From contig CAZWPQ010000001.1 in NCBI GenBank assembly GCA_964636085.1, positions 69,744 to 133,743 on the forward strand: 64,000 nucleotides of DNA. The letters run 5' to 3'. The position numbers were made by a program, and so were the translations under genes. Origin of the DNA: an uncultured Nitrososphaerota archaeon. GTDB taxonomy: Archaea > Asgardarchaeota > Njordarchaeia > Njordarchaeales > Panguiarchaeaceae. Below, piece by piece: positions 1 to 64,000 of the stretch. How positions within the stretch are numbered: the first letter of the stretch is position 1; every line of letters starts with the position of its first letter. Under the pieces are notes generated by a model. The model had not been told where the DNA came from and ran no database searches. It worked only from the letters and a program-made list of their open reading frames with translations.

Positions 1-239
1 ATTTACTCAGCGAGAAGGACATTATAAGGATTGCAATTTTCCTTCAGGAGTATCTGGTAAAGCCGAGGCACTATTATATTCTACAACAATTCATACCGAA
101 TGAAAATGCTCCAGAGCCCAGCTATAGAAAAGGTAGGGTTGTTGGATTAGAGAAACTATATGCTATTGCAAAGAAGGTAAGAGAATTTCTTCCAAATGTA
201 GCCATCAGACATATTGGTGGTGTCAAATATATTGATTAA
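1..239 (+). CDS. 3' end of an unidentified protein-coding gene (partial, start outside the window)
   Basis: Open frame from the window edge to TAA at 237-239 (…KVREFLPNVAIRHIGGVKYID*). No recognisable motif. Confidence 0.25.
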   Translation, partial: LLSEKDIIRIAIFLQEYLVKPRHYYILQQFIPNENAPEPSYRKGRVVGLEKLYAIAKKVREFLPNVAIRHIGGVKYID

Positions 240-273
240 CCACCAGAATATTGATGTATTGAATATATCCTAG

Positions 274-363
274 TGCCCCGGGCGGGATTTGAACCCGCGA
301 TCCCTGGCTTGAGAGGCCAGTTAGCACACGTGGTGATGCTTGGCCGGTCTACACCACCGGGGC
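274..363 (-). tRNA. tRNA, probably tRNA-Glu(CUC), ~90 nt with an intron at a non-canonical position
   Basis: The reverse complement reads GCCCCGG-TG-GTGTAGACCGGCCAAGCAT…CTGGC-CTCTCAA-GCCAG-GGATC-GCGGG-TTCAAAT-CCCGC-CCGGGGC-A. It has a perfect 7-bp acceptor stem, a GTTCAAATC T-arm, and an anticodon stem-loop with U33 and anticodon CUC. About 14 extra nt (ACCACGTGTGCTAA) lie between the D-arm and the anticodon stem. Confidence 0.6.
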
Positions 364-462
364 ATAATAGGGGTTTGTTTATGGTTTTTACGTTGGTGAT
401 GCCCAAGATAATCATATATCTCACAAAAAAGTATTATAAGCGTTATCTTATTGTTGGCGTTT

Positions 463-1020
463 CTATTCATATATAAGTAAATCATTTACCTTCATTTTCA
501 GCATAGATAGTTTGCGTTTTGATTCCGGATCCTTGGACTTTATTAGGTCATATATCTGTGGTATTATGTCGTCAAGTTCCTTTCTAATATTATCATCCAT
601 CAGATTTGTCCAGAATTTATGAATCTTGCCCAGGATTCTTCTCATATTGATCTCAAAGAACTCAGGAGACATTTTAAATGACATGACTATTCTTTTGGTA
701 TACATTCTGCTCTTTTCTGGGTCTAGGAAATCTGTTGAGACCTCTGGAAAGAATTCTGTCAGGTATATAAGGAATATGTACTTCGGATCGATTTTCACTC
801 GCGGCGTACAATAGATCTTGACATCAAGCTCTTCCTTTGTGGAAGGTATAACCACTATTTCGAGTCTGTAATACTCCTTCTCAATAATTTTCGCTTTTTT
901 TCTATACTCTTCAAGCTTTAATAGGTTCTCAAGGGAATCTGCTAGTTTTTCAATTTCATTCAATTTTGCCTCTACACTTGCCAACCAATCCTCCACAGGG
1001 ATTGCCCCCAAACAGGTCAC
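463..1020 (-). CDS. hypothetical protein (185 aa), last gene of the L39e-L31e operon
   Basis: Long ORF co-directional with L31e, 5 nt downstream of it. It sits where aIF6 is found in many archaea but shows no eIF6 motifs. Confidence 0.4.
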   Translation of the reverse strand: MTCLGAIPVEDWLASVEAKLNEIEKLADSLENLLKLEEYRKKAKIIEKEYYRLEIVVIPSTKEELDVKIYCTPRVKIDPKYIFLIYLTEFFPEVSTDFLDPEKSRMYTKRIVMSFKMSPEFFEINMRRILGKIHKFWTNLMDDNIRKELDDIIPQIYDLIKSKDPESKRKLSMLKMKVNDLLIYE

Positions 1021-1025
1021 CTATT

Positions 1026-1529
1026 CTAAATTGGAAATACTCGTAGTTCTGCTCGGCATCCTATAGGCTTGCCTTCAGGATCCCTTATAATATCCTCAAC
1101 CTTTATTAGTACTCTGATTCTGACTTTTTTGGGCGGATTTTTGCTTCCTCTAGACCATATAATTTCATTAACTTCTGGGCTTATCCACACTACTGGTTCG
1201 GTTATGCGGACTTTAGCTCTTGTACCTGTAGCCTCGTCTATTGTTGCCTCTACATATTTTATGTGTTTCAGAATAAATTGTTGTAACAACCGTATAGCCC
1301 TTCGAGATCGCTTCCATAATGGAGCACTTTTTAATAGCTTCGGCGAAAATCTTATGGTCATATATCTTTCATCATCCTTTTCTTCTTGTTTTTCAAGAAT
1401 AATGGATGGAACCTTCTTTGGGCCTCTTCGTCTAGCTTTCCTTTCCTTCTTTTTTGTTTCTCTCATTTCCTTTTTTTCCTCTTTTATTGTGACGGGTTGT
1501 TCTGGGGTCTCCTCCTCATGCATGCTCAA
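1026..1529 (-). CDS. rpl31e: 50S ribosomal protein L31e (with Lys-rich N-terminal extension)
   Basis: C-terminal region …NEIIWSRGSKNPPKKVRIRV… matches the L31e signature (AIWSRGIRNxPxRIRV). The track start at 1529 is TTG. An ATG at 1523 is the likelier start. Confidence 0.6.
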   Translation of the reverse strand: MSMHEEETPEQPVTIKEEKKEMRETKKKERKARRRGPKKVPSIILEKQEEKDDERYMTIRFSPKLLKSAPLWKRSRRAIRLLQQFILKHIKYVEATIDEATGTRAKVRITEPVVWISPEVNEIIWSRGSKNPPKKVRIRVLIKVEDIIRDPEGKPIGCRAELRVFPI

Positions 1530-1533
1530 CCAC

Positions 1534-1689
1534 CTATAGTTTCAGTCTAGTTCTCCTCCAATTTCTTTGGGAGGGCGACCTCATTACCCTAAAATTTGTC
1601 TTTATACGGATAAATAGAGGGGGCATCCTATTAGATTTTAAAGCACGACCAAGCCTAAGTTTTTTTGCCAATGGTTTATAACGAGCCAT
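1534..1689 (-). CDS. rpl39e: 50S ribosomal protein L39e (51 aa)
   Basis: Manual translation of the minus strand gives MARYKPLAKKLRLGRALKSNRMPPLFIRIKTNFRVMRSPSQRNWRRTRLKL*. This is a canonical L39e sequence. The gene is absent from the ORF track because it is under 60 aa. Its ATG overlaps the stop of the upstream gene as TAATG. Confidence 0.7.
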   Translation of the reverse strand: MARYKPLAKKLRLGRALKSNRMPPLFIRIKTNFRVMRSPSQRNWRRTRLKL

Positions 1690-2024
1690 TACTTTCGCCT
1701 TATCTCTATTTTACTCTCACGACTAAATTGTCTCAAATATTGTTTTAAAATCTCTTTAAGTTGAGCATCATTTATGATTCCTCTTAGCCTTCCAGATAGA
1801 GCTAATGAGATAAGTTGGTTTTCAATAAATGCTCCAAATTCGGGTCTAGCTAACTTAATTCTGGCTAGTCTTTCGCGAGCCTCGCTAGTCAGTATTTGTC
1901 TAAGGATGGTCTCTCGTTGGATTTCCTCCTGTCTTTTGGCTTCACTTCTTTGTTTTTCTCTCAATAACCTTTCAAGCTCCCGCCGTCTTTTTGCCAATAG
2001 TAATTCCAGCTCTTCGTCAGACAT
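1689..2024 (-). CDS. PDCD5/TFAR19-like DNA-binding protein (archaeal MTH1615 family)
   Basis: 111 aa, highly charged coiled N-terminus and …LSGRLRGIINDAQLKEIL… C-terminus. It occupies the conserved archaeal position next to L39e, L31e and S19e. Confidence 0.55.
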   Translation of the reverse strand: MSDEELELLLAKRRRELERLLREKQRSEAKRQEEIQRETILRQILTSEARERLARIKLARPEFGAFIENQLISLALSGRLRGIINDAQLKEILKQYLRQFSRESKIEIRRK

Positions 2025-2157
2025 AGCATAGCACCAAACAACATGTAAGCATACTTATGGACTAAATTTAATATTCTAAAGCTTTAAAATAAATATTGTT
2101 GTCATAAATAGATGTACAATAATTTAAAGATGATCAGATCAAAGTGTGTGAATAGAG

Positions 2158-2460
2158 ATGTTGATACCGAAAACCATGAGGAAATATTGCCCATACTGTG
2201 GCTCGTATACGGAACACTCGGTGAGTTTATATAAGGCTATTCCGAAAAGGAGAGCACTAGCTAAAGGTCAAAGACGCGCCGAAAGGCGAAGAAAAGGTCA
2301 TGGAAATAAGGGTAGGTATTCGAAGAAGCCTATAACGCAAATAAAAACCCATGCAAAAGTTACAAAAACGGGTGTACTTACTCTAAGATGCAGACAATGT
2401 GGAAAAATTCGGCATTTATCGTTTGGAAAACGAATGAAAAAATTAGAAATGAAGAGGTAG
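2158..2460 (+). CDS. rpl44e: 50S ribosomal protein L44e
   Basis: YCPYCGSYTEHSV…RCRQCGK: the four-Cys zinc ribbon and basic KGQRRAERRRKG segment are typical of L44e. Confidence 0.7.
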   Translation: MLIPKTMRKYCPYCGSYTEHSVSLYKAIPKRRALAKGQRRAERRRKGHGNKGRYSKKPITQIKTHAKVTKTGVLTLRCRQCGKIRHLSFGKRMKKLEMKR

Positions 2461-2466
2461 GAAGAT

Positions 2467-2928
2467 ATGGCATCGCCATATGATATACCTATAAGTTTAT
2501 TCATTGAGGAATTGAAAGAGGAGCTAAAGACCATCAAGGAACTACAACCGCCCGAGTGGTCCCAATATGTTAAGACTGGCATACATAAGGATAGACCCCC
2601 CGAACAAGAGGACTGGTGGTACTATCGAGCCGCATCTATATTATATCAGTTATATCGTCGAGGAATAGTCGGTGTTAATAGACTAAGAAACTATTATGGG
2701 GGAAGAAAAGATAGAGGACATAGGCCTGAAAAAAAGGTTAAAGGAGGCGCAAAAATAGTAAGGACTATTCTCCAACAATTAGAAAAGGCAGGGCTTGTAG
2801 AGAAGAATATGATTAAACATCCGAAACTTCAGCAGATATGTAGGGGTAGGAAGCTAACTAATGCTGGGATGTCTCTTCTTGATCGCATCGCTACACGATT
2901 AGCAAGGGAATTAGGAATATTAAAATGA
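2467..2928 (+). CDS. rps19e: 30S ribosomal protein S19e
   Basis: ATG start. …NRLRNYYGGRKDRGHRPEKKVKGGAKIVRTILQQLEKAGLVEK… matches the S19e core. Confidence 0.7.
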   Translation: MASPYDIPISLFIEELKEELKTIKELQPPEWSQYVKTGIHKDRPPEQEDWWYYRAASILYQLYRRGIVGVNRLRNYYGGRKDRGHRPEKKVKGGAKIVRTILQQLEKAGLVEKNMIKHPKLQQICRGRKLTNAGMSLLDRIATRLARELGILK

Positions 2929-2945
2929 CCTAGGGGACACATCTA

Positions 2946-3578
2946 GTGGATATATTTTCTAAACTCAATATGATGCTGGACCGCTTTGAGATAGCAATAA
3001 GTACTAGTGATTTACAATCGATAAATCACATTTTATATCTTATATACAGAGGCTCCAGAAATGTATATAATTACGTATTAAAATCTAAAAAATCAGTCTT
3101 CGAAAAAAGTATACATATACAAAAGATCAGTGCTATATGTGATAGACTGGTAAAATTAATTTCAAGAAACATAAAGAGTATTGCTATTGCAGACATATAT
3201 GTTCTAATAGAGACCATAGGAATGCTATACAGGGCTGGATGCCAATTAATTATAGATAAGCTGTTTCCAATACTATATGGATTGTCTAGGAAGGATCTCA
3301 ATAGCTTGGCGCACCTAGCCGATATAATGTTAGAGTGTGGATGTGTCGATTTAGCGTTTAAAGTTTTGACCCAGCTACTAGGGATGAATTATAATTGTCC
3401 AGCGGTTCTGGTCAATTTAGCCATTACAAGCTATATGTTAGGCAATCCAAGAGAGGCTAAACGATATGCGGAGATGTATGAAAATTTAACAAAGAGGCGT
3501 CTGGCATTAAAAACATCCTTGGCGATTGTATTAGGTGATGTGGAATATATAAGTGCTAGGCGCAACAAGAAACATTAG
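2946..3578 (+). CDS. hypothetical protein (210 aa, helical)
   Basis: Long ORF with a GTG start in the track. An internal ATG at about 2970 is possible. No recognisable motif. Confidence 0.4.
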   Translation: MDIFSKLNMMLDRFEIAISTSDLQSINHILYLIYRGSRNVYNYVLKSKKSVFEKSIHIQKISAICDRLVKLISRNIKSIAIADIYVLIETIGMLYRAGCQLIIDKLFPILYGLSRKDLNSLAHLADIMLECGCVDLAFKVLTQLLGMNYNCPAVLVNLAITSYMLGNPREAKRYAEMYENLTKRRLALKTSLAIVLGDVEYISARRNKKH

Positions 3579-4162
3579 AGATACTCAAGTAACCTTTTTT
3601 TATTTAATTCTTCCCATAGAGTCTTTTTCCTTATAATATCAGAAGGAGTTATTACAGAGGCCAAATATGTATCAACTATGATCTCAATGTTGATGATCCA
3701 GTCAGGTTTTTCTAGCGAGACCTCACCATAGTGAATATGTTTTGCGATAAGATCTATAATCCTCCTAGATGAGGCCCCTGATGAGTGCTTCGAGACACGA
3801 ACACACCATTTTCCATCTCCAATTCTTATGGGACCTACCTTAGATATAAAATCCACTATATCATCTAATTTCGTCGACACAATCTCTATAGGGATTATCC
3901 TGTGAGTGTATCTTAAAATCCATGGTTTTTTCAGTAAATATGTTCTTATCGTTCTGATGGCCTTTAGGGCGTCTTCGTTAAATATAACACCAAAAAGCCC
4001 TCTGATTCCTTTTTTCCGTGTTCTAATAAATACAATATCGATTTCGTTAGAGATGTTAGATACATATAGGCAATGCCAGACCTCCGAGGCAGCATCTAGC
4101 TCGTATCTGGGATCCGATGTTACGAGAAATTTAGTATTGATAGGAACGATGGAGCTACCCAT
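3575..4162 (-). CDS. hypothetical protein downstream of L15e, possibly THUMP-like and RNA-binding
   Basis: 195-aa ORF co-oriented with rpl15e and 27 nt downstream of it. Any THUMP-like resemblance is weak. Confidence 0.4.
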   Translation of the reverse strand: MGSSIVPINTKFLVTSDPRYELDAASEVWHCLYVSNISNEIDIVFIRTRKKGIRGLFGVIFNEDALKAIRTIRTYLLKKPWILRYTHRIIPIEIVSTKLDDIVDFISKVGPIRIGDGKWCVRVSKHSSGASSRRIIDLIAKHIHYGEVSLEKPDWIINIEIIVDTYLASVITPSDIIRKKTLWEELNKKRLLEYL

Positions 4163-4189
4163 TAAGTGTCACAAGAAATTGCTCAAAAG

Positions 4190-4798
4190 CTAGGGCTTAT
4201 ATGGCCTCTTTTTTCTTGCTTTTTTTCTAAGAGCTGCACGTCTGGAAGGTCTTACTTTCTCAGCACCTCTACCCTTGTTCCGTAACCCTCTGGCTCTCTT
4301 CCCTGCTGAGGTTAAACCTCGAAACACTCTTCCTCTATTCTTGTTACTAGTAATCCAGTTAAGATTCGGATCGCTTTTTATGACTGGATTATCACGTTCC
4401 ACAAGGATAACCTCATACCATACAAATTGTCCGTCCTCGCCGACCCAATACGAATTTAAAACTTCAGTATTTCTATATTTTCGTGCGGCACGTTCCTCAG
4501 CAATCCATTGTAGTGACTTTCCAACAGTGTGTCCCTTTATAGCTAAGTGTTTTCCTTTTCGCCCCCTCTTAGGTCTTGGTTTTCTTTGCCCCCCTTTTCT
4601 TACCCTTACCCGTACAAGTATTATCCCCTGTTTAGGTTTCCAACCTAGTGTGCGTGCTCTATATAGGTTTGTTGGTCTCTCGATGCGGACTACGGCGGGT
4701 TCTCTGCGCCAGACGAGTATTCTTTCCTGCATTAGTTTTTCGAACTCCTCTGAATCTTTATTGCTCCAAAACTCTTGAATATATTTGTAAGCGCCCAA
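4190..4798 (-). CDS. rpl15e: 50S ribosomal protein L15e
   Basis: [14 protein letters not shown]…[44 protein letters not shown]… is an unmistakable L15e N-terminus and core. Confidence 0.85.
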
Positions 4799-4937
4799 GG
4801 TCTACACCGCCTATTTTATCTTTGTTATGTTAAAACTGCTCCACCTTTGATGAATCCATAACCAATAGAAATTTTAGTAATTTAATTAATTTATATCAAT
4901 CCCATTTTACCTTACTTATTATGGGAACATAACCTCA

Positions 4938-5032
4938 GCCGGGGTTGCCGAGCTAGGTACGGCGTCGGACTCGAGCAGATTGAGAAATCCGATGGCGTTT
5001 TCGCCTCGCGGGTTCAAATCCCGCCCCCGGCA
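4938..5032 (+). tRNA. class II tRNA with long variable arm, Ser(CGA) or Leu, with an anticodon-loop intron of about 11 nt
   Basis: GCCGGGG acceptor, GGTTCAAATCC T-arm, 14-nt variable arm and anticodon stem TCGGA/TCCGA. These flank an 18-nt loop, CTCGAGCAGATTGAGAAA, which implies an intron. The spliced loop CUCGAGA would give anticodon CGA. Genomic CCA follows at 5033-5035. Confidence 0.65.
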
Positions 5033-5038
5033 CCATAA

Positions 5039-5121
5039 GCGGGGGTTCCGGAGCGGTCAAACGGGCAAGGTTCAGGACCTTGTGGCGTATACCTTCGCGG
5101 GTTCAAATCCCGCCCCCCGCA
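5039..5121 (+). tRNA. tRNA-Leu(CAG), no intron
   Basis: GCGGGGG acceptor, anticodon stem CAAGG/CCTTG with loop TTCAGGA giving anticodon CAG, long variable arm, GGTTCAAATCC T-arm. It starts 6 nt after the preceding tRNA. Confidence 0.8.
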
Positions 5122-5134
5122 TTTCTATTAGACT

Positions 5135-5896
5135 CTAGTAATCTTCAGGAAGGTATAACATTGGATCTAAAACCACTATGCCGTTGCGCTCTGCGTGTTC
5201 CAATTTGTTTTTTACTTCTTCCACTATATTTCGTAGTTCCCCATATTTTCTAAGCGCATCTCCCGCAACAAAAATCATTATGCCACCACTACTCGTAAGA
5301 AACACTTCAAATTTCATTGGATCATGCATAAAATCTTCAATTATCTTGTTATTACGCGCCACAATCAGCTTAAGTCTGTTATCTACAAGGAAGAAAAAAT
5401 CCATATATTTGGTATAATCTATTTTAAGATCTAAAATAGAAGATATCTCTACTTTATTCTTAGTATCCCTATCTACTACATAATTAGCCAGCACATTCTC
5501 AATTTTCCTGTACAGTCTCTTAAGCTCAATCTCTAGATAGTCATTTGTCAAGCCATTAGTCTTTATTTTATCGATTGTTTTTCCTATAAGGTTCTCTATT
5601 TCAAATCTAATGCTTTTTATTTTTTCTATCAAAGCGATATTACTAAAATATGCCACTACAGCATATTTCTTATATTTTCTATCGTATGCAGGATCATAAA
5701 CCTTGAACTGGGCTGACAAAACCAAATATTCTTCTGTCTCCAATATAGCCTTGCCCTCCACATATAGGGCATAATCCGCTATCTGAAAACTAGTACTTAT
5801 ATCTAAGGGGAAGTCCTTTGGCAAGATTATTGATATTACGGGGCCCTCCACATCATCAAACTCAGCTAATCCAACGAAGAAATCATATTTCTTCAA
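5135..5896 (-). CDS. tandem roadblock/LC7-like protein, putative partner of the adjacent small GTPase (MglB/Lamtor-like)
   Basis: 253 aa, two beta-alpha-beta-like halves. The C-terminal …KFEVFLTSSGGIMIFVAGDALRKYGELRNIVEEVKNKL… resembles the roadblock fold. Its start abuts the stop of the GTPase gene (5896/5897). Confidence 0.45.
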   Translation of the reverse strand: MKKYDFFVGLAEFDDVEGPVISIILPKDFPLDISTSFQIADYALYVEGKAILETEEYLVLSAQFKVYDPAYDRKYKKYAVVAYFSNIALIEKIKSIRFEIENLIGKTIDKIKTNGLTNDYLEIELKRLYRKIENVLANYVVDRDTKNKVEISSILDLKIDYTKYMDFFFLVDNRLKLIVARNNKIIEDFMHDPMKFEVFLTSSGGIMIFVAGDALRKYGELRNIVEEVKNKLEHAERNGIVVLDPMLYLPEDY

Positions 5897-6886
5897 TTAC
5901 CACCCACCCAGTACCCCAATATTATTCATAATCCCCACTAGTTTTCTACTCGCTCCGGAAATAATACCTCTTATTACATCAATTTGCTTTTTAGGATTAA
6001 ACAAGGAGAAACATATAGGTCGATCATCTATTTTTCTAATACTTATATATGCTTTCGTTGAAGATCCTACATCCATTATTATGTCTATTGATTCATCATC
6101 CCCAACACCGAAGATAATATCCCACAGGTCTTTCCTGAAATCCCTAATTATTCTTTTTTCGTGCTCCAAGGACGTCAACAGTTTGGCTGGGATAATAGAC
6201 AACCAAGAGCCAATCTTTTCATCTCCTTTCATGGCTAATGGGAAACCCATACTATCACTAATAACTACTGTTCTAGAGCCCGTTAGCTTGGCTAACGTAT
6301 CTACAATATCCTCTAGCGTTTTCATGGGAAGTGCTTTAGGAAGTATTATCTCCCTTACAACCCTAAATAGACTTTCTGGATAATATATGCTGGTATTAAA
6401 TACATATATTCTTATATTGGGGAAGACCGATTTCATTTTCTCTATCATACTTTGCAATATTTTCTCCGCGTTTAGAGCATTAGGTAAGTCCTGCTTATGA
6501 GCCAATAATGCAATTGTTATGCTATCAATTTTCCTGTCCTTAATAGCGCTTGACATCAGTTTTAATATATCTACGAACTCTTTCAGCATTAACTTTATTC
6601 TCTCTCTTTTCGCCGCTGCGTCCATAACATATAGTATAACAGTATTTTCATCAAGCAAATTTAATAAAAACTCGATATTCGTTCGCTGAAATCTCCTTTG
6701 GCCTGGGGTAACAAATAGTGATATATCTGCCTTTAACACTTTTAGCATGTATTTTTCTACTCTTGTGGAAGGTTCCGTGTTCAACGCTATTGCTCTATCT
6801 AGAAATATCAAATATTTCCCTATTGATGTTTTGCCCACATTAGCTTGTCCTATCAAAATGACTTTTAATTTAGCCATATTTATCAC
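5897..6886 (-). CDS. small Ras-superfamily GTPase of the MglA/Rag-like type with a ~170-aa C-terminal roadblock-like extension
   Basis: G1 is LIGQANVGKTS. G3 is VTPGQ, with Thr replacing the usual Asp as in MglA. G4 is AHKQD. The C-terminal 170 aa (…VVISDSMGFPLA…ISIRKIDDRPICFSLF…) looks like a roadblock or Rag C-terminal domain. Confidence 0.6.
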   Translation of the reverse strand: MINMAKLKVILIGQANVGKTSIGKYLIFLDRAIALNTEPSTRVEKYMLKVLKADISLFVTPGQRRFQRTNIEFLLNLLDENTVILYVMDAAAKRERIKLMLKEFVDILKLMSSAIKDRKIDSITIALLAHKQDLPNALNAEKILQSMIEKMKSVFPNIRIYVFNTSIYYPESLFRVVREIILPKALPMKTLEDIVDTLAKLTGSRTVVISDSMGFPLAMKGDEKIGSWLSIIPAKLLTSLEHEKRIIRDFRKDLWDIIFGVGDDESIDIIMDVGSSTKAYISIRKIDDRPICFSLFNPKKQIDVIRGIISGASRKLVGIMNNIGVLGGW

Positions 6887-7087
6887 ATTCCCTATTAAGA
6901 AATTGTATCAATCGAGGGATAACCTGCCAAAAAAATCAGAACATGTTGTGATAAACATAACTAATTTTTTATAACACTCAAGTAAAAGATTTTTTGTTGT
7001 ATATTAGCATTAGTAATGAGCAAAATTTGGGCTTCATGTATAGTGATTTTTATTACCTATAATAGCGAATAGCTTGGTGATGAAGAT

Positions 7088-8419
7088 ATGAACGTACGCC
7101 AAAAGAAAACGAAGATTGATTATTCGAAACTCATTGACATATTAAACATTGATATTAATGCACTTAGGACAGCACCAAAAAAACCAACTATGCACATATC
7201 TAGTGCGATCATCGGTACTGCGGGCCATGTGGATCATGGTAAAAGTACTGTTACAGAAGCCCTTACGGGAAAATTCCCAGCCACGCATAGTGAAGAAATA
7301 CTCCGGGGAATAACTATATTCTTGGGGTATTCTCACCTAGATATTTTTACTTGTGTTTCAGGAGAGGAACTAAGCTGTCTAATATCCAACTCTACCAAAA
7401 AATGCCCAAGCAGAACATCAATGCATCACATGCGTTGTTATTCTATACTCGACCACCCTGGACACGAAATTTTGATCTCTACAATGCTCTCTGGTGCTTC
7501 CCTTATAGATTACGGCCTTGTTGTAATAGCAGCTAATGAACCATGTCCAATGCCCCAGACTAGAGAGCACGTTGCTGCCCTTGAAGTCATGGGCATAGAT
7601 AGAATTATATGTGTGCAAAATAAAATAGAACTCGTTGGCCAAGAAAAACTACTAAAACATTATCAACAGATTATCGACTTCTTTGAGAACGAAACGAGAT
7701 TCGGTACACCACCAATAATCCCAGTAAGTGCTGCCCTAAAAATAAATATAGAGCTAATATTGGCCGCTATCCTCCAGTATTTCCCACCCAAAACACCTAA
7801 TCTTGGAGGCCCAGCCTTGATGTATATAGCCCGCTCTTTCGACCCAAATAGACCAGGAACCCCCATAAAGAAAATTATTGGAGGCGTTATCGGTGGCGCG
7901 CTTAAGAGCGGCGAATTAAAAGTAGGGGATGAAATAGAGATAAGACCTGGTGTTATTGCCGAGGACGGAGAAATCATGCCTTTGTTCTCAGAAGTAGTAA
8001 GTATACGCTCTGATGCTGGACAGTCCCTTAAAAAAGCCCAGCCACATATGCTAATTGGAGTAGCCACAACACTCGACCCTGGGCTGGCAAAATCAGATGG
8101 GCTTGTAGGAAATATCGCGGGGAAATCTAAGGATCTGCCGCCTGTGACTGATAAGATAATTGTCAAGAATATAAATATGTTCGAAAAAATAATTGGCACA
8201 AGAGTTGAAAGGAAAAATTATCCGCTCAGAAAAGGAGAGGAGATATTGATAAACGCTGGCACATCCACCGTCGTTGGAGAAATCGACTTCATTCAGGATG
8301 ACGAGGCCGAAATTATATTGAGTAGACCCATATGCCTGCCTAAGGAGGAGAGAGTGGCAATACTTAGGGAAATTGACCGTGAATATAGGCTGGTTGGTTA
8401 CGGCAGACTGGACTATTAA
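7088..8419 (+). CDS. eif2g: translation initiation factor 2 gamma subunit (aIF2-gamma)
   Basis: GHVDHGKST (G1), DHPGH (G3), NKIE (G4), then beta-barrel domains II and III. The zinc-knuckle region after G1 retains only scattered Cys residues. Confidence 0.75.
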   Translation: MNVRQKKTKIDYSKLIDILNIDINALRTAPKKPTMHISSAIIGTAGHVDHGKSTVTEALTGKFPATHSEEILRGITIFLGYSHLDIFTCVSGEELSCLISNSTKKCPSRTSMHHMRCYSILDHPGHEILISTMLSGASLIDYGLVVIAANEPCPMPQTREHVAALEVMGIDRIICVQNKIELVGQEKLLKHYQQIIDFFENETRFGTPPIIPVSAALKINIELILAAILQYFPPKTPNLGGPALMYIARSFDPNRPGTPIKKIIGGVIGGALKSGELKVGDEIEIRPGVIAEDGEIMPLFSEVVSIRSDAGQSLKKAQPHMLIGVATTLDPGLAKSDGLVGNIAGKSKDLPPVTDKIIVKNINMFEKIIGTRVERKNYPLRKGEEILINAGTSTVVGEIDFIQDDEAEIILSRPICLPKEERVAILREIDREYRLVGYGRLDY

Positions 8420-8430
8420 GGACAGTTGAA

Positions 8431-9015
8431 CTATTTCCATAAAAATACCGTGGCGATTTTCTCCATCACAACCTTGATGCCCACACTATCCATTCTTTCT
8501 CCCCTCATCTTGCTAAGAGTACTCACATAATCTAAGGGAACATCGTATATTGACAATATCTCCCCCAAATTTCCAGCACACTTATCACACTCTACAAAAC
8601 TAGTGATAATCCCTCTTTCAACAAGTTCCTCTAATATCTCCTCGACATCATTTCTTGCAATTATCACAATAACAGCCCATCTATTAGATCTAGACAACAA
8701 CTCTAGTACATCCCTAACCTGCGTCCTAGCGAATAAACGCAAACAAAACTGCAGGTTAAGTTTCTTTGCTACATTCTCTCCCCGGAGATAATCCCTCACA
8801 GCAAGCTTAAGAGCATACTCTACTATTTCAATACCTAACACATAACTACACGGAACAAACTGAATCCAAATCCCCCGACGCTCAAAATCAGGGATAAAAT
8901 TCAGAAAAGCATCTTTATTTATCTCCCCACAGGTAATTAGGAAATTAAACTTCTCCCCGTTATATGAAATCTTGTCTTTCTTGTAATACTCTTGTAATAC
9001 GCTAATATTATCCAA
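8431..9015 (-). CDS. hypothetical protein (194 aa)
   Basis: Long ORF convergent with aIF2-gamma. No confident family assignment. Confidence 0.4.
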   Translation of the reverse strand: MDNISVLQEYYKKDKISYNGEKFNFLITCGEINKDAFLNFIPDFERRGIWIQFVPCSYVLGIEIVEYALKLAVRDYLRGENVAKKLNLQFCLRLFARTQVRDVLELLSRSNRWAVIVIIARNDVEEILEELVERGIITSFVECDKCAGNLGEILSIYDVPLDYVSTLSKMRGERMDSVGIKVVMEKIATVFLWK

Positions 9016-9069
9016 TGGAATACACCTACATTATCGGTATTTTTATACTACTCGAGTATTACAGGTATA

Positions 9070-9294
9070 TTGGTGATCCATATGCAATTACAAGCATCAA
9101 ATATGAAATTAATAACCTTGCATATCCCCCAGAAATTCATTGAAGCTCTTGACGAGTTAGTTGCGAGAGGATGGTACCCAAATAGAAGTGAGGCTATCAG
9201 AGTTGCTATACGCGACTTTTTGAGAGAGATGAAGAAGTTTATGTTGAGTGCAGAAAACAGTAGAAGATCTAGTACTGGTATCCAGACACTCTAA
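9070..9294 (+). CDS. ribbon-helix-helix (CopG/NikR-type) DNA-binding protein
   Basis: ITLHIPQKFIEALDELVARGWYPNRSEAIRVAIRDFL has the classic beta-strand plus two helices of an RHH. Confidence 0.6.
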   Translation: MVIHMQLQASNMKLITLHIPQKFIEALDELVARGWYPNRSEAIRVAIRDFLREMKKFMLSAENSRRSSTGIQTL

Positions 9295-9772
9295 TCCATT
9301 TGCGTCCGCGTAAATAATAACATGTTATATTCCTCCTTCTTAATTTTTTTACTAATTCCATGTCTATTGTGGCTACTGCCGCATTAATTTTGCCAGCCAT
9401 CCTTGCAATGATCTCATCATAGTACTCATAAAATTTTAGCCTGTTTTTGATTCTGGCTAATTCTTCGATTATGGCCTTATCCACAGTTATGATCTCTATT
9501 TGCATTCTTCTTATTAGCTCTAGTGCAAAGTCTGCTGCTATTTTTATTTTTCCTTTCTTTCTGTTCCTCAATATTTCAAGCTCCTCTATTGTTGTGTCTA
9601 GTACTACAAGCCTAGCTCCTTCTGACACCTCCTTGAGTGCTAATTCTATATTTATTGGCATCCTCTTTTTCCCCTTTATTGCATACATTAGTAGGGACGA
9701 ATCTATGATTATTAATCTATCTCTCCGATTTGAAGTGTTCCCATCCTTTCCTCGGTATCTTTTTTCCAGCAT
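9269..9772 (-). CDS. PIN-domain protein
   Basis: The N-terminal …LIIIDSSLL… motif and downstream acidic residues (VLDTTIEELE) fit a PIN fold. It is operonic with thiL and nadK on the minus strand. Confidence 0.45.
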   Translation of the reverse strand: MLEKRYRGKDGNTSNRRDRLIIIDSSLLMYAIKGKKRMPINIELALKEVSEGARLVVLDTTIEELEILRNRKKGKIKIAADFALELIRRMQIEIITVDKAIIEELARIKNRLKFYEYYDEIIARMAGKINAAVATIDMELVKKLRRRNITCYYLRGRKWIRVSGYQY

Positions 9773-10709
9773 AGAAAACCCCCGAACCCTTTTCTACGTA
9801 TCCTATCTTTATTGGTTCCTTGAGGCCCATCGCTCTAAATTTCTCGATCACTGTCTCCTCTGGCTTGTCCGTGGTGAATATTATCTCAAACTCTTCGCCA
9901 CAATACAATGCTAGGCTTAATGGGTCAAGGTTATTCAACTTTGCATATTGATATACTTCAGATGCGACGGGTATCCTATCTAGAATTATGGCTACCCCAC
10001 TCTTGTTGGCGATATCATTCAATGAGACAGCTAGACCATCCGATGAATCTATAGCCGCTGTAGCTAATTCCCTCAATACGATCGCTATTTTGGGATTTAT
10101 CTTTGGTCTCATATATTCCCGTAGTACTGATTCTATACCTCTTGTTGCAGTTCCAGATTGGAGTAAATAATGTAGAGCAATGGAGGCCACACTAAATTCG
10201 TTAGTAGCCCATACGCTATCTCCCTCCTTTGCTCCACTCCGAGGTATAAACCTGTCCGAAATACCTATGCCAACGCCTGTAATTACAAGGTCTTCGGATC
10301 CTCCAAAGTCCCCTCCAATGTATTTGCATCCATAATACTCACACGCCCTCTTTATACCGTCTAGCAACTCTCTAATATGCTTTATTTCCATATTGCTTGG
10401 AGCACTTATAGAGCACATTAAATATGTGGGTAATCCACTCTTGGCTATTACATCACTAAATGTCATTGTTACTGTTTTCCACCCTATGCTGTAGTAGTCT
10501 ATACCCGAGGGCGCGTCCGTACTTTCCACAAATGTGTCCACATTTACTATCATCACCCCTCGGCCACAGGGAAGGGGAAACGCGTCCTCGTCAACAAAGA
10601 TATTGTCATTCGATATATATTCAAATATTATCCCCTCTAGAATCCTTCGTTCTCCAAGTTCTGATAGCCTCATCCTATCTTCCATATCTAAGCGACACCA
10701 TACCTGCAA
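9717..10709 (-). CDS. thiL: thiamine-monophosphate kinase
   Basis: AIR-synthase-related fold: …LSELGERRIL… N-terminus, DSSDGL motif, and GGD…G glycine-rich segment. The track start is probably too far upstream. Confidence 0.65.
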   Translation of the reverse strand: MQVWCRLDMEDRMRLSELGERRILEGIIFEYISNDNIFVDEDAFPLPCGRGVMIVNVDTFVESTDAPSGIDYYSIGWKTVTMTFSDVIAKSGLPTYLMCSISAPSNMEIKHIRELLDGIKRACEYYGCKYIGGDFGGSEDLVITGVGIGISDRFIPRSGAKEGDSVWATNEFSVASIALHYLLQSGTATRGIESVLREYMRPKINPKIAIVLRELATAAIDSSDGLAVSLNDIANKSGVAIILDRIPVASEVYQYAKLNNLDPLSLALYCGEEFEIIFTTDKPEETVIEKFRAMGLKEPIKIGYVEKGSGVFYAGKKIPRKGWEHFKSER

Positions 10710-11535
10710 CTTTTCTTATTCTACTATGCCTCCCCCAAAGTCTTATGAATTTGGTTACGGCATTCGTATACTTTATTTCCACTTCCTCGCCTCTAGCTAT
10801 TTCTCCTACTTCCACACCATCCGCTATAAGTATAGCATCCATCCATGTTTCCATGACCTTAACTCTAATAATCGAGTCCGACGGGAATATCATTGGAAAA
10901 CTGGACCTAAATAGTGGTGCTATAGGCGTGACAACGAATGACTCCACGCTTTCTGATACTATCGGCCCACCAACCGATAATGCATAAGAAGAACTCCCAA
11001 TGGGTGTCGATATAATTAGGCCATCGCATAGTATCTCCCCCACTTTCTCATTATCCACGCTCATCTCCAAACCCAATATTTTCCCTGGTTTTTTTGTCAT
11101 GATAACATATTCATTAAGTATTGAGGGGAACGCATGTGCCCCATGTTCTATATGGGCCTTTGCCCTATGTATTGCTATTATATAAAAATCCCCCTTCTCT
11201 ATCTTATCCACACTATTGTAGAATTCAGCGATAGATAATTCGGTTAGGAGGCCAATCTTTCCAAAATTTATCCCAAGAATTGGCTTCTCATATTTTTCTA
11301 TCTCCCTTGAGGCATACAAAATTGTGCCATCACCACCCAAGGTTATGACAAAATCACACGATTTTAAGGCCCTATCCTCAGGTGCGGAATCTAAGGTTAC
11401 TACTTGAAGAACATTCCAACCCCGTCTCCTTATAAAATTTAAAAAGTTATCCAACTCTACTATAACGTTCTCTTTAGGGGCAACGAATATTACTACATTA
11501 GGTTTACCTGAGAAGCCCTCTCCTCCGTATTTCAT
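10675..11535 (-). CDS. nadK: NAD(+) kinase
   Basis: GGDGT motif (…ITLGGDGTILYA…), NE/D motif and DGLIISTPIGSSSYALSVGGPIV are characteristic of NadK. Confidence 0.75.
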   Translation of the reverse strand: MKYGGEGFSGKPNVVIFVAPKENVIVELDNFLNFIRRRGWNVLQVVTLDSAPEDRALKSCDFVITLGGDGTILYASREIEKYEKPILGINFGKIGLLTELSIAEFYNSVDKIEKGDFYIIAIHRAKAHIEHGAHAFPSILNEYVIMTKKPGKILGLEMSVDNEKVGEILCDGLIISTPIGSSSYALSVGGPIVSESVESFVVTPIAPLFRSSFPMIFPSDSIIRVKVMETWMDAILIADGVEVGEIARGEEVEIKYTNAVTKFIRLWGRHSRIRKVAGMVSLRYGR

Positions 11536-12013
11536 CTATTATCACACCCACTATTTTCTCGAAATCACCATTACTCGTATCTATTACTACTAGCTTAGAT
11601 TTCCCATAATTCGAAATAGCTTCCCCAAGTATCACCCCGAACCTTTCGGCCTCTAGGTTTTCATCAATTTTATCTTGCGAAAAACCCCTTCTTTCTAGTC
11701 TCTCCCTTAGAACATAAGGCTCACACACCAATACTATACACAAATCAACCCAATCCGATGGCAGCGCCTCCGCACCAATCCCCTCTATGATGACACTTTT
11801 CTTTGTGCTAATAATCCCCCCCAATTTTTTCCTTAGCCTATCCTCGTCTATAATATATGCAGAACGTTGCCTATCATAGCCACAGTATAGCTTGTTCTCT
11901 ATGACAAATTTGCTTAAATGTATGACATGGAAACCATAGCTAGATAACATGTCGGCGAATGTAGACTTACCAGTACCTGGGGAACCACATATTGCGATTA
12001 CCACCAACAGCAA
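11504..12013 (-). CDS. Fap7/adenylate-kinase-6-like putative nucleoside kinase
   Basis: ICGSPGTGKST P-loop in a 169-aa protein, the size and architecture of archaeal Fap7. Confidence 0.55.
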   Translation of the reverse strand: MLLVVIAICGSPGTGKSTFADMLSSYGFHVIHLSKFVIENKLYCGYDRQRSAYIIDEDRLRKKLGGIISTKKSVIIEGIGAEALPSDWVDLCIVLVCEPYVLRERLERRGFSQDKIDENLEAERFGVILGEAISNYGKSKLVVIDTSNGDFEKIVGVIIDEIRRRGLLR

Positions 12014-12132
12014 TCACCAAGAGTCGAATAATTCACAATCGCCAGTATATAATGCCCTAGGCATTAACATAAACTTATTAATTTAATACAGATGAATTAT
12101 ACTTTAATTTGATGTGCCTATGATGATTTAAA

Positions 12133-14079
12133 ATGACCGACATACAAAATATAGTGCGGGATAAGGTTGGAACAATATTTGGTAGGGCGGGAGTTACTCA
12201 ATTCTCCATGAGGGTTGAGCAGGGAAAATCTATACAAAAGGGACAATTTCTTCTTGTGATGGGTGATGGACGCATATTATTATCCCGCGTCATCGATATT
12301 GAGACAAGAGTCACCGAGACTATTGGTTTCTGTGAAATACTTGGAGAATGCGAAGACTCTAAACTAAAACAGTGCAACAGGCCTGTTAGAGCTGGATATG
12401 AGATTTATAATCCCTCTGGAGAGTTCCTTAGTAGATTAGTTACAAGAACAACAAGGGAGGAGGGGCTATATATAGGCAAAATTCTCACGCATCCAGATTT
12501 CGTACCAGTCTATTATCGCCCAAAGGATCTCAGAGTCCACGTTCTTGTATCAGCCACAACAGGAGGGGGGAAATCCTACACACTATCAGTTTTTATTGAA
12601 GAGCTAATTAAGAAAATGAGAAAGAAAAAAAATTTTGCAATAATAATTTTTGATGTCCATGATGAATACTCCGGGCTCGCTGTCCCTAACCAACATGATA
12701 AACAGGTCGAAGCGCTTAAAGAGTATAATTTAGAGCCACAAGGATTTGAAGATGATGTCCTAATATTTGATTGGGAGAATAACCCGCCCTATCTCAGCCC
12801 GATCTTCTCGCCTGATCGTCTCATGTTCATTTTCTCTATGAAAGAGCTAAGACTTGCCCTCCAACTTAAGCAATTAATGGGGGAGAAATCCCAAATGCAT
12901 ATTGATGACCTATATAGGCTAGTGGAAATAAGTGATCTACACTTCCAAACAAAGCAGGCCTTGCTCACAAGAATCGGATCGCTAAGAGCCAGTGGATTCC
13001 TATCATATAACTATATCAAGCCCTCGGAATACTGCCAGCCTGGAAAAGTAACTATTTTTAGATTAATCGGTACACCACTTGGCGATTTGGGTGTACGTTT
13101 CTTCGTGGCGGATATCGTCCGCCAAGTATTTGAAGACAAAAAAGCTGGGAGAATTCAGCATAATGTGATTCTTGTTGTCGATGAGGCCCACTTATTTGCA
13201 CCGGCAAAAGGTAAGGACGATCCAGTTAAGGAAATCCTTATCCGTGTCGCAAGAGAAGGACGCAAAATGGGTGTCTGGTTGATATTAGCTACACAGTCAC
13301 CCAGAGATCTAAGCGATGTTATAATAATTAACTGCTCCACAATAATAGCACTAAAGATGCAACGACATGATGTTTCAAAGCTGAGCCAACTATTTGGAAT
13401 ACCAAAAAAACTTGTCGAAGTACTTACATCCGTTTCTCCAGGCGAATGCTTTATAAAGGCACCATCATTCACAATACCCCTTATGGTTAAGGTAAGACCA
13501 AGACAATCATCAGAACTTAAAGCAGAATATGTCAATTATGCACAACTAATAAAGAAAGTCGAAGAAATTGCTAAAAAAACCAGAAATATGATAGCTAAAC
13601 TAAGAAAGAAAACCCATCCAGAACCCCCACCGCCCCCATCTCCTCCAATAACCCCAAAACCAATAAGACAGACACCAAAACCTCCTGAGCCCACACCCTC
13701 GCGGGTATTTGAGGTAAGAAAAAAATATCAACGACCGCCTAGCCGACTACACAGAGAGACCGCTAAAATAAGAAGGGACGAAGAGGCTCTTGACTTCGTA
13801 GTTGGTATATTGGCAGATCAAATAAAAGGCCATGATTACGCTGCACTTGGTTTAATACGAGCAATTCTTACCTATGGGGCCCTGGATATTGTTGAGGCCC
13901 TTCATTATGCGTCGGAGGATGTTATCGATTCGCTGATAGCTGACGATATAATAAGAATCACAGATTCAAAAATTGTGCTAAATCTAGATAAAAGAATAGA
14001 GGAGTATACTGGAAAGCGTGCCTCGGATTATCTAATAGAGCTGGCAAAAAGAAAACTTTGGGATCTATTAAAGACCTAA
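12133..14079 (+). CDS. HerA/FtsK-superfamily (DUF87-type) ATPase with Pro-rich linker and C-terminal helical domain
   Basis: N-terminal barrel-like region, Walker A SATTGGGKS, Walker B VILVVDEAH, and an …ATQSP… sensor-like segment. A HPEPPPPPSPPITPKPIRQTPKPPEPTP linker precedes a ~130-aa C-terminal domain. Confidence 0.6.
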   Translation: MTDIQNIVRDKVGTIFGRAGVTQFSMRVEQGKSIQKGQFLLVMGDGRILLSRVIDIETRVTETIGFCEILGECEDSKLKQCNRPVRAGYEIYNPSGEFLSRLVTRTTREEGLYIGKILTHPDFVPVYYRPKDLRVHVLVSATTGGGKSYTLSVFIEELIKKMRKKKNFAIIIFDVHDEYSGLAVPNQHDKQVEALKEYNLEPQGFEDDVLIFDWENNPPYLSPIFSPDRLMFIFSMKELRLALQLKQLMGEKSQMHIDDLYRLVEISDLHFQTKQALLTRIGSLRASGFLSYNYIKPSEYCQPGKVTIFRLIGTPLGDLGVRFFVADIVRQVFEDKKAGRIQHNVILVVDEAHLFAPAKGKDDPVKEILIRVAREGRKMGVWLILATQSPRDLSDVIIINCSTIIALKMQRHDVSKLSQLFGIPKKLVEVLTSVSPGECFIKAPSFTIPLMVKVRPRQSSELKAEYVNYAQLIKKVEEIAKKTRNMIAKLRKKTHPEPPPPPSPPITPKPIRQTPKPPEPTPSRVFEVRKKYQRPPSRLHRETAKIRRDEEALDFVVGILADQIKGHDYAALGLIRAILTYGALDIVEALHYASEDVIDSLIADDIIRITDSKIVLNLDKRIEEYTGKRASDYLIELAKRKLWDLLKT

Positions 14080-14336
14080 TATGCTGTTCCCTCCAGTTTT
14101 ATCTTAATGTTTGATGGTGCTATAATTATAAACTCCGCCCCGACCCCAAGAACATTCAGTCTTAACTTATTACCAGCCTCTAAGATTCTCTTAACTACCT
14201 CTCTTCTAACACTTCTACTTTTGAAAGCAGAAAAACTTGCTACTATCACATTTCCTTTTCTGACTTCACTTAATATTCTAATAAGATCCCTGTGTGTCGA
14301 GACCTTTATAGCTACTATCTTCATGCCTCCTTCCAT
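14076..14336 (-). CDS. SepF-like (DUF552) protein
   Basis: 86 aa. …RKGNVIVASFSAFKSRSVRREVVKRILEAGNKLRLNVLGVGAEFIIIAPSNIKI resembles the SepF C-terminal domain (…LLAPSNVEI). Confidence 0.5.
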   Translation of the reverse strand: MEGGMKIVAIKVSTHRDLIRILSEVRKGNVIVASFSAFKSRSVRREVVKRILEAGNKLRLNVLGVGAEFIIIAPSNIKIKLEGTAY

Positions 14337-14415
14337 AAATCCCCCAATTATTTTTTTAAGTTAATGATTATAAACCAAGATAATATCTGTAGAATATCAT
14401 GCTGGTGCAATAGCA

Positions 14416-15123
14416 TTGCGACTCAAAATACTAAAGCAACCATCTCAAAGACAAGACTGTATTGTAGGTATAGACGAGGCGGGGAGAGGGCCCGTCATTG
14501 GTCCAATGGTAATTGCTGGTGTTGCTGCTAACGAAGAAACAATCAAAGAGTTAGAGGCCATAGGAGTCGCTGATTCTAAGACAATCGCACCAACAAAGAG
14601 AAGTGAACTATTTGATAAGATATTATCCATGGTGGATGGCGCAGCTGTTGTTTATGTGGAACCAAAAACAATGGATCGTTGGGTTCAAAGAAAGGGACTA
14701 AATGTTCTAGAAGCAAAAGCTATGGCTACAATAATGACAATGTTTAGGCATGCAAAATTATATATATTGGATACTCCATCATCCCCAAGAAAATTTAGGG
14801 AATATGTAACAAAATTCTCTAATATAGAGCCAAGTAGAATACTATTTGAACCAAAGGCCGATATGAAATATACTATAGTTGCGGCGGCCAGCATTATTGC
14901 TAAGGTACTGAGAGACGCCGAGATTACCGAGATTAAAAGACAAACTGGAGTCGATTTTGGAAGCGGATACCCATCAGACCCCAAAACCATTCAACAACTA
15001 GAAACAATATTAAGAATACGGCCCGAGGTAGTAAGAAAAAGCTGGAAAACAACAAAAAAAGTCTCAAATAAAAAGCTTGACGAATTCATCAACCCAACTA
15101 ATAAACCAAGAGGTGATTCTTAG
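14416..15123 (+). CDS. rnhB: ribonuclease HII
   Basis: IVGIDEAGRGPVIGPMVIAGV… has the catalytic DEAGRG motif. The track start is TTG, so the true start is uncertain. Confidence 0.8.
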   Translation: MRLKILKQPSQRQDCIVGIDEAGRGPVIGPMVIAGVAANEETIKELEAIGVADSKTIAPTKRSELFDKILSMVDGAAVVYVEPKTMDRWVQRKGLNVLEAKAMATIMTMFRHAKLYILDTPSSPRKFREYVTKFSNIEPSRILFEPKADMKYTIVAAASIIAKVLRDAEITEIKRQTGVDFGSGYPSDPKTIQQLETILRIRPEVVRKSWKTTKKVSNKKLDEFINPTNKPRGDS

Positions 15124-15343
15124 CTAACTTGGACTTAAATTTCTCCATTTCTATGATCGTACAAAGTAAAAGAAGTTTACATCTACCCTCAAATACAAAC
15201 TCTCTCGATCTAAAATCATAAAAAAGCGCCCCACGCCCATCTACACACCTGCAGACCTGTTCGCGTGATACTATAGCTATTTTTGCGCCTCCACGAACTA
15301 TAAATTTTTCCTCTTCCATTTGGCCACCTATACAAATCACCAC
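15098..15343 (-). CDS. small hypothetical protein (81 aa), doubtful
   Basis: Short ORF overlapping the rnhB 3' end. No motif. Confidence 0.2.
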   Translation of the reverse strand: MVICIGGQMEEEKFIVRGGAKIAIVSREQVCRCVDGRGALFYDFRSREFVFEGRCKLLLLCTIIEMEKFKSKLAKNHLLVY

Positions 15344-15437
15344 ACATAATCATGATATCCTATATTAAAATGAGTAATACATGTGTATTACCATTCATTT
15401 CATTGAAAAAGAGGGTATATGAAAAGTAAAAACAATT

Positions 15438-15749
15438 TCAACGTTTAGAGGTAAATTTAATGCCCATAGGCCTTATATGCTCTGGTCTAGCAATGATTTT
15501 CTTATATTTGCCTCCATCCCTGACTAGTATAACATAGGCTTTGCCTCTTTTCTCAATGATCTCCCCTACCTTCCCATGAAACCTTTTATAGGGCATGCCC
15601 TTATGTATGCTTGGATCAATCTTTATTACTACCTTCTCGCCTATACCGTACTGGTATAGGATTGCAGACATCGGAGGTAGTCCCCGCTCCTTGCATCTCT
15701 TGGATAGTAACTTTCTTGTGCGTGACCGTGGACCTTTAGAGTGCCTCAT
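15438..15749 (-). CDS. rpl21e: 50S ribosomal protein L21e
   Basis: MRHSKGPRSRTRKLLSKR… N-terminus and KRFHGKVGEI core are typical of L21e. Confidence 0.8.
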   Translation of the reverse strand: MRHSKGPRSRTRKLLSKRCKERGLPPMSAILYQYGIGEKVVIKIDPSIHKGMPYKRFHGKVGEIIEKRGKAYVILVRDGGKYKKIIARPEHIRPMGIKFTSKR

Positions 15750-16258
15750 TGTTTGCTCACCATTCTATATGCTTCGATTAGGTCCATATCTTCATCCTTA
15801 ATTATTGTTTTTAAAATCTTGTACATCAGTTCTCGCTTTATAGCAAATAGCTTTGTTATATCTTTTAGTAGTATAGCAATCAAATCATGTACTCCCCTAT
15901 CTTCATCAACATTGACAACGGAGGGCATTTTGTCCACAAAGAAAGTCATGTCAAGACTTCCCTTCTTAAAAACTATGACGCCTCGCTCTCTTAATAGTTT
16001 CGAAATGACCTCTTGGGAGTCGTCATCCACGGGGTCAAGAAAGGCTATATAGTCGACTGAACCACTCGAAATTTCAGGGGGAGGTGATACTTTCGACACG
16101 CTGAAAATATATACTCCTATTTCCTTTTTGTTAGAAGCCTCCAAATAAACTTTTTGTAATCTACCACTAAGCTTTGTTAGTTTTAAGACCTCGAAAAAAA
16201 TTTCTCGTATTAATTCCATAATTTTATCGTTAGCTACAATTGCGAAGCAATACTCCAT
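15746..16258 (-). CDS. hypothetical protein (170 aa) upstream of L21e
   Basis: Overlaps the rpl21e start by 4 nt and is co-transcribed with it. No motif. Confidence 0.4.
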   Translation of the reverse strand: MEYCFAIVANDKIMELIREIFFEVLKLTKLSGRLQKVYLEASNKKEIGVYIFSVSKVSPPPEISSGSVDYIAFLDPVDDDSQEVISKLLRERGVIVFKKGSLDMTFFVDKMPSVVNVDEDRGVHDLIAILLKDITKLFAIKRELMYKILKTIIKDEDMDLIEAYRMVSKQ

Positions 16259-16267
16259 CCTTAGTCC

Positions 16268-17626
16268 CTATACAAAAACTACTATTAATTTCCTTTTTTT
16301 GACTGCCTTTTTAATTTCTTCCTCATAGTCATCGCTTATTATCTGTGCCCTTGACCCTATTACTTCTGATATACTCTTTTCGATTGGCCTATAGCTCCCC
16401 TCAGGGACAAACTCTGTCGAAAGAACAAAAATAATTTTTGCCTCAAGACCCATAAATTCCTGTATTGATTCTCCTAACTCTGCAAATTGGGATATATGAG
16501 AGACAACAATTAATGTTCTCTTCCCAGAATCCACTAGTTTTGTATATAGATCCATAAAATCATCCACATATTCTGCACTTGAATCAATCTCTATTGGCTT
16601 AACAACAATAACCTCGGCCTCATGCAATATTTCTTTTACGATGCTTACAGCCTCGCTAGCCCTACCGCTATATATTTTGACCTCACTTCTCAGTTTCACT
16701 CCTTCGACAGCTTCATAATACCCTCTACCCAGAACATTCATTATCTGATTATACAGGATATCGCCTAGACTTGGAGTAGAAGATTCTAATGCTTCTATAT
16801 TCGTAATGTTCGGTATCCTGTTCAGTTCACCCCTCTCTATAAGCTCTTGAGATATCATTCTCAGATAACTCGATACAAGACCACTCAAGCTTATAATGTT
16901 GTTATGTTTAAGCATTATGTTTCTGAGATAACGACGGATCCTATTATTTAATTCTACAATACCATAAATCGTAAGATCTTTCTGCATATTCGCCCTACTA
17001 ACAATATCAAGCACATAATTGATACACGAACCTATACCAATAATTGCTGTTTTCCCCGAACCTACGCACAAGTTAAACGACAATTCGTTTGATGAGACGC
17101 CACGCTCGATGGACGCGAAATCTATTTCCTCCTCAAATATCTCTAGATTAATTATATCGGGCTCACAAACCGATACAATTACAGGTCTTTGTCTACCAGA
17201 GAAAACCTTAGTTGCTAAGGCAACCATCGTCGGGAAATTTGGAGGAAGATATATGGGGAGGTTCTTATCAATAGCCAGCTTTATTAATGTATTGAGGGCT
17301 TCTCTGCTTCCACACAATATATTTAGATATATGTTCTTGTTCTCATTTTGCTCTAAAATGGGTACCATCTTCTCTACAATGTAGAATATATTGTAGACAT
17401 TGTGTTTCTCTGCAGACATAATCGCTATAGAGTCGCCTTCCGACTTCATTATACGTACAAACATCGCATAGGGATTTGGAACATATATTTTTCTTATTTT
17501 TCCTAGCATGATCCTGTTGGATATTTTGAGGGATATTGGATCCATATTTACATAAAATACTTCAACCCCATAGCGAGAAGCTATGCGTTCTAGCATACTT
17601 GGAACTGACTGCCTATCCTTACCCAA
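16268..17626 (-). CDS. conserved hypothetical protein (452 aa)
   Basis: Long ORF with mixed alpha/beta character. No confident assignment. Confidence 0.4.
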   Translation of the reverse strand: MGKDRQSVPSMLERIASRYGVEVFYVNMDPISLKISNRIMLGKIRKIYVPNPYAMFVRIMKSEGDSIAIMSAEKHNVYNIFYIVEKMVPILEQNENKNIYLNILCGSREALNTLIKLAIDKNLPIYLPPNFPTMVALATKVFSGRQRPVIVSVCEPDIINLEIFEEEIDFASIERGVSSNELSFNLCVGSGKTAIIGIGSCINYVLDIVSRANMQKDLTIYGIVELNNRIRRYLRNIMLKHNNIISLSGLVSSYLRMISQELIERGELNRIPNITNIEALESSTPSLGDILYNQIMNVLGRGYYEAVEGVKLRSEVKIYSGRASEAVSIVKEILHEAEVIVVKPIEIDSSAEYVDDFMDLYTKLVDSGKRTLIVVSHISQFAELGESIQEFMGLEAKIIFVLSTEFVPEGSYRPIEKSISEVIGSRAQIISDDYEEEIKKAVKKRKLIVVFV

Positions 17627-17687
17627 AATTTAGCACCCATAAATAAATTTATTCCCAAAAATTAAAAACAATGATACACAGGCCTCA

Positions 17688-18584
17688 TCACGTTAGAATC
17701 TCCGCAGAGTTTGTTTTCACGAGAATTGTATGCTCAAACTGAGAAACCCATCTTCTCTCAGACTCTATGAGCGTCGGATATGCCCTTATCCTTCCTTCAT
17801 AAAATTTTTCAATTAATACCCTCTCAAGTCTCTCTCTAAATATGGGGTCCATTCTTGCTTTGCCTATCCACCTTAACGTAAATGGTAGCTTGTCAAACAT
17901 TTTATATAGGGTCTCTAAGATCCTATCCCCTTGGTGATTGCGTATGGAGAATATAAACACTCTTGTCATATCTGGATTCGTTGAACTATCCTTACCTACT
18001 GGAATCAAAAATGGCTCTATTGCTATAATCATATTTTCCTTGAGTTTTGGCGAGAACATACGTGGAACATTAGGAATTGTTATTCCCGAGTGTAGATTCC
18101 ACTTATCTATTGAGTGCCCACCTAGGTCAGCTAGAACCCCAAACCCCCTGTCATGGGCAATTTTCCAAATAAGCTCCCCGATGAACCCCACTCTTACACC
18201 AGCCTTTACATGTTCAATAGCTACACTTAATGCTTCTTTCGTAGCACGTATTAATTCCACTAATTTCTTATCAATACCTATGCCTACTGTTATTGCTGTA
18301 TCTGCTATGGCTCCGTCATCCATAAGTACTCCTAGATCCACCTTTACCAATGCTTTGTTTGGTATTGTAGTCCTGTCGCCGGGAGGCGATGTATAATGCG
18401 CAGCAACTTCGTTTATACTAATGTTTGCAGGGAAGGCAGGTCTGGCGCCTTCATCCCTTATCATCTGCTCTATTTTTTCACATAATTCCAATACTTTTTT
18501 GCCGGGCCTAATTTCCTTTTCAATGCTTGATAAAATTTTATGGGCTATCTCACCAGCCTTGTACCAGGTCTCAGAAACACTCAT
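17688..18584 (-). CDS. map: methionine aminopeptidase (type 2, archaeal)
   Basis: …AAHYTSPPGD…, DLGGH and …FEHTILV… are the metal-ligand motifs of the pita-bread MetAP fold. Confidence 0.75.
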   Translation of the reverse strand: MSVSETWYKAGEIAHKILSSIEKEIRPGKKVLELCEKIEQMIRDEGARPAFPANISINEVAAHYTSPPGDRTTIPNKALVKVDLGVLMDDGAIADTAITVGIGIDKKLVELIRATKEALSVAIEHVKAGVRVGFIGELIWKIAHDRGFGVLADLGGHSIDKWNLHSGITIPNVPRMFSPKLKENMIIAIEPFLIPVGKDSSTNPDMTRVFIFSIRNHQGDRILETLYKMFDKLPFTLRWIGKARMDPIFRERLERVLIEKFYEGRIRAYPTLIESERRWVSQFEHTILVKTNSAEILT

Positions 18585-19612
18585 AGGGATTCATCCAGTA
18601 TTAATAATTCCTTTATTTCAGTGGGGGCCAAGCCATAATATATGGATTCCGCTATAGCCTTTAGGTTTCTGTACTCAAATTCGAAAAGCCTAATGATTCC
18701 ATATACATATGTGAAATGTATTGGAAATTTGTGTAACATTGCAAGAATCTTGCGCATAATAATCCTCCCACCTAAACTCTTTGCTTTTATGTCAGACCCA
18801 ACAAGGTAATACTCGGCCACGTCCTTATAGGGTTCAGGCACCATTTTCATAATGACCTCAGTTTCTAGACCATAGGCTTTCTTAAGGCTCTCCAAACTAA
18901 CCTTGTACTCGTAAGGAATCAACATATCCCACGCAATACTGGGCGAGTATCCATAGAGCAGTGGTCCAATAGCTATCGCGATGTTTGTAATATCTATCTC
19001 GGTACCAATAATTTCGCCCAGACTATCCCTATCCTCTTCTTCTAAATGTTCAAGGGCTCTAATATACTTGATATAATACTGTCTACGTAATGCCATCTCT
19101 ATTATGTATATGGTTCTATACTTTTTCCACAAGTCGATATATGCCTTATCTATGTTAAATGGAGGATAAGCTAACTGGTCAACACAAGCATCTACTGTTT
19201 CTGCTTTTAGAAACCTTCCTATGTCCACTTTTGTAAAGGGAAGAACATAATAATCCCGCGACTTATGCTCTATCCCCGCCATTTTCTCCGAGATTACCTC
19301 TAAGACGCCATCAATATCGAATCGAAATAGGTGGGTTTCCATTAGGTCTCTAGCATTACCTGGCAGAACTTTAATAAACCGTTCTGCGATATCAGAAAAA
19401 TAACTTTTGAAGCCATTAACTAGGCTCTCTAATGTTACTTCTGCCAGCTGAACCATATAGTCCCTATACCGTGTCAATTGTAGAAAACCGACCAGTTCCT
19501 CCAAAGACTTGGAATTTATTAAGTCTCTCTTTATTGTCTCGAGGGGTATTAAGTATGTTCTATATGCATGGGCTCTCGTAGAGGCATATACTATATCTAT
19601 CTCATGCATCAC
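18581..19612 (-). CDS. atpC: A/V-type ATP synthase subunit C (d-type)
   Basis: 343-aa all-helical protein immediately downstream of the subunit D gene, with a 4-nt overlap. Size and position fit AtpC. Confidence 0.45.
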   Translation of the reverse strand: MMHEIDIVYASTRAHAYRTYLIPLETIKRDLINSKSLEELVGFLQLTRYRDYMVQLAEVTLESLVNGFKSYFSDIAERFIKVLPGNARDLMETHLFRFDIDGVLEVISEKMAGIEHKSRDYYVLPFTKVDIGRFLKAETVDACVDQLAYPPFNIDKAYIDLWKKYRTIYIIEMALRRQYYIKYIRALEHLEEEDRDSLGEIIGTEIDITNIAIAIGPLLYGYSPSIAWDMLIPYEYKVSLESLKKAYGLETEVIMKMVPEPYKDVAEYYLVGSDIKAKSLGGRIIMRKILAMLHKFPIHFTYVYGIIRLFEFEYRNLKAIAESIYYGLAPTEIKELLILDESL

Positions 19613-20241
19613 AATCCCTCCCCAACACCAGTAATTAGCACCCTCAAGGAAGATAACTCCGCAATGAAAAATTCAGACAACATAGACAACACATAAGATA
19701 TTTTTTCCTTTAAGCTAGGTATAACCACCTTATCCAACGTATTAACTATCCTATTAGTGACTTCAAGCTCCCTCAACAACAACTCTATCTTCACAAAAAT
19801 CGAGGCCAATCTCAGAATATCTGGAATAGACAATTTCAGCTTCTTCGCCAATGCTCTAATACCCTCTGGAAACCTATCCTTGAGCTCTGGAAACTCTTCT
19901 ACCTCAAATACAGGAACTAGAATACCTCTCTCCGAAATGTATCTTACGGATATTTTCAGCTTTCCTTTTTGGATCAATGCATAAATTCTCAAACTCCTAC
20001 CGTAGACTATAGCTGTCGCCAGTACAAACTTCATCAGCTCTATCAATTCTCTCTTTAGGAATAAAATTACCTCTTTCATCTCCTCAATAGTCTTTTTAAT
20101 CGCACTTTGAAGGGAGTCCCTCTTCTTCTCAAGAATTCTCTTAGAGAAATCAACTAGCCTAAGTTTTTTCCTTAGTTCCAATAAGAAAATTTTTGTAGGG
20201 AGTACATACTCAGAGCTCATACTACCTTCTCCCCCACCCAA
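19609..20241 (-). CDS. atpD: A/V-type ATP synthase subunit D
   Basis: …YVLPTKIFLLELRKKLRLVDFSKRILEKKRDSL… matches the subunit D N-terminal pattern (PTRMELLRLKRRLKLA…LLKDKRD). Confidence 0.55.
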   Translation of the reverse strand: MGGGEGSMSSEYVLPTKIFLLELRKKLRLVDFSKRILEKKRDSLQSAIKKTIEEMKEVILFLKRELIELMKFVLATAIVYGRSLRIYALIQKGKLKISVRYISERGILVPVFEVEEFPELKDRFPEGIRALAKKLKLSIPDILRLASIFVKIELLLRELEVTNRIVNTLDKVVIPSLKEKISYVLSMLSEFFIAELSSLRVLITGVGEGL

Positions 20242-20539
20242 AAATAATTACCGCTAGAACCAATGGCAACACGGAAGCTATCATCACCCCAACAATAATC
20301 ACCAAGATAGGATTCAACCTTATTTTTGTCATGAGTATTAGGTATATTCCTAACACCTGTATGGAAACTAATAATAGGAAATATGTGATGGCCAGTCTTA
20401 TGTTCCTTCTCTTGTATTCTTCCTCCTCCATAGATCCATAATTCCATGCTAATGCGAACTGCATGCCTATCCTTTCTTCATAACCTAAATGGTCTGAAGG
20501 CCCTGCCCCTACCAATATACCACTTAGTCGAGAATTCAT
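20222..20539 (-). CDS. small two-TM membrane protein between atpI and atpD
   Basis: Hydrophobic …ITYFLLLVSIQVLGIYLILM… and …ILVIIVGVMIASVLPLVLAVIIFGW…. The likely start is the internal Met at about 20464. It overlaps both neighbours. Confidence 0.35.
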   Translation of the reverse strand: MNSRLSGILVGAGPSDHLGYEERIGMQFALAWNYGSMEEEEYKRRNIRLAITYFLLLVSIQVLGIYLILMTKIRLNPILVIIVGVMIASVLPLVLAVIIFGWGRR

Positions 20540-22406
20540 AGAATAGCAACCTCAGAGCCTGTAATGATACAACCAATAACTCTAGTGTCAATACTAGAAA
20601 ATTCATACCCAACAACATTCCATAATAGACCACTGTACCCATATTTTTCATTACCTCCACTACCAGTGCGAACGCTGCATGACCTATCAAGAAACCAGCT
20701 AGCCTAGTAAATGATAGTGTATTTGCGATCATAGATAGTAACATTTCTATAAGAGAAGGCAATTTATCACCCAAATTCTTCTCGATTATTCCTCCAACCA
20801 AAAATAGTACTATGCCCGCCAACAATACGTAAAAAGGCCAACTATCAACCAGCGCGAGAGGATTAAATACCGCCATTCCCTTCCTAGGAAATACTAAGGA
20901 AACTTTTATACCAGCAATCTCAAATGGACGCAGAAGCGTAATCCCTATGAAATATAGACCAGTCAAAATAAGTCCTAGGTACATAGCTAGTCCTGGGATG
21001 CCCCATTCTCCAAATATTGCCTCTTTGTATTCTCCATGTTTTATACTCCGATACATAAATAGGAAACATGCCAACACAATTTCTATAATCCCTATCAACA
21101 GCGCGTACTTTATCACCCAAGATACACTGGCTCTATCCTCCAGCCAATGTTCAACAAGACCAGGCATAAGCGGAGGATATATTTCTACAAGGAAAAACTC
21201 GCCGTATAGCAATCCAAAAAACGTTGATGATAACCCTACCGTTATGAATAGATTGCCAAGCTTTTTACCAGAGAAACCAAAAACTTCTCTTTTCCTATAG
21301 AATATAATACCCATCAATATTATCGCTAGACCTTGTCCAATATCAGGGAACATGAATCCAAACATAAATGCCCACATAATGCCTGCAAGGAACCATGGGA
21401 AGATATCCTCTCTCGTAGGATAGCCCATCTGTAAGAACAAAGATTGCCATGATGGCACAACTTTTCCTGGCTTTATAGGAGTAGGTGTTTCTTCTCTTCT
21501 CCCCGGTTTTTCCTTTAATATTGAGACTGTAATCCCCTTAAGCTTCTTAATCGCCTCCTCTAGGTGAATAATTTTGTCTTCAGGTACCCAACATTGGAGA
21601 AATGCTATATATTCTCCTTTCAATGAGTAGGTCCTAGCTTTTAGGAACTTATTGAGAATCAATGCCTTCCTGTATAGCCTTGCAAGCTTTATCGTAGCGT
21701 CTTTTATTATCCTATCACGTTGGTTTTTGATCCTTTTAGTTGTTGACTCCAATTCCAAAATTCTGTTCCTTACTGCCTCTATTATTGAGGTTTTATCTGT
21801 TTCAAGTTTGGGTATATCTATCACTCTATAATCTATTTTCGAGATAATCAGCCTAATAATATTCCATATTTCATCGTTCTTAACCGACATGTAGAAGATA
21901 GTATTATCGCCGTAGGAAGCAACAATGTACTCTACACCTATGTTATCAAGCATGGCTTTTATATAGTCCTCATTCAATCTATCAACCATAATGGCTTTTC
22001 CTCCCTCCCTATATATACTCTCCGCCTTCGGAGATGCACGAAGTATACATTCAAAAATGCGAAGATTCTCCAATTCTTTCGTCAGCGTAGCCAATGCGGC
22101 TATCTCTGATAAGCTCTTTTCCAAATTATTATACTCGCCTAGTAGTTCCTCATATCTATATCTTCTTATCTCAACTTCCCTAGAAACATCACTAACATAT
22201 TTTTTAAGATCAATACCAAATTTTCCAGCCAATTTCTCCATCTTATCTATCAGCAGTATAACATATCGTGTTTCCTCTGGAACCTCCCTTCTGAACCCCA
22301 TGACTTCTTCTGGTACAATGAACTCCACACATCCTAATTTACCTATTAGCAATATTAAATCCTCCTCATACTCCTTGGGATACATTATCGTTAATTTTTT
22401 AAGCAC
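20478..22406 (-). CDS. atpI: A/V-type ATP synthase subunit I (a-type, membrane)
   Basis: 642 aa with a soluble coiled N-terminal half and a polytopic C-terminal half ending …LQALRLLFYEFSTKWYIGRGRAF. This carries the conserved stator Arg region. Confidence 0.75.
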   Translation of the reverse strand: MLKKLTIMYPKEYEEDLILLIGKLGCVEFIVPEEVMGFRREVPEETRYVILLIDKMEKLAGKFGIDLKKYVSDVSREVEIRRYRYEELLGEYNNLEKSLSEIAALATLTKELENLRIFECILRASPKAESIYREGGKAIMVDRLNEDYIKAMLDNIGVEYIVASYGDNTIFYMSVKNDEIWNIIRLIISKIDYRVIDIPKLETDKTSIIEAVRNRILELESTTKRIKNQRDRIIKDATIKLARLYRKALILNKFLKARTYSLKGEYIAFLQCWVPEDKIIHLEEAIKKLKGITVSILKEKPGRREETPTPIKPGKVVPSWQSLFLQMGYPTREDIFPWFLAGIMWAFMFGFMFPDIGQGLAIILMGIIFYRKREVFGFSGKKLGNLFITVGLSSTFFGLLYGEFFLVEIYPPLMPGLVEHWLEDRASVSWVIKYALLIGIIEIVLACFLFMYRSIKHGEYKEAIFGEWGIPGLAMYLGLILTGLYFIGITLLRPFEIAGIKVSLVFPRKGMAVFNPLALVDSWPFYVLLAGIVLFLVGGIIEKNLGDKLPSLIEMLLSMIANTLSFTRLAGFLIGHAAFALVVEVMKNMGTVVYYGMLLGMNFLVLTLELLVVSLQALRLLFYEFSTKWYIGRGRAFRPFRL

Positions 22407-22470
22407 CCCAATATCCCTCCTAGTAACTTAATTCTCCCATCTATATACAAAACATATTTTATAACCCGTT

Positions 22471-22480
22471 TAACTATATA
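22471..22480 (+). promoter_or_regulatory. putative TATA box (taactatata) about 25 nt upstream of the atpK ATG at 22496
   Basis: AT-rich TATA-like octamer at the expected archaeal promoter distance, in the 74-nt divergent atpI/atpK intergenic region. Confidence 0.3.
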
Positions 22481-22804
22481 TTGCGAGGGATCAGAATGAA
22501 AGTACGACATTTAATGTTACTCTCCATGATCTTAGCGATATCTATGTTCGTCTGTGGCCTCTCAGCACAAGAAACGGAAGGGAGATCTACAAGCGACACT
22601 AGTGGACTGAAGTACATAGGTGCTGCACTAAGCGTAGGGCTGAGCTGCATTGGTGCAAGTTACGCCGTAGCCAAATCTGGTACTGCCGCTATGGGAGCGC
22701 TTACAGAGAAGCCAGAACTGTTTGGGAAGATAATAGCTATAGTTGGTCTGGCAGAGGGGATAGCCATCTACGGATTGCTAATAGCAATACTAATCGTTAT
22801 CTAG
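22481..22804 (+). CDS. atpK: A/V-type ATP synthase proteolipid subunit K (c)
   Basis: …GAALSVGLSCIGASYAVAKSGTAAMGA…IVGLAEGIAIYGLLIAILIV has the Gly-rich helix and the conserved Glu in helix 2. The track start is TTG. ATG at 22496 is the likely start. The N-terminal hydrophobic leader is unusual. Confidence 0.7.
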   Translation: MRGIRMKVRHLMLLSMILAISMFVCGLSAQETEGRSTSDTSGLKYIGAALSVGLSCIGASYAVAKSGTAAMGALTEKPELFGKIIAIVGLAEGIAIYGLLIAILIVI

Positions 22805-22818
22805 ACAAAAATTGTGGC

Positions 22819-23445
22819 TTAATCTTCATGTGTTTTTTTCCAAAGCCATATCCCATCATAGAAAACTCTTATATCTTTTCTATATCTACCTCTTAATTTA
22901 CATACATTCTCTAGAGCAGAACTTGTAAGCGAGACAGCCTCTATATCGCATCCTTTTATGTAGACCAAATCGGGAATCTCTGAATTTGGTTGATTTTCTA
23001 CTTCTATTTCTACATCACCAAAAATTGGCACTCTTAATGTATCCCTTCGCCCATAAAAACCTTTGATTAGTATCTGCTTGTTCTCTTTATCGACCTCAAT
23101 TCTCATTGGGAAATGTCTATATACTACTTTATGCACGTACACAAAACGTTTTTGAACCCCCTCTATCATTCTCCTTATCTTTGTTGTAGTGGTACCTAGG
23201 AACTTTGTTTCCTTCCTTTTATGAGCGCTACAGGCGATATACAATTTATTGCCATCTCGGATTATATATACTGGCATATGGCTAAAGTCTTTTTCGACGG
23301 ATCCTTTGGGTCCGGATACCCTAACTACCTTGCCTCTAACTTCTACATCCACGTTTTCTGGTATTTCTATCTCCTCATATTCAATACCAGTAGCACCACT
23401 TCTTATTGCCTCTAAAACCGCCTTCTCGCCTATCAGCAATTCCAT
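22819..23445 (-). CDS. rpl6: 50S ribosomal protein L6 (uL6)
   Basis: …IEIPENVDVEVRGKVVRVSGPKGSVEKDFSH… is the canonical L6 N-terminal domain. The start is probably downstream of the track start. Confidence 0.7.
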   Translation of the reverse strand: MELLIGEKAVLEAIRSGATGIEYEEIEIPENVDVEVRGKVVRVSGPKGSVEKDFSHMPVYIIRDGNKLYIACSAHKRKETKFLGTTTTKIRRMIEGVQKRFVYVHKVVYRHFPMRIEVDKENKQILIKGFYGRRDTLRVPIFGDVEIEVENQPNSEIPDLVYIKGCDIEAVSLTSSALENVCKLRGRYRKDIRVFYDGIWLWKKTHED

Positions 23446-23464
23446 ACCCCCTCACCATGAATAG

Positions 23465-23857
23465 CTAATATACGTATGCCACTAATCTACCACCAATTTT
23501 CTCCTTTTTGCACTCAATATGCGTTTTAACTCCTCTTGGCGTCGAAATTATAAGCAGACCCATTGTATATGCTGGTAAAAAATGCCTTTCCCACTTTTCT
23601 ATCTCCCTCCATGTTGTTGCATATCTAGGTTTTATCACACCAATCTCATGAATTTTCCCTGCGAGTTCAACCCTTATGAACTCTTTCTTGTTTAGAATCA
23701 TTGGCTTGAAATCCTTTATATATCCATGCTCTTTAAGGATCATCAATACAGCTTTTATTAGCTTATTAGCTGGAAATATGTAGACCTTACTTTTGCCAAC
23801 CATTTCAGCATTCTTAATTGATGATAAAGCATTAGCAAGCGGATCCAATAGTACCAT
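23465..23857 (-). CDS. rps8: 30S ribosomal protein S8 (uS8)
   Basis: MVLLDPLANALSSIKNAEMVGK… and …GGRLVAYVY are both diagnostic of S8. Confidence 0.85.
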   Translation of the reverse strand: MVLLDPLANALSSIKNAEMVGKSKVYIFPANKLIKAVLMILKEHGYIKDFKPMILNKKEFIRVELAGKIHEIGVIKPRYATTWREIEKWERHFLPAYTMGLLIISTPRGVKTHIECKKEKIGGRLVAYVY

Positions 23858-23863
23858 ATCGTA

Positions 23864-24127
23864 TCAGCTCCTATGAATGGAGGATTTCTTAAAACCAATT
23901 AGACTATATACCTCCCTAAAACATCGTCGGCATATATATAGCCCGTACTTCCTAATGACGGCTTTTACAGTTCCACATCTTATACATGGCCTCGCACGCT
24001 TTGATTTTTTATCATATAACGCCTTCCTTATCTTGTATAGTCGCTTGAGTCTTGATCCCCTAAGGGAAAGTTGCTGTACCTCGCTCATTAGTCCACCCCT
24101 GCGAAGGATCTTCACTAAAATTGACAA
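23864..24127 (-). CDS. rps14: 30S ribosomal protein S14 (uS14, zinc-binding type)
   Basis: …KSKRARPCIRCGTVKAVIRKYGLYICRRCFREVYSLIGFKK has the CxxC…CxxC S14 zinc ribbon. The N-terminus in the track is probably overextended. Confidence 0.7.
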   Translation of the reverse strand: MSILVKILRRGGLMSEVQQLSLRGSRLKRLYKIRKALYDKKSKRARPCIRCGTVKAVIRKYGLYICRRCFREVYSLIGFKKSSIHRS

Positions 24128-24173
24128 TTTAATTTATTTATGATTAAAAATCTTAAATCTTAACCAGCATGGT

Positions 24174-25205
24174 CTAAAACTCTACTCCCACTTCATTAGC
24201 TAATTTGATTAGTTCTTTCTTCGTCATTAAGTAGATGCCATACTTCGCCAACATCTCCCGCACATTCTTTTCCTCTACACCACTAAAGCCAATGAATATT
24301 AATGCATGCAAATCAACCTTATTCTCCGACAGGAATCTATCCACGGAGCTCTTGAACTCATCTATTCTTTTTACATTAGCCGTACCAAGAGTTGCATATA
24401 TAAAAGTAGTCTTACCGTCACTATGTGTACAGACAGCATCAATACGTTGTCCAGGCATTATTAGTGAGTATACTTCAACTACTGGCAATAGCTTTAACTC
24501 TCTTCCCTGGGCATCCTTTACCATTATTTCCTTATTTACTCTTTCCAGTATTTTACATATTAATGATCTAAACCTAGCTTGGGACATCATACCTAAGTTT
24601 CTAGCAATTTTTACTGATAGTTTTCTCATAACCTCGTCTATCCGTCCATCTATGGTCGCATTATATGTTAATACACCATCAGGCGTAGAACATATGACCC
24701 CCCCTATCACATCAACTTTGTCGCCTATTGTTAGTGTTATCTTTTTGCCTAGATCCTCCTCAAGCCTTGACTCTAGTTCTGCTTTATGTGTTTTAATAAA
24801 CTCTAGGTCCCTACCGTTGGCATATACAACAACTTTTTCTTGGGCGGTCTCAGAAACTGCCTCCCTTAGTAGCGAGTATAGAATTTTTGTATAATCCCAC
24901 CGCCTATCCTTGCCATGTATTATATCCTGAATTCTCCTTATCAGTATTGTCCTAAGCTGTTTTAATTTCGCCTCTTTTAGCTTTATTTTATCCTCGATAA
25001 GTCTTCTCTTTTTCTCATCGATCATTTTGTTTAGCATTGTCTCCCTTATTATTCTTGCCTCTTTTTCGGCGATTTCGTATGCTTTTCTTTCTGCCTCCTT
25101 AACTATTTTTTCGGCCTCTCTTCGTGCATTATCCAGTATTTCCTGTACTTGTTTTTCACCCTCCCTCATTATAGTCTCTATTAGGGCCTCATATTCACTC
25201 AACAA
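24174..25205 (-). CDS. atpE: A/V-type ATP synthase subunit E fused in frame to an unknown ~140-aa C-terminal domain
   Basis: The first ~205 aa (MREGEKQVQEILDNARREAEKIVKEAERKAYEIAEKEARI…NATIDGRIDEVMRKLSVKIARNLG) match subunit E. The frame continues without a stop into MMSQARFRSLICKILERVNKE…LANEVGVEF. Confidence 0.55.
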   Translation of the reverse strand: MLSEYEALIETIMREGEKQVQEILDNARREAEKIVKEAERKAYEIAEKEARIIRETMLNKMIDEKKRRLIEDKIKLKEAKLKQLRTILIRRIQDIIHGKDRRWDYTKILYSLLREAVSETAQEKVVVYANGRDLEFIKTHKAELESRLEEDLGKKITLTIGDKVDVIGGVICSTPDGVLTYNATIDGRIDEVMRKLSVKIARNLGMMSQARFRSLICKILERVNKEIMVKDAQGRELKLLPVVEVYSLIMPGQRIDAVCTHSDGKTTFIYATLGTANVKRIDEFKSSVDRFLSENKVDLHALIFIGFSGVEEKNVREMLAKYGIYLMTKKELIKLANEVGVEF

Positions 25206-25500
25206 CTATCACCCCCAATATTTCTTCGGCTAATTCCTCTATTTCCTCATCTGAGATCAAACTTAATCTCTCTAGTTCCTCGTCGTCCTCGGCTTCTTCA
25301 CGCCATTCCATCTCGATTTTTTTCTTGTATTCCTCCACCAACTTCTGCTTTATTCGCTCGATATTTTCCTCACTAAGAATTTCATTAGCACGAGCTCGTG
25401 CTTTTTCAATAATACTTTCCGCCTCTTTTTTGGCTTTTTGGATTCGCTCTCGAACATCCTTTTCTATCATTGCTATTTTTACAACTGCGCCTATGCTCAC
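25195..25500 (-). CDS. atpH: A/V-type ATP synthase subunit H
   Basis: 101-aa Lys/Glu-rich coiled-coil protein immediately upstream of atpE, overlapping it by 11 nt. Confidence 0.5.
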   Translation of the reverse strand: MSIGAVVKIAMIEKDVRERIQKAKKEAESIIEKARARANEILSEENIERIKQKLVEEYKKKIEMEWREEAEDDEELERLSLISDEEIEELAEEILGVIVVE

Positions 25501-25676
25501 TATACTGCACCATTAACATCCTCAATAATCAGAAAAACATAGGATTTAAACTGTTTGTATAAAAGTTAATTTTAACTACACCTTCAAATAACCTCAGTAC
25601 TCTCGGATACAGTTTGTGAATTATTAGAGTTTCTTTGTACTATATCTTAGGATATCGGTCTATGATGGGATGAATA

Positions 25677-26180
25677 TTGACCAAATTCATAGTTGATGAG
25701 ATGCTTGGGAATATAGCTAGATGGCTTAGGATACTTGGCTTTGATACTCTTGCTGCCTCTGAATTACGAGAACACCCAAACGAGGATATCGATACAAAAA
25801 TTCTGTTAATAGCACTTGATACTGGCAGAGTATTAGTAACTTCTGACATGGAATTGATAAAAAGAGCGAGGAACCTAGGCGTTAAAGTCATCCATGTCGA
25901 TAATAAAGAAGGAGAAACTTGTATAGTCTTGAAAAAAATACTTACGAGTCTTAATGCTATGGATGAAGCTAGAAACAATAAGATGACTAGATGCCCAATC
26001 TGCAATGGTTTGCTCCGCCACGCCAGCAGAAATGAAGCAAAAGGCCAAGTCCCTCAAAGGGTATACGAAACAACAAATAAATTCTGGGTCTGTACAAAAT
26101 GTAATAAGTTTTATTGGATTGGATCGCATTTTAGAAACATTAGAAAAGTACTGACTTGTGTTTTGGGAGAGGATGATTAA
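25677..26180 (+). CDS. Mut7-C RNase-domain protein (DUF82) with C-terminal zinc ribbon
   Basis: MTKFIVDEMLGNIARWLRILGFD… is the Mut7-C signature. It is followed by a CPICNG…CTKCNK zinc ribbon. Confidence 0.6.
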   Translation: MTKFIVDEMLGNIARWLRILGFDTLAASELREHPNEDIDTKILLIALDTGRVLVTSDMELIKRARNLGVKVIHVDNKEGETCIVLKKILTSLNAMDEARNNKMTRCPICNGLLRHASRNEAKGQVPQRVYETTNKFWVCTKCNKFYWIGSHFRNIRKVLTCVLGEDD

Positions 26181-26182
26181 GT

Positions 26183-26986
26183 ATGGGGCTCCAATATTAC
26201 ATAGGCTGCTCTGGCTGGTGGTACAAGGATTGGGATGAGAGATTTTATCCCACAGGGTTATCGGAAAGTAAACGTTTGCCATTTTATTCTAAATACTTCA
26301 ACACAACGGAAGTCAATGTTACATTCTACAGAGTACCTCCCCGATCAACAGTTGAGAGTTGGGTTCGTCGCACCCCTAAAAATTTTATCTTTAGTGTTAA
26401 GATTCCCAAAGAAATTACACATGGAACACACATGCTATACGCTGAAAGACTAATCAATAAATTCCTCGATACGATAAACCCTCTGCAGAAGCATAACAAA
26501 CTTGGTGCACTTCTCTTTCAGCTTCCTCCCGATTTTACCAAAACTAGAGGAACTTTTCAAAGACTTAAGGATTTCATAGATAAGCTACCAAAAACATATG
26601 AATATTCAGTAGAATTCCGTCACAAAAGCTGGTTATCGGATGAGGTTTTTAAATTACTTGAGGAATATGAAATCGCATATGTTATAGTTGATGAGCCATT
26701 ATTACCACCCATTGTTAAAGTAACAGCTGATTTTGCATATATACGGTTTCACGGACACGGTAGAAAGGTTTGGTACTATTATAACTACACACGACAACAA
26801 CTAGAAAAATGGTGCGGGATTATTAGGAAAGAAATAGAGCCATCCGTCTCCAGGCTTTATATATACTTCAATAATCACTTTAGAGCTTTTGCACCCAAGA
26901 ACGCCCAAGAATTCATCCAATTACTTGGCATAAGTAGAAGGGAGATGGGGCTAAAACCTATACAGAGATCCCTCGAGGAATATTAG
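26183..26986 (+). CDS. DUF72 (YecE-like) family protein
   Basis: YIGCSGWWYKDWDERFYP…FYRVPP… matches the DUF72 N-terminal signature. Confidence 0.6.
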   Translation: MGLQYYIGCSGWWYKDWDERFYPTGLSESKRLPFYSKYFNTTEVNVTFYRVPPRSTVESWVRRTPKNFIFSVKIPKEITHGTHMLYAERLINKFLDTINPLQKHNKLGALLFQLPPDFTKTRGTFQRLKDFIDKLPKTYEYSVEFRHKSWLSDEVFKLLEEYEIAYVIVDEPLLPPIVKVTADFAYIRFHGHGRKVWYYYNYTRQQLEKWCGIIRKEIEPSVSRLYIYFNNHFRAFAPKNAQEFIQLLGISRREMGLKPIQRSLEEY

Positions 26987-27624
26987 GACTTGGATTCTTT
27001 TTTCTTTTCTTTACTCTCCCTCCTTCTTTCCAGCCTAAATGCTAGTTTAAATGGTGTTAGCATATTCATAATCGCTGCCTTAATAGCCATTAGAGTAGTT
27101 TGCCCCGCCATGGGCATCATGAGATAGCCTATCGGTGAAACTTTCTTCTCTGGCTCGGCATATATGCCAACAACTCTCATTTTTTGCTTACATGAATCAC
27201 ATTCTTCATCTACAATGTCACCTACAAATTCGTTGGGTTTTCTCTCCCTTATAAAGATGAATCCACACTTAGGACATTCTAGCTTGGAGTAGAAAGTATA
27301 TCTTCCAGCACCTGGGCTCAGCATCCTTGACGCTTCACGTCTCAATGCTACCCCATACCTTGTAAAGCTAATACCTAAGAACATCAATAGGAATGTTACC
27401 CAAAATACTGTCTTCGAGCTTATTTGTTTAGCTAATGCTGAATCTGGCCCCATATAAAGCCCATACATAACCAATCCAAGGGGAGCTAAAAATATGACTG
27501 TTCCTATAACCACTAGAATTAACCCTAACTTTTTCTTTGATCTGATCAGGTTATTGAAGTACTTCATATCGTCCGCAAATATCCTATCTACTATGTCTTC
27601 TACATTCATATCCATAGTCATCAT
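26983..27624 (-). CDS. membrane protein with C-terminal CxxC zinc-ribbon domain
   Basis: Two TM helices, then ECPKCGF…CDSCKQK, then a Lys/Glu-rich tail. Confidence 0.4.
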   Translation of the reverse strand: MMTMDMNVEDIVDRIFADDMKYFNNLIRSKKKLGLILVVIGTVIFLAPLGLVMYGLYMGPDSALAKQISSKTVFWVTFLLMFLGISFTRYGVALRREASRMLSPGAGRYTFYSKLECPKCGFIFIRERKPNEFVGDIVDEECDSCKQKMRVVGIYAEPEKKVSPIGYLMMPMAGQTTLMAIKAAIMNMLTPFKLAFRLERRRESKEKKKESKS

Positions 27625-27784
27625 CTCTCAACAAATAATAAAATCCTATACAACACTAATAAAAAATCAGAAACCATGGATCAAGTACATGCACATGAAT
27701 ACTCATTCTACACATGTACTTTAATATTAATTATCTTATTTGGATAATCTTTTTTTGTGAACCCGATGTACACTAATTAAATTA

Positions 27785-28324
27785 ATGGTGATTATGTTGA
27801 ATGCCATCCAAGGGCAAGACACAAAAAAAATCCCTAAGCCAGAGAGACAATGGATAGCTATTATTAGGATTCGTGGAACTGTAAATGTTAAGAGAGACGT
27901 AGAGTATACATTAAAACTCCTCCGACTTCATAAGCCTAATCACTGCGTTGTGAGACGCTTAGATCAAAGTTTAAGAGGCATGCTACTAAAGGCCCAACAT
28001 AAAATTGCATGGGGAGAGATCGACTTCGAAGTTCTGTATAAGCTTCTGAAGGACCGAGGATATACGGTAGGCGGTAACAGACTCACTGACGACCTAGTCA
28101 AAAAATTCACTGGAGGCAAATATAAAAATATTGAAGAGCTAGCAAAAGCTATCTGGAGAGGCGAAATAAGTTTCGGGGAATTAAAATGGCTTAAGCCTGT
28201 TTTCAGACTTCATCCACCTAAGCATGGTGGATATAAGAGAAGTGTCAAAAAGCTGTATCAGGAAGGTGGAGCACTGGGATACTGGGGGCCTGATATCAAA
28301 AATCTATTGCTACGCATGATATGA
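27785..28324 (+). CDS. rpl30: 50S ribosomal protein L30 (uL30, L7-type)
   Basis: …IAIIRIRGTVNVKRDVEYTLKLLRLHKPNHCVV…GMLLKAQHKIAWGEID… is the typical archaeal L30P. Confidence 0.65.
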   Translation: MVIMLNAIQGQDTKKIPKPERQWIAIIRIRGTVNVKRDVEYTLKLLRLHKPNHCVVRRLDQSLRGMLLKAQHKIAWGEIDFEVLYKLLKDRGYTVGGNRLTDDLVKKFTGGKYKNIEELAKAIWRGEISFGELKWLKPVFRLHPPKHGGYKRSVKKLYQEGGALGYWGPDIKNLLLRMI

Positions 28325-28333
28325 CTCATTTTC

Positions 28334-30601
28334 CTATGCTTTTTCAAATTTGACCCTTACCATATTCTCCCATAGTTTTCGTACGATCTTTCTAATTCTT
28401 ATCAACTCTTCTTTTTCTATTAATCTCCTCTGGCAGATTTTCCTTACTAGTAGATGCTCTTCTTCAATGCTCAGAAACTTGTACTTTCTTGCAAAATATA
28501 GATTGACCAATTCCGCTATCACATCTATACATGCCTCTATCTTACCACCTATGGATAAGTATAGGCCTAGCCTAAATACATCACCAGATGTAAGTTGGGG
28601 GACAACAGTTATTGGTTCGCCAGATTTAAGTATCATGTGCGCCGTTTCGGTTTCTAGTTCCCAATAACTATTTCTTAGCTCTCTCAGTAACCTGATTTTG
28701 AGTTGCTTATTAGCCTCCAATATCATCCTGGATGCATGTTTTGAAAGTGGTTTCAACACAATAACAGAATACTCTCCCGTCTTAGGATTAATTATGGGTG
28801 ACATGTTTGCGGGCATAAAGCCATTCTTAAGCCAAAAGTTGAGTAATCTAGGGTTAGCACCAAAAGAAGCACCAATCCATTCTACTCCCTCATTCTTTGC
28901 GATTTTCGTTAGTTTTTCCAGAGCTAGACTCCCTAGTCCTCTTCCTTGAAGATTTGGATGTGTAGCTATCCTTACTATTCTGAAGCCACGCATTTTTGGG
29001 AAATCAACAATGCCAGTATATCTCGTTATGTTATCTGGTATGAGATGACCTGATGGCGCTTCTTCTAGCATTTCTTGAACCGATTCTGGAGGGATTTTCC
29101 CCTCCTCGGCTATCTGCAATGCAACCAGTGGTTTTGAATCTATTACTAATGCAAATAATCTATGATGGGGCGCATCACTTAGGAGCAATAGATCCTTCGG
29201 ATTATTGCGGTAATGTGCCGTTGTCAATATACCTATAAGCGATCTCAAAAACTCTTCGGACTTTTTATCCCCTAGGAAATATTCCTTGGGGTCTAATTCT
29301 ATGAGTTTTGCCTCTCCTATCTTTTCCATTATATCTTCACTTACTCTGGAAGGCTCGGCATCGAGAAGTAGTAAATCAAACAACCATTGTTCGACAGGGT
29401 CATCCATCGCATATCTTATTGGTTGCTTTAACTCAATCTTTATGAAGTGCCTACCACTCGATTCTAGCATCTTTAGAAAGCGTACCGCGAAAATTCTTCC
29501 TGTTCCCTCATAGCCATGCACGGTCCCTGAAAACACTATTTTCTTGTAAGCATTTATTGTCTTCCGTAAAAAGGTAAACGGAATCGCAGCGACTTCATCT
29601 ACAACTAAAGCATCTGCAATATGCGCCATCTTTAAAGCTCTGTGTGGGAACTCAAATTGGAGTCTTAGTATGTCGCTCTTCAATGTTTGCTCTTTAGCAT
29701 TAAACTCATAGTTTATACCTAGGGCATCATGAGCTATTTGCGCAAATCTAAATACCTCCTCCACATTCAAGGTACTTCTAGACGTCAAACATACAAAGAA
29801 TGGTCTTTTATGTTTTTTGACAAATATTGTAGCATAGCCAGTAAGCCCTAGACCTATACTTGCCGACTTCCCCCGGCCCCTATTGGCTAGAAGGATTATA
29901 TAGTTTTTCCATTCTTCAAATGCCTTTAACACATCGATCTGATCCTTAGATGCGGCGAGCCCATATATTTCTTCGGGTATTGATGCCATCTCTGGGATTC
30001 CTATCTCTTCTTCTACATATTCGTGCTTCGCCTCCTTGGGAATACTTAAGAATTCTTTCTTCGATGCATCATAGACGTAGACACCTCTATAGTTTTTTGA
30101 TTTCTTTATTATTCTCTCTAGCATTATTCCTCTCGGCTGTTTATTGTAGTATGGCGGAACAATTTCTTCGTAGTATATCCTCGAGTTATATGAGTATGGT
30201 AGTAGGATGAATATTATGCCGCCACCACGTACAGTTCCCACAGCCCTAGATAAGGCTATTACATCGGGCCAATCCCTCAGATCAATACAGGCGATGTCAT
30301 ACGTCTTTCCAAGTATTTTGTCTGTATCCCAGCAAGACACCGCAAAGAGACTATCGGACGTGCATATCTCCTTTAAACTCTTACGAAACTTTTTACTATT
30401 TGAGACACATAACATATTCTCGTTACAGAAATCCTTCATTATATCTAAAACTTCTCTAGCAGTATGGAGAGGCTCCCCTAAAACAATAAATAACCTCCTC
30501 TCAAACATATCTTTAGCATATCTTCTTGCCTCCTGAACATAGCTTATAAATTCGCCATAAACACTCATTCTATCCACAACCCATGACCAATCGTTATCCA
30601 A
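28334..30601 (-). CDS. tmcA: tRNA(Met) cytidine acetyltransferase TmcA (Kre33/NAT10 homologue)
   Basis: 755 aa with helicase-domain Walker A …LANRGRGKSASIGLGL…, a GNAT acetyl-CoA site …HPNLQGRGLGSLALEKL…, and a tRNA-binding tail. Confidence 0.7.
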   Translation of the reverse strand: MDNDWSWVVDRMSVYGEFISYVQEARRYAKDMFERRLFIVLGEPLHTAREVLDIMKDFCNENMLCVSNSKKFRKSLKEICTSDSLFAVSCWDTDKILGKTYDIACIDLRDWPDVIALSRAVGTVRGGGIIFILLPYSYNSRIYYEEIVPPYYNKQPRGIMLERIIKKSKNYRGVYVYDASKKEFLSIPKEAKHEYVEEEIGIPEMASIPEEIYGLAASKDQIDVLKAFEEWKNYIILLANRGRGKSASIGLGLTGYATIFVKKHKRPFFVCLTSRSTLNVEEVFRFAQIAHDALGINYEFNAKEQTLKSDILRLQFEFPHRALKMAHIADALVVDEVAAIPFTFLRKTINAYKKIVFSGTVHGYEGTGRIFAVRFLKMLESSGRHFIKIELKQPIRYAMDDPVEQWLFDLLLLDAEPSRVSEDIMEKIGEAKLIELDPKEYFLGDKKSEEFLRSLIGILTTAHYRNNPKDLLLLSDAPHHRLFALVIDSKPLVALQIAEEGKIPPESVQEMLEEAPSGHLIPDNITRYTGIVDFPKMRGFRIVRIATHPNLQGRGLGSLALEKLTKIAKNEGVEWIGASFGANPRLLNFWLKNGFMPANMSPIINPKTGEYSVIVLKPLSKHASRMILEANKQLKIRLLRELRNSYWELETETAHMILKSGEPITVVPQLTSGDVFRLGLYLSIGGKIEACIDVIAELVNLYFARKYKFLSIEEEHLLVRKICQRRLIEKEELIRIRKIVRKLWENMVRVKFEKA

Positions 30602-31214
30602 AACTATTATTGGTTACAATCTGGAATGATACTCCATTCATAAATAACAACCTATAGACACTCCTAGCTAGGATCCTGGCTACCCTAATGGGTTCTATAT
30701 ATCTACCATGTATAGCATACAGGTTTAATATCTCCACAGCGTTACCTAGAGATATGCCGACAGGCCTCACATACACCAAGTATTCATTCCTTAACTTTAC
30801 AAGGACTCTTGGTCCATTCTTCTTGTATATATTTATCCTCACCTCCGCATCGGGAAGTTCTGCCAAATACTTCTCGAGACCCTCAGAATATTCATATGTT
30901 ACTGCAATCACTGGAATTCCACATCTCTCATATACCCTATTCAGGTCCACAACATTATACATCGATATAACTGTGCCCGACAATATTATTGTCCTAATAT
31001 CTTTTCTCTCAAGCTTTTTATACAGCCCTATTATCGCTTCAGTTGCATCTAGACCCCCAACTGTGCATAATCCAAATGAGAAACCATCTATCTGTAAATC
31101 GGCCCTCATTACCACCCCAGCCAATACTGATCGCCTAATATGCGATTTTTTATTGAATGATTCAGCTATACCAAGCACTCTTAGACCCTTCTTTGGGGGG
31201 ATATACTTTGGCAT
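30594..31214 (-). CDS. DUF99/UPF0215 family protein
   Basis: …LRVLGIAESFNKK…VLAGVVMRADLQIDGFSFGLCTVGGLDATEAI fits the UPF0215 N-terminal signature. Confidence 0.55.
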   Translation of the reverse strand: MPKYIPPKKGLRVLGIAESFNKKSHIRRSVLAGVVMRADLQIDGFSFGLCTVGGLDATEAIIGLYKKLERKDIRTIILSGTVISMYNVVDLNRVYERCGIPVIAVTYEYSEGLEKYLAELPDAEVRINIYKKNGPRVLVKLRNEYLVYVRPVGISLGNAVEILNLYAIHGRYIEPIRVARILARSVYRLLFMNGVSFQIVTNNSFG

Positions 31215-31225
31215 TGTTCACAGCT

Positions 31226-32182
31226 TTATTGTTCCAGCACTACCATCCTTAGCGTCTGGGGTTGAAATTCCAAATACTTGTGCCTTCCAGTAATATAGTT
31301 CTTTACAAGCACTTTTATGTAGATGATTACCCTGCCATTAACATTTTCTAATGAAAGCAATGAATTCAGAACAATCGCTATAGATACATTCTTCTCGCCG
31401 TAGAATGGATATGCTATCTCCCACACGCCATATCCTACTACGCCCCCATCAATCGTAACGTTTATCTCTACTCTTTTTACTGACTCGTAGGGAGAACATC
31501 TTGAAACCACGCTCAAGTTAACTATCATGTAGGTTTTATCGTCTATAACCCCACTATTTATGGGTTTGATTATCTCCACGTATATATTACTGGGGTCTCC
31601 CCTACTTCGGATCATTATTACCAAAAATGAACAAACTAATATTAACACAACCAGAACTCTAATGTTGATAGCCCTCAGATGTGTTGACAATGGATATACT
31701 CTTCTCTCTTTCTCACTACTCATACTCCAATATATCATAAATGTCAGGATAACAATCAATATGAACATTAGCCGGGCGCCGGGCTCATCTAGAGATAAGA
31801 AAAAGTATCCTAGATATGGAACTCTGCCAACAAGTTTACCTAGAACATAATCCTCTGGCACCCATACCCATCGATCTATATTTGGATTATTGTCCCCCTT
31901 TGTAACGAAATATAATTTACCATCCTTCTCCTCTATATAAGCAACCCTATGCAGAATTAATTTATTACCGGGGGGAGGCTCCTTGAATACAATAACATCG
32001 CCTATGGATATTTGTGATGGAGGCACTTTTTTGATGATGACGATATCGCCCTTGCAATAAGTTGGTTCCATCGACTCCGATTCTACATATGATATTATAT
32101 ATAGACACCTCATATATAGAAAAATCCCAATAAGCGCAATACATATAATAACTATGGCCACATTTTTGTTTGTATTCTCCAT
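31226..32182 (-). CDS. signal peptidase I (archaeal Sec11-type) with long C-terminal extension
   Basis: N-terminal TM anchor, catalytic-Ser box …VESESMEPTYCKGDIVII…, and ~160 extra residues with a second TM segment. Confidence 0.55.
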   Translation of the reverse strand: MENTNKNVAIVIICIALIGIFLYMRCLYIISYVESESMEPTYCKGDIVIIKKVPPSQISIGDVIVFKEPPPGNKLILHRVAYIEEKDGKLYFVTKGDNNPNIDRWVWVPEDYVLGKLVGRVPYLGYFFLSLDEPGARLMFILIVILTFMIYWSMSSEKERRVYPLSTHLRAINIRVLVVLILVCSFLVIMIRSRGDPSNIYVEIIKPINSGVIDDKTYMIVNLSVVSRCSPYESVKRVEINVTIDGGVVGYGVWEIAYPFYGEKNVSIAIVLNSLLSLENVNGRVIIYIKVLVKNYITGRHKYLEFQPQTLRMVVLEQ

Positions 32183-32233
32183 ATTCCCAGCCCCTAATAC
32201 CTAAAAATATATCTATAAATTCACTAATGAATA

Positions 32234-32746
32234 TTGTTGACAAAAAAGGGGATAACCATGCATGCCAAAAAGCTACTTTATGCCAACACATTTTGTGCAT
32301 ATCGCGATAAGTACATGGGACGTATCATTTGTCGGCATAAATACAGTTATGGAGTATGTGACCTAGACCTATGCCCAATAGTCAACGATTATTATGCTAA
32401 TGTTGTGTTCCAAGAGGAAGGCATAGTATTGGTTGTAAAACGCCCCTCGGGGGATAGTGTGGCTGGGATGTGGGAGCGATATAACATCGAAATATCTCCA
32501 GAACTCGACAACGAGGATGATATCATAAAGTTCTGTATGGAGAAGACAAACGGTGTCCCAGAGATAATACGTAAGAAACTTCAGGAGAAAATACATGCAC
32601 TATTCGAACGATGGAGATTTCTCAAATCTCGCGGTAAGAAGATTGGGGCGATAGAAACTGAAAAGAAAGTTGCTGAGGAAGAAATAACTATAGGCGAGGA
32701 ACTCTTAGAGGAAATCAAAGAGGTCGAAAAAGAAATCGAGAGTTAA
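32234..32746 (+). CDS. hypothetical Cys-rich protein
   Basis: The ORF has a TTG start in the track, with a probable ATG at 32257. It has an N-terminal Cys cluster and an acidic coiled C-terminus. Confidence 0.35.
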   Translation: MLTKKGITMHAKKLLYANTFCAYRDKYMGRIICRHKYSYGVCDLDLCPIVNDYYANVVFQEEGIVLVVKRPSGDSVAGMWERYNIEISPELDNEDDIIKFCMEKTNGVPEIIRKKLQEKIHALFERWRFLKSRGKKIGAIETEKKVAEEEITIGEELLEEIKEVEKEIES

Positions 32747-32771
32747 CATAAATACTTCTCCTCTATAATAG

Positions 32772-32844
32772 TGGAGGGGGCGGGATTCGAACCCGCGGCC
32801 TCTGCCCTGCGAAGGCAGCGCTCTACCAACTGAGCTACCCCTCC
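32772..32844 (-). tRNA. tRNA-Ala(CGC), no intron, CCA encoded
   Basis: The reverse complement is GGAGGGG-TA-GCTCAGTTGGTAGAGC-G-CTGCC-TTCGCAG-GGCAG-AGG-CCGCGGGTTCGAATCCCGCG…-CCA. Anticodon CGC, with the G3·U70 Ala identity pair plausible. Confidence 0.8.
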
Positions 32845-32894
32845 TAATTCTACAATCCCCCAATATATCCTATCCTATTTTTTTAGTTTTTTAA

Positions 32895-34145
32895 GTGTTT
32901 TTGTGGTGTGGTAAAATGCTTAGTAATATCGCCAGATATATGATTGATCATCCCAGCAGTATTAGAGAGATAATGGAACTTGTTGCTCAGTTTGAAAAAC
33001 ACCCAGAAAAGTTTCCCCGACCATTGATATACCTGGCAGGTGGCTGGCCCCAAGATCCCCCACCACGTATACTACGGGAAAAATTTCTTGAAGTCATAAA
33101 AGATGACGAGTTGTGGAAAAAAGCTGCAAGATATAGCCCAACAATAGGTTTTCCAGATCTCCTTGAGCTCATTCCTACTTACGAAAAAGAGATATTCGGT
33201 AGAGGAGGAATACCTCCCGATTCCATAGTAGTTGGCTTGGGCTCCACTGAGCAGACAGCAGCTTTATTTAAAATGCTGTTGAATCCTGGCGATGAAATAA
33301 TCATGACGACGCCTGGGTATCTAAATTATAGGAGACAAATAGAACTTGAGCTAGATTTGAAAGCCAGAATTAAGTTTTGGGAGATTGTAAAAGATGGATC
33401 CTTTTCTCCTTCCCTTCAGGAACTTACAGACATGATTTCAAACAAGACTAGAGCCATACTTATAGGAACCCCGGGCAATCCAGATGGGCAAGTATGGGGT
33501 GATAATATACTTAGGGGGCTTCACGATTTAGCGATGGATCATGACTTTTATATATTGCTAGATGTTGCATACAGAGCCTTCATTTTTGAGGATCTACCTA
33601 GAGCATTCCAGAGACCTCCACGTGAACGCGAGATATGGATATGTTCATTTAGCAAGGAGTTTAGGGCCCCAGGATGGAGAATAAGCTACGTAATTTTACC
33701 ACCAGAATTCCGTAGGCCCCTGAACACTATTGAGCAGGCCCGCATACTTGCACCTGTAAGCCCTGTTCAAATGACTCTTATTAGATTATTTTCGGATAAA
33801 AAAGCGTTAAGCGAACTCAAAAAGTTTTATGATGATGGGAGAAAGAAATATAAAGCCATGGCCGAATACACAGTTGACTCTCTAAAGCATATAGAAAAAA
33901 TCAAGGTACTAGAGCCAAGAGGAGGCTTCTATGTGTTCTTCAATATCGAGGAAATTTGCCGTGACGATAAGAAAATATGGCGCGAACTTATCGATAAAAA
34001 ACAGCTTGCACTTGCCCCAGGTAGCGATTTCAATAATGCTAAGGGATGGCTAAGATTATCCTTCGCACCCGTTGTAGAGACACCCGAAAAACTCAGAGAG
34101 GGATTAGAGAGACTAAAGGAATACTTTAGTGAAATTCCATCATGA
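32895..34145 (+). CDS. PLP-dependent aminotransferase (class I/II, aspartate-aminotransferase family)
   Basis: Size and the …SFSKEFRAPGWRISY… PLP-lysine motif fit a class I/II aminotransferase. Confidence 0.7.
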   Translation: MFLWCGKMLSNIARYMIDHPSSIREIMELVAQFEKHPEKFPRPLIYLAGGWPQDPPPRILREKFLEVIKDDELWKKAARYSPTIGFPDLLELIPTYEKEIFGRGGIPPDSIVVGLGSTEQTAALFKMLLNPGDEIIMTTPGYLNYRRQIELELDLKARIKFWEIVKDGSFSPSLQELTDMISNKTRAILIGTPGNPDGQVWGDNILRGLHDLAMDHDFYILLDVAYRAFIFEDLPRAFQRPPREREIWICSFSKEFRAPGWRISYVILPPEFRRPLNTIEQARILAPVSPVQMTLIRLFSDKKALSELKKFYDDGRKKYKAMAEYTVDSLKHIEKIKVLEPRGGFYVFFNIEEICRDDKKIWRELIDKKQLALAPGSDFNNAKGWLRLSFAPVVETPEKLREGLERLKEYFSEIPS

Positions 34146-35066
34146 TAATACTTTATTTATGAACCAATCTGGATCAAAAGCTACAAGATCCTCATACCCC
34201 TGCCCAATCCCTACATAGCTTATGGGTTTTTTTGTTACATAGCATAAGGTAATTGCTGCTCCTCCCTTCACATCAGCATCTACTTTAGTTAGGATACTAC
34301 AGTCAACACCCACCTCTGAACTAAACGTTCTGGCTTGAACCACCAAGTCGTTTCCCATCAACGCATCAACAACCAGACATTTTATATCTGGCTTAGCAAC
34401 TCTTACAATCTTCTTCATCTCCCCTATCAGGTCCATATCTGTCCCTAGACGCCCCGCGGTATCTATCAACACAACATCTTTCTTTCTTGACGACGCGTGT
34501 TCTATAGCATCGAAACCAACAGAGGCAGGGTCTGCTCCATATTGTCGCTTTATCATATATACCTTCAATTTCTGTGAATGCTTGTATAATTGCTCAATGG
34601 CACCAGCTCTAAATGTATCAGAACATGCCAATACTACCGTGAGAGAATTTTTCTTCATTTTGTATGCCAACTTCGCTATACTAGTTGTCTTTCCACACCC
34701 ATTAGGGCCAAGAAAAACAACAGTAAATGGTTTCCACCGACCATACTTGTTATTCAAATTTTCCTCTTTTCTTTTAAGTGCTAGCTCTACTAGGTCTACC
34801 CGTGGTATGTTCAATATTGATCTTAGTTCCTCCCTAATAGCAAGTCTTATTATCTCTCTTATATCACTAAAACGCTTAACGATTTGTCCAGCTAGCCTAC
34901 TAGAAATGTTTTTTGTTATCTCTCTTGCAACATCCACAGCGATATCCGACTCTATTAGATCAAGTTCAAATTCAAACAACACATTCCTTAAATTCTTCTC
35001 TGTTAATTCCTTATAGACAACTTTATCAATAAATTTTTTAATAGCCTTCTTTAGTGACTCAAACAA
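34140..35066 (-). CDS. ftsY: signal recognition particle receptor FtsY
   Basis: …FLGPNGCGKTTSIAKLA… (G1), DTAGR (G3), TKVD (G4). The 308-aa length lacks an M-domain, so it is FtsY rather than SRP54. Confidence 0.75.
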   Translation of the reverse strand: MFESLKKAIKKFIDKVVYKELTEKNLRNVLFEFELDLIESDIAVDVAREITKNISSRLAGQIVKRFSDIREIIRLAIREELRSILNIPRVDLVELALKRKEENLNNKYGRWKPFTVVFLGPNGCGKTTSIAKLAYKMKKNSLTVVLACSDTFRAGAIEQLYKHSQKLKVYMIKRQYGADPASVGFDAIEHASSRKKDVVLIDTAGRLGTDMDLIGEMKKIVRVAKPDIKCLVVDALMGNDLVVQARTFSSEVGVDCSILTKVDADVKGGAAITLCYVTKKPISYVGIGQGYEDLVAFDPDWFINKVLS

Positions 35067-35171
35067 CTCGTGCGCACCCCTCTTATGGATAAGCTTAAAT
35101 CAATTTTTAAACTATATACTCTTTTAGATGATTATTAAAATAGTGATCTATGAGATCATCCTGGTGGTTTT

Positions 35172-37175
35172 TTGACAATATTGGGCCTAGACGTATTACC
35201 AGACCGACAAAATTTTTACGCTGTCATACTGGATGAAACTACGGGAGATATTCATTACAGGAACACAGTAAAGCGAGAAGACATCATACTTTTAATAAAG
35301 AAATACAATGTCAAAATTGTAGCCATGGATAACATATTTGAGCTCTACGAAACTTCTGCCGACATCATGAACTTCATAGATAAAACTGGTGTTACTCTAG
35401 TTCAGGTTACCGGTGCACCGTTTAGACAACACCGCCTTGCTTCTTTAGCAAAGAAACATGGTTTATTCAGGGGCGGGAAACTCCCCCCAGAGAAAGCCGC
35501 AGAAATCGCCGCTAGACTTGCTATGAGGAGCGAGGGCGCCCAAGTTATAGCCCTAAGGGACGCTACCCTCATAACTGTATCCCGCTCTAGACACTTCGGA
35601 CAAGTTGGAGGAAGCCATCAAAGGCAATACCTACGATCAGCTGAGGCCCGAATTAGAGAGATTGTAAAGGAAATTTTGGATTCTCTAAATAAACAGGGAA
35701 TACTGTATGACACTCTAATAAGAGAGGGAGAAGGAGGATATAAATCGGCCAGAATAATTATATACGAATCCTACGACACTATCAGGAACATAATCAGGGA
35801 CTATGAAACTGATTGGTACCAAGTTAAAGTGGAGCCGATACGGCATAGTAGACTCATATTTGTTCTTCCAGGCGAGGGACACTCACCATTCCACTACGGA
35901 CATTATATAATCGTGGGTGTTGATCCCGGTGAAACAACTGGATTGGCATTAATCGACTTAAATGGTAATGTGCTATATGTTGGAAGCCGTCGGGGGATAG
36001 GTTTTTTTGAGCTCATAGACAAAATTTACGAACATGGAAAACCCCTCATAATATCAACTGATGTTCCTAAGATCCCACACTTCGTCAATCTTCTTTCACA
36101 GAAATCTGGTGCGATAATTTTTAGGCCAAAAAAAACTTTGTCTATATTCAAGAAGAATGAAATAATAAAGAATTTAGGTATCAGAGTTCATGACTCCCAT
36201 CAAAGAGACGCACTAGTAGCTGCATTTCTTGCATACAAGCACTATGAAAAGAAATTCTCAAAAATTGATTCAATCTTAAAATACATTCCAATAGTTGATC
36301 CAGAAAAAGTAAAAGTCGACGTGGTTTTTCGGAATCTCGATATTAGAACGGCCATACTATCCCAACTATCGGAGCTCCTCTCAGAAAGAAACAAAGAAAA
36401 AAGCGACTATATTAGCCACAGAGAGGTACAGCTACTTAGAGAAAATCAACAATTAAGAAAGAAATATGTGGAACTTAGAAAAAAAGTTGCCCAAATGAGA
36501 GAAACTATACATGAGCTTAGGGAGTCCTTAAGACAGAAAGAAAGAGAAATTATCCGCTTAAAAAGTGAGATAAGAACCTTATCAAGTGCGAAAAAGGCGG
36601 AAACTATAGATATCCTTAGAGAGAAAGATCACATAGTTGCCAAATTGCTAGACGAAAATAGAACACTTACGAACATCGTTACCAAGTTAGAATCTAAGAT
36701 TAAATACCTTGAAAATAAGCATGAGGTCCTTAGAAGAATTGCCCAGAGAAACCCTAGCGAGATTGTTGTTAAGAAAATAGAAAAACTTTCCTACTCGTCA
36801 TTGATTACTTGGAAGAACGAATATGGCTTATCAAAATATGACTTCATTCTTACAAAAAACATTACTTGGAGTGAAAAACTAATTAATCTTCTAAGCACCA
36901 ACGCAGCTGGTATCATTATCTATGGAGACGAAAAAATACCTGAGGAAATAAGACAAAAACTTGCTGAGGTAGGCATCGTTGTTTTAAAATATGATGATGT
37001 CTCAGATATCATAGACACCAAACTCATAGTACAGACCGTACAACTGAGGAAGCTGAGAAAGAGAATACGGGGAGTTATCCTTGAGTATACGGACAAACTA
37101 GAAAAAGCATACGAAGAATTTATGGAAGTTTTGGAAGAGTATAGAAGGAAAAGGATCGTAGAGCTCATGGATTAG
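35172..37175 (+). CDS. DUF460/COG2433-type protein: two RuvC/YqgF-like RNase-H-fold modules plus a long coiled coil
   Basis: MTILGLDVLPDR… and …IIVGVDPGETTGLALIDLNGNVLYV… look like YqgF-type resolvase N-termini. A ~200-aa heptad-rich region follows. Confidence 0.45.
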   Translation: MTILGLDVLPDRQNFYAVILDETTGDIHYRNTVKREDIILLIKKYNVKIVAMDNIFELYETSADIMNFIDKTGVTLVQVTGAPFRQHRLASLAKKHGLFRGGKLPPEKAAEIAARLAMRSEGAQVIALRDATLITVSRSRHFGQVGGSHQRQYLRSAEARIREIVKEILDSLNKQGILYDTLIREGEGGYKSARIIIYESYDTIRNIIRDYETDWYQVKVEPIRHSRLIFVLPGEGHSPFHYGHYIIVGVDPGETTGLALIDLNGNVLYVGSRRGIGFFELIDKIYEHGKPLIISTDVPKIPHFVNLLSQKSGAIIFRPKKTLSIFKKNEIIKNLGIRVHDSHQRDALVAAFLAYKHYEKKFSKIDSILKYIPIVDPEKVKVDVVFRNLDIRTAILSQLSELLSERNKEKSDYISHREVQLLRENQQLRKKYVELRKKVAQMRETIHELRESLRQKEREIIRLKSEIRTLSSAKKAETIDILREKDHIVAKLLDENRTLTNIVTKLESKIKYLENKHEVLRRIAQRNPSEIVVKKIEKLSYSSLITWKNEYGLSKYDFILTKNITWSEKLINLLSTNAAGIIIYGDEKIPEEIRQKLAEVGIVVLKYDDVSDIIDTKLIVQTVQLRKLRKRIRGVILEYTDKLEKAYEEFMEVLEEYRRKRIVELMD

Positions 37176-38579
37176 TCATTTCTTCGGGAGTTTAACATAT
37201 CTTCTATATAACCTTATACACAACGATATACCAATCACTACTATTATGATCGTCGCAACTAATTTCCAAACCCATTCAGGTATTTCTTTTTCTTTCTTCT
37301 TTGGTACAATTATCTTATAAATATACATTTTCGATTTATAATCACCAAATTCTGAGCGGACAGTTGCATTAAGAACGAGCCACCTAGCCGTCGAGTTTAT
37401 CTTGGGTAATTCACACATAAACTTGTCAGTAGGAACATCAATTGGTTCTGCACAATATGTTATTGTATCATTATTTTCATCCCTCAGTTCGTAGTATAGC
37501 TTTATTTCCGATATATTCCCAAAGCCATATCCAAGTATAACATACACATCACACGTTTTATTAACCTGGGGTTCGTCGGGGATAATATCAAGTACCGGGT
37601 ATTTTGGTATACTCAAGAACCCCTCTTTTAGGTACATGCTAACATAAATTTTAAGTTCGTCCAGATTTTCTAGTCCATAGTGTTTCCACCAGATGACTCC
37701 TTGGTCGTCAATAATTACTACAAGGGGCAAAAACGTGTTGTTGATAGTTGTAAACTCATACAATGTTCCATTGGACGATCTATTATATATGTATGTAACA
37801 TTATCATTCACAATCATTATGTTTGTATTTTCTTGTTCGTTACTATTGTTGTATGTATTCGAGATATCCACGATTAACGAAAATATGGATTCAGCATCTA
37901 TCTCTATTATGCTATTAAGCATTTCCTCGATGCCCAGTACATCGTTCATATATGACAGATTCGCATAGACAATCAAGTATAGCCGATACCCCTCATCTAA
38001 GACATTGATGTCCCCATCGCCATTCGAAATATTTAGACATGGTATCACGCCATAGAACGATTTCGGATATTTTGATCCATATTCATCATATATATAATCC
38101 TCAGCATTTACCGGAACTATGAGTCCCGAGTAGTTTTCCAGCTTCTTCTCAAGCCTCGATAAGAAGACCCTATGGAGGGGGTAATATGTTAGATTAATAG
38201 ATTCACTCTCATTCGCCATAATGGAATCCATATACTCTAAATAGTCACTAATAGTACTTACGTTTACCTGTTCTATATCCTCAACGTTTATACTGCCATT
38301 GTATATTAGGTAAAACAGCTCGTCCATTGTCGATACATTTATATAGGTGCCGTTTTTCAGAATTATCCTTCCAAATGGCATAATGGAGACATTTGTAACA
38401 TTTGTAGCATTATCGTCGTTATCCATTATTATTATTCTAAATGATAGGTATATGGCCTCATTAGAGCTGGTATCCACATCTACACTACCTAACGTCCTAT
38501 GTATAGTGAATGCCAATACTGGGTATGATATAAGCATCAGACATATAAACAAAGGAATTAGATGTCGCATTACTATCAC
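37176..38579 (-). CDS. secreted, C-terminally membrane-anchored glycoprotein (~22 N-glycosylation sequons)
   Basis: N-terminal signal peptide (MIVMRHLIPLFICLMLISYPVLAF), C-terminal TM plus basic tail (…IIIVVIGISLCIRLYRRYVKLPKK), and very dense N-x-S/T sequons. Confidence 0.5.
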   Translation of the reverse strand: MIVMRHLIPLFICLMLISYPVLAFTIHRTLGSVDVDTSSNEAIYLSFRIIIMDNDDNATNVTNVSIMPFGRIILKNGTYINVSTMDELFYLIYNGSINVEDIEQVNVSTISDYLEYMDSIMANESESINLTYYPLHRVFLSRLEKKLENYSGLIVPVNAEDYIYDEYGSKYPKSFYGVIPCLNISNGDGDINVLDEGYRLYLIVYANLSYMNDVLGIEEMLNSIIEIDAESIFSLIVDISNTYNNSNEQENTNIMIVNDNVTYIYNRSSNGTLYEFTTINNTFLPLVVIIDDQGVIWWKHYGLENLDELKIYVSMYLKEGFLSIPKYPVLDIIPDEPQVNKTCDVYVILGYGFGNISEIKLYYELRDENNDTITYCAEPIDVPTDKFMCELPKINSTARWLVLNATVRSEFGDYKSKMYIYKIIVPKKKEKEIPEWVWKLVATIIIVVIGISLCIRLYRRYVKLPKK

Positions 38580-38658
38580 TTCCCAGTACCAATATATTCT
38601 GGCTTAAAAATTTCTATAAAATCAAACATTGAAAAAGACCCTTATACATCCCCCTTAT

Positions 38659-39375
38659 TTATTTGATCAGTATTCTCTCTATCCTCTGAACTAGGTCTGG
38701 TGGAGGACTACGATCCAATAGCCAATATATCGAGGACACTAAAAATAGCGCATTATCCGATTCCCCTATTAGATCCTCCGTTGCTATCTCCCATGTGGAT
38801 ATAGCCATGACCCTACCATTACCAAATTTTGCCACACAAGACAAAATAGCATCTGGGGGCTGTTGATTTTTTTCACTCCTGACAAGTATGTCAATGGGAT
38901 AGGCCTTCTTTTGTGCTAGTATGAATCTAACAGCATTTCTAAATACCAATTCACTTATGCCTATCGTGATTCTATGATTCCTGTTTATGTTCTTCGTAGC
39001 AAACTCTAGCTTTCCATTCTCACGTATAATTGTGGGGTCTGGATATATTCCAATATCTTTGAGAAGACTATATGTGGAGTCAAAAAATGGTACACTATCA
39101 CTATCGACCATTACGAGAAGCCTGTGGCCAGCATGAACGTGTTTTGTTATTATGTTTATTTCATCAGAAGAATACCTATCATATTTCTTTCCTGCAATTA
39201 TAAGAAGCCTACCTTTAGACAACTCATCAGAGGATATCCTTGATATGTAATGTACCTTAAACTCCAGCCACTCCAAGAACCCACCAAAAAACTCAATCCT
39301 ACCAGCGATCTCTGGCGAAGTATCCATGAGTATAGCTTCCAAATTATCCACCAAGATACCTATATTCAAAAACAT
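38659..39375 (-). CDS. hypothetical protein (238 aa)
   Basis: Long ORF downstream of the glycoprotein gene on the same strand. No confident motif. Confidence 0.4.
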   Translation of the reverse strand: MFLNIGILVDNLEAILMDTSPEIAGRIEFFGGFLEWLEFKVHYISRISSDELSKGRLLIIAGKKYDRYSSDEINIITKHVHAGHRLLVMVDSDSVPFFDSTYSLLKDIGIYPDPTIIRENGKLEFATKNINRNHRITIGISELVFRNAVRFILAQKKAYPIDILVRSEKNQQPPDAILSCVAKFGNGRVMAISTWEIATEDLIGESDNALFLVSSIYWLLDRSPPPDLVQRIERILIK

Positions 39376-39442
39376 TTTAACTAAAGATACAATTCTTATG
39401 TAATGAATAATATTGTAGTTAAAATATTGTTTGGTTACTTAG

Positions 39443-39934
39443 GTGACATCTATAATGGTCTTCCCTGGAGTAGAACAAAGATGGTGGAGAGTAGTCTTTG
39501 ATTTCGGCGAAATCGGTAATTTTGTAGGAGTATTGGGTCTTATGTATGAGTCACTTACACCAACTATAGAACGATCCTCCATTGTAAGGAAAATCTTGGC
39601 ATCTCTCCCAATATGTACAGAGAGTGTAGTTTTCGATGAGATAGAGTTGCTGATAAAACTACCTCTCCGTTTTAAACAAAAAATTTTTAAGCGCGATCAC
39701 ACAATAAAGCGAGGAGAAATAATATACAGGCCCCACATACCATCAATATCAATCTTCACAGATACGTCTGAGATCTATGAGCCCGTAGAAAAGATTGGCC
39801 TTATAAGAAAGGACGATATACCCAAATTCATGGAGATTGTAAACAAAATTAACAATAAGGCTAGCATCTATGTTGAGATAAGAAAATATGAGCCCAAAGT
39901 TGAGGCCGAAGAGACAGAAGAAGAGGCAATATGA
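39443..39934 (+). CDS. hypothetical protein (163 aa) upstream of gar1
   Basis: Long ORF overlapping the gar1 start by 4 nt. No motif. Confidence 0.4.
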   Translation: MTSIMVFPGVEQRWWRVVFDFGEIGNFVGVLGLMYESLTPTIERSSIVRKILASLPICTESVVFDEIELLIKLPLRFKQKIFKRDHTIKRGEIIYRPHIPSISIFTDTSEIYEPVEKIGLIRKDDIPKFMEIVNKINNKASIYVEIRKYEPKVEAEETEEEAI

Positions 39935-40242
39935 TAGGCCAGTTAAAACGCATTGGAATGTTCTTACACAGATCAAACTTAGCAAGCAATATACTCATCA
40001 TTAAGCTCGATACAAGAGTACCTATAGGTACTGTGGTCTTTGATGAAAAAATGCGGGAAATAGGAAAAATCATAGAGATTTTTGGACCAACAATTTCTCC
40101 ATACGCGCGTGTATTGGTCAAAGACCCATCTATCACGTTTATTGATGACATTAAAGGCCACAGTTGCTTCACCATCGTTGGGGAGGGGGAGAGAGTAAAA
40201 TGGAGAAAAATGCCCCGTCCGAGAAAAGGAAAAGTAGAGTGA
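39931..40242 (+). CDS. gar1: H/ACA ribonucleoprotein complex subunit Gar1
   Basis: …ILIIKLDTRVPIGTVVFDEKMREIGKIIEIFGPTISPYARVLVKD… is a Gar1 barrel signature (…GxVxDxFGPxxxPYxxVK). Confidence 0.6.
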   Translation: MIGQLKRIGMFLHRSNLASNILIIKLDTRVPIGTVVFDEKMREIGKIIEIFGPTISPYARVLVKDPSITFIDDIKGHSCFTIVGEGERVKWRKMPRPRKGKVE

Positions 40243-40772
40243 TGTGTCCAGAGCTAGTTATTACCTCCTCTCTTAAGGTACCTCCCTCAACTAGAAGATT
40301 TATGAGGACCCTCTCGGCTGTTACTGGGGCTCCTATAATCCACAGAGGGAAGTCTAATCTTGACGAAATTGCTTACTATGTAAAGAGAGCAAAATTTAAG
40401 TCATTTGTTGTGGTTTTCTCCAAGAAGTCTGGACCATCCATATTGACTTTTTATAGACTTACAACCCTTGGATATTTCGCTAAATATGGTTCTTTATTTC
40501 TCAGCACTGTTAATCTCGTACGCCGACATAGGTCATATATTGGATTCGAAGCTATACTCAAGGGAAAAAATGCATTATCTACCCAAATCTGGAATTTTTT
40601 TATAGATCTTTTTGGAGATGATTTGTGTCATAAATATGTCGGCCCGATCTCTCGTGCAATTATAAAAGATCTGAACGAGCAATCGGTGATAGAGTTTTGG
40701 GGAAAACAGGACATAATACTGAGCATGTCCATAAGAAAAATATCTCGCCAGAAGTATTCCATGGAAAAATAG
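40164..40772 (+). CDS. Brix-domain (Imp4/Rpf-like) ribosome-biogenesis protein
   Basis: …ELVITSSLKVPPSTRRFMRTLSAVTGAPIIHRGKSNLDEIA… matches the Brix N-terminal pattern (ITTSRxPS…RGK). The real start is probably the Met at about 40240 (MCPEL…). Confidence 0.55.
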   Translation: MLHHRWGGGESKMEKNAPSEKRKSRVMCPELVITSSLKVPPSTRRFMRTLSAVTGAPIIHRGKSNLDEIAYYVKRAKFKSFVVVFSKKSGPSILTFYRLTTLGYFAKYGSLFLSTVNLVRRHRSYIGFEAILKGKNALSTQIWNFFIDLFGDDLCHKYVGPISRAIIKDLNEQSVIEFWGKQDIILSMSIRKISRQKYSMEK

Positions 40773-41074
40773 AAATAAGGTTCCCGAATAAAACCATAGC
40801 GACTATTGTGTACAGAGCACTTGTTCCTGAAACCAAGAACCCTCCAACCTATAGATCAAAAATCATTCTTTATGTTGATAATTGTTCCTTAAAAATAGAT
40901 ATTTTATCAAAAGATTTGATATCCCTTCGTGCATCCTTAAATAGTTACCTAATGTGGATCTCAGCAATAATAGGTGGCTTGGAGGCTATAAAAAATGAGC
41001 TCCGAGGATTTAAAGAAAGCTCAAAACCTACAGCAGCAGATATTGGTTCTCGAGGAGCATCTAAGACTTTATAA
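40697..41074 (+). CDS. pcc1: KEOPS complex subunit Pcc1
   Basis: …KIEIRFPNKTIATIVYRALVPE…DILSKDLISLRASLNSYLMWISAII… is the Pcc1 signature (…LRASLNS(Y/W)L). The track start is non-ATG and overlaps the Brix gene, so the true start lies further downstream. Confidence 0.5.
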   Translation: MGKTGHNTEHVHKKNISPEVFHGKIEIRFPNKTIATIVYRALVPETKNPPTYRSKIILYVDNCSLKIDILSKDLISLRASLNSYLMWISAIIGGLEAIKNELRGFKESSKPTAADIGSRGASKTL

Positions 41075-41336
41075 GCAAAGATTAATTGAAGTCGAGACGG
41101 CGCTCCGGGCCATTAAACAGGCAAAAGAGAGAGGAGAACAATACGCCTACCAGTTTTTAGGAGCAAATGTAATGATCAAACGTAATATCGATGAGATAGT
41201 ATCTGAGTTAGATGAAGAACACAAACTTCTTAAGGAAAGAGTTAAGGCCCTTGAATCACAGGCCAGGGAACTTAGACGCCAATTTATCGAGTTAACCAAG
41301 AAATTCGAGACTCCCAGTCAAGCGCAGGGAGCATGA
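40995..41336 (+). CDS. pfdB: prefoldin beta subunit
   Basis: ~110-aa coiled-coil / beta-hairpin / coiled-coil layout (…YQFLGANVMIKRNIDEIVSELDEE…). Confidence 0.6.
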   Translation: MSSEDLKKAQNLQQQILVLEEHLRLYKQRLIEVETALRAIKQAKERGEQYAYQFLGANVMIKRNIDEIVSELDEEHKLLKERVKALESQARELRRQFIELTKKFETPSQAQGA

Positions 41337-41348
41337 GTAGAATTACAT

Positions 41349-41696
41349 ATGACTGTTTACAGGTTTAGAAAAAAAATTCTACTTGAGAAAGGTATTGACA
41401 AAATTCCATCCGATATACTCGCGGATATAGTTGATCGGGCCGAAGAGAACGCATATAAAAAACTTATAGAGGAGGTATCTAGACATTATATTGGCTTTAT
41501 AGTTGATTCATCCCTAGTATCGATAAAAAAAGAGGGCAAAATCATTGGAATTGTCGTGGATTTATATTTAGATTTAGATATTTCCCCTCTATCCGAAAAA
41601 GTTGCTTACCAAGATAAGATAGCTGAGGAAATAGCCAATGCGTACTTTGAGGCAATACGAGAAGGAATTGACAAGTTTTTTAAACAGGCTTCTTGA
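41349..41696 (+). CDS. hypothetical protein (115 aa) downstream of pfdB
   Basis: ATG start. Co-directional with the Pcc1-pfdB cluster. Confidence 0.4.
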   Translation: MTVYRFRKKILLEKGIDKIPSDILADIVDRAEENAYKKLIEEVSRHYIGFIVDSSLVSIKKEGKIIGIVVDLYLDLDISPLSEKVAYQDKIAEEIANAYFEAIREGIDKFFKQAS

Positions 41697-42684
41697 TATC
41701 GATATAGAAGCGTATGTACTAGTACCTCACGAACATGCCGATATTGATGCTATAGCATCTCTTAGACTTTTTAGCGAGGTTCTTGGTAAGATCAGAAGTT
41801 CCGCTAATATACACACGCTTCTGCCTGGGGTTTCCTCCTCCGCGAGAAAACTCCTGAACGGCCTAGGTATCGAGATCCCAGAATTCCATACCGTTAAACC
41901 TGATGTGAACTATGTTTCTGTACTACTAGATATCTCAGACCCGTATAGGTTCATCTCTCCCAATATCAGAGATATAGTCATGAGCTCACATAGCATTTTT
42001 GCGATAGATCATCATAAAACTGGGGCTCCAAGAGGGGTATATGTGCTATATCTGCCATTTTCCTCAACTACCGAGATAATATTGTATATTGCAGATCACC
42101 TCGGTGTTCTAGATGACATAATATCAAATGAAAAAATGTCGACACTAGCAGCCGCGGGAATTATAAGTGACACCGCCTTCTTCTCTACGACCAGCATAGC
42201 CACATTTTATTACATGGATAAGCTCTATACCCACATCAATTACGAACAAATAGCAGAGCTCTTTAGAAGGCAGCGAACAAGAGAACTCTCCGAAAGAATG
42301 GCCATAATAAAGGCATTGCAGAGAACTATGGTACGGAAAGTTGACGACAAAATCATAGTCGTCACGCATGTTGGCAGTTATGAATCAATAGTGGCAAATA
42401 CTATACTGCAACTCGGAGCCGATATTGTTTTTGTTATATCAAAAAAGAAGGAGCGAGGAAAACACTTCTATAGAGTAATAGCCAGATCTAGAAGAGGTAA
42501 GCTGACCGATATATTGTCCAGAATATGTAATAGACTTGGGGGAACATATGGGGCCATTGCAGATAAAGTTGGTGGCATGCAATTGAGTGCAAAAATAAAG
42601 CTAGACAAACTTAAGAAAATCATCATGGAAGAGATTCTTAGCTATACGTATCCTAGAAACCACACATTAACCATCCAAGACTAG
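41638..42684 (+). CDS. DHH-family phosphoesterase (NrnA/RecJ-like)
   Basis: …VLVPHEHADIDAIASL… (motif I/II) and …FAIDHHKTG… (the DHH motif). A glycine-rich …GGTYG…GGMQ… segment lies in the DHHA1-like region. Confidence 0.55.
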   Translation: MRTLRQYEKELTSFLNRLLDIDIEAYVLVPHEHADIDAIASLRLFSEVLGKIRSSANIHTLLPGVSSSARKLLNGLGIEIPEFHTVKPDVNYVSVLLDISDPYRFISPNIRDIVMSSHSIFAIDHHKTGAPRGVYVLYLPFSSTTEIILYIADHLGVLDDIISNEKMSTLAAAGIISDTAFFSTTSIATFYYMDKLYTHINYEQIAELFRRQRTRELSERMAIIKALQRTMVRKVDDKIIVVTHVGSYESIVANTILQLGADIVFVISKKKERGKHFYRVIARSRRGKLTDILSRICNRLGGTYGAIADKVGGMQLSAKIKLDKLKKIIMEEILSYTYPRNHTLTIQD

Positions 42685-43770
42685 TGGAAATAGATCTGCT
42701 ATTTTTCTTTTTATCTTTTCTTGGGTCTCTTTATCGACAACCACGATGTCTCCTGCAAACAAATCTCCGTACTCCTTATTTATATTTTCTACTATTCTAT
42801 CGAGGATTTCTCTAAGTAAGAATGATGATCTCTCCACAAATAAATAACCGACGACCTTTCCTACTTTAGAAACCATTATGATATAATCCCCAATCGAGAT
42901 CGAATTTAGAGGAATTTCTTTGCCAGTTATTTCTTTTATTATTGATGATACACCAGTCAATGCTGAGCTTACGAATGCTGGATCTATCTCCCTGTCACGC
43001 TCCATTACGAAATTAACATCCACAAGTGGGATGCCCAATTCCGTTGCAATAATCAGCTTTTTGGGTCTCGAAATATTTACAAGCAATAAATGCGGATATT
43101 TAACTAGCATTATCCCCGACAAAAATATACTTGTACTTAGACCCAAGAGCCAGCTATCTTGCAACATATACTCAAGAGGGGGACCTATTATTTGGGCCCC
43201 AAGTGAAACAATGCCCATTATTATTAGAAATATAAAACCAGCCACGTACATAGCTAAAAACTTTCTTAGTTCTTTAACCCTAAGACCCCACATTGATCTT
43301 ATGAAGTGTCGGATGATTAAATATGCAAATAATAATAGACCCAGAATCTCTACAAATATGTTTATCATCATCTCAAACCTATGCTGTTCAAATAGCTCTC
43401 CTATAGCCGCCATGGAAATTATTGCTACTACAGCTATCGAAGAAACGGTAAAACCCTCATAGTCCATGAAATGTATTGATAACGACCAAGCTAAAAGTGA
43501 GGCCAGGAGAAACTCTGTGAATAGCATATCGTTGAGATTTATACTGTGCCCTAAAACGTCAATAAGCATAATCACCTCAAGCCGATCCATGATATTAAGG
43601 ATCACAGACACCAATAATAAAATAAGACTAACAAGGAATAGCGATACTGACTTGTACTTGTATCTTATAAATGTCCAATATGCGAGAAAAATAACCACAA
43701 TCAATTCCACGATGACTACTAGATTTACCCACACAGCAACACTTACCAACATAAAACACCAAATCATCAA
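42667..43770 (-). CDS. polytopic membrane protein with C-terminal cytoplasmic roadblock/LC7-like domain
   Basis: About six TM helices, then …VDVNFVMERDREIDPAFVSSALTGVSSIIKEITGKEIPLNSISIGDYIIMVSKVGKVVGYLFVERSSFLLREILDRIVENINKEYG…, which has the shape of a roadblock domain. Confidence 0.4.
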   Translation of the reverse strand: MMIWCFMLVSVAVWVNLVVIVELIVVIFLAYWTFIRYKYKSVSLFLVSLILLLVSVILNIMDRLEVIMLIDVLGHSINLNDMLFTEFLLASLLAWSLSIHFMDYEGFTVSSIAVVAIISMAAIGELFEQHRFEMMINIFVEILGLLLFAYLIIRHFIRSMWGLRVKELRKFLAMYVAGFIFLIIMGIVSLGAQIIGPPLEYMLQDSWLLGLSTSIFLSGIMLVKYPHLLLVNISRPKKLIIATELGIPLVDVNFVMERDREIDPAFVSSALTGVSSIIKEITGKEIPLNSISIGDYIIMVSKVGKVVGYLFVERSSFLLREILDRIVENINKEYGDLFAGDIVVVDKETQEKIKRKIADLFPLVLDG

Positions 43771-43912
43771 TTCTCTATTTCTCGGGACAAAATAGCAGAT
43801 GACAAATCACATCCGCTACCCTACCAATCACAGATTATAAAGAATTTTAAAATTAGCCACAAGACTAGGGCCTATACCAACCTAGAATGCAAATTTTTAC
43901 TTGTGTTTTGGT

Positions 43913-44027
43913 GGGCCGGGGCGGACTCGAACCGCCGACCTTACGGTATCTAACCTTTAACCACACACAAGCCACGCATACCTTCAGCCGTACGCTCTCC
44001 CTCTGAGCTACCGGCCCGGCTTGAAGT
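43913..44027 (-). tRNA. tRNA-Phe(GAA) with 34-nt canonical (37/38) intron
   Basis: The reverse complement is GGGCCGG-TA-GCTCAGAGGGAGAGC-G-TACGG-CTGAAG-[GTATGCGTGGCTTGTGTGTGGTTAAAGGTTAGAT]-A-CCGTA-AGGTC-GGCGGTTCGAGTCCGCC-CCGGCCC-A. Confidence 0.75.
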
Positions 44028-44151
44028 TGAACACCATATTGATAATAATCACATGTACACTTTTATAAATTTTTCTTTTTAAGGGCCCCCTAATTTTTGA
44101 GGTATAGAGCTAATTTGTTCGATCTTTCCATATCTTTGCACCATTCCCTTT

Positions 44152-45315
44152 TTATGATTGATGACAAATGTTTGTTATCGTTTCTGCTAGCTTATCTATG
44201 CCTATCGTTGCTTTTGCTGAGCATAGTATTATTTTTGGTTCTTCTTTAAAGTACTCACCTATTATCTTGCGGATCTTACTTATTTTAGGTTCTTGTGGCT
44301 CCTTTAGCGCATCTATCTTATTTGCAGCTATTATCTTTACTCTTTCTATTGCGACATTTCTCTTTAGGATTTTTGCGGTTGCCCTTATCTTCAACTCTAA
44401 TAGACGTGGGTTATCCGCTATGTCTATCACCCATACCAACATATCTGCCTCCATAATATCCTCTAGGTTTAGTCTGAATGATGATATTATTTTCGGATCA
44501 AGTCCCGATACGAATCCTATTGTATCTACCATTAATATTTTTTCTGCGCCCTTTAACCTCGAGTATTTTGGGGATAGCGTCGTAAATGGTAGTGACGATA
44601 CGGGCTTTTGCTCCCCTGTTAATGCATTGAACAGACTGGTTTTCCCAGCATTATAATATCCAACAAACGTCACTATCTTAAACCCTAAACTCTTCCTTTT
44701 GTTTATCTCCATTATCTTTTTGTTTAATAGTTTCTCTATTTCCTCTCGAAGTTTTTTTCTTCTTTTCCTTAGCCATGCGACCTTTGGTACCCAGCCATAT
44801 TCTCCTCCTGCTCTAAAGAAGGGCTTATCGGAAGGACCATGTATTAATTTTTCCCTCAATTTAAAATATGGAATTAGCTTCTCGAGATACGCCATCTCTA
44901 TCTGCAATTTTGCTAGCCTATCACCCGCATTCCTCTGAAAAATTTCTAGGACCAATTCATACCTATCAATTACTCTAAGCCCCGTGTATCGTTCAAGGTT
45001 GAACTTCTGGATACTCTTAAGGGTATTCCAAATTATTAGTGTATCCGCCGCATTTTCCTCCGCCCGTATCTTAATCTCACTAACTTTTCCCTTTCCAAAT
45101 AGGGTTGCGGATATGGGCCTAGGTTTTATCTGAATAACCTCATCTACAATCCTATACCCAGCAGCACTTGCCAACTCTTTTAGCTCTTCTAATCTTACCT
45201 TCCACCCCACAAACTTTGGGGTTCTCAACATACCTATTATGGCATTATTATGCACCATTACCACCACAAAAGTAACCAAAACATTATTATAGTCCATCAC
45301 CATAGATAGAAACAC
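44152..45315 (-). CDS. hflX: GTPase HflX
   Basis: HflX N-terminal domain plus G domain with GYYNAGKTSLFNALTG (G1), DTIGF (G3) and NKID (G4). Confidence 0.7.
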   Translation of the reverse strand: MFLSMVMDYNNVLVTFVVVMVHNNAIIGMLRTPKFVGWKVRLEELKELASAAGYRIVDEVIQIKPRPISATLFGKGKVSEIKIRAEENAADTLIIWNTLKSIQKFNLERYTGLRVIDRYELVLEIFQRNAGDRLAKLQIEMAYLEKLIPYFKLREKLIHGPSDKPFFRAGGEYGWVPKVAWLRKRRKKLREEIEKLLNKKIMEINKRKSLGFKIVTFVGYYNAGKTSLFNALTGEQKPVSSLPFTTLSPKYSRLKGAEKILMVDTIGFVSGLDPKIISSFRLNLEDIMEADMLVWVIDIADNPRLLELKIRATAKILKRNVAIERVKIIAANKIDALKEPQEPKISKIRKIIGEYFKEEPKIILCSAKATIGIDKLAETITNICHQS

Positions 45316-45457
45316 CGATTAGAAAAAGCTATAAAATACCGCACAAAATGATATCCATAATCCATAAACTGCATAATGACTCAACAATAATAGAGCTTAC
45401 GCAGAATTGTCTATGGGAACCACAGAGAAAACATCCCTTTTGAAGTATAGAGAATGG

Positions 45458-45582
45458 AGGCGGGGGCGGGATTTGAACCCGCGACACGGGGATTTTTGAG
45501 CCACTATCAAGTATACACGTACTACTATAGGTGCCTGCAATCCCCCGCGTTGGCCAGACTATAGCCGCTACGCCACCCCGCC
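45458..45582 (-). tRNA. tRNA-Cys(GCA), 125 nt, with a 41-nt anticodon-loop intron and a probable second short intron in the D-loop
   Basis: The reverse complement is GGCGGGG-TG-GCGT-AGCGGCTATAGTCTGGCCA-ACGC-G-GGGGA-TTGCAG-[GCACC…TCAAAA]-A-TCCCC-GTGTC-GCGGGTTCAAATCCCGC-CCCCGCC-T. The D-loop is 19 nt. Removing 9 nt (GGCTATAGT) would restore the canonical AGCCTGGCCA. Confidence 0.65.
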
Positions 45583-45696
45583 CTGCGGTTCTATGAGGGT
45601 CCTATCTATAATTAGAAGATTTTGTCTCTTTAAAAATTTTACTTTGAGTGAAGTGTTTGATTATAGAATCGACAGATAATTCAGTAATCTTGTTTT

Positions 45697-46371
45697 TCAT
45701 AATAATAGCGATTCGCACGTACATATGATTCTACATAGAACATATGATGTTGTTAAGGGTTTGTCGCTTATGCTTATCATGTCGTCAATAATTTCTTCTA
45801 CATCATCCGAGAAATAGCCTGATGGAAAGGCCCCAACCACGAAAGCTATCCTTTTGTACTGTTTTAGTTTTACCCTTAGGTAATCCTCGAGTTTTTCCCG
45901 TCTTCCTCTTCTTGATAGACCAATAACATATTTTACGTTATTCTTTTCTAGGACTTCCCTCAGGTTAGAGCATTTTGCAATTAATTTCTTACCGCTCGCA
46001 AATATGGCCCCCTCCACTAATAGTTTCTCCATCAATCCTAGGAATCTAAAGTAGTGTCTTGGGAGCCTAGTATCTGGGTGGATGGAATAGACATTTCCTC
46101 TCTTCGTATGAACAACAATATCACTTATTATTCCTCTCGCGCACAGGCTTGAATCCAGTATTAGAAGAAGGGCCCTATGGAGTATATCGACTCTGCCCCT
46201 GTCTCTTAGTTCTTCATCATTTTTTATGGCCGAAAAAATCAACGTCTGGTCTAGCATTAATTCCCAAGGTTTCCTACCCCTTACCCTGCACCATTTTTTA
46301 ACAGATGGATGTTTCCAGAGTCTTCTAGGTATTAGTTCTAGATGCGCATCTGCCAATATAAACACTAGCAT
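45697..46371 (-). CDS. nep1: ribosomal RNA small-subunit methyltransferase Nep1 (Emg1)
   Basis: MLVFILADAHLELIP… and …VDILHRALLLILDSSL…IHPDTRLPRHYFRFLGLMEKLL match the Nep1/SPOUT signatures. Confidence 0.7.
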   Translation of the reverse strand: MLVFILADAHLELIPRRLWKHPSVKKWCRVRGRKPWELMLDQTLIFSAIKNDEELRDRGRVDILHRALLLILDSSLCARGIISDIVVHTKRGNVYSIHPDTRLPRHYFRFLGLMEKLLVEGAIFASGKKLIAKCSNLREVLEKNNVKYVIGLSRRGRREKLEDYLRVKLKQYKRIAFVVGAFPSGYFSDDVEEIIDDMISISDKPLTTSYVLCRIICTCESLLL

Positions 46372-46424
46372 TGTTTATCCCAAACAATTTTATAATTTCT
46401 ACTATTGTTTTTGGGTGAAATAGA

Positions 46425-47216
46425 ATGAGCATAATCCGCGTAGGAGCCATACAATTTAGACCTATTTTGGGGGATCTAGAAAAAAATCGAAAAAAAATCG
46501 GGCAATTATTGGAAAAGGCATATGAACAGGAGATAGATATCGTTGTTCTACCCGAACTATCAAATTCTGGATACAATTTCGCTAGTCGCGACGATGCGCT
46601 TAACACTAGTGAACCTATACCAGATGGTGAAACAACAAAGCTATGCGAAAAACTCGCCATGGAATACCACATGCATATAGTTGTAGGGATAAATGAGAAG
46701 GAGGGAAATTCACTATATAACTCTGCGGTTCTAGTTGGACCTAATGGATATATAGGCAAATACAGAAAAGTCCATCTGTTCATGAGGGAGAAAGAAATTT
46801 TCAAAAGAGGGGACAAGTTTTATGTATATGACACCCCAAAAGCCAAGATCGGCATAATGATATGTTTTGACTGGATATTTCCCGAGGCAGCTAGAAGTTT
46901 AATGCTACAAGGAGCAGAATTGATAGCACATCCAGTTAATCTCGTCTTACCCTATTGGCAGAATGTTTGCCCCCTCAGGGCCTTGGAGAATAGAATATAC
47001 ATAGTGTCGGCCAATAGGATAGGAATAGAGGGAGATTTATCATTCACAGGACAATCCATTATTGTAAATCCAAGAGGCGAAATCATTGCCAGAGCCAGCA
47101 GAACCCACGAGGAGATAATCTATGCCGACATAGACCTCAATCTAGCTAGAAACAAAAATATAACCCCAATGAACAATTTAGTGAAAGATCGCATTCCTAG
47201 TTCCTATTTCCTCTAG
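46425..47216 (+). CDS. carbon-nitrogen hydrolase (nitrilase superfamily)
   Basis: Glu-Lys-Cys triad context: …VVLPEL… (Glu), …YRKVHLF… (Lys), …IMICFDWIFPE… (Cys). Confidence 0.7.
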   Translation: MSIIRVGAIQFRPILGDLEKNRKKIGQLLEKAYEQEIDIVVLPELSNSGYNFASRDDALNTSEPIPDGETTKLCEKLAMEYHMHIVVGINEKEGNSLYNSAVLVGPNGYIGKYRKVHLFMREKEIFKRGDKFYVYDTPKAKIGIMICFDWIFPEAARSLMLQGAELIAHPVNLVLPYWQNVCPLRALENRIYIVSANRIGIEGDLSFTGQSIIVNPRGEIIARASRTHEEIIYADIDLNLARNKNITPMNNLVKDRIPSSYFL

Positions 47217-47217
47217 T

Positions 47218-49059
47218 TCAATCTCTTTTTGTTATTTTATGTCTCAGTAGAGCCCACGGTATGAGTATTTTCATGGGAATACTAGAGTTGCTCCTAGAAT
47301 ATATAACGGCACACCTAGTTGGCAGGTTCATAAGCACAGTTTTATCTACAGGTAATTCCATGAATTTTTTGAGGGTTTTTATTTGGAGAGGTGTCAGGCC
47401 AAATAATGTGTATGTATTAACAGTTTTTAGTATCCTAGGATTCAAATCTTCTGGACTTTGAGTCGAGAATTCTATCCTTAGCCTGAATTTTCTGCCTTCC
47501 CTAGCAATTCTTTCAACCCATGAAACTGTCCTCATGACCCATTCTTTTTCGTTAGCATCGTATACAAATCTAGGAAAATAATTATGTGCCTCGTCGATTA
47601 GCAGCATTACTGGAGGAAATAATTCATTGTAGTCTCTAAGCTTTGTCATTGCTATCTTACTAATGATATGCATTACTACGATTCTCCTAGCAACAATTGA
47701 CGGAACCATATCAACTCTTATAATGTTAACAGTCCTAGACCGTAGCATATACTTAATATCAATATCTGAAACTCCCCCAGCATCAAAAATTCCCTCCTCC
47801 AATACCGCGGCAATCCTACGCAATATTGCTTCTCTCGTAGCCTCACTAATCATATCCTTTGGAAAGCTCGCATTGTCGAGCCACCTGTAAAACTTGTCCA
47901 ATGTATTGTTTCTTTCCCTATACACACTCCTAAATCTTCTAACTAGTTTCGGCAAGACATAATACCCTTGGGGAGACAATGCTGGGAGATAATACTGAAG
48001 AAAACTAGGACCAATATCGGAAAAACGTATAGTAAAATGCATCGTTTTTACTTTGCCATGGAAATCATCCACCTCGACTTCCTGCTCAAGTTTTGGAATC
48101 CATACAATAATATCCTCTATACTCTTAGGCATTATCCCAAGATCCCTCCATATTTTTATATCAAAATCGCTGGGTTTTGTTTCATCATCCTCTTTTATGG
48201 GATCCTCACAAATCATTGAATACTCATTGTGTGTGTCTATAACAACAACCGCTCCCTCCACATACTCAACAAAGTTATATATATCGTTCTTACACTTCGC
48301 CGTTTTGCCTTTACCTGTAGTGCCAGTTACTAACTCATGCTCAAAGAGAAGAGATTTTCTCATTCTATACGGAATACATTTCCCCGTTCGGGGATCGACT
48401 ATAACTTCGTCACCAAATATCAGGGCGCCATATACGGGGCCATCTGAAGGCAATCCATAGATTATATTAATTATTTCCTGCGAGGGTATATACGCAGGGG
48501 CCCTTATGTGGGGAGCGAAATTCACATCGCCCCTAGTTACGATATTACCTCCATTTCTTTTCAATGTACAGATTGGACTCAACCCCACCAAGGGCACTAG
48601 TTCAAGGAATTCTGTGTCTCCACTCTCTATCATCTGGGATGTTAGTATATTTCTTGCATCGGATACATCTCTATCCACAAGCTCATGCCACGCTACATCA
48701 TACCCCATCATCCTGATTATGCCTGCTATGTATTCACCATGTATGTAGTCAAATATGATTAACGGGAAGCCTAGTCTTATTCTCGATGACCACTCTGAGA
48801 AAAGCCTTATCCACAATAACTTCGAGGCTACCGACCCCCCAACATGGACTGTAAGTCTTTTAGGTATTACTAGATACCCTACCTCTACACAGCCACTGAG
48901 CCAAGGATCCTGTATCTCATCACCTACTTTCTTTTTAAGACAAGGACGTGTAGATAATCGAAAAATCGCCTCGCCAAGTATCTCTGGTTCCTCTCTACTC
49001 ACAATTTTTTCTTTTCTCGATATTACGAGGTACTTATCTAAACTCAAGCTTGACCCCAC
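47218..49059 (-). CDS. herA: HerA-type (FtsK/HerA superfamily, DUF87) ATPase, downstream partner of NurA
   Basis: Walker A …VTGTTGKGKT…, Walker B …VMLLIDEAHNYF…, and an …FSTQSPEDL… sensor-like motif. Its start overlaps the stop of the nurA-like gene by 16 nt. Confidence 0.6.
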   Translation of the reverse strand: MGSSLSLDKYLVISRKEKIVSREEPEILGEAIFRLSTRPCLKKKVGDEIQDPWLSGCVEVGYLVIPKRLTVHVGGSVASKLLWIRLFSEWSSRIRLGFPLIIFDYIHGEYIAGIIRMMGYDVAWHELVDRDVSDARNILTSQMIESGDTEFLELVPLVGLSPICTLKRNGGNIVTRGDVNFAPHIRAPAYIPSQEIINIIYGLPSDGPVYGALIFGDEVIVDPRTGKCIPYRMRKSLLFEHELVTGTTGKGKTAKCKNDIYNFVEYVEGAVVVIDTHNEYSMICEDPIKEDDETKPSDFDIKIWRDLGIMPKSIEDIIVWIPKLEQEVEVDDFHGKVKTMHFTIRFSDIGPSFLQYYLPALSPQGYYVLPKLVRRFRSVYRERNNTLDKFYRWLDNASFPKDMISEATREAILRRIAAVLEEGIFDAGGVSDIDIKYMLRSRTVNIIRVDMVPSIVARRIVVMHIISKIAMTKLRDYNELFPPVMLLIDEAHNYFPRFVYDANEKEWVMRTVSWVERIAREGRKFRLRIEFSTQSPEDLNPRILKTVNTYTLFGLTPLQIKTLKKFMELPVDKTVLMNLPTRCAVIYSRSNSSIPMKILIPWALLRHKITKRD

Positions 49060-50144
49060 CTATATAGATACCTTCCCCACCTTAGTTGATTGTACATAAG
49101 GATGTCGGCTATGCCACATTTTTTGAATGCTGATAATACCCTAAACGCAATATATCTCTTCTCCTCATCACAAAACCGTGCAATCTTGTCGGCACGACCA
49201 ATCACATAACTGAAACCATTCCCAAGCTGCAGATCAGCTGATATTATCTCCAATACTTGATCCTTTCCATATTCCTCCAGAACGCAATAGGGAAATTCAT
49301 ACCTAAAAACTACCCTTCCCTTTGTCTTCACATAGAAGAAAACAGGCTTCATATAATAAGGCACGCCATTAACTAGCTTATTGTCATATAGAAACATGAT
49401 GGTTCGTGTATTAGGAGGGAGATACATTGATAATAAATCGGCGTCTGTCAACGCCTCCACATTTGTTATTCCTGATAGCCAAGTTGAGAAGGGATTTTTC
49501 ACGATTTTGATGCAGATTATTGCCCTATCTACAAGAGATTTGATCGCGGAATAAAACTTTTTAAAATACCTCCTAGAAATTATTGGACCATCCCAGAATA
49601 CGACATCTAACACACTCCCATATTCTTCGGCCAATTCTCTAATAGTAACCGTCTCTAGAGACATAAGAATATCCCTCACTTTCCTTCTAACTTGCTCTGG
49701 TACTCCTCCTCGCCGCCGAATAATCGACACGGAAAACCTCCAGACATCTTTTGCACCAAATGTTTCATTATTTCTCATGCTGAGACCGAAGACAGCAGTC
49801 CTCGCAATTATGACCCTGAAGGGATGTAGCCTTAATGAGAAAGCTCCCCCATCAACACCCACAACATTTTTCCCTTTAAATATGGTCAACGGATTTATCT
49901 CTGGCATTCCCTTTATGATCCCATCCTCTAAAGGTATTATGCCACTATCCTCACTCCGATCAACTATTTTTAATAGTATATCATCTCCAAGTTTTCTACT
50001 TAGGTATTTTGATAAAACCTCCTTAATAGCCGATTCTATAGCATCCATAATCGCCAGACTTGGTATATACTCACTTTCTAAACGGTGCTTAACGCTAAGC
50101 ATTGGATGACATAATTTATCCAACTTTAAAGCACGTGCGGGCAA
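49044..50144 (-). CDS. nurA: NurA-like 5'-3' nuclease
   Basis: 366 aa with …VVGVDGGAFSLRLHPFRVIIARTAV…, comparable to NurA motif I (…DGS). It is translationally coupled to the downstream HerA-type ATPase. Confidence 0.5.
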   Translation of the reverse strand: MPARALKLDKLCHPMLSVKHRLESEYIPSLAIMDAIESAIKEVLSKYLSRKLGDDILLKIVDRSEDSGIIPLEDGIIKGMPEINPLTIFKGKNVVGVDGGAFSLRLHPFRVIIARTAVFGLSMRNNETFGAKDVWRFSVSIIRRRGGVPEQVRRKVRDILMSLETVTIRELAEEYGSVLDVVFWDGPIISRRYFKKFYSAIKSLVDRAIICIKIVKNPFSTWLSGITNVEALTDADLLSMYLPPNTRTIMFLYDNKLVNGVPYYMKPVFFYVKTKGRVVFRYEFPYCVLEEYGKDQVLEIISADLQLGNGFSYVIGRADKIARFCDEEKRYIAFRVLSAFKKCGIADILMYNQLRWGRYLYRWGQA

Positions 50145-50322
50145 ATTTCATCACTCCTACGATAGCATTGTAATATTTATGTATATGCTACGTATTACAA
50201 TTTATATTCAAAACAGTATTTAAATAGTAATATTTTGTATTACAATCAACTACGAAAAAGAAGTGCAGATTACATAGAGTCCATTTTAATTCTAGTGTCA
50301 GTAGTATTTTTGTCTTTGGTAT

Positions 50323-51105
50323 TTAGCCTACAGAATTTTGCTTAATCATTTTTTTGAGCCTTCTAGGCATAAATACTAATGTTTTTTCTATTCCTTGTTC
50401 TTGTAGGATTTTTTGTACCTCGTCTGCATACACGCCGTATCTGCAAATTATCGAATGTTCTAAAAAGCCTAGTCTTTCAATCTTTATGATTTTTCTGAAG
50501 AGTTTTCTCATTCTAACTATCTTGTCTAGGTTAGATCTTAGCTCCCCGTATACTATGACTCTATCTAGCCTGTCTCGAAACCACCTTTTGAAGAGGAAAA
50601 TTGTTCTTCTTCCTGCTTTTCCGATTATTCCTTTTTCCTGGTTCTCTTTTCTAATCGATACGACCTTTACCACAAGGGGAAAATATTTGTCTATCCCCAT
50701 GAGTCTTATTATCCTAGCAGGGTTTGGTAGACTTGATGCCTCAATTATTTTTCTGATAAAACTACTCGTGGGTATCTTTATTCGGATATTTTTTTCTTGC
50801 CCTATATCTATACCCATAAATTCGTTGTTAACATAATCCACACGACCACTATATTCATGATCCACCATTATTTCATTGGTATCCAGTCTTCTACCAAATA
50901 TCTTTTCCAGATACCTATAAGCTATTTCTTTCTCTTCCCCCTGTATCTTAACTAATGCGAATCTTTCTCCTATCTCCAATACCTCAATGCGGTCTATTTT
51001 TAGATCCGCCAGTAATCTCCTTATCAAGTATCGGAGAGATTTTTTTGCATTTTCTATTGGAATGCTTCTATAAACAGGACAGAGTATCTCTATGGCCATA
51101 AACAA
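50323..51105 (-). CDS. hypothetical protein (260 aa), last gene of the exosome superoperon here
   Basis: Lies 23 nt downstream of rpl37ae, where RpoP and a Brix protein usually sit. No motif. Confidence 0.4.
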   Translation of the reverse strand: MFMAIEILCPVYRSIPIENAKKSLRYLIRRLLADLKIDRIEVLEIGERFALVKIQGEEKEIAYRYLEKIFGRRLDTNEIMVDHEYSGRVDYVNNEFMGIDIGQEKNIRIKIPTSSFIRKIIEASSLPNPARIIRLMGIDKYFPLVVKVVSIRKENQEKGIIGKAGRRTIFLFKRWFRDRLDRVIVYGELRSNLDKIVRMRKLFRKIIKIERLGFLEHSIICRYGVYADEVQKILQEQGIEKTLVFMPRRLKKMIKQNSVG

Positions 51106-51128
51106 CTACATCCGTTCAGAAGAACGTA

Positions 51129-51374
51129 TTATTTTTTCTTCAGCTGATTTAAGAGGCTAATAACTTTTGAGCCCACATCGCTGATTGGTTCAAATGCCGC
51201 TCCAGCCATTTTAAAACCACAATTTCTACACTCCCATAGGCCCACGGATACCCACTTTAGTGATTTCTTTTTGCAGTTAGGACATATGTATCGTCTTTTC
51301 TTTTTCTTCTCAATTTTTTCAACCCTTTTTCTTATCGTGGATCCATACCTTGGGCCAAATCTTCTTGTAGACAT
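51129..51374 (-). CDS. rpl37ae: 50S ribosomal protein L37ae
   Basis: …RRFGPRYGSTIRKRVEKIE…YICPNCKKK…WECRNCGFKMAGAAF is the L37ae zinc ribbon. Confidence 0.8.
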   Translation of the reverse strand: MSTRRFGPRYGSTIRKRVEKIEKKKKRRYICPNCKKKSLKWVSVGLWECRNCGFKMAGAAFEPISDVGSKVISLLNQLKKK

Positions 51375-51402
51375 TATTGGAACACCTACTAGCTATCTAT
51401 TA

Positions 51403-52239
51403 TTATGACTTAATCTGTTTTAATACTATTTCCCTTATTTTCTCAGCCCTAGATTTTATATCTTCGGCTATAAACTTTATATCGTCTATATCCACGGCTC
51501 CCCGACCACTTTTTTGTATCCCCACAATGTTCCCCCTAGATAGCCCCATCGTCAATTTATAATCTAGCAATAATTCTTCTTGATTCGTTGGATCCAAAAT
51601 TATCTTGTCAAGCAGTTTTCCATACGTCAATTGTATAGGCATATTCTCAATCCTAACTTTGAGAGGAGTAAACTCGTCTCTGACCAATACTGGCCTATCA
51701 TTCTCAAATGTGACCCTAGGTAACCTTGCCGTCATCAACGCACCTATTGCTCCATAAAATGCTGCGTCTACTAGGTTGCCATTGTCATCTATCGGATACA
51801 AATCAATAAATATCAAATACACGACTTTTCCAGGCTCTATACATAGACTCTCCAAATCTATAAATTCAGAGCTCCTAATTACTCTATCTACTACTCTTGC
51901 CGCCTCTATACCTGGTTCGCTGGGAGGACCCAACTCAAAACTAGGCGAAGCTATTGGCATCGTCTCCATATTCACAATAAAAGCCCCCTGATTAGGAGTA
52001 TCTGGATATGGAGAGCCGACGGATACTTTTATTCCAGCTATAACTTTTGTCTTACCGAGGGATGCAAAACACGAGCCCTCTGCCTTCTCGATGTAGTTGG
52101 GTACTAGTTTTAGTTGACGCATCTCTAATAGATCGCGGCCATCGGGACGTCTATTCTTCTGCAAGTAATTGTATATTGCATTTTTTTCTATGCTTGTAAG
52201 GAATATACGACGTGCGGATGGCAAAAACTCTGTGGACAT
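51403..52239 (-). CDS. rrp42: exosome complex component Rrp42
   Basis: 278-aa RNase-PH-like protein (…RPDGRDLLEMRQLKLVPNYIEKAEGSCFASLGKTKVIAG…) downstream of Rrp41. Confidence 0.7.
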   Translation of the reverse strand: MSTEFLPSARRIFLTSIEKNAIYNYLQKNRRPDGRDLLEMRQLKLVPNYIEKAEGSCFASLGKTKVIAGIKVSVGSPYPDTPNQGAFIVNMETMPIASPSFELGPPSEPGIEAARVVDRVIRSSEFIDLESLCIEPGKVVYLIFIDLYPIDDNGNLVDAAFYGAIGALMTARLPRVTFENDRPVLVRDEFTPLKVRIENMPIQLTYGKLLDKIILDPTNQEELLLDYKLTMGLSRGNIVGIQKSGRGAVDIDDIKFIAEDIKSRAEKIREIVLKQIKS

Positions 52240-52242
52240 TTT

Positions 52243-53001
52243 TCACTCACCTATATCAGCATCAACACTTTTAGCAATCTTCAAATATTTCCTTCTCAAT
52301 GTCTCTCTCTGCATCTCATATATCTTTTTCATCGCTTTAACACCGACATCTAACACATTCCCTATCACGTCTACTGGGAATATATGATCGGCTTGCAATA
52401 GTGTTATCTTATTACATGATGGCATCATGGCCATAGGTATGTCAGCACATAGATCATCCTCCGCGGCGTTTAGATCCACCAAAATTTTACCATCAAAATA
52501 TCCCACAGCTACCGAGGCCACCAAGTCCTGCATCGGGATGCCCGCATAAGCTAGTGCGAGGGAAGCAGCATTTATGCTGGCAGTACGTGTCCCCCCATCC
52601 GCCTGTAAAACGAGGCAATATACCCTTATCATCATCCTAGGAAATTCCTCCAATAGTAGAGCTGGCTCTAGAGCTTCTCTGATAACTTTGGATAGCTCTA
52701 TCTCCCTACGTGAGGGGGAAGGACTTTTTCTCTCCTCGGTGGAGAATGTAGCCATCCTGTATGCTACATCCAAAATAGCCCGATCTGGATCCGCTATGTG
52801 TGATGGGACGCATTCCATTGGTCCTCTTACAACACATAATACCCTCGTCTTCCCCATAGATACCATTGCTGATCCCTCCGCCCTCTCGACTATCCCCACG
52901 TCCATCGTTATGGGTCTAGGCTCTAGTAGGTCTCTACCATCTATTCTCTTGCCTTTCCTGAGCAATTCTATTACTTCTTCCTTTGAAACTTTCATCTCCA
53001 T
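52243..53001 (-). CDS. rrp41: exosome complex exonuclease Rrp41
   Basis: …RIDGRDLLEPRPITMDVGIVERAEGSAMVSMGKTRVLCVV…QADGGTRTASINAASLA… is an RNase PH fold with a phosphate-binding GGTR. Confidence 0.75.
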   Translation of the reverse strand: MEMKVSKEEVIELLRKGKRIDGRDLLEPRPITMDVGIVERAEGSAMVSMGKTRVLCVVRGPMECVPSHIADPDRAILDVAYRMATFSTEERKSPSPSRREIELSKVIREALEPALLLEEFPRMMIRVYCLVLQADGGTRTASINAASLALAYAGIPMQDLVASVAVGYFDGKILVDLNAAEDDLCADIPMAMMPSCNKITLLQADHIFPVDVIGNVLDVGVKAMKKIYEMQRETLRRKYLKIAKSVDADIGE

Positions 53002-53699
53002 TCCCCTCTTTGTATTTTATGCATACCATTCATTAATTCCTTTTGAATTCTTTTTGTTAGTCCCACTGTATGGGATTCTCTCTCTATTTTTTTGATGGCG
53101 TATTCTACGAGCTCCTCTATTTCAGGCCGTTCGGCTTTTATCCATATTATTCCATTGGCGCCTACTCTCACATCTGCCTTGGTTATCCTCTTAATGGTTT
53201 CTAGCATTGTGCTCTTGACCCCTATAACACGAGGGATTTTAACTGGATTTATCGATATTAATCGGCCACCTTCAAGCTTACCGTATCCTTTATCGCGACA
53301 TGTTAGTAATGGAGATATCCCTACACCTACATGCGCAACTTTAGCATATACTACGTCGCCAATTTTTAGGTAGTCAGTTGTTTTTTCCTTGCTCGCATCA
53401 AATGGTCTCTTGAGAAACTCCGATACATCAAGTCGTGCCCTCCATACATAATTAATCTCCAACATCCAATATACCACCGAGTAGTCAACAACTATACCTA
53501 TTATACTATCACCCCTCCTAGGCGTATATGAGCCCGATAGGGGAACCACATTTATATCTCTCCCCTTAATCCTGAGTAGACCTATTCTAGTAGCCACTAT
53601 ACTTCCATCAGGTCTTCTAATAACTGCTCCTTTGATGTTATAATCTCCTCCCCTAACAATAACTTCCCCAGGTAGGACTATCTTGGATGATTTCTTCAA
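52992..53699 (-). CDS. rrp4: exosome RNA-binding subunit Rrp4 (S1 + KH)
   Basis: N-terminal …VLPGEVIV…, an S1-like barrel (…GDVVYAKV…), and a C-terminal KH (…VIGVKSTMLETIKRITKADVRV…). Confidence 0.65.
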   Translation of the reverse strand: MKKSSKIVLPGEVIVRGGDYNIKGAVIRRPDGSIVATRIGLLRIKGRDINVVPLSGSYTPRRGDSIIGIVVDYSVVYWMLEINYVWRARLDVSEFLKRPFDASKEKTTDYLKIGDVVYAKVAHVGVGISPLLTCRDKGYGKLEGGRLISINPVKIPRVIGVKSTMLETIKRITKADVRVGANGIIWIKAERPEIEELVEYAIKKIERESHTVGLTKRIQKELMNGMHKIQRGEWR

Positions 53700-53744
53700 T
53701 TTAGCCGACCTTAACTATATGTTTGCGGATTTATGAGACCTACT

Positions 53745-54590
53745 TTATTCTATTGTCTTTCTAGAGATTATCTCCAACTTAACAAGGCCCCTTGTGGTCT
53801 CTGTCAACATATTTGACAACTTTAGGAACATACCTGCAGGTATCTCTAATTCGGCCTCCAGTGTTCCATCTTCTAACCATTTTTGATTGCACATTGTGGC
53901 ATATTGCAGTATTTTTCCATATAGTTGCCCCGTATAGGCTGGCGGGACGCGTAGTCTAGCTATAATTATCTCCAGCCTTATGGGAATTACATCTTTTAGA
54001 TATTTTATGACAATTGGGATGATATCCTTTATATCCATAAATGGATCTATGTTGACGCCTTTACCCAGGGCTTTTTTGAATGCCTCAGCGAGTTTCATTG
54101 GAGGGTATGGTGCATTTGTCGCGGGGTTTATCGCGTATTTTTGGATATAACGTAACATCTTGTTCATTTTTTCTTCAATGAGGCGATTCCTAACCTGTTC
54201 TGGTAGCTTAAGAAACCCCTTTTCAAGTATAATTTTTGCTGCTTCATGATGTACTTTTTCGTCGTCCCAATCTTCTATTTCATCCATGATTTTCTTCTTC
54301 TCATCATCCTTTAGACTTCTGCCTAGTTTTTTCTCAAGCTTGTCTATAGCGACCTCATACAGCATCTTTCTTAGATCTTCAGTTGGGGACAATTCGCCCT
54401 TATTTATGTCGGAAAACACATATGGATGAATTATAACGTCGTCTATCATTACCTCTTGCCCCATTTTGTATTTTATTGCTTCATTAGTATCCACTACAAT
54501 CTGAAATTTCTTTCCCCATCTTTCATAGACCACAAACGAGTATTTCTCGCCAAAATCCATCCTTGACCAAGTGCCTCTCCATCTGGACAT
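53745..54590 (-). CDS. sdo1: SBDS (Shwachman-Bodian-Diamond) family ribosome-maturation protein
   Basis: …YSFVVYERWGKKFQIVVDTNEAIKYK… is an FYSH-domain signature. It sits in the conserved position upstream of Rrp4. Confidence 0.7.
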   Translation of the reverse strand: MSRWRGTWSRMDFGEKYSFVVYERWGKKFQIVVDTNEAIKYKMGQEVMIDDVIIHPYVFSDINKGELSPTEDLRKMLYEVAIDKLEKKLGRSLKDDEKKKIMDEIEDWDDEKVHHEAAKIILEKGFLKLPEQVRNRLIEEKMNKMLRYIQKYAINPATNAPYPPMKLAEAFKKALGKGVNIDPFMDIKDIIPIVIKYLKDVIPIRLEIIIARLRVPPAYTGQLYGKILQYATMCNQKWLEDGTLEAELEIPAGMFLKLSNMLTETTRGLVKLEIISRKTIE

Positions 54591-54606
54591 AAATGGGACC
54601 CCTTAA

Positions 54607-54978
54607 CTATTCGCTATAGAGATAGTACAATATAACAAGAATGCTCAAGACCACAAACAAATATAGGAACCTCTGCGTTAACCCTAGGGCGTACATATAT
54701 AAGAGGGGAGGAGTATATGCAAATGCTAATGTTATCACCCCCGGCTCTCTTCCATGATACTCCACTATACTGCCAAAGAATACCATCGATAAAATAAATG
54801 CGAGCGTTATTAGGATTATCTGGACAATAATCACACTTACATATGCTATTCCCTGTCCCTCCTTAATAATCCCTAGTCCCTCCGCGGTGGTCCAAAGACC
54901 ACCCGCTAGGATTAGAATTATCAACATCAAAATTAGAGATTTAAACGTAGTCTGCTTGAGTTCCAATCGCGTAACCAA
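54607..54978 (-). CDS. small polytopic membrane protein (123 aa)
   Basis: Three or four hydrophobic helices. Co-directional between L37e and SBDS. Confidence 0.35.
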   Translation of the reverse strand: MVTRLELKQTTFKSLILMLIILILAGGLWTTAEGLGIIKEGQGIAYVSVIIVQIILITLAFILSMVFFGSIVEYHGREPGVITLAFAYTPPLLYMYALGLTQRFLYLFVVLSILVILYYLYSE

Positions 54979-54987
54979 TCGTATCCC

Positions 54988-55218
54988 CTACAAAAACTTC
55001 TTAACGCTAGGAACCTTCCAATATCTTCTGTAAAATACCCTATATCTCCGATAGTATGGTTCCCTCCAATTATAACTTCGCAATTTACTCGACCTCCCGT
55101 AACCGCATGCAGCACAGTATTTGTGACGAATGTGATACGCATGCCTTCCACATCTCCTACATCTTATATGTGTCTTCCCCTTACCTCTTTTTCCGAACGA
55201 TGGTGTGCCTTTGCCCAT
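54988..55218 (-). CDS. rpl37e: 50S ribosomal protein L37e
   Basis: [51 protein letters not shown] is near-canonical L37e. Confidence 0.85.
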
Positions 55219-55235
55219 ACCTATTACCTCCTTAT

Positions 55236-55499
55236 TTAGGTCCCGCTACCCTTATATTGTAATGCTGGAAATACGATAAAAACAACAACATCTCCCCTAA
55301 TTATAACATCACCTAATGTCCTTAGCTCCCCATTCTCCAATATCTGTTGGGCTCTATTGATTGTTAAATTTAAATGAACATCAAATCCCTTTAGCTTGCC
55401 CCTTATCAGCCTACCCCCCTTGAGTTTGACAACAACATCATTGTTTAATGACCATACTAGGGCTTCTTTTGGCTTCATTGTTATTGTTTCTGACGTCAT
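55236..55499 (-). CDS. Sm-like archaeal protein (SmAP/LSm)
   Basis: …[32 protein letters not shown]…[12 protein letters not shown] has Sm1 and Sm2 motifs in the conserved L37e-adjacent position. Confidence 0.7.
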
Positions 55500-55554
55500 C
55501 CAGCATCCACTCTTATTATTCGACTACTAACAATATTCTAAAAAACATGACTAT

Positions 55555-56844
55555 TTAATGCAATATATCAAAGACTAAGGGAGCAGTAAAGTTTAATATC
55601 AACATAACAGTCACTAGGACATTTACTACAAAAAATATAACTCTCTGATGTCTTACTTTCTTCTCAATTAGATATGCATTTAACCATTGTGCACCGTCAA
55701 GCACAAAGCATGGAAGTACATTCAGAATCACAACCAAGAATTCTACGATAAAGCTAACATATACGAAGAAGTAAATGTAGAACATCGCCTCGTCAGATAT
55801 CCATGATATTCTACTTTTGTAGTATTGGGAAATCTCTACTCCTATATAGGGCCTCTGTTCCTTTTTGCCCAAAATTAGTTCAATTGTGAGTTCACTTCCA
55901 TGACGTTCCACGGTTATATAAGCAACATGGCCTGGTTTGGCATTTTTCATGAAGTTATTTAAATCATCTATGGTTCTGATCCGAGTATTGTTCATTGCCA
56001 ATATTATGTCATGATATTTTAGGCCATATCTGTCGGCGGGACTGTTTGGTATTATTTTCTCTATCCTTAAGCCATATTCTTCGCATAGATGGGTTCCTCT
56101 GATTGTTAAATAAGTTGCGTAGAATATGGCTAGTAACAGCAAATTCGCTATTACACCGACTGCCACGATTCTCCTAAATCTCCTTAAATGCGTTCTTGAT
56201 CGACCCGCATTAGAATTATCACTAGTACGCAAACCCTTAGCCGATTTTTTATCAACTGTGATAAAATCCCTATTTGACATACAGTTTTTAATGGTATCCG
56301 TGGATTCTCTCAATAACTCATCTATTTTTGGTTCCACAAATCCTCCAAATATACCTAGCGAAACTATAAATCCAGCCGATTCTACAACGACATCCTCGGC
56401 TATTGATACGGTGCCATGAAAGAATTCATGCAATATAACTGCAGGTGTGATTGCAACAATTAATAATAGAAAGAACTTCCCAAATGGGATTGTTACTGTG
56501 GGAATGACAACAACAAATTGTGTGCCTATAGGGAGTCCATATAGCAATAACAAAACATTTTTCATCATAGCTATGAAGTTTATGGTTATGTATGATATAC
56601 CCAGCAACATTATTAGGGGAAAAACCCTGTTCGAAAAAGCACCCAATTTTCGCCAGAATCTTCTTCTCTTCTCAGCCGATTTTGCTATCATCTCTAAAAA
56701 TTTATCGGATTCATAGAACAAGATGAGCGGATATATTTTTAGCTTTCCCCTATTCCCAGTTATCTTCTCCCATATCAAATAGGCCAGAGTCCATACTATC
56801 AGCAATAATAGTGCTTTGTTTGATGTTATGAGACCTATGTTCAT
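55555..56844 (-). CDS. site-2 protease (M50 family) with PDZ domain
   Basis: Polytopic, with HEFFHG (HExxH) in a TM helix, a PDZ-like segment (…GLKYHDIILAMNNTRIRTIDDL…), and a C-terminal LDG region. Confidence 0.6.
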   Translation of the reverse strand: MNIGLITSNKALLLLIVWTLAYLIWEKITGNRGKLKIYPLILFYESDKFLEMIAKSAEKRRRFWRKLGAFSNRVFPLIMLLGISYITINFIAMMKNVLLLLYGLPIGTQFVVVIPTVTIPFGKFFLLLIVAITPAVILHEFFHGTVSIAEDVVVESAGFIVSLGIFGGFVEPKIDELLRESTDTIKNCMSNRDFITVDKKSAKGLRTSDNSNAGRSRTHLRRFRRIVAVGVIANLLLLAIFYATYLTIRGTHLCEEYGLRIEKIIPNSPADRYGLKYHDIILAMNNTRIRTIDDLNNFMKNAKPGHVAYITVERHGSELTIELILGKKEQRPYIGVEISQYYKSRISWISDEAMFYIYFFVYVSFIVEFLVVILNVLPCFVLDGAQWLNAYLIEKKVRHQRVIFFVVNVLVTVMLILNFTAPLVFDILH

Positions 56845-56847
56845 TAT

Positions 56848-57951
56848 TTAGCGCCGAATAACTGCTCGGGACTCGATCAAAAGCTTCGTTATCGACAATA
56901 ACTTCGTAGCCGAGTATATGTCTTCCACACCTGGCAACAAAACGTCAGAAATAAATTCTGTTGTCTGATCCAATATAAATTGTGCGAATTTTTTATCTGA
57001 AAGTCTATGTATAAGACTTACTAATGTTTCTGTGTTTGATATAAAATACATAAGATTCTTATCCTTATGTATGTCAAAAACTGCAGAAAAATTATTGGTT
57101 AACATGTCCATCAACAACTCATGTACGCGAGGAGGAACCTCGACATTAAAACTCAGAAGCCATTCAATACTCTTCAAAATGTATCTCAGAATTTTTTTCT
57201 CTAGATTTATTCCTATGACCTCCAAATCCTCTTGACTTAAACCACCACCTTCAAGTAGCTTCCCCCTCAGTATGACCTCCTGCGTATGTATATCTGAGAC
57301 CTCTGGATCTATCTTCACTACTATTTTACAAATCCTCCTCGAAAGTGGTAACAATAATTTTTGAGTTTGTTCATAAGAAACTGCATCAGAACACGAATAT
57401 ATAGCATCTATTATTGGTACGAAATATTTCGTATTATCGATATTCGAAATGTTAAGCTTTTCTATAAATCTATTTATGAACTTAAACCCTCTTATTATTG
57501 GAACCATACTCATGCCTCGGGCGCGACCTAAAGCTTCTAGCGCTCGAGATGTTTGATATATGACCCCATCATAAATTTCATTTGTCAGTGTGATGCTATT
57601 GACAGAAAACATGCCGTCTATCCTCTGTAGTTCACACCAAGCCCCATCCAGTTCTTTTCTAGAGAATTCAGCTCCCCCCCTCTTATTAACTTGCCTGTTC
57701 AAGATGTACTTAGCTATATCCGATGTAAGAAAGGATATCTGTGGGAAGTCGATTAGATACTTAAATGACAGCATCATTATATTGGATATTCTAATACGGG
57801 ACTCCATAGAATCCATCATATCCTCTAATAAGCCATTGCTAATATTGTATATCAAGTAATCAAGGAACTTAGAAAGTTCTGTGATCGCTAACTTCACTAT
57901 CGTCCTTTCACGAGCTATCCTGACCACCCAGTATAAGCATAACTCTTGCAT
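56848..57951 (-). CDS. hypothetical helical protein (367 aa)
   Basis: Long ORF 3 nt upstream of the S2P gene and co-directional with it. No motif. Confidence 0.4.
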   Translation of the reverse strand: MQELCLYWVVRIARERTIVKLAITELSKFLDYLIYNISNGLLEDMMDSMESRIRISNIMMLSFKYLIDFPQISFLTSDIAKYILNRQVNKRGGAEFSRKELDGAWCELQRIDGMFSVNSITLTNEIYDGVIYQTSRALEALGRARGMSMVPIIRGFKFINRFIEKLNISNIDNTKYFVPIIDAIYSCSDAVSYEQTQKLLLPLSRRICKIVVKIDPEVSDIHTQEVILRGKLLEGGGLSQEDLEVIGINLEKKILRYILKSIEWLLSFNVEVPPRVHELLMDMLTNNFSAVFDIHKDKNLMYFISNTETLVSLIHRLSDKKFAQFILDQTTEFISDVLLPGVEDIYSATKLLSITKLLIESRAVIRR

Positions 57952-58059
57952 TTTTATATTAAGTAGTAGGGAAATCTTATAAATATTATGTATTTAGAGC
58001 AATATATACATGATTACAGAATTTCGTAAAGACAAGAAAATATTATACGTGAGGTACCT

Positions 58060-59109
58060 ATGAGCTTACAAAAAGTTACTGGCGACATAGAAAGAATGTA
58101 TGATCAATTTAAGATAAGGCCTATCTCCGAGATCTACAATATGCTTCCTTGGAACCATTTCTTAGAGATGGACTTGATAGTAGCACATAGGGATCTCGAT
58201 GCTATTCTCAATGAAAAAAAATGGGCGATCGTTAGTGGTAGAGGGCCTAGTGGCCCACTACACTTAGGGCATATCCTCCTATTCAAACTAGTGGCTTGGT
58301 TTCAGAAGACTTTTGATGTATATGCATTCATACCTTTGTCAGACGATGAAAAATTCGTTTTTGATAAGATAAAATCGTTAGATGACGCAGAATACTGGGG
58401 CCTCGAAAACGCAAAGTGGATAGCTGCATTAGGTTTTGACCCCAAAAAAACTAGGATCTACATCTCCTCTATGCATCCGTGGGTATATAGGCATGCTCTA
58501 AATGTTTCAAAGTATCTTACTATAAGCACTATAAAAGGGGCTCTTGGAATCGATGACTCTAAGAACATTGGAATACCTTTTTATGCAGCCGTCCAAATAG
58601 TTCATATAATCCAACCTACGCTTGATTTTGGACTACGGACACTTGTTCCAATAGCCTTGGATCAGGATGTTTTTATGAGACTCACAAGGGACGTCGCTGA
58701 AAGAATGCATATACCTAAACCAGCATCAGTTTATGTAAAATTTCTCCCTGGACTACAGAATATCCCTATGTCCAGTTCTGCCCCCGAGACAGCAATATAC
58801 GTTACAGATGACAATAGAACAATCTATAACAAGATTATGAGAGCCCATTCTGGGGGGGGCATATCTACACAACACCAGAGAAAAAATGGGGGGGATCCAG
58901 ATAAATGCGTCATTTTTGAATGGCTAAAAGCTTTTTACTTCAAAAGTAGACTACATGCTGAACGGTACGCTGAGGCGTGCAGAACTGGACAAATCATATG
59001 TGGCTATGACTGTAAGCCACTTTTCTATGAAACAGTTATAAAATTCTTGGAAGAATTAAAGGATAGGGCCAATAAAATAGATCTTGATAAATTCTTGTGG
59101 AGACCTTAA
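58060..59109 (+). CDS. trpS: tryptophanyl-tRNA synthetase
   Basis: …GRGPSGPLHLGHILLFKLVAWFQKTFDVYAFIPLSDDEKF… closely mirrors the archaeal/eukaryotic TrpRS HIGH region (GRGPS…H(V/L)GH…DDEK). The KMSKS-like element is PMSSS. Confidence 0.7.
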   Translation: MSLQKVTGDIERMYDQFKIRPISEIYNMLPWNHFLEMDLIVAHRDLDAILNEKKWAIVSGRGPSGPLHLGHILLFKLVAWFQKTFDVYAFIPLSDDEKFVFDKIKSLDDAEYWGLENAKWIAALGFDPKKTRIYISSMHPWVYRHALNVSKYLTISTIKGALGIDDSKNIGIPFYAAVQIVHIIQPTLDFGLRTLVPIALDQDVFMRLTRDVAERMHIPKPASVYVKFLPGLQNIPMSSSAPETAIYVTDDNRTIYNKIMRAHSGGGISTQHQRKNGGDPDKCVIFEWLKAFYFKSRLHAERYAEACRTGQIICGYDCKPLFYETVIKFLEELKDRANKIDLDKFLWRP

Positions 59110-59384
59110 CCTCTTTTAGATTTTTTGTCATTGTTTTTTGGTCTAATAATATACCATGAACCCATCCGTGTCACACTATATTCTCTCGATAGTCTCTTAA
59201 GTATGAATTGTGCGCCCCTACGGCCTTGAAGTAATTTTTTCAACCACCTTATCCTTACGATAGCATAGGGATTTGTCTTAAGTTCGTTTTCTATGTGTTT
59301 CTTTAATTTCACATATACATTCTCAACAACATCAGAGAATAGTTTCTCATCATAGTTTTCTTCCATTACCACCACTATTAGCAT
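59106..59384 (-). CDS. hypothetical small protein (92 aa)
   Basis: ORF convergent with trpS, overlapping it by 4 nt. No motif. Confidence 0.3.
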   Translation of the reverse strand: MLIVVVMEENYDEKLFSDVVENVYVKLKKHIENELKTNPYAIVRIRWLKKLLQGRRGAQFILKRLSREYSVTRMGSWYIIRPKNNDKKSKRG

Positions 59385-59446
59385 CCTTTAGATAATTGAA
59401 AAACATCTACTATGACATAAAAAATCAAATTAAGGAAGGATATATA

Positions 59447-61216
59447 TTATCTATGTGCAAACAATATATAGATGACCTCTCCTTCATTCCTATGTATGCG
59501 TCCCCACCCATATCTCTCCATTTGAACATACTCCCCATTCAATAACATCTGGGCTGCATGTTCTACCAACCCCTCAATTGTCCCCGTTGGTGTTATTAAA
59601 AACGCATGCAAAGACAAATCACCAGCCGGCACCCAATGTATCTTGTCTACTCCCTTAACCTCGTCGATACCTGCTTCTTCAGCCACAATCTTGTTTGCGA
59701 TAGGATCTATGCTTACAATTCTTATATTCATTAGGCCCTTTAGCCTTAATATATTGTCTGCCTCGCTTGCTCTTCTAATCGTTTCCATGTCTAATTTAGA
59801 TACATATAGATTGAGGATCTTATCGCCATCCTCAATTTGGGGTCTTAGTCTATATTCTCTATAACCCGCTTCCTCTTTGCCTGGAATCCATGGATTTCTC
59901 GAAACATATAAATCATTACTAACCCTAACCTCCATAGCTACAGGCTGTTCTACAAAGAATATTCTTTTTGCTATAGGCGACAATATCCTTGCATTGTAGG
60001 TATAAAGAGTTTTAAGCGATAAGTCTTTTATATCATGCTTTGTCATACCGACATGTTCTGCCAACATTTTAATCGCTTCAGGATGTATACCTTTTGCCAA
60101 CAACGCTCTAATCGTTATCAATCTTGGATCATCCCACCCCTCCATCTCCCTACGTCTCAAAGCGGCCCTTATGTCTCTTTTATGTGCTGGCACCCCCGTA
60201 ATCTTTATCATTCCATACTCGACATATGTTATGTTTACTTTCCAGCCAAAGGATTCCGCTATTATTTTCTGTATTTTTTGGTTTGTTTCATGTTCTTTTG
60301 CCCGAATTACATGAGTAATGCCGTGATGACAGTCCTCGATTATACATGCATAATTGTATAATGGATAGACCCTATACTTGTACCCCGTCCTCGGGTGAGG
60401 CACATTCTCTATTATTCTTAGTAATGGCGGGTCACGCAATGCTGGATTATCCGCAGTTAGGTCTGTCTTTAACCTTACTACGGCTTCGCCTTCCCTGTAT
60501 TCCCCAGATAACATTTTTTCCCAGTAATCCACACTCCCCTGTTTTTCTCTGTGTGGACATGGAACCTTCCTAGCGATATATTTCTTGAACTCCTCGCTTT
60601 TACAATTACATACGTATGCCTTTCCCATCTCGAATAATTTGTATGTAAGTTCATAATACATATCAAAGTTGTCCGACTCATATATTAACTCGTCCCACTC
60701 TAGACCTAATGCTTTTAGATCCTCTTTAATCCAATCATAATAAATCCTCTTAACGCGACGAGGATCCGTATCCTCTATCCGTAGAATAAACTTTCCATCA
60801 TACTTCCTCGCATAATACCAACTAAGATATGCTGCGCGTAATACTTGACCCAAATGTATTGCGCCAGTCGGCGCAGGAGCAAAGCGTGTAACTACTTTTC
60901 CTGGCATAGCGTTTGGCAGTTCAGGAAGACCAATACGTGTTTTAGCCGACTTTTCCTTCTCCAACATATTTATTGTTATTCCAAATTCCTTCTCCAACAT
61001 GGACACCTGCTCATCATATGTCATAGAGTTTACGCGATCAACCATAGATTTGACTAGGCTAAAAATATTTTTACGAGAATCTTCAGATTTTATAAGCTCC
61101 TTCACTTCTGGTACATCAACAAAAATTTTATTCAAAACGGCTTTGAACGCAGCTTTACCCTCATGATCAATAGCATTGATCAACGCATATTTGAGTGCCA
61201 CACGCTCCAATTCCAT
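59447..61216 (-). CDS. gltX: glutamyl-tRNA synthetase (archaeal type)
   Basis: …RFAPAPTGAIHLGQVLRAAYLSWYYARKYDGKFILRIEDTDPRR… is a class I HIGH-like region with the GluRS/GlnRS-family signature. The 589-aa size fits archaeal GluRS. Confidence 0.7.
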   Translation of the reverse strand: MELERVALKYALINAIDHEGKAAFKAVLNKIFVDVPEVKELIKSEDSRKNIFSLVKSMVDRVNSMTYDEQVSMLEKEFGITINMLEKEKSAKTRIGLPELPNAMPGKVVTRFAPAPTGAIHLGQVLRAAYLSWYYARKYDGKFILRIEDTDPRRVKRIYYDWIKEDLKALGLEWDELIYESDNFDMYYELTYKLFEMGKAYVCNCKSEEFKKYIARKVPCPHREKQGSVDYWEKMLSGEYREGEAVVRLKTDLTADNPALRDPPLLRIIENVPHPRTGYKYRVYPLYNYACIIEDCHHGITHVIRAKEHETNQKIQKIIAESFGWKVNITYVEYGMIKITGVPAHKRDIRAALRRREMEGWDDPRLITIRALLAKGIHPEAIKMLAEHVGMTKHDIKDLSLKTLYTYNARILSPIAKRIFFVEQPVAMEVRVSNDLYVSRNPWIPGKEEAGYREYRLRPQIEDGDKILNLYVSKLDMETIRRASEADNILRLKGLMNIRIVSIDPIANKIVAEEAGIDEVKGVDKIHWVPAGDLSLHAFLITPTGTIEGLVEHAAQMLLNGEYVQMERYGWGRIHRNEGEVIYILFAHR

Positions 61217-61409
61217 GACATATCCCTTGATTCACAAATTGTAAAAAGGATATTAAAAAATCAAACACTCCCCACAACAAACTACTTTTTGTAGTACCCA
61301 ACCCCCTAAGCCTAGCAATAGCCTTGGCATTATACCAACATTATACCAACAATTTCTAATATAGTTAACCAACACCCCCTCAGCAGATAACAATTCTATA
61401 ACATAAAAA

Positions 61410-61497
61410 TGGGCCCGGCGGGATTTGAACCCGCGACTTGCAGCTTTCTTCTCTCCATTAGAAGGCTGCCGCGCTATCCTAGCTACGCCACGGGCCC
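61410..61497 (-). tRNA. tRNA-Arg(UCU) with 13-nt canonical intron
   Basis: The reverse complement is GGGCCCG-TG-GCGT-AGCTAGGATA-GCGC-G-GCAGC-CTTCTA-[ATGGAGAGAAGAA]-A-GCTGC-AAGTC-GCGGGTTCAAATCCCGC-CGGGCCC-A. Confidence 0.75.
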
Positions 61498-61543
61498 TGG
61501 AGGAGAGACTAATTTTATATTTATATATGAGGGGATATTCTTA

Positions 61544-61627
61544 TAGGCCCGGCCGGATTCGAACCGGCGTCAGGGGATCTCCCCCAGCACCAGAGTCCCC
61601 CATGCTTGACCTCTACACCACGGGCCT
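61544..61627 (-). tRNA. tRNA-Gln(CUG) with ~11-nt canonical intron
   Basis: AGGCCCG-TG-GTGTAGAGGTCAAGCAT-G-GGGGA-CTCTGG-[TGCTGGGGGAG]-A-TCCCC-TGAC-GCCGGTTCGAATCCGGC-CGGGCCT-A. Confidence 0.7.
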
Positions 61628-61635
61628 ATTCTTGG

Positions 61636-61719
61636 TGCGCCGGGCGGGACTCGAACCCGCGTCACCAGCTTGGAAGGCTTATGCCTGTGTTGGCATCCTT
61701 CCTCTAGACTACCGGCGCT
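61636..61719 (-). tRNA. tRNA-Gly(UCC) with a 12-nt intron inside the anticodon stem (position 29/30)
   Basis: GCGCCGG-TA-GTCTAGAGGAAGGAT-G-CCA-[ACACAGGCATAA]-GC-CTTCCAA-GCTGG-TGAC-GCGGGTTCGAGTCCCGC-CCGGCGC-A. A canonical CCAGC/GCTGG stem forms only after removing the insert. Confidence 0.6.
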
Positions 61720-61814
61720 TTGGGATGGCATATCCTAATATTTATCTATTTTTGGGGTTCTTATAAAGGTTTATATCTCGACCTAGACTTGTTTGAAAAA
61801 ATTATGTTTTATAT

Positions 61815-62141
61815 TTACTCTGCAAATTTTTGGATAAACCATTTAACGAATTTTTCGCATCTAAATGGATTATTTCTTGAGCCAGGCTTACATGTTTTTA
61901 ATTTTTCGCACCCCAGACATGGTATCTCCATTATTTCGGGGTCTATGATTTCAGGTATTGTGACGTTATAGCCGTCAAAATCTACCATATATAATTTATG
62001 TAGATGCAACAGTATTTCTTCGAGATTCTTAGCTACATCTGGGGATTTTTTCTCCACACGTTCCCTTAACTCGTCAAGCGTTGCTTGCCCCAATTTTAGT
62101 ATCTCTCCCCAAACCAGACTTATGCTATTTAGATCTATCAT
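61815..62141 (-). CDS. hypothetical winged-helix-like protein with C-terminal four-Cys cluster
   Basis: 108 aa. CLGCEKLKTCKPGSRNNPFRC gives four Cys in a metal-binding-like spacing. Confidence 0.35.
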   Translation of the reverse strand: MIDLNSISLVWGEILKLGQATLDELRERVEKKSPDVAKNLEEILLHLHKLYMVDFDGYNVTIPEIIDPEIMEIPCLGCEKLKTCKPGSRNNPFRCEKFVKWFIQKFAE

Positions 62142-62195
62142 TCTGATTTATCCCTCACATCATATAAATTATTTGGTCAACAATTGCTTTAAATA

Positions 62196-62780
62196 TTGCT
62201 TTTTAAGGGGATACACATGTACAAAAATATATTCATTACGGGGCCCCCAGGCTCGGGTAAATCGACGCTTCTTATGGATATAGTCAAGGAGCTGGAAAAA
62301 AGAGGCATTAGGGTCAGAGGGATTATATGCCCAGAAATTAGAAGAGGAAAATATAGATGGGGGTTTAAGGTTATTGTGTATCCTGACGGCCAGGAGGAAA
62401 TTCTCGCTAGCGTAGAAATAAAACATGGGCCGCGAGTATCCAAGTACCGGGTCAATATTAATGGATTTGAAAGAGTTGGAGTTAGGGCCCTACAGGACTC
62501 CCTAGAGGATCCTAAGATCCAAGTATTGTTGATAGATGAAATTGGAAAAATGGAGCTCTTTAGTAACAAGTTTAGGAATATTGTGATAAAAATCCTTAAC
62601 TCCAATAAGATAGTTCTAGGTGTTCTTGGTAGAACCAGCGACCCAATAGTAAGTCGCATCAAAAGTCGTAAGGATGTACTCATCATAGATTTATCTTACG
62701 ACACTGCACACCAACAAAAAGATTCTATTAAAAAACGGATAGTAAGCGATATAGTATCTATGTTATCTACCCCCTACTAG
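62196..62780 (+). CDS. THEP1-type nucleoside-triphosphatase
   Basis: …NIFITGPPGSGKSTLL… P-loop and …VLLIDEIGKMEL… Walker B in a ~180-aa protein. The probable start is the Met at 62217. Confidence 0.6.
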   Translation: MLFKGIHMYKNIFITGPPGSGKSTLLMDIVKELEKRGIRVRGIICPEIRRGKYRWGFKVIVYPDGQEEILASVEIKHGPRVSKYRVNINGFERVGVRALQDSLEDPKIQVLLIDEIGKMELFSNKFRNIVIKILNSNKIVLGVLGRTSDPIVSRIKSRKDVLIIDLSYDTAHQQKDSIKKRIVSDIVSMLSTPY

Positions 62781-63195
62781 AAGCAATCTCATATTTTTTC
62801 GATGTGAGTCTAAGGTTAAATGCTAGTTCAAAGTATGTCAAGAAAAGTCCACCGAGAAATACAATTTCTCCCTTGTCGTCCAGTTTTTTAATGATATCCA
62901 CATAGCAAATTTTGTTTGTTGGTTCTAGGTGAGCAAAAACAATGGCCCTATCACCTATACGTAGATTACTTATTTCCTTTTCGACACTCTGAGATATATG
63001 TGGATACGCTATTGTTGTTACGTTTTCATCATCGTCCTCCAACTTCAATACAAGCTTTGTTGATTCCTTTCTTATATCACTAAGCGTGCCCATAAATCTT
63101 ACAGAATATATGTTTCTACCCAACTCGGATACAACAGACATACCTCTTAACTTCATGGTCTTTATTTCCTTTATACACGAAAAAACATAAGTCAT
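62767..63195 (-). CDS. hypothetical protein (142 aa)
   Basis: ORF overlapping the ribK-like gene start by 4 nt. No motif. Confidence 0.35.
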   Translation of the reverse strand: MTYVFSCIKEIKTMKLRGMSVVSELGRNIYSVRFMGTLSDIRKESTKLVLKLEDDDENVTTIAYPHISQSVEKEISNLRIGDRAIVFAHLEPTNKICYVDIIKKLDDKGEIVFLGGLFLTYFELAFNLRLTSKKYEIASSRG

Positions 63196-63563
63196 TCCAC
63201 ATCAACCAATTCTACCAATACTTCATCACCATCTTTAAGCATATACTTCTCTCTCAAATTGCACTCAGCAACTATCTCCACTACATCTTCAGGATGTCTT
63301 GATTTTTCAGGACGCAGGACTATGACAAAGTCTTCAAATATCTTCCCCCTCGCATACAATATAGGGCTTGAAGAGGGAGGAGAAAATATCCTTAAAGGTA
63401 ACTCCCTCCACGTTATTGAATTAAGCTTTATGTTTAGAGTCCCCCGAAATATATTACATTCATCGCATTTCAACTCCTTGGCGAAAAACCTCATATATTC
63501 CTTTTTTGATACGTAAAAACGGCCCAATCCCATGCCAGAAATAACTATGCCCTTTATTTTCAT
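63192..63563 (-). CDS. ribK: CTP-dependent riboflavin kinase (archaeal RibK, MJ0056 family)
   Basis: MKIKGIVISGMGLGRFYVSKKEYMRFF…FRGTLNIKL… matches the archaeal RibK N-terminus (…SGxGEGRYFxS…PYxGTLNLKL). Confidence 0.55.
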   Translation of the reverse strand: MKIKGIVISGMGLGRFYVSKKEYMRFFAKELKCDECNIFRGTLNIKLNSITWRELPLRIFSPPSSSPILYARGKIFEDFVIVLRPEKSRHPEDVVEIVAECNLREKYMLKDGDEVLVELVDVE

Positions 63564-63705
63564 AATTTGAGCACCAAATTCCGCAATAAATCAAAAAATA
63601 TTATTGCTAATATTTTGTCAAATTAATATTTGCCTAATTAAATTTATATTGTGATGTTCCAATCATCGATATCGGTGATCATCATTGAGCGAAAATGAGA
63701 CAGAA

Positions 63706-64000
63706 ATGACACCACTTACATATCATGAATTGGTTGAGGTTCTCGAGCAACTGTCCAAAGCGGAGGGTACCTTCAGAAGATCTACCCAGAGACGTGTCTA
63801 TGAGTATGCACAAAAATTTCTATTTGCCACAAAGGAAGAAATTAACGAAATAATCAGTAGGTTGGAGGAGCTGGGTATACCGCGGAAAATTGCAATACAA
63901 ATTGCTTATATATTACCTTCCACCAAGGAAGAACTACGCCCCTTCCTTTCCCTTCTTCGACAGTCAGGAATCAAAATAGAGAATGAGGAAGAACTAATAG
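63706..64000 (+). CDS. rpoF: possible RNA polymerase subunit F (Rpb4-like), 5' partial at the window end
   Basis: ATG at 63706, open to the window end: MTPLTYHELVEVLEQLSKAEG…ELGIPRKIAIQIAYILPSTKEELRPFLSLLRQ…. The helical layout and PxTxEELR element resemble RpoF. It is not in the ORF track because no stop is reached. Confidence 0.35.
   Translation, partial: MTPLTYHELVEVLEQLSKAEGTFRRSTQRRVYEYAQKFLFATKEEINEIISRLEELGIPRKIAIQIAYILPSTKEELRPFLSLLRQSGIKIENEEELI

Follow-up and report, generated by a model that had tools for sequence, protein, structure and literature searches.

Described Rag, longin and MglA systems

Rag GTPases and longin GAPs (GATOR1, FLCN-FNIP) form the core of eukaryotic amino-acid sensing. 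In the Rag/Gtr proteins (RagA-D, Gtr1/Gtr2; PF04670) a roadblock domain follows the G domain at the C-terminus. These proteins exist as obligate heterodimers of two paralogous subunits and relay signals to TORC1 at the lysosome or the vacuole; their G3 box reads DxGGQ. The GAP complexes, GATOR1 NPRL2-NPRL3 or SEACIT Npr2-Npr3 and FLCN-FNIP or Lst7-Lst4, are heterodimers of two large subunits, the GAP longin being joined by a second longin subunit, and carry DENN or NPRL2-type C-terminal domains. The TOR kinase is absent from known archaea, and Asgard archaea have no mTOR kinase domain (10.1101/2020.10.19.343400).

The single parts of such a system, Rag-like GTPases and longins, are already known in Asgard archaea. 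Rag-like GTPases with a GTPase-roadblock architecture were described by Tran et al. 2024 (PMC10933270); the PDB entries 8zla and 9m28 are named 'LokiRagM', and 8yl2 is titled only 'GTP-binding protein'. A 2025 survey reported that a GP motif at the b1-b2 junction is specific to GAP-type longins, and posed as an open question which GTPase partners the Asgard FLCN/SMCR8-type longins with this motif (PMC12290439). The sole Asgard DENN/longin-type operon described has a Rab-like, not a Rag-like, GTPase (Liu et al., 10.1101/2020.10.19.343400). A further point of comparison is MglA, a single-domain GTPase with a separate roadblock protein, MglB; its G3 box reads TVPGQ in group 1 and GTPGQ in groups 2-5 (PMC4316618).

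The locus described here lies in a 64-kb stretch of DNA, hereafter the window, from an uncultured archaeon with relatives among the archaea of hydrothermal sediments, and encodes a Rag-like GTPase directly followed by a partner with a predicted longin domain. With Rag/Gtr it has in common a roadblock placed C-terminally of the G domain, a G4 box of the form HKxD, a G5 box of the form TSI[W/Y], and the pairing with a longin-domain regulator. It differs in its G3 box, in having one Rag-like GTPase in the operon and window, and in its partner, a single protein of about 250 aa that carries a small alpha/beta module instead of a DENN or NPRL2-type domain. The Asgard Rag-like GTPases, which are the closest solved sequences, albeit at low identity, have their domains in the same order and also show an HKxD G4 and a TTIY-type G5. 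However, 8yl2 retains the canonical G3 Asp (WDLGGQ), and we found none described in a conserved operon with one specific longin, as in this very small family; nor did we find in the literature an account of this operon or of its MglA-type G3 box. In contrast to the surveyed FLCN/SMCR8-type longins, the GP-motif longin here is fixed beside a Rag-like GTPase. With MglA-MglB the locus shares a G3 box without Asp but with an invariant Pro-Gly-Gln, and a roadblock similar in sequence to MglB; here, however, the roadblock is fused in cis and the extra partner is a longin, and the GTPase differs from MglA in G4, in G5, in having no intrinsic Arg finger, and in a G domain that scores higher against Rag and Arf.

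The GTPase and its roadblock domain

Both genes of the pair, with all of their features given below, lie on the (-) strand. The GTPase gene (5897..6886) is an open reading frame of 329 aa from a GTG at 6886, although its true start is likely the ATG at 6877, which gives the 326 aa of the database copy P0001 and of homologs. The partner gene (5135..5896) encodes 253 aa. The original prediction of two abutting genes of these lengths was borne out exactly by the ORF list and the junction sequence: both frames are real, and the GTPase stop codon TAA (5897-5899) is followed, with no spacer, by the TTG start of the partner (5894-5896). The last GTPase codons contain a G-rich Shine-Dalgarno-like run, GGGTGGGTGG (5900..5909), 4-13 nt upstream of that TTG; its placement is consistent with translational coupling of the two genes.

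The G domain comprises residues about 5-185 (6332..6874), as delimited by family alignments A2 and A6 and by hhalign. Its motifs, read from the family alignments and a motif table over 11 loci, are G1 GQANVGKT (6827-6850), G2 with an invariant Pro39-Ser40, G3 VTPGQ (6698-6712), G4 HKQD (6488-6499) and G5 NTSIY (6383-6397). The G1 (GQANVGKT(S)), G3 and G4 boxes originally named were all recovered, and the family as a whole conserves them. The G3 box reads [V/I]-x-P-G-Q in 11/11 loci, with Asp in 0/11. It had been called an MglA hallmark with the Asp replaced by Thr; the missing Asp and the xxPGQ pattern stand, and the replacement was misread by one residue, since with DxxGQ aligned to V-T-P-G-Q it is Val that occupies the Asp position (Val or Ile family-wide). 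Family members in which these motifs are present show HK[Q/R]D at G4 and T[S/T]I[Y/F/L] at G5, which hhalign placed on HKMD and TSIW of RagA. An arginine beside G2, R42, was considered as an intrinsic Arg finger and rejected; it is unconserved in the wider family, and the GTPase is therefore taken to have no intrinsic Arg finger.

Pfam Gtr1_RagA was the top-scoring family for the GTPase (E = 5.1e-14; 52.7 bits, the cutoff being 22; residues 8-212), although this model may not discriminate fully, because Gtr1_RagA is also among the Pfam domains of MglA BLAST matches (PMC4316618). In hhalign the GTPase matched RagA with a probability of 98.2% (E = 4.5e-14, score 100.6), the alignment extending into the CRD. 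The G domain matched Arf1 just as well (E = 3.1e-15, score 102.1) and MglA at E = 1e-9 (score 68.2). The closest PDB sequences were the Asgard Rag-like GTPases 8yl2 (E = 1.5e-6) and 8zla. MglA chains were absent from the best 60 PDB sequence matches and from the best 50 fold matches, and an NCBIfam search gave no MglA-type match.

Residues 186-329 (5900..6331) form the C-terminal domain, identified as a roadblock from AF2 topology, Foldseek and hhalign. The extension had been predicted as a roadblock- or longin-type domain of ~170 aa; its roadblock nature was upheld and its length comes to about 145 aa. The AF2 model (6-sequence alignment; pLDDT 65, with switch regions below 50) has the order a-b-b-a-b-b-b-a, a complete roadblock domain, and an invariant Asp211 sits in its 'ISDSMGFPL' b1-b2 hairpin. 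The nine best Foldseek matches to the GTPase model were all full-length Rag/Gtr chains, aligned over 294-347 columns and both domains, and the full-length matches included RagA, RagC and Gtr1; the suggestion that a GTPase with a C-terminal roadblock follows the domain logic of Rag/Gtr thus agrees with the best folds. In sequence, hhalign linked the domain to MglB (E = 4.3e-5 over 114 columns) and gave no significant alignment with the human RagA CRD (E = 0.14), to which no sequence similarity was detectable, or with the NPRL2 control. If Rag/Gtr and MglB are a guide, the GTPase probably dimerises through this domain.

The partner protein and its family

The fold of the partner emerged from structure prediction only, after sequence searches had come up empty: direct searches returned nothing in Pfam (E <= 1), NCBIfam or, with phmmer and hmmsearch, the PDB. 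In the AF2 model (4-sequence alignment, pLDDT 75), residues 1-146 (5459..5896) adopt the order b-b-a-b-b-b-a-a, most like the longins of GAP complexes, and such longins were the top-ranked folds in both searches. The partner had been expected to consist of tandem roadblocks, as in MglB or Lamtor. Neither the order a-b-b-a-b-b-b nor roadblock similarity was found, and the partner is instead, on its modelled fold, a protein with a longin domain of the FLCN/NPRL2 class, the class that supplies the GAPs in the Rag system of eukaryotes. This class would make the module more Rag-like than first proposed, and would give it a different regulatory logic, that of an Arg-finger longin GAP and not of a roadblock GAP or GEF.

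The longin domain contains a GP motif, 'FDDVEGPVIS' (residues 13-22; 5831-5860), in which G18-P19 mark the start of b2, at the b1-b2 junction of the AF2 model; both residues are kept in 17/17 family members. A candidate arginine finger, Arg73 (5678-5680), lies in the b4-b5 hairpin. When the partner was aligned with NPRL2 by hhalign, G18-P19 fell on G20-P21 and R73 on R78 (domain-level E = 1.3e-4, controls not significant), although the probabilities against NPRL2 and FLCN, 20-53%, indicate a weak sequence link; in the FLCN alignment R73 falls one residue off R164. R73 is kept in the window clade, in the P0017-P0020 group and in P0027, is absent in P0025, and is shifted in other distant members. 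Four relatives of the partner match Pfam Folliculin (PF11704) over the Arg-finger region; the ortholog P0008 exceeds the gathering threshold (23.4 bits against 23.3) and the other three fall below it. The partner in the window, a putative GAP, is itself below Pfam thresholds.

A disordered linker leads to a C-terminal module of about 70 aa (residues about 166-238; 5183..5401) with the order b-b-a-b-b-a in the AF2 model. Compared with the partner's own longin, the GTPase roadblock, MglB, the RagA CRD and the C-terminal parts of NPRL2 and FLCN, this module gave E >= 0.06 throughout. Profile comparison of the two C-terminal regions, each predicted to be roadblock-like, thus returned an MglB-type roadblock for the GTPase and no roadblock match for the partner.

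The partner family is rare, a set of 1.84 billion proteins containing no more than 17 representatives of it, and its pairing with the GTPase is strict. The GTPase lay directly upstream of the partner in 11/11 distinct first-round loci, at a spacing of -11 to +33 nt, and the pairing persists among them down to 16% partner identity. A scan that started from the GTPase found the partner adjacent in 12/12 full-length matches, several of which are on the same contigs as first-round loci. The description of the pair as a compact, self-contained GTPase module is in keeping with its retention at every locus examined. No Rag paralog of the GTPase was found in the 64-kb window (tblastn) or in the operon at any locus, and neither the operon nor the window contains a further longin gene. 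A membrane protein encoded downstream in a sister clade gave no significant alignment with the GP-motif longin (E = 0.16). One distant family member, L013, is on a MAG deposited as Asgard.

A proposed switch and its bearing

We lean, by a modest degree, towards reading the two genes as a translationally coupled operon for a minimal Rag-type switch, with the longin partner as its GAP, working through an Arg finger. The GTPase, with its G domain fused to a roadblock domain in the Rag/Gtr architecture, would dimerise through the latter; with no second Rag paralog in the operon or window, a homodimer or a monomer would be likelier than an obligate heterodimer. The longin partner would bind the GTP-bound G domain and speed hydrolysis by reaching into the nucleotide pocket with Arg73, which the model places beside the GP motif, much as NPRL2 Arg78 and FLCN Arg164 act on Rag GTPases. 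The cellular output would probably be a growth, nutrient or membrane-associated signal.

Other readings of the pair were weighed against this one. Mon1-Ccz1, TRAPP, DENN and Ragulator-type platforms work as exchange factors, scaffolds or platforms for membrane recruitment. The partner could accordingly be a cognate regulator of this kind and not a GAP, which we consider rather unlikely, given that its top folds in both searches come from GAP complexes, that the reportedly GAP-specific GP motif is invariant in its family, and that R73 aligns with the catalytic Arg78 of NPRL2. It is more doubtful still that the pair is an MglA/MglB-type module, with an MglA-related G domain, the fused roadblock as a built-in MglB-like GAP or dimeriser, and the downstream protein as an accessory. 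Such a module would account for the xxPGQ box without Asp, a feature reported only for MglA (PMC4316618), for the significant hhalign match to MglA, and for a C-terminal domain that resembles MglB and not the RagA CRD. Against it, RagA and Arf1 clearly outscore MglA (about 101-102 vs 68), G4 and G5 are Rag-like where MglA has NKRD and another G5, MglA is missing from the best sequence and fold matches and from the NCBIfam result, the G2 Arg is unconserved, leaving no intrinsic Arg finger, and a longin partner has no counterpart among the MglA regulators MglB and RomR/RomX.

An Arf-family GTPase with a longin-fold, SRX-type domain would also recall the SR-beta/SRX pair of the SRP receptor, an identification that we regard as very improbable. 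SR-beta has an N-terminal membrane anchor, and inspection of the GTPase sequence revealed no transmembrane segment; the GTPase has a roadblock domain, which SR-beta lacks; the FtsY gene of the window (34140-35066) is unlinked to the pair; and the scores are much weaker than those for Rag with FLCN/NPRL2.

If the pair is a Rag-type switch with a longin GAP, its combination of features invites an evolutionary reading. An MglA-type G3 box and a cis-fused MglB-like roadblock occur here beside G4 and G5 boxes of Rag type and, in the same operon, an NPRL2/FLCN-type longin with a candidate Arg finger. The ancestral module of a Rag GTPase and its longin GAP might thus survive in this family in minimal form, as an evolutionary link from MglA/MglB of prokaryotes to the Rag-GATOR1/FLCN axis of eukaryotes; we put this forward tentatively, as a possibility that we would sooner doubt than accept. 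If the source lineage is truly outside Asgard, as the 'Nitrososphaerota' label of its nearest genome suggests, the Rag-GAP logic would be older than the lineage of Asgard archaea and eukaryotes. For one family, the locus gives a genomic answer to the survey question of which GTPases partner GP-motif longins (PMC12290439), since here such a longin stays tied to a Rag-like GTPase across deep divergence. The locus also bears on whether the Arg-finger GAP mechanism of longins predates eukaryotes, on how a GTPase of Rag type can function when its G3 box lacks the aspartate, and on whether homodimeric complexes may have preceded the eukaryotic heterodimers. With two proteins and about 580 residues in total, the system is open to reconstitution.

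Upstream of the operon, an AT-rich intergenic region of 201 nt (6887..7087), presumed to be its promoter region, separates it from a divergently transcribed aIF2-gamma gene (7088-8419, (+) strand); this neighbour is kept in L003-L006, L008 and L016. A sigma-70 promoter scan returned matches at the count expected from shuffles, the bacterial model being uninformative for archaea. A known defence system was ruled out, PADLOC giving only a trivial P-loop match. The other gene content of the window is housekeeping only, and in L009, the nearest GTDB representative, housekeeping genes are mostly 45-76% identical to those of the window.

A conserved two-gene operon

The GTPase gene (329 aa, GTG start; 5897..6886, minus strand) and the partner gene (253 aa, TTG start; 5135..5896, minus strand) were both present as originally described. 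No spacer separates them: the GTPase TAA stop (5897-5899) is followed immediately by the partner TTG (5894-5896), and a Shine-Dalgarno-like G-rich run lies upstream of that TTG at 5900-5909. The codons for the Gly-Gly-Trp C-terminus of the GTPase (5900-5908, minus strand) also make this GGTGG run for the partner gene. Judged from sequence, the true GTPase start is likely the ATG at 6877 (MAKLKV...), since it agrees with the 326-aa database copy and with homologs. No paralog of either gene was found elsewhere in the 64-kb window.

Word-index searches returned six GTPase homologs only, and the partner matched only itself; when 1.84 billion representatives were scanned exhaustively with HMMER, 17 partner-family proteins emerged. 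In all 11 distinct loci the longin gene is directly preceded, on its own strand, by a Gtr1_RagA-type GTPase of 313-329 aa (cut off by the contig edge in L015 and L020); the spacing ranges from -11 to +33 nt, and the pairing persists down to 16% partner identity. When metagenome contigs were scanned reciprocally with the GTPase profile, the partner was immediately downstream of every full-length match (12/12), several of these contigs being the same as those of the first round. The other four matches belong to a sister clade whose GTPase has the same build (G3 'VFPGQ', G4 HKQD, G5 TSIY, roadblock-like C-terminal domain; pairs on metagenome contigs at L035:114-1774, L036:86-1626 and L038:1-1493). 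In that clade the next gene downstream overlaps the GTPase gene and codes for a protein of ~250 aa, anchored in the membrane by a transmembrane helix at its N-terminus; hhalign against the partner family was not significant (E = 0.16). By eye, its C-terminal stretch 'ISITFFGVDSQIGPVFKYT...GGERGIEGYVIVEL' resembles a GP-motif longin. The sister-clade GTPases retain a similar C-terminal ending, 'GGW/ESW', a constraint that may act at either the protein or the mRNA level.

Archaeal housekeeping genes surround the pair, including those for L15e, S19e, L44e, V-type ATPase, exosome and aminoacyl-tRNA synthetases. The aIF2-gamma gene (7088-8419, plus strand) diverges from the operon across a 201-nt AT-rich spacer. 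This arrangement was also present in L003-L006, L008 and L016 (five further lineages) and was not kept in L007/L009, L010 or L013. The conserved neighbourhood may simply reflect shared ancestry; a tie between the operon and translation initiation through aIF2-gamma would be speculation. On the other side, a tandem pair of plus-strand tRNA-Leu genes (anticodon GAG, 4938-5035; anticodon CAG, 5039-5121) runs towards the partner gene from its 3' side and ends 13 nt short of the partner stop codon. Lengths of 83-106 nt, against a 71-position model, were found for several further tRNA matches in the window and suggest that these contain introns or long variable arms.

A mosaic GTPase

The G1 (GQANVGKT), G3 (VTPGQ) and G4 (HKQD) boxes were present as predicted. 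The claim that Thr replaces the G3 Asp was a one-residue register error, the residue there being Val; the MglA-type character of the box stood. G3 is [V/I]-x-P-G-Q in every one of the 11 distinct loci, across which G4 is HK[Q/R]D, G5 is T[S/T]I[Y/F/L] (aligned on TSIW of RagA), G2 is an invariant Pro-Ser, and a '[S/G/F]DxxG/A[F/L]' hairpin of the C-terminal domain contains an Asp that never varies.

Gtr1_RagA was the best Pfam family (E = 5.1e-14, 52.7 bits, residues 8-212), with Arf (35.9 bits) and SRPRB as runners-up. The closest solved sequences in the PDB were 8yl2 (E = 1.5e-6) and 8zla; the titles of 8zla and 9m28 read 'Rag-like small GTPase from Asgard Lokiarchaeota'. The AF2 model, of moderate quality (pLDDT 64.7, shallow six-sequence alignment) and with poorly modelled switch regions, has a G domain and, after it, a second domain in the roadblock order a-b-b-a-b-b-b-a. 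Its top nine Foldseek matches in the PDB were all full-length Rag/Gtr chains (294-347 columns), and single-domain Arf, Rho and Ras proteins ranked after them.

A 10-member family profile was then compared by hhalign with reference sequences checked against PDB sequences; because the templates, here and for the partner below, were single sequences, the probabilities are depressed. RagA scored 100.6 (E = 4.5e-14), with an alignment that reached the first helix and strand of its C-terminal roadblock domain (CRD), Arf1 scored 102.1 over the G domain only, and M. xanthus MglA scored 68.2. The isolated C-terminal domain aligned end to end with the MglB roadblock domain (E = 4.3e-5, 114 columns) and gave no alignment with the human RagA CRD or the NPRL2 longin, and is thus nearer in sequence to MglB than to the CRD of RagA. 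The predicted C-terminal roadblock is borne out by strand order, Rag/Gtr fold matches and the MglB alignment. Since its motifs, architecture and roadblock sequence match different systems, the GTPase is a mosaic of Rag-type architecture, Rag-like G4 and G5, an MglA-type G3 and an MglB-like roadblock.

The longin partner

Sequence searches of Pfam, NCBIfam and the PDB gave no match to the partner. In its AF2 model (pLDDT 75.4, shallow alignment), residues 6-144 follow the order b-b-a-b-b-b-a-a, which is that of a longin and not of a roadblock; a disordered linker and a small b-b-a-b-b-a module (residues 168-237) follow, the latter with no detectable relative in profile comparisons. On both counts the original description of tandem roadblocks is unsupported.

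According to a 2025 survey, FLCN, NPRL2, SMCR8, C9orf72 and one class of Asgard longins share an arginine finger and a GP motif where b1 meets b2, and non-GAP longins lack them (PMC12290439). The motif of the partner is 'FDDVEGPVIS', in which G18-P19 open b2 of the model; F13, G18 and P19 are invariant in 17/17 family members. Against human NPRL2, hhalign placed residues 3-86 of the partner family on residues 5-91, G18-P19 on G20-P21 and R73 on R78, and the longin comparison at domain level gave E = 1.3e-4; control alignments with MglB and with the C-terminal domain of the GTPase each gave E ~0.1. Arg78 is reportedly the arginine finger of NPRL2. The alignment with FLCN spans the b3-b5 region and sets R73 one residue off R164. 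Four relatives matched Pfam Folliculin over the same region, and ortholog P0008 scored 23.4 bits, just over the gathering threshold of 23.3. These links to NPRL2/FLCN are weak individually, yet agree with the fold result.

A candidate Rag-type switch and its lineage

The best-supported reading of the pair is a minimal Rag-type switch. From the folds, motifs and gene pairing established here we infer the remainder, from binding to output: the GTPase would probably dimerise through its own roadblock domain, translational coupling would pair it stoichiometrically with the longin-domain regulator, and that regulator would most likely act as an Arg-finger GAP. A longin serving instead as GEF or scaffold is unlikely beside the GP motif and the placement of R73 on NPRL2 R78. 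An MglA/MglB-like module with its roadblock in cis, towards which the G3 box and the MglB alignment point and from which the Rag/Gtr fold matches and the longin partner point away, seems less probable still. An SR-beta/SRX-like pair, for which the SRPRB match ranks below Gtr1_RagA, is very improbable.

Rag-like GTPases with a fused roadblock have already been described from Asgard archaea (PMC10933270; PMC4917890), and some are now crystallised (PDB); FLCN/NPRL2-like longins have been described there also (Liu et al., 10.1101/2020.10.19.343400; PMC12290439). The operon of Liu et al. (10.1101/2020.10.19.343400) is a different one, comprising a roadblock, a Rab-like GTPase and a DENN protein, and its GTPase is by their account not a Rag; the 2025 survey does not settle which GTPase works with the GP-motif longins (PMC12290439). 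In the literature we found no description of a conserved operon joining a Rag-like GTPase and a longin, of a Rag-type protein whose G3 is MglA-type and lacks the Asp, or of a single-subunit, DENN-less longin partner. Judging by the titles of PDB entries on LokiRag and on a 'Roadblock-Longin protein' of Lokiarchaeota, related work probably exists that is unpublished or inaccessible.

The housekeeping genes of the window are mostly 45-76% identical to those of the nearest GTDB representative, L009 (CAZVPA010000010.1). In clusters at 90% identity the proteins they encode stand alone or nearly so (1-3 members), and the lineage is therefore sparsely sampled; Guaymas Basin sediment is one source sample. 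The contig of a distant family member, L013 (JBNGVF010000001.1), belongs to one of seven hydrothermal-metagenome MAGs deposited as Asgard. Labels conflict inside this small protein family, L009 being labelled Nitrososphaerota (TACK) and L013 Asgard: either both groups contain the family or one of the labels is unreliable. A non-Asgard lineage, if true, would make the finding considerably more interesting.

A DUF4350/GIFT-like gene and an adjacent uncharacterised protein of ~460 aa (37176-39375, minus strand) recur as a pair in the MAG labelled Asgard (L013:6239-8822), at 25-27% identity to the window copies; the L013 copy of the former has IFT52_GIFT matches and a faint OST48_N match. A HerA/FtsK-like ATPase (DUF87; 12133-14079, plus strand), with a strikingly proline-rich segment (PEPPPPPSPPITPKPIRQTPKPPEPTP) before its C-terminal domain, is distinct from the window's canonical HerA-NurA pair (47218-50144). 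An ORF at 1026-1529 (minus strand), which by eye resembles ribosomal protein L31e, is extended at its N-terminus by some 50-60 aa rich in Lys, Glu and Arg.

Follow-up and report, generated by a model that had tools for sequence, protein, structure and literature searches.

To our knowledge, every characterised HerA system has a nuclease gene adjacent or translationally coupled to that of its ATPase, and all characterised motors of the HerA clade act on DNA. In archaeal end resection HerA is linked to NurA, or to NurA together with Mre11 and Rad50, and in the solved HerA–NurA complexes the HAS barrel is the face on which NurA docks. In FtsK, a linker comes before the motor, and the gamma domain is joined directly to the motor's end. 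As far as we know, FtsK is mostly absent from archaea whose division depends on FtsZ and SepF, and a proposal of 2004 reportedly had HerA-type pumps take the FtsK role in archaea.

Haloarchaeal ftsZ and sepF are under the control of CdrS (PMC8406309, PMC7439475), and in B. subtilis the recruitment of SftA, a soluble FtsK-like translocase, is reportedly aided by SepF (PMC9320952). Haloferax volcanii has no HerA–NurA (PMC7776575), and its orphan HerA-domain protein HVO_1301 was recovered as a CdpB1 interactor and localises to midcell (bioRxiv 10.64898/2026.07.16.738847). Here we describe herA2, an archaeal gene for a HerA-family ATPase, and compare it with these systems. All coordinates refer to the window, the whole 64-kb stretch of DNA that was analysed.

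Results

The herA2 reading frame opens with the first ATG downstream of a stop codon, and its homologues start at the same position, which bears out the protein of 648 residues described at 12133-14079 in the earlier note. herA2 is a real gene under selection and not a chance reading frame; its full-length homologues are 41–79% identical. Its product is a HerA-family ATPase composed of a HAS barrel, a RecA-like core, a brace helix, a tether, and an ordered C-terminal domain:

12133..14079, + strand: herA2, HerA-family ATPase of 648 residues without a NurA partner, stop codon included (reading frame, Pfam, homologues, AlphaFold2, Foldseek)
12154..12414, + strand: HAS-barrel domain, residues 8–94 (all beta in the AlphaFold2 model, from strand E8–19 to strand E90–94; weak Pfam match)
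12466..13503, + strand: RecA-like ATPase core, residues 112–457 (motifs, alignment to HerA chains, secondary structure)
12553-12576, + strand: Walker A motif ATTGGGKS, residues 141–148 (motif position)
residues 227–300, + strand: helical-bundle insert of the RecA-like core (AlphaFold2 secondary structure)
13174-13191, + strand: Walker B motif VVDEAH, residues 348–353 (motif position)
residues 374–391, + strand: REGRK and QSPR motifs (motif positions)
13537..13614, + strand: long C-terminal 'brace' helix, residues 469–494 (AlphaFold2 helix, pLDDT about 92–94)
13615..13755, + strand: disordered low-complexity tether, residues 495–541 (36% proline, net charge +7; AlphaFold2)
13756..14076, + strand: C-terminal MarR-like winged-helix domain, residues 542–648 (AlphaFold2 of the domain alone, Foldseek)

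The earlier assignment to the HerA/FtsK clade, with Walker A and Walker B motifs, was confirmed by Pfam, by NCBIfam, PADLOC, and PDB sequence searches, and by Foldseek, all of which returned HerA. In Pfam the DUF87/HerA central domain was matched with an E-value of 4.6e-18 (66.6 bits, cut-off 23.2), and the HAS barrel was matched weakly (E 6.6e-4, 20.2 bits, under the cut-off of 25.2). The match to FtsK_SpoIIIE was likewise weak, at 23.4 bits against a cut-off of 24 and over residues 327–390 only (64 residues), and herA2 is not a member of the FtsK family. Scores for the NCBIfam equivalogs were far short of their cut-offs, with 91.6 bits against 970 for NF040819 and 69.5 bits against 800 for NF040937, both of them models of the double-strand-break-repair HerA. 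The catalytic motifs align residue by residue to the HerA chains 8xau and 9x1l found in the PDB sequence search, and ten columns (K147, D350, E351, R374, E375, G376, R377, K378, Q388, and R391) are invariant among the 25 family sequences.

The AlphaFold2 model, built from an alignment of 25 sequences, has a mean pLDDT of 86 and aligns over its full length to HerA structures in Foldseek, with the Thermococcus (T. kodakarensis) HerA–NurA complex 9x1m as the best match (E 8.6e-27) and Sulfolobus (S. solfataricus) HerA 4d2i close behind (E 5.5e-26, TM on the target 0.73–0.76). The model contains no membrane module, since the HAS barrel takes up the N-terminus and every ordered segment belongs to a soluble domain.

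Of the proline-rich, low-complexity linker and the winged-helix-like extra domain of about 130 residues that had been proposed to follow the core, the low complexity and the fold were upheld, and the proline and the size were not. The tether begins at residue 495 with the sequence HPEPPPP, and residues 496–545 are disordered in the model, with pLDDT below 50. Every family member (n=25) has such a tether, 43–69 residues long; those of clade A are basic and contain much proline, and those of clade B are rich in Lys and Glu. As proline richness is limited to one sub-clade, the property that has been kept is disorder and length rather than proline.

The ordered segment that follows spans residues 542–648 in the AlphaFold2 model, which makes the extra domain about 107 residues long. 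Modelled alone, it reached a pLDDT of 91.6 with the topology a1-a2-b-a3-a4-b-b-a5-a6, and the top 20 PDB matches in Foldseek were all MarR-family proteins, at weak scores (E 0.05–0.2, TM about 0.42). The predicted topology is that of MarR, dimerisation helices included. The sequences of 24 members gave no match to any Pfam family, MarR included, and PDB sequences gave none either; an HMM of the domain recovers the family members and one long Korarchaeota variant, P0119, and nothing else. The domain represents a sequence family that is new but folded like MarR, a result that would stand even if the link to cell division considered below were to fail. Helix a4, which is the 'recognition' helix, has a net charge of 0 to −4 across the 24 members, with 23 of them below zero, and since it is acidic or neutral, a classical DNA-reading role of the domain is unlikely.

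Neither NurA nor Mre11 was found with Pfam and tblastn within 10 kb of herA2, in the window or in 18 related loci of the family, in agreement with the earlier view of the gene as an orphan without a nuclease partner; Mre11 and Rad50 were also not found anywhere in the 64-kb window. That it is a 'second' HerA proved correct as well, as a separate pair lies 33 kb from it in the window:

47218..50144, − strand: NurA–HerA1 pair (Pfam NurA and DUF87)
49044..50144, − strand: NurA of the pair (Pfam NurA, E 7e-13)
47218..49059, − strand: HerA1 (Pfam DUF87, E 4e-10)

The two genes of this pair overlap by 16 bp, and their pairing is conserved in relatives across both clades. The possibility that the real nurA partner of herA2 lies just upstream of it in other genomes had been raised; it was found in none of the 18 loci, and NurA in this lineage consistently accompanies the second paralogue, HerA1. 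It is conceivable, if quite unlikely, that herA2 is nonetheless the true canonical HerA with a lineage-specific C-terminal addition, and that NurA (and Mre11–Rad50) is supplied from elsewhere, in which case its orphan position would mean no more than a broken-up operon. It does outscore HerA1 on the canonical HerA HMMs and it has kept the HAS barrel on which NurA would dock, and the position of Mre11 and Rad50 outside the window implies that the repair genes of this genome are scattered in any case. These points are opposed by the overlap and conserved pairing of NurA with herA1, the lack of an adjacent NurA in all 18 herA2 loci, and the large shortfall from the equivalog cut-off, and the conserved tether and winged helix together with a fixed pairing with fap7 argue for a separate and stable function. 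In our preferred reading, herA2 encodes a paralogue of archaeal HerA, a DNA translocase, that works independently of NurA.

Among 1.8 billion representative sequences searched, only about six clusters scored above 590 bits, and the next score was 262 bits. In a neighbour-joining tree with 100 bootstraps the herA2 family is monophyletic with a support of 100, and its neighbours are placed with values of only 0–36. The family was found only in Korarchaeia/Njordarchaeia-type archaea; word-index searches with the single herA2 sequence and with a 12-sequence profile, which also took in relatives from DPANN and Asgard archaea, brought up no protein from haloarchaea. The nearest sequences outside the family, such as P0030, are 26–27% identical, and P0030 itself sits within a NurA-HerA-Mre11-Rad50 operon. 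As this distribution and the synteny described below are common only to genomes deposited as Korarchaeota and Njordarchaeota, they bear on the relationships of these lineages.

The identity of herA2 follows that of the adjoining genes across clades, its GC content and composition are unremarkable, and plasmid and phage collections contain no relatives above 27% identity. herA2 is chromosomal and vertically inherited, and the genes around it have housekeeping functions, namely those for aIF2-gamma, Cgi121, ThiL, NAD kinase, Fap7, RNase HII, L21e, and V-ATPase. A HerA-type anti-virus defence or mobile-element ATPase with an unrecognised effector might have been suspected from the best PADLOC matches, which are HerA models of defence systems (E 2e-30), and from the top PDB sequence match, the defence-system HerA 8xau (E 2e-20). 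These matches are confined to the shared ATPase core, however, and neither Sir2, DUF4297, nor another effector lies alongside the gene, which has the same housekeeping position in every genome. A mobile-element or defence origin was rejected on composition, fixed locus, and the lack of close plasmid or phage relatives, and such a function is scarcely credible given the vertical inheritance.

As the earlier note had it, herA2 is divergent from the gene of a Fap7-like kinase, from which it is separated by a spacer of 119 bp:

9269..9772, − strand: predicted PIN_9 nuclease, last gene of the operon (Pfam PIN_9, E 2.7e-11), in all loci
9717..10709, − strand: ThiL, thiamine-phosphate kinase (NCBIfam TIGR01379, 203.8 bits, cut-off 184), in all loci
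10675..11535, − strand: NAD kinase, encoded second in this operon (Pfam NAD_kinase and NAD_kinase_C)
11504..12013, − strand: Fap7-like kinase/NTPase (Pfam AAA_18, E 1.4e-24; NCBIfam PRK03839, 95 bits, cut-off 152)
12014..12132, no strand: AT-rich divergent promoter region between herA2 and fap7 (sequence)
12051-12065, no strand: palindrome AATGCC-CTA-GGCATT within this spacer (sequence)

A check of synteny in related genomes, which had been recommended, found the position of herA2 and the adjacent, divergent fap7 kept in all 18 loci, so that the constant divergent partner of herA2 is the operon fap7-(nadK)-thiL-PIN_9, of which nadK is part in clade A as well as at some loci of clade B. The spacer measures 106–135 bp in clade A and 22–49 bp in clade B. 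A motif shared as operator or promoter among the upstream regions of herA2/fap7, sepF/rnhB, and RHH/cgi121 and the orthologous spacers was looked for, and only chance 7-mers were found.

Fap7 and PIN-domain nucleases function in the maturation of small-subunit rRNA, and with a divergent pairing present in all loci across so short a spacer (22–135 bp), herA2 could in principle be an RNA or ribonucleoprotein remodeller co-regulated with these ribosome-maturation genes from a shared promoter. We regard this as very improbable, in that the known HerA-clade motors work on DNA, the presence of the unrelated metabolic kinases ThiL and NAD kinase marks the operon as a mixed housekeeping unit, and overlapping promoters alone can maintain such an adjacency.

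The presence of PIN_9 in the divergent operon at every locus also bears on a second alternative, that herA2 is a DNA repair or recombination translocase whose partner is not NurA but another protein (PIN_9, or one of the Hjc, HhH, or metallo-beta-lactamase type), which the winged helix would recruit. The operon context of P0030 would fit such a role, as would the higher NF040819 score of herA2 than of the NurA-linked HerA1 (91.6 versus 42.6 bits) and the surroundings of P0119, which is adjoined by an HhH protein and then a metallo-beta-lactamase, with Hjc nearby. PIN_9, however, is encoded on the other strand, at a distance of three to four genes, and in company with Fap7 looks more like ribosome-maturation machinery; none of the 18 loci has an adjacent or translationally coupled nuclease gene, and the lineage already has a dedicated NurA–HerA pair. 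On balance this alternative seems to us unlikely, although it is the strongest of those weighed here.

The convergent SepF-like gene reported earlier is also present, its 3' end overlapping that of herA2 by 4 bp, and a possible regulator of division lies beyond the divergent operon:

14076..14336, − strand: SepF-like protein of 86 residues (Pfam SepF, E 8.5e-6, 26.4 bits, cut-off 27, covering 72 of 72 model positions)
9070..9294, + strand: CdrS/aCcr1-like ribbon-helix-helix protein, candidate cell-division regulator (NCBIfam CdrS, E 6e-15)

The first of these has the SepF core domain, as a profile of eight orthologues matches the archaeal and bacterial SepF structures 3zie, 3zig, 3zih, and 7al1 with a best E-value of 4e-8. 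The SepF-like proteins of the window and of locus L008 (84–86 residues) start at the core domain and lack an N-terminal amphipathic membrane-targeting helix with its linker; the clade B orthologues have 127–156 residues and basic-hydrophobic N-termini. The ribbon-helix-helix protein scores 55 bits with CdrS, under the cut-off of 100, and 23 bits with aCcr1_fam; it is 76–82% identical across clade A loci and stands beside sepF in loci L004 and L005. Of the 12 informative genomes, 10 have sepF at most four genes from herA2, among them all eight of clade B, and sepF is not nearby in two of the four informative clade A species (the L001 and L006 groups). No FtsZ signature was found in the 64-kb window.

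These observations raise the possibility that herA2 serves in division-coupled DNA translocation, such as chromosome clearance or segregation, a role that we judge, by analogy, to be possible though with the balance tilting against it. The evidence that ties herA2 to division is all of one kind, gene proximity. The three arrangements of sepF can be explained by one inversion of a five-gene block and one of sepF itself, so that repeated re-association is not demonstrated. Also counting against the link, synteny extends over the entire region, which is a block of housekeeping genes, and the invariant partner of herA2 is the fap7 operon and not sepF. Relatives from Heimdall, Hod, and DPANN archaea, which are more distant, were found to have no division genes nearby, and the neighbours of P0119 point to recombination or repair and so speak against this reading.

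Discussion

Taken as a whole, the observations are in our view best explained by a NurA-independent HerA-type translocase with a tethered adaptor, for which a division-coupled role is preferred, an explanation we hold with somewhat less than even confidence. From family membership only, six subunits would be expected to assemble into a ring and, driven by ATP, to pass double-stranded DNA through the pore of that ring. The ring would carry six tethered winged-helix domains, with MarR-type dimerisation helices and a non-basic 'recognition' helix, and these would probably serve, rather than as readers of DNA sequence, as adaptors that dimerise and bind partners and so position or regulate the motor. 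Translocation may then be coupled to division based on FtsZ and SepF, in a manner analogous to bacterial FtsK and the soluble SftA.

We suggest that herA2 is a concrete candidate for the missing translocase of archaea in which FtsZ and SepF carry out division, because it is vertically inherited, free of a nuclease, equipped with a tethered adaptor, and located beside sepF and a CdrS-like gene. This candidacy is consistent with the midcell position described in 2026 for an orphan HerA-domain protein of Haloferax. The more specific claim, that herA2 is the archaeal functional counterpart of FtsK and SftA and that its winged-helix domains recruit the pump to the SepF/FtsZ ring for the clearance or segregation of chromosomes during division, is in our estimate rather doubtful; if true, it would realise the proposal of HerA as FtsK said to date from 2004 and make HVO_1301 of Haloferax a tractable analogue. 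Even if the link to division fails, the herA2 family is a case of the HerA motor re-used in archaeal housekeeping beyond end resection and defence.

Among known systems, archaeal HerA (4d2i; 9x1l and 9x1m) is the closest, having the same fold, domain order, and catalytic motifs as herA2 and providing its best structural matches (E about 1e-26, TM 0.55–0.76 on the target), at an identity of only 17–18% in the structural alignments. Unlike the archaeal end-resection HerA, herA2 is never linked to NurA, Mre11, or Rad50, has an extra tether and winged-helix domain, and shares its genome with a separate NurA–HerA pair. The anti-phage systems Sir2-HerA, DUF4297-HerA, and TdpAB have the HerA ATPase core in common with herA2, but herA2 has no effector alongside, a housekeeping context, vertical inheritance, and the additional C-terminal module.

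The next-best relatives are HerA-like proteins of 620–913 residues from DPANN (Woesearchaeota-type), Heimdall, and Hod archaea (P0120–P0125, P0138, and P0143), which score 180–262 bits. In the loci examined these are also orphans with C-terminal extensions, and several have a winged-helix-like segment within an extension of roughly 200 residues. Homology of these extensions with the C-terminal domain of herA2 was considered and is not supported, as there was no HMM match and hhalign gave a probability of 16%, over the winged-helix core only. The relatives do not group robustly with herA2 in the tree, and in contrast to it they lack the pairing with fap7 and have no sepF nearby. The MarR regulators share with the C-terminal domain the order of secondary structures, including the terminal dimer-interface helices, but the herA2 domain differs in a very short helix a3 and in a helix a4 that is not basic but acidic or neutral, and it belongs to an ATPase whereas the MarR regulators are free repressors.

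HVO_1301 (D4GXE5), a DUF87 protein of 588 residues and thus 60 residues shorter than herA2, is likened to it here only through the shared DUF87 domain and its description. Haloarchaeal DUF87 proteins encoded on plasmids are 23–27% identical to herA2, and one of them lies inside a Mre11-Rad50-NurA cluster.

FtsK, SpoIIIE, and SftA belong with herA2 to the same superfamily of ring-forming pumping ATPases. The winged helix of herA2 comes after a disordered linker of 47 residues, whereas FtsK-gamma comes directly after the motor, and its MarR-like fold with an acidic helix a4 is unlike that of FtsK-gamma. herA2 also lacks the membrane domain of FtsK and SpoIIIE, as does SftA. The logic is nonetheless analogous, in that each combines its motor with a small winged-helix domain and a low-complexity linker, and where the soluble SftA has reportedly SepF-supported recruitment to the Z-ring (PMC9320952), herA2 has a linked sepF gene.

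Gene and chromosomal setting

The window is an archaeal chromosome segment with a GC content of roughly 39%, filled with housekeeping genes (aIF2-gamma, Cgi121, ThiL, NAD kinase, Fap7, RNase HII, L21e, V-ATPase subunits, tRNA synthetases and TmcA). The features discussed most are:

12133..14079, + strand: herA2, the orphan HerA-family ATPase under study, 648 aa; start at the first ATG past a stop
11504..12013, - strand: Fap7-like gene, divergent from herA2 across an AT-rich spacer of 119 bp
14076..14336, - strand: SepF-like gene, convergent with herA2, the 3' ends sharing 4 bp
9070..9294, + strand: ribbon-helix-helix (RHH) gene, 74 aa, with matches to the CdrS model and aCcr1_fam
47218..49059, - strand: HerA1, the second HerA-like gene
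49044..50144, - strand: NurA, overlapping the HerA1 start by 16 bp

The herA2 start point is common to its homologues in the family alignment, and the protein carries Walker A (ATTGGGKS, residues 141-148), Walker B (VVDEAH, residues 348-353) and a proline-rich stretch starting at residue 495. An earlier note, made from the sequence alone, had reported this reading frame, these motifs and both neighbours; its description is essentially right in substance, and the finding is real. The fap7/herA2 divergent promoter region also holds a perfect palindrome, AATGCC-CTA-GGCATT (12051..12065); no conserved motif was found among orthologous spacers, where other short inverted repeats occur.

A narrowly distributed subfamily

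A word-index search with herA2 returned 27 proteins at E<=1e-118, the next match being at E-35; complete members are 642-679 aa long and share 41-79% identity with the window protein. When 1.8 billion cluster representatives were searched exhaustively with a profile, only about six exceeded 590 bits, and the score then fell to 262 bits. Source records name the members as Korarchaeota, as Njordarchaeota, Njordarchaeales or Njordarchaeia, or generically as Thermoproteota, Nitrososphaerota or Promethearchaeati. We call those with 62-79% identity to the window protein clade A and those with 41-50%, including Njordarchaeum guaymaensis, clade B. A neighbour-joining tree of the ATPase core recovered the family, long variant P0119 included, in 100 of 100 bootstraps, with no resolved sister group. 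The next tier (180-262 bits) is made up of proteins from Heimdall and Hod archaea (881-913 aa) and a large number from DPANN (620-715 aa); these too have C-terminal extensions, some with wHTH-like segments, in which homology to the herA2 C-terminal domain was not detectable. The herA2 subfamily is distinct within HerA and narrow in distribution.

P0119 (L093/L094, 8001..11051) is a 1016-aa Korarchaeota member with an N-terminal longin-like domain (Pfam Fuz_longin_1, E 1.8e-4, under cut-off) and tandem winged-helix repeats (E3_UFM1_ligase, PCI, FeoC and DeoR-like matches) in place of the disordered linker. Its gene is no longer paired with fap7; after it come genes for an HhH protein and a metallo-beta-lactamase, and Hjc is close by.

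A HerA-type motor

Pfam assigns herA2 a DUF87/HerA central domain (E 4.6e-18); HAS-barrel, FtsK_SpoIIIE and AAA_10 match weakly. Its top NCBIfam matches are two models each for DSB-repair HerA and anti-phage HerA, plus CedD; every score is far under the equivalog cut-off (e.g., 91.6 versus 970 bits). PDB sequence matches are HerA-type chains without exception, with the REGRK and Q..R motifs aligned. An AlphaFold2 model from a 25-sequence family alignment (mean pLDDT 86, pTM 0.72) divides the protein as follows:

residues 8-94: beta-barrel
residues 112-457: RecA-like core, with a helical insert at 227-300
residues 469-494: long helix
residues 496-545: disordered stretch, pLDDT <50
residues 542-648: ordered C-terminal domain

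By Foldseek the closest structures are T. kodakarensis HerA in its NurA complex (9x1m, E 8.6e-27) and S. solfataricus HerA (4d2i, TM on target 0.73-0.76), with bacterial repair and defence HerAs ranking next. PADLOC matches are likewise HerA models, over the ATPase core region, and plasmid and phage collections held no relatives above 27% identity; we consider a defence role very improbable.

Residues 132-136 (12526..12540), about 12 residues ahead of the Walker A lysine, form an R-H motif at what we take to be the arginine-finger position of Sulfolobus HerA. It reads DLRVH in clade A and DLARH in clade B and canonical HerA, with DFARH or DLAKH in a few members. Residues 388-391 (13294..13305) lie at TQSPR in most family members versus canonical SQRP. 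These are displacements, by one to two residues, of two probable catalytic arginines.

Separation from NurA

The proposal that herA2 has no nuclease partner was borne out: precomputed Pfam matches and tblastn found neither NurA nor Mre11 within 10 kb of it in the window and 18 related loci, and in none of these 18 does nurA lie just upstream. Neither Mre11 nor Rad50 was found in the window. NurA is paired with HerA1 in both clades, and P0030 (Thermoprotei), the nearest extra-family sequence among those context-checked, lies in a NurA-HerA-Mre11-Rad50 operon; the best interpretation of herA2 is therefore that it is a paralogue derived from repair HerA. That descent, together with the genes around P0119, favours the main rival to the division hypothesis developed below, namely that herA2 is a translocase serving repair or recombination alongside a partner other than NurA, which we hold only slightly less likely than that hypothesis. 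Curated canonical HerA models score herA2 above the NurA-linked HerA1, and we therefore keep a low probability for herA2 using NurA in trans.

The NurA-HerA1 pair is very divergent: the curated HerA model gives HerA1 42.6 bits, less than herA2. It is limited to the same lineages and Hodarchaeota (34% identity), and E<=1e-10 takes in no more than 26 homologues. In clade B (Njordarchaeia-type) genomes (L098/L099, 9774..10385 and surroundings) its flanking genes are Snf7 (ESCRT-III), TRAP_beta and ribosomal S26e, an Asgard-like gene content; even so, these genomes have the herA2 family and its synteny in common with others deposited as Korarchaeota.

Linker and C-terminal domain

The linker is 43-69 aa long in all members, proline-rich and basic in clade A, the window's sub-clade, and Lys/Glu-rich in clade B. 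Of the proline-rich linker first described, the low-complexity tether stands, kept by length and disorder; proline itself is not conserved.

Modelled alone, the C-terminal domain (pLDDT 91.6) has the order a1-a2-b-a3-a4-b-b-a5-a6. This matches MarR topology, down to the terminal helices from which the MarR dimer interface is built. All of the top 20 Foldseek PDB matches are MarR-family repressors, at weak scores (E 0.05-0.2, TM about 0.42). None of 24 members has a Pfam match here, a PDB sequence search found no relatives, and an HMM of the domain retrieves only herA2 family members and one long Korarchaeota variant; it is a novel domain family. The recognition-position helix (ASEDVIDSLIAD in the window protein) has a net charge between 0 and -4, with 23 of the 24 members on the negative side; the wing is basic only to a mild degree, and the charges of the entire window domain sum to -5. 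We infer a dimerising or partner-binding module, not a reader of DNA sequence.

Gene neighbourhood

A fap7-(nadK)-thiL-PIN_9 operon is divergently paired with herA2 at every locus; clade A spacers measure 106-135 bp, and those of clade B are much shorter, at 22-49 bp. An RNA or RNP role with Fap7 and PIN_9 seems to us improbable, and it, NurA in trans and defence are all less likely than the division hypothesis or the repair rival.

Of 12 informative distinct genomes, 10 have sepF no more than four genes from herA2: convergent with it (window, L008, N. guaymaensis), co-directional after PIN_9 (L005, L013, L015) or convergent with PIN_9 (L012, L014, L017, L018). It was not found near herA2 in two clade A species (L001 and L006 groups). 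The identity of the window's SepF is backed by a near-threshold Pfam match covering the full model and a profile match to SepF crystal structures (E 4e-8). The RHH protein has a match to the NCBIfam model for CdrS, a regulator of cell division (E 6e-15, 55 bits, under the cut-off of 100), and is unusually conserved across clade A loci (76-82% identity; neighbours 34-60%); its gene overlaps PIN_9 by 26 bp at the 3' end and, in clade B loci, adjoins sepF. One inversion of the five-gene block and one of sepF would suffice to give the three sepF arrangements, and the whole region is a syntenic housekeeping block; we weigh this gene context cautiously.

Clade A SepF-like proteins (window 14076..14336, - strand; L008 11545..11790) consist of a core domain alone, 84-86 aa in length, with neither a linker nor an N-terminal amphipathic helix for membrane targeting; the clade B orthologues, at 127-156 aa, have basic-hydrophobic N-termini. 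Either clade A genomes encode a full-length SepF elsewhere or membrane anchoring differs.

The window also has a Rag/Arf-like small GTPase gene (5897..6886, - strand; Gtr1_RagA, E 5e-14) and, after it, one for a 253-aa protein (5135..5896, - strand) with no Pfam match, a pair kept in clade A loci L001 and L006 that may be relevant to the longin-like fusions in herA2 relatives. Between L21e and methionine aminopeptidase, 15746..16258 and 16268..17626 (both - strand) encode 170- and 452-aa proteins lacking Pfam or NCBIfam matches; every clade A locus has both, though identity is as low as 21-40%.

Possible function and known systems

herA2 has a HerA fold, intact catalytic motifs, a tethered winged-helix module, orphan status and a housekeeping context. 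By family precedent it would form a hexameric ring translocating dsDNA. Going by the features of the domain, its six tethered winged-helix domains would pair up and bind a partner to localise or regulate the ring. As a hypothesis, less likely than not, we suggest that this partner belongs to the SepF/FtsZ division apparatus, the motor clearing or segregating DNA at division; the link is suggestive and unproven, and interest in herA2 would be high if an FtsK-like role were demonstrated.

ESCRT-III is absent from Korarchaeota, and in most archaeal taxa SepF and FtsZ are reported to occur together (PMC8178401); haloarchaeal ftsZ1, ftsZ2 and sepF are under CdrS control (PMC8406309, PMC7439475). 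HerA-NurA is absent from H. volcanii (PMC7776575). HVO_1301 of that species, a 588-aa DUF87/HerA-domain protein, is among CdpB1 interactors and found at midcell (July 2026 preprint, bioRxiv 10.64898/2026.07.16.738847); that domain is the feature it shares with herA2. In B. subtilis, the soluble FtsK-like translocase SftA is recruited with the help of SepF (PMC9320952).

Follow-up and report, generated by a model that had tools for sequence, protein, structure and literature searches.

The window, a 64,000-nucleotide stretch of archaeal DNA with about 39% G+C, carries nine tRNA genes. One of them, on the minus strand, is a tRNA-Cys(GCA) gene of 125 nt that is interrupted in two places, and it is apparently the only visible tRNA-Cys gene of its source, an uncultured archaeon from hot springs. 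Gene positions are numbered throughout from window position 45582, which is gene position 1. The principal features are:

45582..45458, minus strand: tRNA-Cys(GCA) gene, 125 nt from G1 to discriminator U73, delimited by hand parse
45603..45614, minus strand: candidate TATA-like A/T-rich element TAATTATAGATA, recognised by eye
45551..45569, minus strand: 19-nt D-loop AGCGGCUAUAGUCUGGCCA, gene positions 14–32
45536..45538, minus strand: anticodon GCA, gene positions 45–47
45494..45534, minus strand: canonical 41-nt intron at 37/38, gene positions 49–89, delimited by its bulge-helix-bulge (BHB) motif and by homologues
45458..45493, minus strand: 3' exon from A38 to U73 (3' strand of the anticodon stem, variable loop, T-arm, 3' strand of the acceptor stem)
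45455..45457, minus strand: encoded 3' CCA

The acceptor stem (GGCGGGG/CCCCGCC) is followed by U8 and G9, the D-stem (GCGU/ACGC) by G26, and the anticodon stem (GGGGA/UCCCC) by a variable loop (GUGUC) and a T-arm (GCGGG-UUCAAAU-CCCGC). These stems have 7, 4, 5 and 5 bp (acceptor, D, anticodon and T, respectively), all of the pairs are Watson–Crick, and the T-loop is canonical. The anticodon loop is encoded as UUGCAG, 41 nt and A; removal of the 41 nt leaves UUGCAGA, with U33, the anticodon GCA and a purine at 37. These features and U73 recur in all eight tRNA-Cys orthologues. A preliminary description of this DNA had reported a gene of 125 nt here and a 41-nt insert at 37/38 whose removal restores a GCA loop, and both are present in the sequence, with every stem paired. 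With its centre some 25 nt before G1, the A/T-rich element TAATTATAGATA is a candidate archaeal promoter.

The D-loop as encoded (19 nt) lies outside the normal range of about 7–12 nt. According to the preliminary description, it becomes canonical only after excision of about 9 nt, a point on which the hand parse and ARAGORN agree. ARAGORN makes no call on the intact locus and still finds no tRNA when the 41-nt insert alone is removed. When about 9 nt of the D-loop are removed as well, it calls tRNA-Cys(GCA), and any excision of about 9 nt suffices. The Rfam tRNA model, at E ≤ 10, likewise misses the whole tRNA and matches the T-arm alone. Standard tRNA finders thus overlook this gene, and genomes of the clade could be scored, wrongly, as lacking tRNA-Cys.

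The tRNA-Cys region is base-for-base the same in the window, in JGI 3300022170 (L001) and in ENA ERZ27247980 (L002). Tandem D-loop-like halves of the kind seen here could in principle come from mis-assembly, and no other support for a sequencing or assembly artefact was found. Since identical sequence was recovered in two independent assemblies, produced by different pipelines and held in different archives (JGI and ENA/Logan), an artefact is ruled out as an extremely improbable source of the insert.

Orthologous tRNA-Cys genes were gathered by synteny around Nep1 and HflX. The gene lies directly upstream of HflX in the window, as it does in L105, L099, L014 and L117, and because of this synteny the genes of the relatives are regarded as orthologues and not as second copies. 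They compare as follows:

L105: 37/38 intron of 42 nt, homologous to that of the window; no other insert; D-loop AGCACGGUUUA
L106: 37/38 intron of 39 nt; no other insert; normal D-loop
L117: 37/38 intron of 14 nt; no other insert; normal D-loop
L114: 37/38 intron of 39 nt; a further insert of 12 nt at 22/23; D-loop AGCCGGCUA
L099/L121, L123 and L014: no 37/38 intron; no other insert; normal D-loop

A further gene, in L113, is truncated at the end of its contig and has the 37/38 intron. Judged by the intron, L105 is the closest relative sampled. Most orthologues encode the CCA, and L105 has UCA in its place.

The 41-nt intron lies one nucleotide 3' of the anticodon. Its central helix (UUGC/UCAA) consists of 3 bp and a C35×U mismatch, which makes the BHB a relaxed one; its bulges read AG|G and AA|A, with the anticodon stem as outer helix. 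The mismatch is common to the window, L105 and L106; in L114 and, by hand parse, in L117, all four pairs of the helix form. That the tRNA-Cys(GCA) gene contains a real intron at 37/38, as had been proposed, is solidly supported by the homologous 42-nt intron at the same site in L105. Because orthologous genes of the relatives share an intron at this site, sequence comparison indicates that it is ancestral in the clade. It would be excised through its slightly relaxed BHB motif.

The D-loop insert has a different distribution. Orthologue D-loops measure 9–12 nt, the D-loop of the window is about 9 nt longer than any of them, and the 9-nt insert is absent from all orthologous tRNA-Cys genes sampled. 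A search of the protein database for a closer relative carrying it found that HflX identity falls from 100% directly to 70–77%. The D-stem is the most variable stem across the orthologues and is always compensated, with the pair U13-A22 unique to the window. Intact stems throughout, together with this compensated, lineage-specific pair, argue for continued selection on the gene along its own branch.

The same arm is interrupted in L114, whose tRNA-Cys gene (1778–1902, plus strand) has the 12-nt intron AGCCAGAGCUAA at 22/23. The central helix of that intron uses D-loop GGCU, its outer helix is 1 bp, and its ΔΔG is +11.9 kcal/mol. So weak a BHB suggests a very permissive endonuclease in the clade.

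Two scans were made for further tRNA-Cys genes. An exact 27-nt T-arm/acceptor scan of metagenomes returned only the locus itself and intronless relatives, with no second gene from the same sample. A scan of genome collections (T-loop, 3' acceptor strand and U73) did not match the species of the window; its pattern was too general, returning mostly bacterial tRNAs, and its only archaeal matches were L014, L038 and L047. The gene in L099 was considered as a second tRNA-Cys gene of the same genome and rejected, because it belongs to a different organism, in which it is the syntenic orthologue (the best segment of HflX reaches 74% identity).

The host lineage can be placed by its proteins. The closest named homologues of its eIF2-gamma (7088–8419, plus strand) belong to Candidatus Njordarchaeota/Njordarchaeia (73%, 62% and 58%) and to a metagenome-assembled genome labelled Korarchaeota (69%). 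NCBI labels of the relatives vary among Korarchaeota, Crenarchaeota and Thermoproteota, and the HflX of one relative is labelled Crenarchaeota/Thermoproteota. On these sequence comparisons, the lineage is Njordarchaeia-like (Asgard-affiliated) and not one of the classic multi-intron Thermoproteales. The Njordarchaeia are hyperthermophilic and now stand within the Asgard archaea, although this placement is debated (PMC12411855).

Seven tRNA genes out of nine in the window are interrupted by introns, two of them at non-canonical sites, and a single script using the cut rule set out below recovered every expected one. Besides those of tRNA-Cys, they are:

tRNA-Phe: 37/38, 34 nt
tRNA-Arg(UCU): 37/38, 13 nt
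tRNA-Gln(CUG): 37/38, 11 nt
class II tRNA, 4938–5032, plus strand: 37/38, 11 nt
tRNA-Glu(CUC), 274–363, minus strand: 26/27 (non-canonical), 14 nt
tRNA-Gly(UCC): 29/30 (non-canonical), 12 nt

The Glu and Gly introns have four Watson–Crick central pairs and outer helices of 5–6 bp. The Glu BHB is strict: its central helix is AGCA/UGCU, and GGCCA of the D-loop pairs with UGGCC of the anticodon stem to give an outer helix of 5 bp. Since both introns have such well-paired BHBs, the host clearly processes introns at non-canonical sites, in line with the preliminary description. These introns fit a relaxed-specificity endonuclease in the host. Asgard and TACK archaea have been reported to carry a broad-specificity (alpha-beta)2 endonuclease with an L1 loop (PMC5829648), and in some Asgard genomes 92–95% of tRNA genes have introns, often several per gene (PMC11291895). 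A screen for EndA among ten small open reading frames of the window found none.

Several of these genes are also awkward for automatic annotation. ARAGORN labels the gene at 274–363 (minus strand), which reads as tRNA-Glu(CUC), as tRNA-Ala(TGC). The genes for Gly(UCC), Gln(CUG) and Arg(UCU) form a tandem trio of interrupted tRNAs at 61410–61718 (minus strand), where ARAGORN labels two 'tRNA-???' and misses Arg. The class II tRNA at 4938–5032 (plus strand) has a long variable arm, and BHB-guided removal of its intron leaves the loop CUCGAGA with anticodon CGA (Ser); its discriminator A73 and the ARAGORN call Leu(GAG) stand against the Ser anticodon.

The identity of the nucleotides that could be cut from the D-loop was approached through a rule derived from the 13-nt intron of tRNA-Arg(UCU) and checked on six introns in the window: a 4-bp central helix has a cut 2 nt downstream of each of its two strands. 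The rule agrees with the endonuclease geometry given in a review (PMC4090602). All pairs of cuts in the D-arm of tRNA-Cys were enumerated and scored by it, each pair being written here as p and q, the gene positions after which the 5' and 3' cuts fall. The features that bear on the choice are:

45558..45566, minus strand: GGCUAUAGU, gene positions 17–25, site 16/17, the candidate intron of the preliminary description
45551..45559, minus strand: GUCUGGCCA, gene positions 24–32, site 21/22, a shifted candidate mini-intron
45562..45565, minus strand: GCUA, gene positions 18–21, 5' strand of the putative central helix for GUCUGGCCA, with its partner UGGC, gene positions 27–30, at 45553..45556

Excision of GUCUGGCCA, which is shifted by 7 nt from GGCUAUAGU, requires cuts after gene positions 23 and 32 (p23/q32). 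The central helix consists of three Watson–Crick pairs and one G·U (G18-C30, C19-G29, U20·G28 and A21-U27) and is also present in the minimum-free-energy (MFE) fold. A 3' bulge of 3 nt (C31 A32 | A33) places the 3' site between this helix and a 3-bp outer helix, GCG/CGC (G17-C34, C16-G35 and G15-C36). The central helix is capped by a hairpin loop of 5 nt, in which the 5' cut comes after the second nucleotide, and there is no inner helix. Excision leaves the canonical 10-nt D-loop AGCGGCUAUA, with A14, G18G19 and A21. In the enumeration, only p23/q32 joins four central pairs and an outer helix no shorter than 3 bp to a fully canonical D-arm.

Other registers were rejected. The excision p13/q23 loses A14, p22/q33 loses A22 of the D-stem, and the frames of the UAG repeat (p12–p15) have poor central helices. 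Similarity of the D-loop to those of the orthologues did not separate the frames, as both candidate products are equally plausible. A long-range BHB-like structure in which the CUAUAG palindromes of the D-loop insert and the anticodon intron pair with each other (p30/q51) has a 7-bp outer and a 4-bp central helix, the top score of the enumeration and an analogue in L106. It was nevertheless rejected as a chance pairing (P about 0.13–0.15 against shuffled introns), and its cut would also fall within an exon.

The energetic penalty of each motif was taken as the cost of enforcing it and refolding, relative to the MFE:

Arg 37/38 intron: +2.0 kcal/mol
Glu 26/27 intron: +3.7 kcal/mol
Gly 29/30 intron: +3.9 kcal/mol
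Gln 37/38 intron: +6.5 kcal/mol
Cys 37/38 intron, same gene: +6.8 kcal/mol
Cys D-loop, shifted frame GUCUGGCCA: +6.6 kcal/mol
Cys D-loop, frame GGCUAUAGU: +12.3 kcal/mol

The penalty of the shifted frame resembles those of the accepted introns of the window (+2 to +6.8 kcal/mol). In a null model, random 9-mers placed in the D-loop gave an equally good valid motif in 3–6% of trials, partly because the conserved D-loop AGC supplies two of the three outer-helix pairs for free. The 11–13-nt introns of the window have no inner helix or at most one pair of it, and their loops are of 7–9 nt. The architecture of the 11–14-nt introns of the window is also that of the GUCUGGCCA motif, which is one size step smaller, and the 5-nt loop at its 5' site is tighter than that of any control intron. 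At 9 nt, GUCUGGCCA falls below the shortest intron of the window (11 nt), and a literature search found no tRNA intron of less than 11 nt; introns of 11 bp are known from nuclear tRNA genes of Cyanidioschyzon merolae (PMC3728597).

Our tentatively preferred reading, possible but somewhat short of probable, is that the nine nucleotides of the D-loop are a spliced mini-intron in the shifted register GUCUGGCCA or its neighbour. The host would be a Njordarchaeia-like hyperthermophile whose syntenic tRNA-Cys(GCA) gene is interrupted twice. Its splicing endonuclease would cut GUCUGGCCA from the precursor and an RNA ligase would join the exons, after which the CGC strand would re-pair with G10-G12 into a normal D-stem. 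The insert is observed in its sequence, its reproducibility, its uniqueness to one lineage, its geometry and its energetics, and we infer cleavage and ligation at the GUCUGGCCA boundaries from a structural model. In favour of this reading stand the reproducible insert, the tRNA call that ARAGORN makes once the nine nucleotides are gone, the fit to the cut rule, the penalty close to those of accepted introns, the 12-nt intron in the corresponding arm of L114, the synteny and intact stems of the gene, and the endonuclease type and multi-intron tRNAs reported for Asgard archaea. Against it count the absence of the insert from all relatives, the 3–6% rate in the null model, the greater stability of an extended D-arm, the unprecedented shortness, the tight loop at the 5' site, the different frame of the inserted DNA, and the screen that returned no EndA.

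A competing fold bears directly on this reading. The preliminary description had named, as evidence that would overturn the intron, an alternative that pairs the insert as an extended D-stem, and such a fold exists and is the most stable local one, the MFE at 37, 70 and 85 °C. It consists of the D-stem, a 3×1 internal loop, a 5-bp helix (GGCUA/UGGCC) and a 5-nt loop, and at −41.4 kcal/mol, against −35.5 kcal/mol for the BHB conformer, it is favoured by about 6 kcal/mol. The two conformers share the central helix and differ in the pairing of CGC, with G10-G12 in the extended arm and with G15-G17 in the BHB. Because the helix is shared, the extended D-arm neither proves nor refutes splicing.

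The stability of this fold is what commends the idea that the nine nucleotides are retained, giving a mature tRNA-Cys with an extended D-arm, yet we consider such retention distinctly unlikely. In tRNAs, one GG dinucleotide of the D-loop must contact the T-loop (G18 with psi55 and G19 with C56). Both GG dinucleotides are sequestered in the extended arm, and a tRNA that lost its elbow contacts would be at risk at high temperature. A D-loop of 19 nt would also lie far beyond the 9–12 nt of all orthologues, and ARAGORN is blind to a tRNA of this form.

Excision of exactly GGCUAUAGU (gene positions 17–25, site 16/17), which would restore the D-loop AGCCUGGCCA, is very unlikely. This frame resembles the start of the 37/38 intron and is probably the inserted DNA; its product is accepted by ARAGORN, and AGCCUGGCCA is at least as similar to the orthologue D-loops as the alternative product. 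Its motif, however, is poor: a weak central helix with three of four pairs (a C·A mismatch, G·U, U-A and A-U), an outer helix of one G·U, and a penalty of +12.3 kcal/mol, the worst among the introns examined. In the stable fold, moreover, a BHB would need the bulge beside the 5' site to be on the opposite side of the helix. The check suggested in the preliminary description, to fold both candidate intron regions and look for BHB or relaxed BHB motifs, gave a relaxed motif at 37/38 and no usable BHB for GGCUAUAGU.

The gene might instead have been disabled recently by a 9-nt insertion, a partial duplicate of the 5' end of its own intron, leaving a young pseudogene while another tRNA-Cys does the work. 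The insert is confined to the lineage of the window and resembles a local duplication of gene positions 48–59, neither ARAGORN nor Rfam recognises the gene, support from the BHB is modest, and the visible genome amounts to 64 kb. Against this stand the syntenic orthologue of tRNA-Cys in every relative sampled, the intact stems, U33, T-loop, U73 and CCA, the compensated D-stem pair, the same sequence in three assemblies, and the metagenome scan, which found no second gene with such a T-arm and acceptor in the sample. Archaeal genomes also usually have a single tRNA-Cys gene. We consider a disabled gene unlikely.

The likely source of the insert lies within the gene itself. The CTATAGT element that the preliminary description had noticed in both inserts does occur in each, as CUAUAGU at gene positions 19–25 and 53–59, and the probability of sharing this 7-mer by chance is about 0.006–0.007. 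More broadly, GGCUAUAGU can be aligned with the 5' end of the 37/38 intron, G|GCACCUAUAGU, at nine of nine positions with one 3-nt gap (GG-CAC-CUAUAGU). This match covers gene positions 48–59, including the exon base G37, with a chance probability of about 0.002–0.004. Other frames of the 19-nt D-loop have no match to the 37/38 intron, and the homologous stretch of the L105 intron lacks CUAUAG. Because it is this frame that resembles the 5' end of the intron, the inserted DNA is probably GGCUAUAGU, arising by partial duplication at the DNA level.

The inserted frame GGCUAUAGU would then differ from the BHB-excisable frame GUCUGGCCA, and splicing would discard old D-loop bases. Pursued further, this would suggest the birth of an intron. 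Nine nucleotides copied from the 5' end of the gene's 37/38 intron, exon base G37 among them, would have entered the D-loop, and the gene would have survived since the copy pairs with the old D-loop in a minimal hBH motif. The register of splicing would differ from that of insertion, so that seven ancestral D-loop bases (CUGGCCA) and two inserted ones would be discarded and seven inserted ones would become exon. Gain of the intron would in this way have altered the sequence of the D-loop, and the smallest intron handled by the archaeal splicing endonuclease and ligase would now be one of 9 nt. This whole sequence of events is a rather improbable conjecture. If the insert is spliced, its likeness to the gene's own intron would be a concrete, testable case of the origin of a new tRNA intron.

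Intron gain by transposition or duplication was reportedly described in Thermoproteales by Fujishima et al. in 2010. The present case is similar in that a newly gained intron would resemble a pre-existing one. It differs in that the copying stayed within one gene and took in no more than 9 nt of a 5' end of about 12 nt; the copy extends into the exon by the base G37, and the 3' half of the intron's BHB is missing from it. The copy being partial in these ways, duplication at the DNA level is favoured over transposition of a whole intron.

The nearest parallels to the putative mini-intron are found in Crenarchaeota, and especially Thermoproteales, where multi-intron tRNA genes contain introns with non-canonical BHB, hBH and HBh' motifs (PMC4090602, PMC8450103). 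Those introns are also of the protein-spliced type, occupy sites beyond 37/38 that include the D-arm (20/21, 22/23 and 25/26), often occur beside a canonical intron, and have their cuts 2 nt downstream of a 4-bp helix, with relaxed motifs tolerated by (alpha-beta)2 enzymes. In contrast, the D-arm candidate described here has 9 nt, below the documented minimum of 11 nt, a 5-nt loop holds its 5' site and an inner helix is missing, its site (21/22) is absent from the list in PMC4090602, and its host is Njordarchaeia-like.

Among Asgard archaea, the closest comparison is with the Atabeyarchaeia and Freyarchaeia (PMC11291895). They share with the present host its Asgard affiliation and the interruption of most tRNA genes (seven of nine in the window), and many of their introns are non-canonical, with several per gene. 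However, they are mesophilic soil lineages whose introns measure at least 13 nt among the table rows listed, and no 9-nt D-loop intron is reported for them. D-loop introns processed through BHB-like motifs, with multiple introns per gene and a shortest length of 11 bp, are also known in C. merolae (PMC3728597), although the host is there a eukaryote, the 11-bp introns lie in the anticodon loop and the evolutionary origin is separate.

No description of tRNA introns in Njordarchaeia was found in the literature searched. If spliced, the insert would plausibly be a size-extreme case of a known intron class, in a lineage where that class is undescribed, and the shortest protein-spliced tRNA intron on record in that literature. 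It would also provide a natural test of the smallest loop accepted by the archaeal splicing endonuclease and the RtcB ligase. Intron-rich, non-canonically interrupted tRNA genes would then extend to the Njordarchaeia, a hyperthermophilic group whose position near the Asgard/eukaryote stem is debated. If instead the gene is broken or the insert is retained, it would be a curiosity of one lineage.

The surroundings of the gene also differ among relatives. In L112 (ENA ERZ584659), the Nep1 protein is reported as 99% identical, and the DNA of the contig is 86% identical to the window; the two diverge completely just before the end of Nep1, and at that place L112 lacks a tRNA-Cys gene, which could mean either that the contig is chimeric or that the strain is rearranged. 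In L117 and L121, the gene order is L30, an open reading frame, tRNA-Cys, HflX, Mut7-C and DUF72. In the window, Mut7-C and DUF72 adjoin L30 (25677–28324, versus 43912–46371 for the other block), and some 18 kb separate them from tRNA-Cys and HflX, which are flanked by Nep1 and tRNA-Phe. Judged from gene order, this difference is a rearrangement with tRNA genes at its junctions.
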